DNA from: Thelocarpon superellum
Taxonomy: Eukaryota
Direction of reading: 5' to 3'
NCBI GenBank assembly: GCA_026025795.1
Contig: JAPEUG010000183.1
Location: 1-32,444 of the forward strand
DNA: 32,444 nt
Shown: piece by piece, positions 1 through 32,444 of the stretch
Layout: the number at the start of each line of letters is the position of its first letter
How positions within the stretch are numbered: position 1 is the first letter of the stretch
Translations under genes and position numbers: made by a program
Notes under the pieces: model-generated
Database searches by the model: none
What the model was told of the DNA's origin: nothing
The model's input: the letters and a program-made list of their open reading frames with translations, nothing else

Positions 1-439
1 CAATTCCAATTCTTCGAGCAAATGTTCCAGGGTGGTGGCGGCCATCAGCAGCAACACCACCACCAACAGCCGGCCCAGAACGTACCCAGCGATTCGGACT
101 GGTACCAGCAGAATTACGAGGGTGGTACGGGTCCAACGTCTCCCTTCCTAGTCAGATCCATCTCCTCTTCCGTGTATCTGAAGAATCGTTCCTTCCCTGC
201 CTAATCCCTGCTCCACGATAATGCTAACTATTGGTGACGCCACAGCACACTGCTCCAACTACCTCTGTCCCGGCACATTAGCGTGTGTGCACTTCCCACA
301 CCATTGTCCATGTGCCTTTCCGAACGTCGAGGATAAAGTCGAACTGAGCGAGGGGAGCGCCATATGTATCTCCAAGGGCGGATGGAAGGATGGGGAGGCG
401 CTGCGAAAGGTCGAGCTGGCGAGGAAGGGTCTTTTGTGA
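1..439 (+). CDS. LCL2: Long chronological lifespan protein 2 (5' end outside window); exons <1-124, 246-439
   Basis: Frame 1 reads [25 protein letters not shown]. Intron 125-245 (GTACGG, GCTAAC, CACAG) joins in frame to [34 protein letters not shown], the typical Lcl2 signature. Confidence 0.92.
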
Positions 440-931
440 CAGCCTATGCATGGAGGGATGACCACGGCGTTATCGTGGCTTGGGAAATGTGCGATGTGAG
501 CATATTTGCGCAGGGTCAGCGATGTTCGATCATGCCGACCGCTTCATATCAGGATATTGTGGAAGCATTTAGATGGTCGTATTGCAGTCTGCAAAGACGC
601 TGCGCTGCGTACTAGACGAAGTACAATCATGTAACTAAGCCTTTCCATAGCGGGCCGCCTGCACTGCGACGGCCCGGCCCCGGGTACGGATTAACGACAG
701 CCAACTAACAGTGGTATCGACCGCGCTGGGAGCACAATATTAGCGACGTCACGTGCCTTCAACCACGAGCTCCACAGTTTCTGATAACTATGTGAAGTTG
801 AATGAACTAGTTGGCGGAGGATCGAACAAATTTGTAGCTGGAGGCCCGCCGCTTTCCATCTCCACCCGCCGTCCCATCTCTCGATTCCTTTCGTCCGCGC
901 GTGCAAGCTCCTAATATCACTGCAACCCATC

Positions 932-1285
932 ATGCATCTCATGTACACGATCTCGCCCACGACGGGCGCGCGACAATACACGCTCCACAAGATCCAGAAC
1001 GGCGAAGTCACGAAATCCGCGCACCCCGCCAGATTCTCGCCCGATGACAAGTATTCAAGGTGGGTGCCTGGCTTCGTCTGTTCAAATTCAACACGTCGTA
1101 CCCTCAGACGCTGATCGTTTGTCCATCAGACACCGCGTCACGCTCAAGCGACGATATGGCTTGCTTTTGACGCAGCAGAGTGAGTGGTGCATCCTGGCCG
1201 TGGACACGAGGAAGTGGCGGTGATGGTGAGAGTGTTCTGGAGCTGACGGTTGGTGGTAGAGCAGGGAAAGGCCCTGGGTCAATGA
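932..1285 (+). CDS. NOP10: H/ACA snoRNP subunit Nop10; exons 932-1059, 1130-1179, 1260-1285
   Basis: [44 protein letters not shown]. Introns 1060-1129 (GTGGGT..CAG) and 1180-1259 (GTGAGT..CTGAC..TAG). The last exon is less certain. Confidence 0.93.
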
Positions 1286-1488
1286 GGTCGGTCAATGAGA
1301 GGATATGCGCGAGCGGCTTATGGACGATGGGTCCTTGCATGGCGTTTTGGGTCGTTGGAACATGATTCAGAGTCCTAGTATCGTGGACCATCTGAGTCTC
1401 TCGATATGCCAGATACCATTCCGCAACACTACCGTCAACTACGTCCGACCTGCGTAAGCCTCTTCCTCGCCCAGTGCCCATCCACCGT

Positions 1489-2772
1489 CTACATGCGCTT
1501 TCGTGAATTGATGTTCCTGCCGCCGCCAACCTTTGGCCGGCCCCCTGTTCGGCCTCTTTCGCCGGTCAAGATGGCCGGAAGGTAGTCCTCGTCCATCAGA
1601 TCTCGCTCGGTGACGCGCCGCCGGGTCGTCAAGGCCTGAACATACTCCTTCTGGTCTTCGGCCAAGATCAGGCCCTGGCCCCAGCCACCTTGTCCGCCGC
1701 CCTTGCCTCCACCTCCCACGTTGAGCTTGCCGCTGGAAGAACCACCGACGGGCTTGGGGATGCTAAACTTGTTCCCTCGCGTGTTCCACTGCATGTTTTT
1801 CTTCAGATGGATCTTAAACTCGCCGTTGTCGAGTGTGGAACACGATACCCGCATCAACGTGGGCTTGCCACATCGGCTGCAGAACTGCTTCGACATGTCC
1901 TTCGTCTTGGCGAAGCACGCATGGCATCGGAGAAGATAGGTTTTGAGATGTCGTACCCGCTGAAGCTGGGGCGAAACCAAGTTGAGGTTCATTTGAAGTA
2001 GCACATTTTGCAGGGCAAAATCCGTAGTCATCGTCGCGACTTGCATCACCTTCTGCTCCTGGCTGGGCTGCGTCAACGCGCCCGTGTCTTTGGCCTGATG
2101 TCGCTTGATGTTCGACGGCGTGATCCAACCGTCGGAGTCAGAGTCTCCAGACGCCGCAGTGGCCTGCACATCCTCGGCGGCATCGCTCTCGGAGTGGTCA
2201 GCTTCTGCTGAGCCTGGATGGCCTTCAAGATCCAGCTGTCCTAGTGACGGGGTGATGGTCTCCAGATCCGACGCCATGGTTTCCTCCCGTCCTAATGTTT
2301 CCACGTCGGCCTGGACAATCGCATTTGCCTCTGCTCCCGTGCAGGCCTCCGCCTCCGCGACAGTTGCTGCTGCAAGGGCCAGGTTCGCGCGCTGAGGTGG
2401 TGCTCCATTCAGGCCTTTTTGACCCGGCACGCTCCGAAGCCGCCAGTTGCCTCCGTTCCTCTCGCATTCGAGCTCATAGGCGAGGGCGGCAATCTGGAGA
2501 TCGGGTCGGCTCAGCACCTCGAGGTCGCCCGTCTTTCTCGCAAAGTCCGTTACAATCTTAAGGTTCTCGGGCTTAGGGGTGCGAAAGGTGAGAAAGGGTA
2601 GGAGGGCGGTTTCAACCCGGGCCCGGGCCGCAGCATCTCGAATCTCCGTGAGGACGGACGGGACCGTGAGGATCAGTTCGGATTGGGCGAGAAGAGTCGA
2701 CACTGTTGGGTCATTTTTTAAGATCGGACCAGCATCGAGGATGATCGTATGTATGGGCGTTGGGTCCGGCAT
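1489..2772 (-). CDS. NOB1: 20S pre-rRNA D-site endonuclease Nob1 (PIN domain + Zn ribbon)
   Basis: 427-aa single-exon ORF with IILDAG, TGDLEVLSRPD, GWITPSNI, TTDFALQNVLLQMNL, RCHACF..FCSRCG. Confidence 0.96.
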   Translation of the reverse strand: MPDPTPIHTIILDAGPILKNDPTVSTLLAQSELILTVPSVLTEIRDAAARARVETALLPFLTFRTPKPENLKIVTDFARKTGDLEVLSRPDLQIAALAYELECERNGGNWRLRSVPGQKGLNGAPPQRANLALAAATVAEAEACTGAEANAIVQADVETLGREETMASDLETITPSLGQLDLEGHPGSAEADHSESDAAEDVQATAASGDSDSDGWITPSNIKRHQAKDTGALTQPSQEQKVMQVATMTTDFALQNVLLQMNLNLVSPQLQRVRHLKTYLLRCHACFAKTKDMSKQFCSRCGKPTLMRVSCSTLDNGEFKIHLKKNMQWNTRGNKFSIPKPVGGSSSGKLNVGGGGKGGGQGGWGQGLILAEDQKEYVQALTTRRRVTERDLMDEDYLPAILTGERGRTGGRPKVGGGRNINSRKRM

Positions 2773-3283
2773 CGTGGAAGGACCATGCCGTTGGAGGGTG
2801 ACGTCGATGGCAGGTGGGGACGAGGGCGGCTCAAAAGATTTCGATTCGTTCGGTGATCTCGTCGCGAACCAGGACTCAGCCCTATCTGCCCACCCGATCA
2901 GCCAGGTTCACGGTCGTCACGCTCGCAAACATCAATAGTATAGGAGCCAGAGCTGTCTTGCAACTTTTACGCGTAGCTGAGATAGTATAGAAAGGGTGCA
3001 CATGACTGAGTCACATGTGTGCCCCCACAATGCCATTTTTCTCCAAACAAGAGAAACCCTACGATTCGAGGGGGACATGACCGGGCATCGCCGTCTTACG
3101 AGTCCACCATCGGTTTTTCGTCCACCCCGCCTGTACTTATGCTAGGCGTCTATCCAGCCACGAGAGCTTCTCGGCAAGATCTCTCACCGCAGGGCGTGAC
3201 ATCTCATGGCACTCAGACGCCGAAGCGAAACATCACGTCGTCCTTCACTTTACGCCCCCCGTGTCTCGTCTGCTCGTTTACGT

Positions 3284-4976
3284 TCATCCAGTCACATCTG
3301 GTAGTCGTACGGCGATGTCGCCGGACTGGGTAATGTATCGCACCCATGGCAAGGACGGGTATTGCAGCTGTACCGGTTGATGGTCAGCCAATGGTATACT
3401 CCGAAGGGGACGCAACCCCGGCAGCCACCGACCTTGGGCTCGATGATCTTCAGATACCGAACCTGGATCCCGCTCGTCGTAAAGTAAGGGATCTCAAACT
3501 TGACGCTGATGGGCCGCTTGCTCTTCCCCCCTTGCGCCCCACCCATGCTACCGCCAAAGCCGCCCGTCATCCCCCCTCCGTGTTCGTCGTCGCCCTTGAC
3601 GCTAGGCAGTCCGAGCTCGGCTCGCATGAGGAACTCTTTGCCCCCACCAAACTGCTTGATCTTCCAGATGATGGCTGAGGTCTCGGGCGCGTAGTGCACT
3701 GATCCAATGTTGGTGCGGAAACGCGGCGAATCAGCATCATCCGGCACCGGCACGAGGATCTCGACATTGTTGGCCGTCGAGCGCCGTTTGAATTGTGCCT
3801 TGGCCTATTCCGCGCCCGCCAATCAGCCATGGAGCGAGAGCGCCGACACGAGTCGTAGCACCCACCTTGAGCATGTACTCGATCCGCGAGCCAGAGTGTG
3901 ACTCGACCACGCACTCGACCCAGATCAGCGGCTTGACTTGCGTGTTGAGTCGATAGCTCATCAACTCGAATTCTCCATCCGGTGGAATGAAGCTGATGGT
4001 CCGGTCGTTCTCAAATCGACTCAATCGGACGCACTGGTGAAATTTGACATCTTCCATCTCCACCGCCTTCCCCCTGGTAGCCCGTCCGGTCGTCTCAAAC
4101 ATGACCTTGTCGTTGAGGCCCAAGCGTAACTCCGGCATCCCGCTCAGGTAGCACTTCATCTTGACCGCACCCAGGATTTCGGAACGGAGCACGTTCCCGT
4201 TCGAGGACACGAGCAGGTTGAGCGACTCGACCACGTCCAGAAAGACCTCATTCTTCCGGTATCGGATTCCCTCGCTTCGCCACGAGACGGCGTTAGTGAC
4301 GGCGATGGGTGGTCGAGCTTGTACCTCGAGTTTGTGTGATTCCTGTGTGATGTATCTGCGAGCCCGCCATAAGCGCCTGGCCCAGCCATCGACCAAGGTA
4401 AGTCGCTTACTCTTGGAGGATCTTGCTCTCGGTCGTCTGCGGGTAGCCAAAGTCCATCATCTCGTCTAACAACTCATAGATGATGACAAAGTTGTCCCGG
4501 ATGCTCTCTTCCTCGAGCTCTTTGAAGTATTCGGTAAAGACCTCCACGATCTTGTGAAGAAAGAGAAGGATCTCAGCGGCGTTGGTGTTACGTTTGGTCA
4601 AGGCCAAGAGATAGAGGTTATTGTGTCGGATGTAGAGATACTGATGGTGGCCCGCAAATATTAGCTTCGCCATTCATCCGCTGCACGAGCCAGAGCAGTT
4701 GTCGGAGCGGACATGAGCATTTCGTCTGGGCGGCTCAGGAGATACGAACATTGATGCCCTCGTCGGAGAAGCATGGCGGAACGGCGGATGACTCTTCTTC
4801 GGCTTCGCTCAGGAGGATGGGGAATTTTTCCACCGCAGACATGGGGAGATCACCCCGATAATTACGGGCCAAGAGCGTCTGTTGAGACGCACATGTCAGC
4901 GTAGAGCAAGCAAGGCGGAACGGGAGACGTCGATTACCTTGCCCTTGAGATCTAAGAAGAAGACCGCCGACGCCAT
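3284..4976 (-). CDS. APM1: AP-1 adaptor complex mu subunit; exons 4976-4938, 4878-4750, 4640-4411, 4355-3866, 3804-3433, 3367-3284
   Basis: Spliced translation MASAVFFLDLKGK|TLLARNYRGD..|YLYIRHNNLY..IRDNFVIIYELLDEMMDFGYPQ..|WRSEGIRYRKNEVFLDV..ISFIPPDGEFELMSY..|..GIQVRYLKIIEPK|LQYPSLPWVRYITQSG. Five canonical GT-AG introns keep the frame. Confidence 0.96.
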
Positions 4977-6676
4977 CGTGTCGGGTCACAGAGCGACGGC
5001 TCGTCGCAGTTCCGCAACCCTTCGTAAGGACTTCACCAATTCCGGATCTTCGGGTCATGACATGGTAGCTTCCACAGTACGGAGGATTGTCGTGTGGGAA
5101 GCGCTCGACATGCACCAGCGTTGAGTGCTCGAGGATGCCCGACATGGCGTTTATTCTTCCCATTGGCACCACTGGCTCGCCCTCGCCGCCTAAGACGCGC
5201 TTATCCTACTAGCACAGCCGCGCTCGGGTCGAGCACTATGTTACCGAAAACTCCAACAGTCTCGCTCCCGGAAATACATCAACGCGCCCAATAGACAGTG
5301 CAGCCTAACACCCACGAATGGAGTCTGACTTTCTGTCGACTCCCTTGTTGGCTTTGATTGTTGGACTCTGCGATACAGAGGCGCGGAGACGGATCACTCG
5401 AGGTGCCATAAGAACTGGCCAGGCGTTATTCCATGTTGCCTGGCCGGTGTCAGAGGCACCAAACAAATCGCAACCCTTTCGTGTCTGTTGCAAGCCCGCA
5501 TCCTCAGGAACGTTTCGACGCTAGCTCCTGACACATCGAAGCGATCTTTCTTCTCCGGGACTCAGCATGTGTCCAATGATGCGAATCGATGGTGTCCTGT
5601 AGATGCTATTCGAGATCAAATCTGGGCTCGATGTCAAAGGGCATGAGGTACTGATTGTGCGTGGCTGCATGGGAGAAACTTAATCATCTCCAGTCCACAG
5701 GGAGTCTACATCACCGCCGGTTGAAAGACTTCATGCCTTCGAGGGGCCTCTTGGCTCATTCTCAGCTCGACCACCCATTTTCATAGCATGAGACGTAGCG
5801 AACAGAATCGGAACGGAGCGGGCGTGACTGCAGTCTTCCGTACCAACTTACTCGACCATCTTTTCCTCTCTAGCAGTTACCCTCAAGAAGGAATAGCCAC
5901 AAGGACCTCGTTCAGTTGCCTTGATCCTGATCGCGCTCAGGGTTACAGTCGAAAGCATCATCGTCGTCGTCATGGACAAGAAGGGCGAGCGCTCAAATGC
6001 GCGAATCACCACGAAACGGCGTTCGAATCCATGGTTGGGCAATCAAACTGATGCCCACACGAGCCGCAATGCGTCGTGCCTGCCGAGCACGGTAAGGGGA
6101 GGGAGGGGCTAAGAAAGTCGCCGGCAGCTCGCCCCAATAGCGAATACGAAGCGCGGGGGCTATGTAATTGGGCGGTCTAAGCCGCGGCGGAGGTTTATAA
6201 GCCGACCGCAACAACAACATCATCGTCCGTGATCATGGCGATGTGATGGTGCATCTTAGCAATCAACGACGCTTCGGCCCTTGCTCAGAATGAGGGCGGC
6301 AGTGGGTCAGGTATGGCGCAGTTGGCCGCGAGACCGACGGCTTTCCTGGAGATTGCCCTGTCCGCTTCGTTTGTCATTCACTCGGAGACTTTTCTCGTCC
6401 GCCGCCGGCTGGCGCGTCGCGATTCCCGCTATTCCGCGTCTGAGTACCCTAGGAGAACGTCGGAGCCGACAAGAGATTGTAAATATAGGAGGCCGCTGCG
6501 CACAATCGTTGACGCGATTGCTCTCGCTGCTTCTCTAGTGATCTTGACTTCTACGTTCCCCCACACTATGCTCTCCGCCGATCCGTCTTGCTTCCCAGGA
6601 CGTCTTTGAACATAAAAGACCCCTCCCCTTTCCCTTCCGCCGCCGCCATTTGCTGCAGCGCTCCTTGCCGAGTATC

Positions 6677-7819
6677 ATGGCAAAGCAGATTGTCATCATC
6701 GGGGGCTCGTGGGTCGGCCTAGGCCTGGCCCATAAGCTTCTCAAGCACTCCCTCCCGGCTCTTCCGGGTGTCTTCAAGATCGTTCTCATCTCCACCTCCT
6801 CGCACCTGTACCTGAACCTTGCCGTGCCGCGAGCGGTCGTCCCAGGTCTCATTCCCGACGAGAAGCTGGGGCACCCGATCGCATCCAGCTTCGCCAAATA
6901 TCCCAAGGATAGCTTCGAATTCATCGAAGGCACGGCGGAGCGCTTTAACGACAAGACGAAGGAGGTCAGCGTCAAGACGGCAAGCGGCGACGTGACTGTG
7001 GCATTCGACATCGCCGTGATCGCCACGGGCTCCACTTACTCTGGCGGTCTGCCCTTCAAAGGCACCGGGACCTTCCAGCAGACGCTCGACGACCTCCACG
7101 CGCTCCAGCAACGCATCGCCAACGCCAATGACATCGTGATCGGCGGCGCCGGCGCCACCGGGGTTGAGACGGCGGCTGAGATTGCGGAGGAGTACCACAG
7201 CAAGGGCAAGAAGGTCACCATCATCTCCGCTACCGCAGGTCTTCTTCCTGCCGTGCGGGAAGACGTGGGCAAGACGGCGGCCAAGGAGCTGGAGAAATTT
7301 GGCGTCACTGTCATCGGCAACAGCATGGTGGATTCGGCCACCAAGTCGGGCGACAAGACGGAGCTCAAGCTGTCGACGGGTAGGACGCTGACCACAGATC
7401 TATACATCTCCACCGTTGGCGTCACGCCCAACGTCGGCTTTCTGCCGGCACATCTCCTGACCAGCGATGGCAAACTCGTCGTCGATGAGTACCAACGTGT
7501 CAAGGGAACGACGGACATATACGCTGCCGGGGACGTGGTGGATGGACAGCGGAAACAGCTCAAATTCGCCGAAGACCAGACCGTCTACCTGGCCGCCGCA
7601 TTGGACATGGTGCTCAAGAAAAGGCAAGCGAAGCCCTTCAAACAAAACAACACGGTACTCCTCGCCGCTTCACTCGGCCGCAGCAAAGGCGTAGGCATCC
7701 TCGGCTACTTCCGGCTGCCGAGCGTCATGGTCTGGTACGTGAAGGGGAGATACCTGGCCACCGACAAGCTGGTGTCATATTCAGAAGGGCAGAAGTTTAT
7801 CACGGTTGGAAACATGTGA
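6677..7819 (+). CDS. AIF/AMID (FSP1)-like FAD-dependent NAD(P)H oxidoreductase
   Basis: Intronless 380-aa ORF with IVIIGGSWVG (FAD), IATGS, IVIGGAGATGVETAAEI (NADH) and IYAAGD motifs. TATA-like CATAAAA at ~6611. Confidence 0.88.
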   Translation: MAKQIVIIGGSWVGLGLAHKLLKHSLPALPGVFKIVLISTSSHLYLNLAVPRAVVPGLIPDEKLGHPIASSFAKYPKDSFEFIEGTAERFNDKTKEVSVKTASGDVTVAFDIAVIATGSTYSGGLPFKGTGTFQQTLDDLHALQQRIANANDIVIGGAGATGVETAAEIAEEYHSKGKKVTIISATAGLLPAVREDVGKTAAKELEKFGVTVIGNSMVDSATKSGDKTELKLSTGRTLTTDLYISTVGVTPNVGFLPAHLLTSDGKLVVDEYQRVKGTTDIYAAGDVVDGQRKQLKFAEDQTVYLAAALDMVLKKRQAKPFKQNNTVLLAASLGRSKGVGILGYFRLPSVMVWYVKGRYLATDKLVSYSEGQKFITVGNM

Positions 7820-9351
7820 GGAAAGGAGCACGTATGGAGCGTGCGATGTATCAGCGGCGGTGCTTGGAAAGTTTGGGGGAGACGGGCTGTTAATGTTCGT
7901 AAGTCGCGTTGTGGGCTGGGACGGACACTTGGCAGATTCATTCTGTCCCATTGGCCGACTCTGAAGAACTGCTTAATGTCATTCTCAAAAAAAGAAATGC
8001 TTCAATGACTACAAATATCCGTCTTGTCTGTATCATTTAGAGCCTTCAGAGTCTTTTTCGGACGCAGGTCTGCTCACGCTCCGGCGTGCAAGCTTCTGAT
8101 GCTTACTAAGCCTGCGTGCGAGCTGTCGGTCCGCACTGCAGCACGTGAGTTGGGCCCCGAAGCCAGCCGTGGGTCCGTTTGTGGGGCTCCGTCCGTATAT
8201 GTTCAGTGAGTCGCTTCGTACTCGTACATCAGTGAGCCTTCCACATAGAGTTCCGCATGTCGACAGCTGGAGCAGCGGTGGTCAAAGTACCAAGACTGCT
8301 GCAGAGTGCAACGAGCGTGAGTGAGCCCATGAGACGGGACGATTCTTCCGTCTCTGCAATTTTGATTTGTCGAATTAATCGGGCGGCCATGGCCTTGTCG
8401 TACTGCAACTACAATGGGCGGGCTTAAAGCAAAAATCTCAAGTCCCGTTGGCGGCTAAGATAGCCCACTTGCGGCGCCCCGGCAAGAATTAAAACACCAC
8501 GCTGCATGCAATGCCAGCTCATCGTCGCATGCATGCACTGCCTGGCCTTCGGTACCGCGACCTGCGCCTTGCGATTCGATACCATTCCCCGCGTGCAGGA
8601 ATTTCCTCGATGATCAGTGGCCTTTTGCCATCGTTCCGCCAAGGTGAAAGTCTGGGTGCTGTCGGTCTCCTCGACCGGTGGGCGGCGACATGCGCGGCCA
8701 CGAGCACCTGATCGATCTCACCGAGATGGGCGCCAGAACTGTGGGAAGCCTGCCACCATCCTCATCCTCATCCTGAACAACGCCTATATCGATATCCATG
8801 GCTGATCTGTGCCCGCCCGACACGGTAGGCTGCACACCAGGCTGTAGATGTTACGACCGGATGCTTTGTTGGATGGCCGATGTAGCACGGGAGCACTCGT
8901 CGAGTTGTGCAGGCGTCAAGACTCCGTGCGTCTCCAACGGAACACGTCCGCCCTAAAACGCCACGGTGGCGGCCGCGAGACCGTCAAGTTGTCACCATCG
9001 GCAGCAGGGACTCTATGCCATGTCGGATCTAGTGGGGCCGACGGTGGACAGCACAGACCGAGCTGATTAGCTGCAGCTGACCTGCATCGTGCTCAATTGA
9101 GTTGCCGTCACCGGCCGCCCGTGACTCCCCACCTCTAGAGCGCCCATTGTCCATCGGACGGGGACCCATGCTTGTCACGCTACCGATCGTCCGGTCAGAG
9201 GTGATTCGCCGTCGACTGGTAGGCGACTTCGGCCACCATGCTAGAATGAGGTGTCCGCTGCTGTCTCACAACGAAGCATCTACAGGTAGGCTCTGGTACG
9301 AGTGCCGGTAAATACGCCGTGGCTGCTGGCTTGACCCAGAGCCAGCGATCG

Positions 9352-9375
9352 GGACCTGGACCTGGACCTGGACCT
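9352..9375. repeat. (GGACCT)4 tandem repeat
   Basis: Directly visible, about 610 bp upstream of the 9985 ATG. Confidence 0.9.
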
Positions 9376-9984
9376 GAATGAGCGCAACGGGCGAGAGGGG
9401 GCAGTCTCGATTCAACACGCGTCCCTGCCCCGCCGCACACGTCGTTGTGCCATCTAAAACGTCGCACTCGGTCCGCCACTGGAGACTCGGCCGGTACGGT
9501 GTGTTCTTGCTCAAGCGCGGCGCGGCACCATCACTAGGGTTAAGCTGCCCGGCCCCGTCTGTGAACCGTGGGCCCGTCGTCTGCCAGCGCCGATCGCACG
9601 CTCCATCAGGCGACGATCGCACGGTGGAGCCCAGTGCAACGACTACGAACACCACTACCGTTCGTGCCACAGCGACCGACCACCCACCGTTATCGCCCGG
9701 ATACCGGGGGTCATATTGGAGGCGGGGCGCGCCGATTCGCGAATGCCACCTCCGTGCGACTCGACTCACCTCCGTCCTCGTCGTCCATCACCCTGGGCCC
9801 CGGCTGCCTGAAGCGGCGGTGCTCAGCCCTGCGTGTACACGACGCCGACGAGCCTTGCCGGACGCATGGGCGCACCTCGGTCGCCCGTCCCTGAGCCCGG
9901 GCCTGCTAGTTGCTGCAGCAGCGTCAGCGCGACGCTGACCTGGCCGGGCGTCAACCGGCCGCGGTCGAGGCAAGGCGACGCTCG

Positions 9985-12900
9985 ATGACTGATGGCGGCA
10001 TGAATGAGCGCCCTCGTCTGTCGTCGCCGCTGGCGCGGGCGCCGGCTCATCACTCCTGTCGTACGTGGACCCTTCCCTCCCGGCTCATCGCCGCCCTTCT
10101 CTGTGCGTGGTCGAAGCTATTTGGACCGACTGTTGCCAATCATGTCCCCGCCAACTTCCTGCATCGAAAACTCTGTACGATGAGCTGGCAGCGATTCAGC
10201 ACCCCGCTAACGCGCTACGCATGAAGCTTCCTCCCCGACGCTCACCCGAACCTCCTCTAGAAATCCATCTCCCTTCCCCCCGCGCCCTCATGGACCCTTC
10301 TCACTCCGCCTGTCCGCCGTGTCTGACCCTCGCCGTCGGCCCCGGTCGCAATCGCTCTCGGCCACCGCGCCGGCGACGAATATGGGCCTGGGGCCACCGC
10401 GACGACCGCTGCACGACCCGGCCGCCGGCTCTCGTTGCCCCTCCGTCGACACCACTGCCTCCGCTCCCGCCGGTGACCTCCCCCGCTGGCCGCTTCACGA
10501 TGTCGCGCAATACTCCGAGGCCGATCTTCCTCGGGCCGCGGTCACCACGACCACGACCACCCTCGCCGAGTTGGCACGCCTCGTCCGCGCCCAGACCTAC
10601 CACGATCGCCGGCGGGCCGAGACCCGGCTGAGGCTTCACCGATGCTTGGTCGCCAGCGCCCTCGCCGCGCGACTAGCCCGCGCTGGCGACCTGGCCCATC
10701 GGACCTTGGTGGACAAATTCCGATCGGACGACAAGAAGGGCTTTGCCGTCCTCTACAATGCCATTCATGACGTCCGTAGCTCCTGTGACGCCACCCGACG
10801 CTATGCCTCGCTGGAGCCGGATCTCGACCGGGCAACGCCTGCCAAGAACGCGCACGCCGAGGCCTCGCCCGTGCTGTCTACGTTCATGGACCGTCTCCCC
10901 CAACAGACGCAGGCCGACTTCGTGGACCTCGTGTCGCGCCTGCGCACCGACCCGGACTTTCTGGCGGGGCGACTGTGCTCCCTCTCCACGTCCGAGCTGG
11001 CGTCCTTGACGGCCTTTCACCAGTCCCTGGACCCCGTAGACTCCGTCATGCCATCACATCCTCGAGGAAGGCCCTCGGGTCCCCCGCTGCACCGGTCGAC
11101 GACACATAGTCTCACCCCAGTGGAGCGGCTGCTCTCCTTTCACCGTCGTGACCCCCTCTGTACTCTGCTCTATACCGTCTTTGCGGCAACCGCCGCGCCT
11201 GATGCCGCCGAGGACCGGCGTCGCACCGATATCTGGTCCACCGCATGTGCCAGGATGATCGCCGACGCGAGCCCGGGCGGGGAGCAATTTCTCCGTGTTG
11301 TTCTCAATGCCTGGGCAGCCATGTGGCCATGGCCTGCCAAGAGCCGACTGGAACTGTACTTGATGAAGGCGCTGCAGGACGGCGCCTTTCTCCTCGACAA
11401 GGTCGACGACGGCGCGCCACGCACTCAAGTGTCGTCCGAGGCACGCCCCCCAAAGGATGCCATCGCCGCCGAGGAATTTTTCGATGCCGCCGTGCGCCAG
11501 CTCTTCCAGGTGCTGGACGACGAATCCGCCGCCGGCGGTCTTCCCACGGGCGTCGTCGAGCTGGGCCGGGCCATCCTCCAGAAGTTGGACGAGCCCGGCA
11601 AGCAACGCGCCGCGCAGACCTTCATCGTATCGAAGTGGTTCTTCTCCCATTTTTTACTCAACGCTCTCATCTATCCCGAGGTAGGTCCCCTTCACTCTCC
11701 TACTCATGGGTGGGCCTCGTGCTCACGACGCGATAGTCTCATGGCATGATGTCGGGGCATCATATCACGGAATACGCACGCCAACGCATCTTCAAAGAGA
11801 TCGCGAGCCAGGCATCGAAATATGTACTGGATACCACCTTTAATTGGAAGCAGAGCGTGCCCGTGCTTCCGGAGATTCGATCTCACATTGATCATATTCT
11901 CGCACGCTTTCACCCCTCGCGCCGGTCGCGAGTCCCTCCGGTGCTGGTCCCCGTCGCGTCCACGACGTCACCTCCAGCCATGGTGGAGGTCGAGCCCTTC
12001 TTGATGGTGTGCCCCGCCGATCTCCAAACCATCGTGAACGCGCTCTTCCCGGAGCGGCGCCCGCCCTCGGGATCCTTGGAGAAGGATCTGCATCACCGAG
12101 GTCTCCGGTCGGCGGCCTCATCCGTGTCCATCGCGTCTGCTCTTTCCACGCCCTTTCGGGTCCATACACCGTCCCTCGGAGGAGTGGACGCGGGATCGAT
12201 GCTTAGCACCAGTGGCTCGTCCATGATGAGCGACGCCACCTCACGTGAGCCGCTCCTCGACATGCTCGGACAGAGCACAGATGGACGGTCTTCGTACACA
12301 TCCTTCGGGTCGCGTGAGACCTTGCAGAACTACCAGAAACCTTCCACTATGGAGGAATACGGCCAGAGGCTCCGTGTGGCCCTGGACGAGATGGTTCAGC
12401 ATCTTGGTCCGGTGGCCGTCGCTGGCTCATCCCATCCGTGTGCTGAGGATTGGACGATCTTGTACGTCTCGTCGGACGGTGACTCGCTTGCGACAAGAAC
12501 CCACCAGGACTGGGACCGCGACGATGAGGACGACTCCTCCTTCCCGGATAGCGAGAGTGATGGAGACGCGCCCTTGGACGCTGTGGATCTAGAGCGGGAG
12601 TACCACCAACTCAAGGACGTCATCATCCGATTACTCCAGAAGTATGAGCTGCCCGAGAAGAGCGCGCCAGGGCACCGCTCCACCCGATCGCGGGGACGGG
12701 CGTTGACGTTCGACGACCGACCGGACACGGATGGTGCGAGCGCCGGACTCCGAGCGGATCCTAGCGGGGAGGGTCTGTCCAAGAACCCCTACCAAAGTCA
12801 GAGACACCTCTCCGGTATGATCGCGACGCAGAAGGACGGCGCTTCTGAGCGTCGGCGATCGCAACGCGCGCGAGACCGTGGCGAGCACGCCCGGTCGTCT

Positions 12901-15342
12901 CGGCATGACGCACCTTCTCTCCTGGTGACGATGCTCGATGCGGCAACGCATCAATGTCACGCAAACGGTGACTTCCTCGCCGCGCACTTGTACGCGAAGA
13001 CGCTCGAACAGATGCGTCGCCTGTCCTCCTCGTCCCTCTCACGCAATGGCTACGCGCCATTGCTGCATTACTTCGCTCGCGGTCCGCGCGAGACGCTGAT
13101 CAAGTCGGAGCGAGCCATGGAGGAGATGGAGGCATGGTTTGGATGGGTCGAGCAAGCGTTTGCACGTCAGGCGCAGGGGCTTGATCAATTAATGCGGCGC
13201 GTGACAGAGCTCCGGGACAAGATGTGGTACGTGACGGACGTCAAGAACTCGGCCGCCTACGAAGAAGCGCGGAACGTGGCGATCGCCCTGAAGACGATGG
13301 GTCAGGTGCCACGGGCTGGACAGGGCCGGCGCGCGGCCACATCCCGGTCCCGGAGCATGGGCAAAGCGACGACGAGCAACTTCCTGCTCAAGACGGAGAT
13401 CCAGATGGTCGATTTGATGACGGCGCCGGCGGAGCAAGGTGGGCCGTACAAATTGTCGGACGAGCAATCGGAGATGACGACCCGATGGCTCACGCAATAC
13501 GGGGTGGAGAATTTCTGCAAGGGCGAAGAGCGCATCCACCGCTTTTGCCTTGAGATAGACAAGTGCGTCAACAAGCTCGTGGGCGATGACATCCTCGAGG
13601 GACCAGTGCTGTGGTCGAGCGACCTGTTCTGGCGCGACAAGCAAGCCCTCGACCGCGGACATCATAAGGGAGACCTGCTCGTCAGCGGCATGGGCACGAT
13701 GAGCGTGGTGGGAGACGAGCGACTTGATCCCCACAGCCCCCGCGTCGGCCCTCGAGGACTCGACCTCCTCGGACGCTCCGGGCCACGTGACCTCCGGTCC
13801 TTCTCCGCCCGACTGGCGTCGCAATCGGGCCTCGACGTGGGGAAAGGGATGGTGGGCCGTGGCGGGAGTGCCGTGGACCTGATGGACTCGCAGGACTACG
13901 CCGGCATGGCTCACCATGGCGCCGGGCCAGACGCGAAGACTACCTTCTGGTCGCCCTTTCTCGCGCAAGCCGCTCCGCCCGGATCGCCGTCCAGCATCCG
14001 CTCGCGGACGGCCTCTCCGGCGCATGACGCGGTCACGTTGAAGCATGCGGGGAGCATGAAGGAAGAGAAGCGTCGCTTTCTGCTTGACCTGAAGCAGACG
14101 CTGATCGGACTCCTCCTGAGCGACATCGGGAGCCTGGTGTGGAGTCACGGCTGTGAGACGGACGCTTGGTTCTCCGGCGAGCTAGGCGAGGAGTGCATTC
14201 AACGGAAGTTGGAAAAGGAGATTCGGCGGTCGAAGCGGGCCCTGGCGCGACGCCGTAGCACTAAGAGTCTTCGTTCGGTCAAGGGCGAATCGATGGCGAG
14301 CCTGGAGCACACGGCCGATGACCTGCCGACATCCCGCGACCGGTCGACGGACGGGTCGGAACGCGCGGCGGTACCGAGCGCGGGCCGGGCGGCCTTTCCC
14401 TATCGCGAGGCATACGTACGCATCCTCCAAAAATTCTCGACGCATCCCAACCCCTTCGCGAAATTACACGCGCTCTACGAGCTTGAGCTCCTGATCGTCG
14501 CCTCTCAGGCCGCGGGTAACGGTCGGTCGTGTGGTTTGGCATCGATGTTACCAACACTGGGCTCGCTGAGTGAGCTGAGCACGCGGGAAGCGGAGGTCCA
14601 GCGCGCGCGGGCGCGCACTCTGGAAGAGACGATCGCGAACGTGGAGAGCCGACGGTCCCACACGATCGCCGCGAGCCGACCGTTGACGGCGCTTCCACGC
14701 TCGTCGGGCCTCTCATCTCCGACGGAAGGACTGGGCACGGACGCGGTCGTGGAGGTGATGCGAGGACTGTTCTGCGATGCGCAGATCCGGCCCAAGGCGC
14801 TGTTCCGCGATCTGCAATTCATCGCATCCTTCGTCCCGTTCCCGATCCTCGACCAGACGGCGTGCGGCAAGGCCTTCTGGGATGCGGGCCTGGCGGCGCT
14901 GGGGCTCAAGCAGGACGTGTGCCGGACGATGATTGAGATCGCCGACGATATCGTAGCCTATCACACCAAGCACCGGTCACTGTCACCAACGCGGCGGGCG
15001 ATGGCGGACGAGCAATCGTCGGAGCTGGCGCGATTCAGCATGGAGGATGCGGCGGGGATGTGGAGCATCACGGCCAAGGAGGGCGACGCGGTGGCGCAAC
15101 GCGAACTGGCCATCTTCTACCTCACCCATCCCGACCTCCTGGTGCGTACGACGCTCCCGCTCAGCAAGCCGCGCGATACGTTCAAGGCGCAGGTGATGAG
15201 CCAGCGAAACGAGGACCCGGTGCGCAGCGACCCGGCCACCATGTGCGTGGCGTATCATTGGATGGAGCTCAGCTCCCTGGGTGGGGACGACCTGGCACGG
15301 AAGTACCTCCGGGCGCGCGAGGAGCTGAATGCCCTGCCGTGA
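9985..15342 (+). CDS. Large (~1711 aa) protein with putative RasGAP-like N-region, VPS9-like domain and C-terminal Sel1-like repeat; exons 9985-10060, 10227-11680, 11737-15342
   Basis: ORFs 10319-11749 and 11746-15342 are joined by phase-0 intron 11681-11736 (GTAGGT, GCTCAC, TAG). The upstream exon joins via phase-1 intron 10061-10226 (GTACGT, GCTAAC, AAG). Domain calls are by motif resemblance only. Confidence 0.85.
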
Positions 15343-16467
15343 CCGTGGCCTTTTGGCTCCTCGATCATCATCCACTCTCAGCCTTCTGCATCATACACTA
15401 TAGATGACTCTCTTTGCAATTTTTCTTGGACGCGGTATGCGGGGCCATCGACGACATCAATGGGCGTTATCCTCTGGAATGAGGCGAGGAGTGGATCGGA
15501 ATAAGACGGGATGGGACCGTGCCCGTATTCAAGGATTGGGGATCGGGCACGGGCTTGATCAGGGTGCATGGATCTGGTGTCTCCTTGGGGGGGTTGGACG
15601 TTGCGGATTGCATCGCATCAGTGCGGCTGATGACGGACGGCACAGTACCGCCTGAGAGCCGTTTGCAGTGTAGTGTACATGGGAGGGAGCGCGTGTCTGT
15701 TGATACGAGATGAGCCTACGAGTATGGCATGCGGGTAAGTAATACTTACCGTAGAGTCGTCTTTCTTGCGTCGGTCCACGCAGTCCTTGACATCATGGGG
15801 CGTGGCAACGGTAAGATGGATGGCTGGATGATTGTCGCTGGTCGTGCCCGATGTTTTTGGTGCGTCTTCTCTCAGTTTCGACGTCACCCACCGAGTTGAA
15901 TTAGTCGCACGCTTGCTAGCCCGGGCACCGGCAGTAGTCCCGTTGTCGCTGCCACTCGGCGCCCGGGTTCGCCGCTCGCGCGGTCGCTGTACGCGTATCG
16001 TACGGGGTCCCTCCGCCCTGGCGTTCCGGGTCTCCCTCGCTTCTCCCGGGCCAGAGTCGGGGGTGGTGTTCGCCTAGACTCCCGCGTGCTTGCCCCACTC
16101 GGCGCCTGTTGGGTGGAAGAGTTGGTGAGATTCTTGTCCGGTGTGACGGTGACAGTACGACTCAGTCATCAGATCAAATCGTCGACACGTGGGTCGGACT
16201 CTCTGTCTACGGCGTACGGCACACCGTCAACCTTGGTTACTGTTCGCCACGTCGTGTGCCCCTTGCAAGTCATCATCGACCAGTTGTCTCTCGAGCCCAC
16301 CATCGCCAGCGTTATCATCGATCGCCATCGACCGCTCTCATTTGTTTCGAACTAACATTACCCCTCCTCGCCCAACACGAGTCTCGCGTGCCAACCCTCG
16401 ACGACGGTCCGTGACCTTGGCACTTGTCACGCCTTCCTCTCACCGCATCCCACCACCCACCAGCACC

Positions 16468-17414
16468 ATGGCGATGCATTCTCCACTCCAGTCGTCGAGC
16501 ATGGACGACCGCCGTCCCCGAGGTATCCGAGCGTGGCGCCGTGATGGTGGCCGGTGGCCGCTGGTCGTGGAAAGATGGCTGACGTCAGGTGGCCAGGCAT
16601 CCTCAAAAACGCCTCGTTCCAGTTACCAAGCCCAGGAGCGCCGCTGCAGGCATCACCGCCGACCGTGGTGGATGGGGATGTGGACATGACTGGCAAGGAT
16701 CTGACCCTCCACAACACCCTCCATAACGCCGGTCCGCGACGGTCCACGTCGCAGCCACGGCCGCCGGGCTCGCGACGACAGTCGTCGCACGCGTCCGACG
16801 CCGACACCAGTCCGCGGCTGAAGTGGGATGAAGCCAATTTGTATTTGACGGAGCAAGAGAAGAGCAGCACGATGAAAATCGACGAGCCCAAGACGCCGTA
16901 CGCCAAGAAATACGACCCGGCGGAAGACGAATCGGAAATGGCCCTTCTTCGCACCGACGACTTGGTTGTAGACGAGCTCGACCGTGCGGGCGCTTCGACC
17001 AGTCGCGCGCGCGACGATGAGATCCCCGGCCTCGAACTGGGCGAGCCCGAAGAGGCTATCCCGGTGCCCATGGACGCGCCGACGCGAGTGTCGCGCTCCA
17101 CCAGCCTCAAGGGCGAGAAGCAGGTCGTCGTCGATCCCGAGGTCGACGACGGGCTGGGTGGACATGGCGAGGGCGACCTCAGCGGCGAGGAGAGCGAGAA
17201 GCACCGACGGTTCGAGGAGATGCGAAAGCGACACTACGAAATGCGGGACGTCAAGCCTCTCCTAGGGTGCGTCTTCCTCGCATCCGCTCGGCGGGCTCAC
17301 ACTGACCCATTTGGTGATGGCAGGCACCCCGAGGAACTTGACGCGCTCGACGACGAGGATATGGATCCGATACCGTCGACGTCGACTTATGTCAACGGGG
17401 ACACGACGATGTAA
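16468..17414 (+). CDS. GLC8: Protein phosphatase 1 inhibitor-2 (Glc8/IPP-2); exons 16468-16522, 16597-17266, 17324-17414
   Basis: Splicing creates the RGILK (SILK) motif. Also RLKWDE (RVxF-like), MKIDEPKTPY and FEEMRKRHYEM, all hallmark inhibitor-2 motifs. Confidence 0.92.
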
Positions 17415-17907
17415 TGACAAGTCTCGCACGGAACGCGGGGCGCCGAACGCTCGCATGACGACGGTCTGCACGCATGGAACGATACCCTGCTTCACTGCGA
17501 CACCATGTTTACGTTCTTTTGCCTCTGCTATCACTCGTAGTACCGGTGTATCCGTCGTAAGCCCGTTGGAACGACCTCGCACATGGTCGGCGGGTCACCT
17601 CACGTTAGCCTGTGTACATCAAGATTTATTTCTCTGCATGAAGTAGTGTCTGCTCAAAGAGTATCATTTCCCAGTGAGTTCAACACAGTCACGTATTTCG
17701 TCGCTTCATCACAGGCAGCATCGGCGCTGATGATGTGTTCAGCGTCAACGTCAGCGATTCAGCCACTCTAACTTACCTGTGATGTCATCGGTCATCGCTT
17801 CTTGGCATTGCGCCACAGGCGTGCTGTCGGTCTCCAGGCTGACTACTTCTGTAGGTATCAGAGCTGAATTGCTAATCTAGGCGTACTCGGGATAGTTATA
17901 GTCGTGG

Positions 17908-17928
17908 GCACGTGACCAGATCACGTGC
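17908..17928. promoter_or_regulatory. Inverted pair of RTCACGTG E-boxes (bHLH sites)
   Basis: GCACGTGA-CCAGA-TCACGTGC, a perfect 8-bp inverted repeat containing two CACGTG. Confidence 0.5.
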
Positions 17929-18464
17929 GCGCTCCTACACTACTGGTAGTAGTCTTCTGGCTAGTCCGCACTGATGCATCTCCTATCTCCCACCCTGGTG
18001 AGCTTGATGGCCTTGCTCCGGACATTTGGTCCATCGAATCACCGTTGCTGATTCCACAAGCAGCGACTTCCCTCTGCCGTGGTCGATCTGAAGCGGCCTT
18101 GGTTACAGGACGTAGTATCCATCATCTCGGTAGCCTTTCACAAAGGGTTTCATCTCGCCCGAATACTTTGCGACTGTTTGAGCGGGGCGAAACCATCAAT
18201 GCATAGCCGCGCATGAAGTGGTCAACTATTTTTCTCAAACATCACTCGACCTCTGCACCATGGCATTGTTATCGCTCGAGCCGTGCGTTTGGGGTGTCCG
18301 GGGCTCGGCTGTTGGATCATTGGTTCCAAACGTGCTTGAGAGACGGCAGTCGAGCATGGCACAGCCAGAGGCCTCCTACATAAACGCGAGAGTCGCCGTG
18401 GCGAGACGTCGAAGTGTCCTCCTTGCTCTCATCTCACTGTAGTGTTCTGTGACATCTACACACG

Positions 18465-19095
18465 ATGCAGCTGCTCCTCTTCTCCTACTGCTTCGTTCTA
18501 GCCCGCGCGGCAGCCGTCATACCTCGAGCCAGCCTCGGACCCTTTCCCAAAGTCTATTCGGCGTCCTCGACCCCAGAATCATGCATCCAATCGATGGGAA
18601 CTGTCTGCGGGGGTCAAGCACTGGAAAATGTCACCAGCCGGCAGCATTTGGTCCTGATCAACTCGGACTCTTCCGAGTCGACGTATTCTCTCAACTACCA
18701 AGGCATGAACGACTCGTGCAAGGCACATGACGCGGACATGTTGAGGACTCAGTATAATGTGAGTGCGGCTCTCGGAAGGGGAAGGGAACGAGTACGAGGA
18801 CGAGGACGAGTACCCACCAGGGTGCCGCAGCTAACGGGAACTCGGTGGCGCTTAGGGTTCGGTGTACGGCAACGTCTTTCAAGTCGCGACTGCCTGCTCC
18901 AGCGACGGCCTCCAAGACACCATCCAAGACTCCACCGCGTCAGGGTTCAACGTAAATATTACCCGGGCGAATTTCGACACCTGGGTCGATCTAGACCCGA
19001 GTGGTCCATGTCCCGCCCGACCTCAGTACCGTCGGCTGAGTGGCGGCTTTGGAGATAACAAGACTTGTACTGCTGGGTCGTCCTCCACCTCATGA
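18465..19095 (+). CDS. Small secreted cysteine-containing protein (177 aa), unknown family; exons 18465-18758, 18856-19095
   Basis: Signal-peptide-like MQLLLFSYCFVLARAAA followed by VIPR. Phase-0 intron 18759-18855 (GTGAGT, GCTAAC, TAG). Six Cys in the mature part, several N-x-S/T sites, TACATAAA ~90 bp upstream. Confidence 0.82.
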
Positions 19096-19446
19096 GCCCC
19101 ATTCCTTGTCCTCCACCTGTCCATCAAGCGTTGAGTTGCTCCATCGGGGTTTCTGGAGAACCCTTTGTAGACCAACGTGTACAACGCATGTAGGCGCGCA
19201 AGAGATCCCAATGACAAGTATCTTCCACTACTCGTGACAGGAGTCCCTTGTTGGACAGCAACTCCATGAGTCCTTCCTCGCCCGCCACGTTGGTCGTTCA
19301 TTCGACTCGGCCACGTTTGAGCCCGGCCTCGAACGTTTTGCTTCGGTGTGCATGCGTTTCATTATGATCCCGCCACGTTTCGTCGACCGCGGTCATTCTT
19401 GGATACGGATAGCCCACTGTCCGCAAGATTGAGATCACATCCATCC

Positions 19447-21060
19447 ATGCCCACAATGACGATGATCGCGATGGACTCGTCGGAAGTCGAGCCGGTGATT
19501 TCCGACCAGGCGCAGAGGAAACTCCGCCTGGCCCACACTCCGACTTGTGTGCGTGACGGATGGCGCACGGTCTCGCGGGCCTCGTACCAAGCATCCGTGT
19601 ACAGCGACAGCGTGGTGGAGGTGCCGGAAGAGATGTACAGCGTGGAAACGGTGGAATTTCTTGGCTTCGCCGCCGAGGTGGCGTGGGAGATCTGGAAGCG
19701 GTACCGGGAGCAGGAGAAGCTGCAGCCGGACGAGGTGGAGCTGCTGGAGGTGTGCAACGATCGCGTCGACCAGGGCATGGACGCGTGCGACGACACGGAC
19801 GACTGGGACGCGGCGATGCAGAGCATGGGCATCACGGCGCAGCTCCGCGCGCGCATCCTCACCCCGGGACACGAGAACATTCGAGCGACGCAATCAGCCA
19901 AGGAGTGGGTACTGGCGACGATCAAAGAGCGGTACGGCTTCCTCTTCTCGCTCAACACATGGATCCTGCATCCGAACCTCAGCCGGGCCCTACCCGTGAC
20001 GCGACCGCCAGCCACCAAGACGGCCGAGCGCTGGGCGAATCGAGACGGACGACCTCCGCGACACCCCTCCATGCACGATCGGGCGCTGATGCTCTACAAA
20101 GGCGGCACGATGGCTCTTCTCGCGCACGCACAGCCCGGCGGGCACGCGCGACTCGAGCGGATCGCATCCCGCGGCACGCTCGACTACAGTCACGCGCCAG
20201 CGAAGCCACTGTACCTCACGCCGCAGCTCGGGGCCGCGACGGCCTTCGCGTCGTACGCGCGGGCCCGATGCGGGGCCGAGGTCCCCGTGGGCGTGCTGCA
20301 GGTCGCGGTGCCCAAGGCGCTGCTGCGCGTCGGCCGGCCCATCTCGCTCTCGCTGTTCCAGGATCTCGCGTGGTGCCACCGCGTCTACAAGACCGGCACG
20401 GACGGTATCGCGGCCGCGGCCGCGTCCGCCGGGGCCCACCCGCTCCTCGTCGGGCCCGTCCTGGCCATCAGCAACGCCACGCTGCACCGCCTCGTTCGTG
20501 ATGGCGGCGTCGTACATTCTGATCTGCGCCCGTTGAGACTGGCTGGGATTGAAGCTCAGTCGCCTTATTTCCCAGGGTCGGCGGAAGGAGATGGAGGAGG
20601 AGGAGGAGGAGGGAGGGTAAGAGAAGTGGATCATCTTCTGGATAGTCCGTGGGTGACTCGCGCGCCTCGTGATATCACTACCGCTCCGACCGGGACAGGC
20701 ACGCGCGCAGTGGGGTCCACCTCATCACCATCGTCACAGGCAGCCTCGCACGCGACGACGACGGCGACGACGACTCCAAGAGCAGGAGAAAGCAACAACA
20801 ACGTACTCCAGAGAGAGACGGGAACGGGACAAAGGAGGAATGAAAAGACGGAAGAGACGGGGGAAGAGATGAGAGACGGGAAAGGGGATGTGAAAGGGGA
20901 CGAAGTGGACATGACAAACTACATCTTTACGAACCCCGCACTGGTCGATCTCCTGAATCAGGCTTCGTCGCTGCGCCTGGCTTCGTTGCCTTTGCCAATG
21001 CCGCGGTTCGGAGGACATACCTGTGCAGCAGCGGCGGCGGGATGTGGCGAGTTTATTTGA
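19447..21060 (+). CDS. Uncharacterised protein: acidic helical N-domain + putative DUF3990/ADP-ribosyltransferase-like domain (start uncertain; ORF opens at 19348)
   Basis: 570-codon open frame with strong GC3 bias. Motifs LMLYKG, DYS..PLYLTPQ..A..FASYA, LLVGPV, NYIFTN..VDLLN. Confidence 0.75.
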   Translation: MPTMTMIAMDSSEVEPVISDQAQRKLRLAHTPTCVRDGWRTVSRASYQASVYSDSVVEVPEEMYSVETVEFLGFAAEVAWEIWKRYREQEKLQPDEVELLEVCNDRVDQGMDACDDTDDWDAAMQSMGITAQLRARILTPGHENIRATQSAKEWVLATIKERYGFLFSLNTWILHPNLSRALPVTRPPATKTAERWANRDGRPPRHPSMHDRALMLYKGGTMALLAHAQPGGHARLERIASRGTLDYSHAPAKPLYLTPQLGAATAFASYARARCGAEVPVGVLQVAVPKALLRVGRPISLSLFQDLAWCHRVYKTGTDGIAAAAASAGAHPLLVGPVLAISNATLHRLVRDGGVVHSDLRPLRLAGIEAQSPYFPGSAEGDGGGGGGGRVREVDHLLDSPWVTRAPRDITTAPTGTGTRAVGSTSSPSSQAASHATTTATTTPRAGESNNNVLQRETGTGQRRNEKTEETGEEMRDGKGDVKGDEVDMTNYIFTNPALVDLLNQASSLRLASLPLPMPRFGGHTCAAAAAGCGEFI

Positions 21061-21070
21061 CCTCCTGGTC

Positions 21071-21089
21071 CTCTCTCTCTCTCTCTCTC
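21071..21089. repeat. (CT)n microsatellite
   Basis: ctctctctctctctctctc, directly after the 21060 stop. Confidence 0.9.
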
Positions 21090-21299
21090 CTCTGTCTCTC
21101 TTGGGGTGTTGTGACATTCTTACTTCTGCCTTGCTCGAAAATATTGTTATGCTTTTGATAGCAATAGCCAGTGGCCAAGACAAGAGTAGAAGTATCCATC
21201 TCCAGCCTCAATAGACCCCATCTCCACACGTACACTCTGGTTCTCGCTACAGTATATATCCTTGTAATGATCGCACCAAGAGAATGTGTGTTAAGAAAG

Positions 21300-22669
21300 T
21301 CAATCATCGGGCGACTCGGCGATCCGCATGTTCGAAAGCGGAGAGGGGTGAGTTGTCTGTGTGGACACCAACGCTGACACTGATGCTGAAGTCGAAGTCG
21401 AAGTAGATGACAGTGTCGTCGAGCTAGTGCAGGCTGTGGAGGTAGAAGCGAATGTCGAGCTGGAAGTGCTCGTCGTCATCGTGTTACTGCGTGAAGTTGA
21501 AGTGGATCTGCTCGGTCTTCCCAGCCGCACCGAAGACGCGAACGAGGACGGCGTACCGGGGCGAAATGGACTCGTAGTCGTGCGGGATCGGTGATGGAGA
21601 TAGGCGCCCCCATAAGGCAAACACTCGGACGAAGGGGCTGGAGAAAAATAAGGCGACGAGGGTACGCTGCAGCTTCGCAGGCCGCTTGTACTCATGCTGT
21701 ATGTCATGCTGTCCGTCCGTAGACTATACGTCCGTAGACTGCTTGTTCTTGTGCCGTATACTGTGCGGCTAGTTCTGAAACACCTGTTGCTAGACTTGAG
21801 CGGGATCTGGTTGGCTGACAAAGGTGAGGAGGTGCATGGTTGGTATGCTAGTGCGTACGGCGAGGGTGGGGGATACGGCTGGGGGAAGCGGTGGCGGTAA
21901 TAGCTCCCAAGACTGTTAGGCCTGGTGTAGCATCTTGTGGGTGGGTAGAGACAAGAGGTGGAGCTGAGCCATGGATACGTCGGAAAGCTGAATGGGTCCG
22001 GTACGAGAGGCTGCGCGAGGGGTGTCTTTCGTGGCTCCCAGTCTCGTCCGAGGCGAATCACATCTTTGTATGATACTTTCTCGTTGGTTGATTCCGTGTC
22101 TTCTGCCTTTGGAGCAGACGCCGTCTCGAGGAGGACGAGGAGGGTAAGTGATGCCACGCTGTACGTTGTCAGTCCCTCGTAGGGTGATAAGACGTGGCAC
22201 GTACAGGGAGACGATTGACATTGCTACCGTCGAACGGTAGAGCATACATGCTGAACCCGAGATCCAATTAGGCCCTTCACCCATCGTACATGGGTCATGT
22301 GGCAACGTGACGGCGAGACCAGCGGCAGACGCCGCAAACCACAGGGTAGACATCAATCGAGCGAGGACACAGCATGCCGTATTGTTCCCAACTCGATCTT
22401 CGCCTCGCCTCCGAGCCTGTCGGACCGAGTGGACTGTTCTGACGTGGATGGTAACGTAGGCCATGGATAAGAGGGACTGCCTTGATGAGTACCGCTGTCA
22501 CCGCAGGAGGAGGTGATCTCACCGCTATCACTGCCAACACCTCTTGCGTATTCCTCCTCGCATCTGTCCGATGACAGAAAAGGAGATACAGGGCCGACAC
22601 CAAAGCGTACGCCGCAGTCAATGACAGCATTGAGAGACATGACCACACGAGGATAGGTATCCTGCCCAT
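21300..22669 (-). CDS. Four-TM (MARVEL-like) membrane protein with Ser/Thr/Pro-rich C-tail, ~425 aa; exons 22669-22523, 22476-22205, 22158-21300
   Basis: Three ORF segments are joined in frame by two 46-nt GT-AG introns (22477-22522, 22159-22204). Four hydrophobic stretches, with a Cys pair in the loop before TM4 (DPC..SAC). Confidence 0.78.
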
Positions 22670-23588
22670 CTCATAGATCGTGGTGATGAGCAACCACGGA
22701 CACTGGCAGCGACTCAAGACGAATCGTCATATCCAGACATCGTCAGCCGAGTTACCGACACATGGTCGTGCTGAACCCGCACGAGATCGTACAGCCAGAC
22801 GGATGGACTTGGAAGACTCGTGTCATGCACCGTCTGAAGAAAGGGTGAGGGGAGCATGGCAGCAGGGTAAGTAGTCGGATCAAGGGAGGACAGGGCCCCA
22901 ATCCAAGCTTTGGTCTGGTGAGAGACATCCATCTATGAGAGACATCGATCAAGTGCACTTGACCAGGTAAGGGATGGCGAGGAAAGGAGACGAAGACAGG
23001 GAGGATGACCAGGTCCGGTACCGTGGCCGTGACCAGGTCGTCCATCGAGGATACTCCCGAAGATGGAATGGAATGTCCTACGGCATCCGCTTACAGCAAC
23101 GTCTTACGAGTGCGTACGACAGTGGCACGGTGTGAAAGAACCGTGTCAGAGGAACAAGTGGAATAGTCCCCGCGATGACCGGGAGTGAAGAAGCGAGGAG
23201 TTGAGTCGGTGAGTATCGCTTACTCCTAGCCGACAAAGCGGGCAAACCCCCTTTCTACTCGTTTCCGTACGAGCCGAGCTCCCCGGCACCCAGCGACGTA
23301 TTGGACGTTCGGCGACGCGGCATGCATCGCCTGCGTATGGAGACCATGATCCGTGCCACTCCGCATACGAACTCTCGCCGTGATCATGTTTAAAGGGTAG
23401 TCTCCGTCAAGGGTGCAGGAGTAGGAGGTGTGGGATTACAAACAAGAGTAGGGTAACGAAGAGCGCGGTAGAAAGGAAAGGAAGAGGATGCAAACAAGAG
23501 TAGGAGAAGACAAGAAGGCAAGCAATTCCAAACCAGGGGAAACGGCCGCAATGGTCATCAAGTCGCCAATCCACCCGCTTCGCCGCCT

Positions 23589-25025
23589 CTATCCGCTCGT
23601 CCCACGAGCCCTTCCTCCGGCATTGCGGTACCGGTAGAGCTGAGGTTGAGAAGGATGCATTTCCTCCTTGCCCCACTGCAGCATGAGCACCTTCTCTACT
23701 AAGGCACGTTCTTTCCGCTCCTTCTCCAACTGCCCAGCCCAGTGGCGCTCTCGAGCTTTCATGGATTGTGCGGCGCTGACCACCTGGGCGTGGGACACCT
23801 CAAGGGCCTCCATGGTCTCTTCGAGCTGCGACTGGACCGCGGCGATCTCGTCCTGGGCCGCCCCAAGTTCGCGCTTCAACGCCTCCGCGGCCTCAATCTC
23901 CTCTTGAGAGACTGTCGGTGGAGTCGGAGGTCGGGGCTGGCCTCCGCCGTGCTCCCGTTGCTGCACGAGGACGAGCTGCAGTTTCTTCTTGGCAATCTTC
24001 ACCTCGGTCTTGGACAACTCCAACGCCCGCCGCAGCGCCCGTCGTTCTTGGTCGCGGTCGCGTGCCGTGACAGGAGCAGCGTCGCCCATCTCCGCCATGG
24101 CAGCCTTGGTGTCTCGCACCTCCCGCTTCAGCGCCTCGCATTCATCCTCCAGGTTGTTCGTCGTCATCTGCGTCTCCTTGCTCAAGAGCGCCGACTCAGC
24201 CTTGACGATCTCCAGCTCTCGCGTTGCCAGGTCTCGATCGTTCGCCATCGCTTTCACTTGCTGCGACATCTCCGTCGCCGCGGCCCTAGCCACCTCGAGC
24301 TCTCGCGCCGCCAGCTTGCCCTCCTCATCCATCGTCTTCAAGGTCTCGGACATCTTCTTTGCCTCGGCCTTGGCCGTCATCGCCTCTTTCTGCGCCATCT
24401 CACGCTCTTCTGTGGCTGCCCGTAGCTGCTCGCGCAGTCGCTGCATCTCGCTCAGGATCTTCTCCATGTCCGGTTGTTGGGTCGTGGGCCGCGTCTCATC
24501 CGAACCCTTGTTTGCGGCCATACGCACGTCGCGTATGAGCGGTCGCGGCGACGTGGAGCACTCGACGGGAGAAAAGGAGCTGTCGATGGACGAGAGGCCG
24601 GTTGCACCGTCTTCGACCGACGGCCGCGGCGGGTAGGACATGCTCTTGCTCGTCTGGCTCTCCTCCGAGCCCGTGGCGTGGCGCGACTCTTTCTCTCGCG
24701 GCTCGAGCGCCGCCATGTAGTAGGCCAGATTCTCAGTAAAGTCCTCGGGTCCTCCTCCGGGGATCAAGGCCACGTCCGGGAAGCGGAGCGAGATGTCCGT
24801 CCCACCGCCGAGTTCCAGCGGTCGGTCGCCCACAAAGCTGGCGCGGGTGGGCTCGCTCGAGACCGAAGACGACGGAGAAGCAGGGCGCATCCGCCGCGGA
24901 CGGGGCCCATCGATCGGCGGGAGGACGTTGTTGACGGGTGAGAAAGGACGGCCAGCTCGACGAGAGATGGGCGTCGGGCTGGGAGGATCGCGCGGGTCAT
25001 AGCCCGGCGAGGGCGAGCGCGCCAT
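23589..25025 (-). CDS. Coiled-coil protein, probably spindle-pole-body SnaD-like (478 aa)
   Basis: Pro/Ser-rich N-terminus with GGPEDFTENLAYYM, a long heptad E/K/A region and C-terminal KVLMLQWGKEE..QLYRY. From memory this resembles Aspergillus SnaD-family termini. The CDS is solid; the identity is moderate. Confidence 0.7.
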   Translation of the reverse strand: MARSPSPGYDPRDPPSPTPISRRAGRPFSPVNNVLPPIDGPRPRRMRPASPSSSVSSEPTRASFVGDRPLELGGGTDISLRFPDVALIPGGGPEDFTENLAYYMAALEPREKESRHATGSEESQTSKSMSYPPRPSVEDGATGLSSIDSSFSPVECSTSPRPLIRDVRMAANKGSDETRPTTQQPDMEKILSEMQRLREQLRAATEEREMAQKEAMTAKAEAKKMSETLKTMDEEGKLAARELEVARAAATEMSQQVKAMANDRDLATRELEIVKAESALLSKETQMTTNNLEDECEALKREVRDTKAAMAEMGDAAPVTARDRDQERRALRRALELSKTEVKIAKKKLQLVLVQQREHGGGQPRPPTPPTVSQEEIEAAEALKRELGAAQDEIAAVQSQLEETMEALEVSHAQVVSAAQSMKARERHWAGQLEKERKERALVEKVLMLQWGKEEMHPSQPQLYRYRNAGGRARGTSG

Positions 25026-25631
25026 GATGGGCGGGAGACAGGCACGAGAGAATGCGATGGGTGGTACCGATGTGAGACTGATCGTGGTTGGGGGCAGACG
25101 GTGAGCAGTGGTGATGATGGTGGACAAACGACGAGCGTCTCTCCATCTCGACGCTTTGTTGATATGATGCGACGCGACCAATCAACTCCAGCGTCTAGCC
25201 CGAGTCGGAAAGTGGAGCGAGAAGATATGACTTCCCGCCGCTAACCAACGCTTACCGCTGGTTCGGCTGGCCCCCGGACCACACAAGATCGAGTAGGAGC
25301 GTTGTGAAACCTGAGGCATGACAAATCACCACTGCTCATCGGAGGGGACCCCCGGGATGACAATATGATGGTACGTAAAGATGGGGCCCCCCAGATTATC
25401 TGACCTTGCTCAGAGGCATAATGTCGTCTTGTTGACCGGAGCCCTTTGCAAATAGACCGTCGACCAGTGTTCATCGTGGAGCACACGCCATTGGAGGTCG
25501 TCCGGGTCCAAACAGGGTCATCGAATGCCGCGACGCCGCCGGTCGACCGGCGGCCGAACCTACTGACTCTGTTCATCACAACTCTCGAATCATCCTATAC
25601 GCACATGTAGGCAGGCCCTAGTTCATTTCAT

Positions 25632-27302
25632 CTATTCCGTCGGCTTCGCCTTCTTCCTAACGAGCCCTCTACCGAGAACATTCACGGCCGGAGCGGCCGG
25701 AGCATCCGCGGCTACGGGCGCCGGGGCGACCCGCTTCGGCTTCTTCCGTACCAGATTCGTCGCCAGCACATTCGTTCCGCCCGCCTCGACTCCCAACGCC
25801 GGGCTGCTCTCATCCCGCCCGTCCTGCTTTCGTTTCGTCATGGCGCTCGCGTCGACCGAATTTCCCTTGATCGTCCGCGATTGTGCCGCCAACCCTCTCA
25901 CTTTCGAGCCCCGGATGTGCTCCCCCCAATCTTGACTTGGTCCCGTAAGTTCCGCGATGACCGCGACTTCGTGAACCCATCGACGCGTGCTCTCCGTCGC
26001 AATCTTCTGGTTGGCAAAATCTAGGTGAAGGAGGAAGTCATGGACGCGCTTGTAATCTTTCTCGTTGACCGTGACCCGGCCGTGGCTCCTCGCGGGCCAC
26101 TGATAGTAGGGCGTGTTGACGGGTGGCCTCCCCACTTCCGATCGGGCCAGCGTCGTCTTCGGACGCGGCGGTCGCACCTTGACCGGACCCGTCAATTTGC
26201 GGCGGGCTTTCGGCCGCGCGGTCGGAGGCGTGGCAATCTCAGGAAGCGTGTAGTCTGGCAGATCCGACTTTCCCAGATGCTCATGAGGCCAGTCGGACTC
26301 GCGGGCCGTCTCCTGAAGCGGTTCATACAAGATCCAGATAAAGCCGACGAGACGGCCCGAGGAACATTCCTGCCGAAACTCCATCGTCTCCCAAAACTGC
26401 TCGAGCGTCTTGATCCCGAGCCATTGTCCACCGCGCCGTAGCTTGCTCGGGCTCTGGGTCAGGCCAGTCTTCAACGAGTCGGATACCTCCTCGTCCAGTT
26501 CGTCCAGATACCGAGCTTTGGGGTCGTCGGGAAAGTGGGGCACCAGGCAGCGAGGCGGGGCGGTGGGGGTGCGTGATATCTCTCGGAGCGGGTGGCCATG
26601 CAGCCAGCGCTTGCGATCCGTGGCATCCAGCTTTGCCGAAGGCGGGAAGAGGGTCGAGGTCTCGTGTCGATCCAGGCCAGGCACAAGCACGTAGCCCTGA
26701 AGGCGCAACGTCCGCTCTTCGCCGTCGTCGAGCGGGAGAAGTGGGTCCAACGTCCGGCACCACCATCGGATCAAGCCTCGGTCATCCAGCACATGTTTCC
26801 CTCCGTTCTCCACGCTCCCAGGGAAGAGATACTGATCTTGCGCCCGCGCGAACAGCGAGATGACCGTCTTGATGCCGGGACGCCGTCGCTCCTGGCCCAG
26901 ATAGGAGATGAAGGTCGTGGCGATGGCCTTGAGGGGTGCGGTATCTGTCTTGGGCGCGTCGAGAAGATGGAGGTACCCGGAGGAATCGGCTTTGGAGACG
27001 AAGAGGGTGGTGAGCTCCGTCGAGCAGTAGATGAGCACCTCGATGGCGAAGACCAGCACTTGGTCGTCGTCGGAGGCGGGCTGGCTGCACGGAGTCGGAT
27101 CGATCGACACCACCAGAAACTGGCTCTCGCAGAACGTCTTTGGCGGCGTGTCACCGGGTAGCGGAGCAAAGAGGGCGGGGCATTTCGTCGGGAAGGAGGA
27201 GAGGTGGTGGATGGTGACGTTGCATCCTGCCGGCAATGCTTCCGCCAATTGATGGCCCAGGGATGAGCTCCGCTCAGACATCTCTCCCCTAGAGCTGCTC
27301 AT
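25632..27302 (-). CDS. RTT109: Histone H3K56 acetyltransferase Rtt109
   Basis: Single exon with FAIEVLIY, FVSKADSSG, SLFARAQDQYLFPGS, LIRWW, HFPDDPKARYLDEL, FWETMEFRQECSSGRLVGF. Confidence 0.95.
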   Translation of the reverse strand: MSSSRGEMSERSSSLGHQLAEALPAGCNVTIHHLSSFPTKCPALFAPLPGDTPPKTFCESQFLVVSIDPTPCSQPASDDDQVLVFAIEVLIYCSTELTTLFVSKADSSGYLHLLDAPKTDTAPLKAIATTFISYLGQERRRPGIKTVISLFARAQDQYLFPGSVENGGKHVLDDRGLIRWWCRTLDPLLPLDDGEERTLRLQGYVLVPGLDRHETSTLFPPSAKLDATDRKRWLHGHPLREISRTPTAPPRCLVPHFPDDPKARYLDELDEEVSDSLKTGLTQSPSKLRRGGQWLGIKTLEQFWETMEFRQECSSGRLVGFIWILYEPLQETARESDWPHEHLGKSDLPDYTLPEIATPPTARPKARRKLTGPVKVRPPRPKTTLARSEVGRPPVNTPYYQWPARSHGRVTVNEKDYKRVHDFLLHLDFANQKIATESTRRWVHEVAVIAELTGPSQDWGEHIRGSKVRGLAAQSRTIKGNSVDASAMTKRKQDGRDESSPALGVEAGGTNVLATNLVRKKPKRVAPAPVAADAPAAPAVNVLGRGLVRKKAKPTE

Positions 27303-27564
27303 CGTCCCGCTGCATGCAAACTCCAAAGCAATCGAGCCCACTGATGTTGGTGGTGTGGACCATTGCCCGACCGTGAGACCAGACAGTAGACGCGCACCCG
27401 CAGACTGTCGCCCTAATATAGTTCCCGACCGAGTTTAGCGTGGACGTTATACGTGTAGAGCTGACTCCAACATGCCGCGCTTCATTCCATTCACTCCATT
27501 CTTATCCTTCACACTACGATAACTCCTCTACTCCGGCTCGTTCGATTCCTGGGGAGCGTTGACC

Positions 27565-28487
27565 ATGGCGTCGCGATCATCATTGCCGCCTCTGCTGCTG
27601 GCGCTGAGGCCGGTCCGGAAAACAATGCCCGCCGAGTGCTGTCGCGGTGTGACTGGTGCCCCTACGACCGTTCCTCGCCGCCATCTAGCCTGCACCGTGC
27701 CGTTGAGAGAGGATGGAGTGATCCATCGCGCCGATCGGCCTCGCTGGTCGGCTACGCCTCCCGCAATGCAAGCCCCAGTCCGAAGCCGAAAACGAGATCC
27801 GCGCTTCGAGTGGACGGTCAAATCCGATCCTCAAGAGCTCGATCGCATGTATATTCGCCTGCTCGGGCCGGGAGGGGACCGCATGCTCACCGACGAGGTG
27901 AAATGGCTTGCCGTCACGCACAAGAGCTTCGATCACGGCCGACGAGGTTACAACGACCGCCTGGCTTTTCTTGGTGAGTGGGTTAAGAAGCGGTAGCGAG
28001 AGCGACGCTGACGCTGACACTTGCTCTTTCTGCCTAGGACGTCGCATCGTGACGCTGCAAGCATCATTGGCAATGATCAGTGCCGCCTCCCAACATCAGT
28101 CTGGAGTATCATCAGGCGGCGCTGAAGCTTCCTTGAGCGACAGCTCCTTCGCCCACCCGGCGCTGGAAGGCGTCGAGTCCCTCAGCCACCCTGCCCTTCT
28201 CGATCTGCTTGACAAGAGGCGTCTCGCCCCTCTCGCCATGCGCTGCGGGCTCGCAGATGTCCTCCGATGGCTACCCAAGCGGGTAGGCTTCCCAGGTCTC
28301 TCATGCCCGTCGGTGCTGACTTCTGCTTCTGCTCTAGCCTGACAATCTTCTGGGTTCTGGCGAGGAGTCGGTGTTGACTGAGGCTCTTTTTGCCATTGTT
28401 GGCGCCATTGCGCTGCAGAAGGGAGGAAACGAGGCGGCACAAGTGGCGCGAGACAAGATCCTGGCGCCTCTGGGGGTGACTTCATAA
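27565..28487 (+). CDS. MRPL15: Mitochondrial ribosomal protein mL57 (RNase III-like); exons 27565-27973, 28038-28282, 28338-28487
   Basis: Arg-rich presequence, then KWLAVTHKSFDHGRRGYNDRLAFLG|RRIV..VLRWLPKR|PDNL.GSG..LFAIVGAIALQKGG. Both introns are canonical. Confidence 0.9.
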
Positions 28488-28640
28488 CATCTGTCTCAAG
28501 AATGACTCTGCACATACTATCCATACCTAGAGAACAGTCGCTGGCGTGAGAGATCCAAAGAATCATATGTGTCCCAATGGCTGCATGATGCTACTGTGGA
28601 CCATACACTCTAAACGTATCAAAAATGTGATCCGAAGGGC

Positions 28641-28651
28641 AAAAATGAAAA
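28641..28651 (-). terminator. Pol III oligo-T terminator of the 5S gene
   Basis: TTTTCATTTTT immediately 3' of the 5S sequence on the minus strand. Confidence 0.75.
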
Positions 28652-28770
28652 ACATACAACAGCGGGGATTCGCTGGTCGTCACCGACCCAACTACTAGTC
28701 CGCCGATCTGTGGCTTATGTATGGCAGAGCGGACGGGATGCCCAGTTCTCCACAGTCTATGGTCGTATGT
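28652..28770 (-). rRNA. 5S rRNA: Dispersed 5S rRNA gene
   Basis: Reverse complement reads ACATACGACCATAG..CATCCCGTCCGCTCTGCC..TAGTAGTTGGGTCGGTGACGACCAGCGAATCC..GTTGTATGT (119 nt). The terminal helix is intact and is followed by T-runs. Confidence 0.97.
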
Positions 28771-28795
28771 GATTGAATCAGAAGTAAAACAATTC

Positions 28796-28800
28796 TTATA
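28796..28800 (-). promoter_or_regulatory. TATA box at about -30 of the 5S gene
   Basis: TATAA 26-30 nt upstream of the 5S start, as known for Neurospora 5S genes. Confidence 0.65.
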
Positions 28801-29940
28801 CCGTTGAAAGCTCGCGGACGATATTCAGAATGATAGGCCTGTCACAGAAGTGGCTGGTGTGGAGAAGAGCCTACGTCGCGCATGGTCACTGCGACTACTA
28901 TACAGAAGACGTGGACCTTCCGACGAGAGGCTCGTAGACAGTCAACAGCGAAGGGAGAAAGCGTACAACACCCAATCCCAATGTTCGCCCATGGCCTTTG
29001 GACGTCTCGGGATTAGATTACATGATTTCGCCGGGAGATGTCATCTGTTGGTCGGATGGTCCAACGACCAGCCGGCCCAATAACTTCACCCGAGGGGTCC
29101 AACATCCTCGTAGTAATCACCTACCATGCTGGAAGTCGTGAATGTTGGGAGGACGTGCAATTACCGGAAATAGCACGTGGCAATTCATTCGGTAACCGTG
29201 CCAGAGAAGTACTCGTCGGTCAGGTCGGCCACGCTGAATGGGCATTGGAGTCGACGCGAGCGTCAGATCATTTGGAGAGCCCCCGGTCAGTGCGGCTGGC
29301 GAAAGGGCTGCGACGCGGGAAGGAGCAGTCGCCAATGACGAGGCCGGGGCCCGGATGTGGTTCACGGACGGGATCGGCTGAGCTAAGCAGGGAAGGGAGC
29401 ATCGTGGTGGTGGAAGAAGTCGCCGCGGTGGTGGTGGTGTGGACAGGGGAGCAGCCACCTGCGCAGGTACGAGAGCGGTGCCTGCACTAACAGGGCCACG
29501 ATTGGTTAGGGGGGGCCGTTCGGGGGGAAAAGTAAGTGGGGCGGGCCCCAGTGGGTGGACCGTTCGTTTCAGCGGGCGGAGAACTCGGGGCGGGCTTCGC
29601 CCACGATTACAGTAACTACTGTGGTGTTATTTCTGGATGGGGGCTTCGGGAGGGCGCCAGCTACTTTGTTAAGGCTTCTATGGGTATAACGGAACCCGTC
29701 CATGGCTGGCGAAGGCGCCACTTGCGGCCGAATCCGCGACGGAATTCTTGGCCTGTTTCTCGGCCCTGCGTTAGCTGGTATTTCCGCGAGTACTCGTCCG
29801 CCCAGGCCGTGGCGACTAGTGGTCGACGCGGCGCCAGCAGGATTAATGTCGATTCATCGCTGCAGGGCTTGCAGGCATTCGAGATTTGTTATACATCTCG
29901 TACTTGTGCGCGGGGTCTGATCTATGAGGTCTCGAGGTTG

Positions 29941-30907
29941 TCACATGTCTGTTGAATCGCTGCTGACCACGATCCGTCTCACGAGATCTTGGGTTATTGC
30001 CCCAAAGATAGGAGCCAGTGAACATCGGGTGTACTTGCGCACGAGGGGCACGTCATCCCCCTCCTCGGCATCGGTAAGGTGGAGTTCGTGGCCGGCAACG
30101 ATAGTGCCCACGGGATAGTGAGGCGTGGTGCCTTCTTCGACAAGTCTTACGAACTGGGGATCGAGTGGGATACTACCCAGGAAAGGCACGGCGAATTCGC
30201 GGGCCATGATCTCGCCGCCGCCCTTGGAGAAGATGTTGGTGCATTCGCTGCAATGGGGACACACAAAACCCGCCATGTTTTCGACCACGCCGAGGACGGG
30301 GATGGCCGTCTTGGCGCAGAAGTTCAGCTCCTTACGCACGTCGGCCGTGGCGATGGCTTGGGGCGTGGTGACCACGACCGCGCCGGCGAGCTGACCGGGC
30401 GCGGCGGTCTTGAGCAGGGTCTCGGCGAGCGAGATGTGCTCATCCGACGTGCCCGGTGGGGTATCGATCAGTAGATAGTCGAGGGAGGACCACAGCACGT
30501 CCGTGAGGAACTGCCGCACCATGGCCGTCTTCTTGGGGCCCCGCCAGACGACGGCATCGCCGCGCTCGCGCAACAGGAAGCCCAGGCTCATGCACCAGAG
30601 GGCACCCACACCGCGGGCAGGATCCGCACCATGAACCGGCACTGGGACCCACCCGCCAGGGGCTTGGGTGATCTTCGCGGCCTCGATGCCGAACAGGCGG
30701 GGGATTGAAGGGCCGGTCAGGTCGACGTCGAGTACGCCCACGGAGTGGCCCGCGAGCGACAGTGATAACGCCAGCTGCGTGGTCACTGATGACTTGCCTA
30801 CGCCACCCTTGCCCGAGAGGACCTGTCATTGGGGTGAGCCGCTATGCCGACCGACCCACGGGGAGAGGGTATACCAGGACGATGTGTTTGACACCATCAA
30901 GCGACAT
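29941..30907 (-). CDS. CFD1: Cytosolic Fe-S cluster assembly factor Cfd1 (304 aa); exons 30907-30875, 30822-29941
   Basis: [59 protein letters not shown]. It lacks the N-terminal ferredoxin-like Cys motif of Nbp35. Confidence 0.95.
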
Positions 30908-30946
30908 GGTCTTGATTGTTGGAGAATGAGGCTGTCAAGACGCATG

Positions 30947-30986
30947 GTGGGGTTCGTGGGGTTCGTGGGGTTCGTGGGGTTCGTGG
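30947..30986. repeat. (GTGGGGTTC)4+ minisatellite
   Basis: Four perfect 9-mers plus GTGG, 40 bp upstream of the CFD1 ATG. Confidence 0.92.
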
Positions 30987-31841
30987 TGAGTCCGATCAGC
31001 CACTGATGAATTGACCGAGGCTTTTCCGCGCCCAGCGTGAATGACGCACTTGGCACTGTAAGCTACAAGGGCTCTCTACGAGTAAGCCGACCGCCGATCG
31101 CAGCACCAAGTCTTTGTCCGTATCCAGTTGCACGGACCCCGAGGAACCGGACGCGAACCCACATGACCAGCTCCGGCGATTCGCACGCCTAACGCATGCC
31201 TCCGTGTACGAGTACGAACACTGTGCAGTCCTCCCAAGGCTGTGTGGCACTATTATTAATGAGGGTCGCGGCCGTTGTGCGGCTCGGAAATTGCGTGGGA
31301 CCGGCTCAATCTTTAGGCTTGTGTGTCAATGGCCGGCTAAGCCTCGCCAACGTTCGCCAATGCTCGCCAAACACGGCTCAAGACCCGGAACGTGCGTGTG
31401 CAAATGGCCAGGTGGAGCGTCGATCTGGTGATGATCGTCCCCAAACGTGGCGATGGCGAGTGGATGGCGAGTGGATGGCGAATGGATGGTGGGTGGAAGG
31501 GCCCATGATTGGCCGGACCAGGCTTGCTGAAACTATCGTCGGCCATCGGTACCTGGTCGTGGAGGAGTCGGCAGGGGCGGATGACAACACGGACCAAGCT
31601 GGGGCCGTTGCGAGGGGGCGGGCACCGCGGGACGTGCATCTCCCCTTCTCATAAATGCATCTCGCGTCCAGCCGTGCGGTCGTCCACGCCGTTGCTGGAC
31701 GCGGTTCTTCCCTACTTGGACGCTCGTTGATCTTCCCAGTGAAGATACAATCTTTCCACTCCTTCTCCGTCTGTCTCTTGCCTCATCTTCTTCCACTTGC
31801 CTCCTTGTGCGGAGAGAGCGTTGATTGTCCTTCTCGCCGCC

Positions 31842-32444
31842 ATGTCTCCCTCTACCCGCCTTCTCTCGCTTGCCCTGGGCCTTCTGCTGGCCCCGGTCGT
31901 GCTGGGACAAGGTCTGCCCAGCATCCCATCATGCGCGGTATGTCTCTTGGCGGGACCGGGTCTTCCCTAATGGCAATACTCATCCGTGGACCTAGACATC
32001 ATGCTTTGAGAAAGCCCTTCTCTCCGACGGTTGCTCCAGCCTCACGGACTTCAAATGCCATTGCTCCAAAACTGCCATTCAAAGTGAAGTGACGACCTGT
32101 GTCGAGTCAGCCTGCGACGCCACGGATCAACAAGGTAGGCGGAGTCCGCGTTCCACGGAAACCTGTCCGCGTGTTGACGTCTCTTCTTTTCCAGCTGTTG
32201 CTTCGACCGTAGCCTCCACCTGCGCCAGCGTCGGCGAGCCCATCCAGCTCCCCGCGCAGCCATCGTCCGACGTCGCAACCCCCTCTACTGCCCCTCCCCC
32301 ACCACCTGCCGCGGCGACAACTGCTGCCCCCCCGCCACCTCCACCGACGACCGAGGCCGCAGCCCCGCCGCCCACTCCCGAAGTAGCCCCCGCACCAGCC
32401 CCAGCGGCCTCCAGCGCCCCGCCGCCGCCTCCTCCAGCGGCCTC
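31842..32444 (+). CDS. CFEM-domain proline-rich cell-surface protein (Ag2/PRA, Rbt5-like), 3'-truncated; exons 31842-31937, 31996-32134, 32195->32444
   Basis: Absent from the ORF track. Spliced: signal peptide MSPSTRLLSLALGLLLAPVVLG, then IPSCA|TSCFEKALLSDGCSSLTDFKCHCSK..TTCVESACDATDQQ|AV..STCASVG (8-Cys CFEM pattern), then a Pro/Ala/Thr-rich stalk. Confidence 0.92.

Follow-up and report, generated by a model that had tools for sequence, protein, structure and literature searches.

A strongly diverged DUF3990-like domain with a predicted ADP-ribosyltransferase fold in a two-domain protein of the lichen fungus Thelocarpon superellum

Closest described systems

DUF3990 is placed in the ADP-ribosyltransferase (ART) clan by Pfam, with eukaryotic members listed (PMC7955679), and it forms the C-terminal domain of Rhs5, a type VI effector of Serratia (PMC4524185). 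Searches of the literature with DUF3990, DUF3791 and their Pfam and InterPro identifiers returned no reported activity for any DUF3990 protein. Bacterial DUF3990 proteins are found in Bacillota, are about 160-290 amino acids long, and in some cases are encoded beside DUF3791 or fused to HTH_3. In PADLOC, the candidate defence models PDC-M13A/B, M10A and M42A are matched, with E values down to 8.4e-65. The bacterial settings are toxin-like: DUF3990 occurs at the tips of Rhs effectors, in candidate systems of phage defence and in pairs with DUF3791.

The best structural matches of the C-terminal domain (C-domain) described here are the ParT, RES, MbcT and NatT toxins (PDB 6d0h, 8gug, 9r35, 6fkg and 8qnl), which share only 8-12% sequence identity with it. 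Like the C-domain, these toxins are compact ART folds of comparable size. Toxins of this type ADP-ribosylate Prs or degrade NAD+. The likeness to them is structural only, as neither RES (PF08808) nor a related Pfam family was matched at E<=1 in the 75 proteins scanned; and unlike these toxin-antitoxin toxins, the query is eukaryotic, has two domains and lacks an antitoxin gene. The diphtheria-toxin group and the PARP catalytic domains have a fold class in common with the C-domain (Z 5.0-7.0). In the same 75 proteins, Pfam PARP was not matched, and Exotox-A gave a single weak match in one relative (E 0.039). The ART fold also occurs in pseudo-enzymes, examples being the TASOR pseudo-PARP and the PARP13 domains.

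The fungal protein family and its relation to DUF3990

The gene studied lies in a window of 32,444 nucleotides (the whole stretch of DNA that was analysed), and the source record is a metagenome-assembled genome of the lichen-forming ascomycete Thelocarpon superellum. The protein and its parts are as follows.

19447..21060 (+): proposed single-exon CDS, 537 codons plus stop (P0001), from the ORF list and translation
19483..19986 (+): residues 13-180, conserved N-terminal domain, mixed alpha/beta and family-specific
19993..20076 (+): residues 183-210, variable linker with low pLDDT and gappy, weakly conserved columns
20077..20571 (+): residues 211-375, DUF3990-like core of predicted ART fold (hhalign, pLDDT, Foldseek)
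20086-20106 (+): residues 214-220, LMLYKGG, the beta1 motif (strand E213-221 in the model)
20182-20256 (+): residues 246-270, DYS..PLYLTPQLGAATAFASY, the DY....PLYLTPQ..AA..FA segment with Asp246, Tyr256 and Ala264
20290-20313 (+): residues 282-289, GVLQVAVP strand (E281-289 in the model; family consensus IL..VP)
20356-20382 (+): residues 304-312, FQDLAWCHR helix, with Arg312 at 20380-20382 (hhalign columns)
20443-20460 (+): residues 333-338, LLVGPV strand and turn, with Gly336-Pro337 (hhalign)

The 537-codon ORF at 19447-21060 (+) is free of internal stop codons and frameshifts. A sequence-only reading of this DNA had proposed six ordered motifs, and all six are found in that order, in a single frame, within the ORF. 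The first five (listed above) fall on conserved columns of the fungal family (68 relatives) and align with the bacterial DUF3990 motifs YHG, DFG.GFY.T..QA, W..FV..R and GP. The lack of a signal peptide, also claimed there, fits the Kyte-Doolittle hydropathy: the N-terminus is not hydrophobic and there is no sign of secretion. The 15-residue mean peaks at 0.70 over residues 1-75 and the 19-residue mean at 1.52 over the whole protein, maxima that are consistent with the absence of both a signal peptide and a membrane span.

A homologue search returned 430 representative clusters at E<=1e-3, with 167 at E<=1e-10, revealing a large family without a name that is distributed in Pezizomycotina. An HMM built from 68 relatives, with the query left out, aligns query residues 13-372 as one uninterrupted stretch with a score of 276.9 bits (E 1.2e-86), and the motif pattern is therefore far beyond chance. 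The closest relative among the matches listed is 41% identical to the query, and the mean column identity of the family alignment is 20%. Named members come from Colletotrichum, Botrytis, Melanomma, Xylona, Sarea, Sarcosagium, Thelocarpon impressellum and a Lecanoromycetidae sp., thereby spanning plant pathogens (Botrytis, Colletotrichum) and lichen fungi; they are labelled “hypothetical” or “uncharacterized”, with the exception of one UniRef label, “EF-hand domain-containing protein”. The architecture common to the family is a family-specific N-terminal domain followed by a DUF3990-like C-terminal domain. Split or fused forms were not seen when the alignment was compared with proteins of 30-203 and 941-2685 amino acids, which is weak evidence.

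Standard searches with the query recovered little. Pfam and NCBIfam scans gave no match (Pfam, with the protein and with the C-domain: 0 families at E<=10), and a word-based homologue search recovered the query's own record alone. Nothing relevant was found in PDB sequences, either with the query protein (two chance rows, E 0.69 and 0.76) or with the family profile (three rows, E 1.5-4). When one relative (P0013) was searched against plasmids by tblastn, the two matches obtained were due to chance. Four fungal family proteins had no match in PHROGs, and in PADLOC the four gave one weak match, that of P0055 to PDC-M13B (E 0.0038). Judged by titles and the opening lines of abstracts, the literature on fungal ART-fold proteins holds nothing on this Pezizomycotina family.

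That the C-terminal half is related to DUF3990, as the earlier reading had it, was upheld as remote homology both by hhalign (95.6-96.9%) and by sub-threshold matches to Pfam DUF3990 (PF13151) in 15 of 75 relatives. The gathering score of PF13151 is 32.2 bits. Matches at E<=1 were obtained for 15 of the 75 proteins scanned, every one of them under that score, and for 8 of the 69 alignment members the match was at E<=0.01, the best among the relatives reaching 22.3 bits (E 1.1e-4); neither the query nor any of the relatives scanned (75) attains membership at the gathering score. The 15 matches have a common register, pairing protein residues ~240-425 with profile positions 22-152, and no family besides PF13151 recurred in the Pfam scan of the 75 proteins. 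When the 69-sequence fungal alignment was compared by hhalign with 12 bacterial domains, taken from genomes with matches exceeding the Pfam cut-off, the probability was 95.6% (E 1.3e-8 over 123 columns). With the C-domain only, the local run gave 96.3% and the global run 96.9% (E 2.7e-10); beta1 is left out of the default local alignment. A search of the ESM Atlas retrieved DUF3990-bearing clusters both by features (0.94) and by structure. Judged from these profile comparisons, the C-terminal half is remotely homologous to bacterial DUF3990 and represents a strongly diverged branch, one that is missed at current Pfam thresholds and is present across many filamentous ascomycetes.

An ART fold had also been claimed, and the predicted structures of the C-domain and of the full-length protein bear this out; neither the fold nor a profile match is missing, the combination that had been named as evidence against the claim. 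The AlphaFold model of the C-domain has a pLDDT of 80.1 and a pTM of 0.75, and block-mean pLDDT over the core (residues 211-375) is 71-96 in the full model. Foldseek matched the C-domain to ParT (E 4.8e-4, probability 1.00, TM 0.58) and MbcT (E 0.022). In VIA comparisons, ParT was best, with Z 8.2 over 147 of 160 residues (rmsd 3.9), a value to be read with the caveat that a best Z of 7 to 8 is typical even for models without a clear Foldseek match. No other row reaches Z 8; the RES toxin VPA0770 (7.2), RhsP2-CT (7.1) and exotoxin A (7.0) are among the 23 chains at Z>=5, and the best 50 rows are nearly all ART-type folds. The full-length model points to the same structural families, and it gave nothing at E<=0.001 in Foldseek. 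The C-domain is thus predicted to adopt the split beta-sheet fold of ARTs.

The N-terminal domain (N-domain) is the best-conserved part of the protein in most of the 150 relatives listed. It is modelled by AlphaFold with block-mean pLDDT of 85-98 over residues 11-180, whereas in the linker pLDDT falls below 50 over residues 183-187 and 192-198. The N-domain has no Pfam or NCBIfam match and no usable match in the ESM Atlas, and its best rows in structural comparison, made within the full-length model, reach only Z 3.3-3.6. A relationship to DUF3791 was ruled out (profile probability 0.09%), as was one to the small ORF found downstream of bacterial DUF3990 genes (0.12%). A complex prediction of the N-domain with the C-domain gave a score of 0.00 without control runs and speaks neither way. 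In the full-length model, residues ~27-416 align with PARP3, PARP2, PARP4 and PARP1 fragments over 197-219 residues (Z 4.5-5.5, rmsd 5.2-6.7). The order of the helical subdomain and ART domain in PARP1-4 recalls that of the N-domain and C-domain here. However, the two-domain alignment is no better than that of the ART domain alone, so this architectural likeness is only a lead.

The conserved site and its possible function

The fungal family and the bacterial DUF3990 domains have in common the order of motifs and, within them, the Asp-Phe pair, the Tyr, the Ala, the Trp..Arg, the Gly-Pro and a C-terminal Gln. On beta1, a change from His to Lys had been proposed for the query, and in greedy and global hhalign runs Lys218 (codon 20098-20100) does align with the His of YHG; it is in these two kinds of run only that L.KGG pairs with LYHGS. 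The His is present in all 12 bacterial domains and is absent from the beta1 strand of the query. The corresponding column holds Lys in 55, Arg in 8 and Ile in 4 of the 68 fungal relatives, and the change from His to Lys is therefore the family consensus rather than a peculiarity of the query. Asp246 (66/68), Tyr256 (63/68) and Ala264 (67/68) align with the bacterial DFG.GFY.T..QA..WA; the Phe of the family at position 247 is Tyr in the query. Arg312 is aligned by hhalign to W..FV..NR, and its column is Arg in 64 of 68 fungal and 12 of 12 bacterial sequences, while the first Trp of the family (61/68) is Phe304 in the query. Gly336 lies in a column conserved in 64 of 68 relatives. The Gln column is near-invariant in the fungal family (67 of 68 relatives have Q, the other H).

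There are also clear differences. Unlike the bacterial domains with their invariant His, the fungal family carries Lys (or Arg). It has neither the Asp before GP nor the ADD motif: of the bacterial D.V.GP.ADD the query keeps Gly336-Pro337 only, and the Asp residues are missing from the fungal consensus L.GPIC. In the 12 bacterial domains, D89, G93 and A96 are invariant and D98 is near-invariant. Of the polar residues that are invariant or near-invariant in bacteria, three are not kept in fungi: the beta1 His, the Asp preceding GP and the latter of the two Asp in ADD. In addition, the fungal spacer between beta1 and the DF motif is longer, and the fungal family adds an unrelated 170-residue N-terminal domain and has no DUF3791-like part (probability 0.09%). 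The site pattern is K-Y-Q in the fungal family as compared to H-Y-Q in bacterial DUF3990, and neither of the canonical ART triads, H-Y-E and R-S-E, is present. Like the H-Y-E ARTs, the C-domain has a Tyr in the equivalent “GxY/LY” strand and a beta1 ending in x-G; unlike them, it lacks the His and the catalytic Glu.

As these site columns are near-invariant despite a mean column identity of 20%, they suggest that the family has a site that works. We consider that there is about an even chance of the following joint reading: the protein is a cytoplasmic two-domain protein; its C-domain is a diverged DUF3990/ART domain with a putative NAD+ site; the N-domain exerts control; and the public gene model contains an intron error. 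The conserved site would bind NAD+, with Tyr256 stacked against the nicotinamide, the role that its counterpart has in H-Y-E ARTs, and Lys218 touching a ribose or a phosphate, comparable to the His or Arg of other ARTs. The protein would then pass ADP-ribose to a target or consume NAD+. The residue at the catalytic position would be Gln rather than Glu, as in bacterial DUF3990. With Gln there, the activity expected would be that of a mono-transferase or an NAD+-degrading enzyme working independently of a general base, as opposed to a polymerase of the PARP type. The most probable role of the N-domain would be to target or restrain the catalytic domain.

An alternative, which we hold to be rather unlikely, is that the ART-fold domain is a pseudo-enzyme, i.e. 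a binding or scaffold module that does not use NAD+, either in the whole fungal family or in the query copy alone. This is consistent with the replacement of the beta1 His, with Gln in place of Glu at the catalytic position, and with the loss of the Asp residues of GP..ADD. The query itself has Pro in the Gln column and has its last strands split by an insert; conservation is higher in the N-domain than in the ART-like domain; and the structural matches include the TASOR pseudo-PARP (Z 4.3-5.1) and PARP13 (Z 4.0-4.7). However, conservation reaches 93-99% at five or six sites with polar or aromatic residues, amid the 20% mean column identity, and two of these residues, the Arg and the Gln, are likewise invariant or near-invariant in bacteria. 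Pseudo-enzymes usually lose such conserved site residues. Moreover, DUF3990 ancestrally carries Gln in the catalytic position, and this residue does not represent a fungal loss.

The reading in which the site works can be extended. A role in toxicity, defence, incompatibility or nucleic-acid modification, suggested for the protein earlier, might be considered. In its boldest form, which seems to us distinctly doubtful, the family would be a Pezizomycotina-wide intracellular effector that consumes NAD+ or ADP-ribosylates targets, derives from bacterial conflict systems such as DUF3990 toxins and candidate genes of phage defence, works through a Lys-Tyr-Gln site not described before and is autoinhibited by its N-domain in a PARP-like manner until a trigger releases it. 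Possible triggers or settings would be fungal immunity, allorecognition and stress-induced cell death. No cognate antitoxin gene was found in the window, where the neighbours of the ORF are housekeeping genes.

In this branch of DUF3990, Lys stands for His and a second, well-conserved domain is attached. If the family uses NAD+, it would represent a new variant of the ART site, would become a new candidate for a part in NAD+ signalling or cell death of fungi, and would offer a eukaryotic handle on DUF3990 function.

The 3' end of the gene

The 3' part of the ORF carries the end of the core, an insert and the last of the six motifs.

20512..20575 (+): 64-base intron of the public model, probably not an intron
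20524..20571 (+): LRPLRLAGIEAQSPYF, approach to the Gln strand, with Gln371 at 20557-20559 and Pro373 in the Gln column
20587..20613 (+): residues 381-389, (GGA)n microsatellite encoding GDGGGGGGG (sequence)
20614..20664 (+): residues 390-406, RVREVDHLLDSPWVTRA, proximal candidate for the final helix and strand
20665..20916 (+): residues 407-490, low-complexity purine-rich stretch, Thr/Ser/Gly/Glu-rich and predicted to be disordered
20917-20958 (+): residues 491-504, NYIFTNPALVDLLN, distal candidate for the Gln strand and the next helix

In the NCBI model, translation begins at residue 4 and stops at ~20620, past a predicted intron, giving a protein of 366 amino acids (P0003) in which ..RDGGV jumps to GRRKEMEEEEEEGG, followed by a stop. 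The bases skipped by this intron encode VHSDLRPLRLAGIEAQSPYFP, residues which the family HMM aligns with high posterior to residue 372, and the region contains strand E371-374 of the AlphaFold model. The public 3' intron is probably an annotation error that removes conserved residues. The model would be correct if 20512-20575 were spliced, the 366-residue protein lacked the last strands and the untranslated NYIFTNPALVDLLN resembled the family by chance. In its favour, it is carried by the NCBI record, the proposed intron begins with GTACAT and ends in a pyrimidine-rich CAG, and the distal motif reaches 1.8 bits only. We judge it improbable, as the skipped residues are aligned at high posterior and predicted as a strand, while after splicing the reading frame runs into a Glu-rich tail without a match in any relative. 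Frame 0, by comparison, stays open for 440 bases more; its low-complexity part, 20575-20916, has 0 stops, the other two frames having 5 and 3, and frame 0 stayed open in only 96 of 5000 shuffles when this part was randomised. The other two forward frames contain nothing resembling the fungal family between 20500 and 21120. In the independent moss-metagenome contigs X2/X3, all four substitutions (4/4) are synonymous third positions in the ORF frame, including both of those past 20620 (20808 and 21015), and the sole indel is one in-frame insertion of three bases, GGG, behind 21015.

The sequence-only reading had also recognised a low-complexity insert. Its presence is confirmed at about residues 376-490 (~115 residues), with its edge at the Gln column; it is found in none of the 29 relatives whose alignment rows were examined. 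The contigs of the source run break within 20580-20623, at the (GGA)n microsatellite; as the repeat unit is 3 bases, an error in copy number would be unable to shift the frame.

Where the last elements of the core lie in the query depends on the method. MAFFT and AlphaFold form the last strand, helix and strand from the proximal residues 366-406, with the placement of the proximal candidate following the MAFFT alignment that was supplied to the structure prediction. H389-397 and E402-405 have a block-mean pLDDT of 75-80 in the full model and ~55-56 in the domain-only model, and 153 of 500 shuffles did as well or better than the proximal candidate with the family C-terminal HMM. The same HMM aligned the distal YIFTNPALVDLLNQA to “yvfqgesvieeLner” at 1.8 bits, with 1 of 500 shuffles equal or better. 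The sixth motif is present and tops 499 of 500 shuffles of its own segment on the family profile, but its score is only 1.8 bits and it is missed by the profile of the bacterial C-terminus, an HMM that matched neither the proximal nor the distal candidate. In the AlphaFold model, pLDDT is below 50 over residues 416-499 and the distal residues 491-504 form a low-confidence helix. The proposed replacement of Gln by Asn depends on the placement: Asn491 takes the Gln position if the distal NYIF motif is the true strand, but the MAFFT column holds Pro373, with Gln371 two residues upstream. In the query, the Gln would thus have lost its register (Gln371/Pro373) or have given way to Asn491, and the activity of this copy might be reduced.

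A hidden intron joining the Gln strand to the distal motif was also considered and rejected on splice-site grounds. There are 64 in-frame GT..AG pairs that keep the frame open, and none of them contains a CTRAY branch motif. Most of the acceptors have no pyrimidine tract, and a few end in CAG or CCAAG; GTAAGA at 20617 is the sole donor of fungal appearance.

The insert could instead mark a decaying gene, whose 3' part was disrupted by microsatellite expansion and which is drifting towards a pseudogene. The absence of the insert from the 29 relatives, the loss of the Gln column, the changes of Trp304 to Phe and of Phe247 to Tyr, and the 41% identity of the closest relative among the matches listed would fit this notion. 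It is nevertheless very improbable in our view, since the 537 codons contain no stop or frameshift, the X2/X3 haplotype substitutions are synonymous (4/4), Lys218, Asp246, Tyr256, Arg312 and Gly336 are all retained, and residues 13-372 score highly with the family HMM. That the likeness to DUF3990 and ARTs is convergent or spurious, with the domain belonging to another fold class, can be given hardly any credence: no single score is overwhelming (all Pfam matches being sub-threshold and Z 8.2 or lower), but 15 sub-threshold HMM matches, profile-profile comparison at ~96% and the predicted structure agree on family and register, the language-model search concurs, and the order of motifs (YHG/YKG, DF, Y, W..R, GP, Q) matches.

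In practical terms, a probable correction of the public gene model is provided here, and the alignment is suited to building a family model. The sequence-only reading had passed over both the better-conserved N-terminal domain and the shortened C-domain of the public gene model.

The gene, its coding frame and its family

The proposed coding sequence is the following frame:

19447-21060, + strand, a single open frame of 537 codons

All six motifs from which the sequence-only reading had proposed a DUF3990-like domain with an ADP-ribosyltransferase (ART) fold lie in this frame, in the order claimed. Scanned in full with HMMER, a set of 1.84 billion representatives yielded 430 proteins at E<=1e-3, of which 167 reach E<=1e-10; they are usually about 390-430 residues long, and the relatives match two regions of the query (residues ~17-190 and ~214-375). 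Members were found in Colletotrichum, Botrytis, Melanomma, Xylona, Sarea, Sarcosagium, Thelocarpon impressellum and one Lecanoromycetidae species, and Ascomycota is the commonest phylum in the nearest ESM Atlas clusters. All members are labelled "hypothetical" or "uncharacterized", with the sole exception of a UniRef "EF-hand domain-containing protein". The query and 68 full-length relatives were aligned (alignment A1, mean column identity 20%). An HMM built from the 68 relatives without the query aligned to residues 13-372 with 276.9 bits (E 1.2e-86), which establishes both that the gene is real and that it clearly belongs to the family.

The public record here, [quoted passage not shown], has a product of 366 residues, which begins at residue 4, runs to ..RDGGV, skips 64 bases (20512-20575) and ends at about 20620 after a frame-shifted Glu-rich tail. 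The annotated intron removes VHSDLRPLRLAGIEAQSPYFP. As the family HMM aligns this stretch to residue 372 with high posterior, we read it as coding; the 3' end of the public model is probably an error, since the skipped bases encode family-conserved residues.

Between 20575 and 20916, frame 0 has 0 stops versus 5 and 3 in the other frames, and it stays open in only 96 of 5000 shuffles of these bases. Contigs from two moss-metagenome runs (X2 and X3) carry DNA near-identical to 19400-21200; because both runs come from a single study, they are counted as one haplotype. Their four substitutions within the ORF (19593, 19656, 20808 and 21015) all hit third codon positions and are synonymous when read in frame 0, and the sole indel they carry, a GGG behind 21015, preserves the frame. 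Two more contig differences, at 21141 and 21146, fall past the stop codon. Run X5 adds a substitution at 20072, which is non-synonymous (Met209 to Thr), on a 261-base contig with two differences. Taken together, the frame and substitution data support a translation that would continue through the low-complexity part. The source-run contigs are interrupted at the GGA repeat (20580-20623), but a miscount of this repeat leaves the frame unchanged, as its unit is three bases. They also break at a CT-rich microsatellite (21061-21103) that adjoins the stop codon. The study behind the moss-metagenome runs differs from that of the likely source sample, and the near-identical DNA indicates that this fungus, or one very close to it, is present there.

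Ordinary fungal chromosomal DNA makes up the window, and nearby ORFs match NOB1, a pyridine-nucleotide disulphide oxidoreductase, phosphatase inhibitor 2, an Rtt109-type histone acetyltransferase and a NUBP-type P-loop ATPase. No hydrophobic N-terminus was found in the fungal protein; together with the housekeeping neighbours, this gives no hint of secretion or of a gene cluster. Immediately upstream, an ORF at 18465-19058 (+) has a hydrophobic, signal-peptide-like start; farther on it becomes Arg-rich, with the look of non-coding or intron-containing sequence. A Pfam search of this ORF gave no match. Two long, abutting ORFs of 455 and 1198 aa occupy 10382-15342 (+), where the GC content of the window is highest (0.62-0.67). 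Neither has a Pfam match at E<=0.001, and the pair may be one large gene of unassigned function.

Homology of the C-domain to DUF3990

The C-domain begins at residue 211. This protein itself matches nothing in Pfam or NCBIfam, even at E<=10. Among the 69 alignment members, eight match PF13151 (DUF3990) at E<=0.01 and no second family recurs; in a per-protein scan, 15 of 75 relatives match it at E<=1, the best scoring 22.3 bits (E 1.1e-4), below the cut-off of 32.2. These matches fall in a constant region of the proteins and at profile positions ~22-152. The same region is touched by ART-PolyVal in one relative and by Exotox-A_cataly in one.

For a bacterial reference, Bacillota genomes were reached by way of an unrelated Listeria gene, and 401 genomes were searched with Pfam; matches above the cut-off were obtained in 13, and 12 domains were aligned (alignment A2). 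The bacterial motifs expected by the sequence-only reading (YHG, DFG.GFY.T..QA..WA, W..FV..NR, D.V.GP.ADD and Q..F) are indeed present in A2. Comparison of A1 with A2 by hhalign gave a probability of 95.6% (E 1.3e-8) over 123 columns, and restriction to the C-domain columns gave 96.3% (local mode) and 96.9% (global mode, E 2.7e-10). In greedy and global modes the alignment reached beta1, pairing the fungal L.KGG with LYHGS.

The predicted structure points the same way. The whole-protein AlphaFold model has a mean pLDDT of 73.9 and a pTM of 0.72, with block means of 85-98 at residues 11-180 and 71-96 at 211-370; a model of the C-domain only (residues 205-415) has values of 80.1 and 0.75. A Foldseek search of the PDB with the C-domain returned ParT (E 4.8e-4, probability 1.00, TM 0.58) and MbcT (E 0.022); a viral protein was also matched structurally (E 7.2e-4). 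With a Foldseek-independent aligner, ParT again ranked first (Z 8.2, 147 of 160 residues aligned, rmsd 3.9), although this aligner typically gives a top Z of 7 to 8 even for models lacking a clear Foldseek match. It was followed by the RES toxin VPA0770 (Z 7.2), RhsP2-CT (7.1) and exotoxin A (7.0) and, below these, by diphtheria-type toxins, NatT, MbcT, tankyrase and PARPs. Z was at least 5 for 23 chains, and ART-type proteins fill almost all of the best 50 rows. The full-length model gave the same structural families with lower scores.

Thus, the relatives' sub-threshold matches, the profile-profile comparison and the predicted structure agree on both family and register, though no score taken singly is overwhelming. 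The proposed DUF3990 homology and ART fold of the C-domain are therefore very probably correct. The C-domain is a diverged fungal DUF3990 branch missed by thresholds, in which a site residue has changed and a new partner domain is present. It is not a new kind of system, as both the family and its eukaryotic members were already known; PMC7955679 includes DUF3990 among the ART-clan families with eukaryotic members.

The conserved site and the probable displacement of the Gln strand

Site residues of the query, their columns in the 68 relatives of A1, and their states in the bacterial domains of A2

Lys218: family K 55, R 8, I 4; bacterial invariant His
Asp246: family D 66; bacterial invariant Asp
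Tyr247: family F 65; bacterial near-invariant Phe
Tyr256: family Y 63; bacterial invariant Tyr
Ala264: family A 67; bacterial near-invariant Ala
Arg312: family R 64; bacterial invariant Arg
Gly336: family G 64; bacterial invariant Gly
Pro373: family Q 67, H 1; bacterial near-invariant Gln

The fungal family shares the Asp, Tyr, Ala, Arg, Gly and Gln of bacterial DUF3990 but has neither its invariant His, nor its ADD motif, nor the Asp that precedes GP. The fungal site is thus Lys-Tyr-Gln as opposed to His-Tyr-Gln in bacterial DUF3990, and to His-Tyr-Glu or Arg-Ser-Glu in classical ARTs. The His-to-Lys change singled out by the sequence-only reading is real in this protein; however, it is not special to this gene, being the family consensus (K in 55 of 68). 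The strictness with which these positions are kept, at a mean column identity of 20%, speaks for a site that still works in the family, and fold and homology suggest that this site may bind NAD+.

The 3' part of the protein reads, in order:

..LRPLRLAGIEAQSPYF, residues 360-375
(GGA)n poly-Gly run
RVREVDHLLDSPWVTRA, a short stretch
Thr/Ser/Gly/Glu-rich sequence, ~85 residues
NYIFTNPALVDLLN, residues 491-504, the sixth motif of the earlier reading, then a 33-residue tail

An insert at the position of this low-complexity sequence is absent from all 29 relatives, out of the 68, whose rows were inspected. Two stretches, one proximal and one distal to it, are candidates for the last strand, helix and strand of the domain. 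The relatives' C-terminal HMM scored 1.8 bits on the distal segment (480-537), a value equalled or bettered by 1 of 500 shuffles, versus -1.6 bits on the proximal segment (153 of 500 shuffles). The sixth motif is thus probably the displaced end of the domain, as judged from sequence, in which case Asn would occupy the Gln position. MAFFT instead put the relatives' last strand-helix-strand on the proximal stretch, placing Pro373, two residues after Gln371, in the Gln column; AlphaFold, fed this alignment, predicted E371-374, H389-397 and E402-405 with moderate confidence, the block means for H389-397 and E402-405 being 75-80 in the full model versus ~55-56 in the domain-only model. The bacterial C-terminus profile matches neither stretch. 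A hidden intron joining the distal motif to the Gln strand was rejected, as 0 of 64 in-frame GT..AG pairs have a CTRAY branch motif; most of the listed acceptors, read by eye, lack a pyrimidine tract. Whichever placement holds, this copy does not have the invariant Gln in register.

The N-domain, the bacterial setting and a likely role

The N-domain (residues 13-180) is the better-conserved half of the protein among the relatives listed and is confidently folded in the AlphaFold model. It has no match in Pfam or NCBIfam and no usable match in the ESM Atlas, and its best structural rows reach Z 3.3-3.6. Weak matches to RuvA_C, Ubiq-assoc and UBA_7, which we take to be UBA-like three-helix modules, occur in the N-domain of relatives P0036 (54-94), P0086 (73-96) and P0141 (113-132), with E values of 0.076, 0.29 and 0.037 in the order in which these relatives are listed. 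The N-domain also carries two "GF/GI" helix-turn motifs and may be built from UBA-like repeats. PARP1-4 catalytic fragments align over both domains (197-219 residues, model residues ~27-416, Z 4.5-5.5), recalling their helical subdomain plus ART. This could hint at an analogous PARP-like regulatory arrangement in the model, but it is only a lead, as Z is no better than with the ART domain alone.

Bacterial DUF3990 occurs in conflict-type settings. The four bacterial proteins tested match the PADLOC candidate defence models PDC-M13A/B, M10A and M42A (E down to 8.4e-65), one bacterial DUF3990 protein is fused to HTH_3, and the small upstream ORF was DUF3791 in 3 of 3 cases scanned. In the Serratia type VI effector Rhs5, DUF3990 is the only recognisable C-terminal domain, according to PMC4524185. 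The literature, covered mainly at listing level, yielded no function for DUF3990 or the fungal family.

On the best reading, the fungal protein would work inside the cell, either as an NAD+-dependent mono-ADP-ribosyltransferase or as an enzyme that consumes NAD+, and its N-domain would serve to target or restrain the C-domain. We slightly favour catalytic activity for the family; for this particular copy, activity seems somewhat doubtful.

At five bacterial DUF3990 loci (L045, L046, L047, L049 and L058), a small ORF of 76-87 aa lies directly 3' of the DUF3990 gene. These ORFs have no Pfam match and share a weak alignment. Comparison showed the fungal N-domain to be unrelated to either DUF3791 or this downstream ORF. 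The upstream DUF3791 gene, DUF3990 and the small downstream ORF possibly form a three-gene module.
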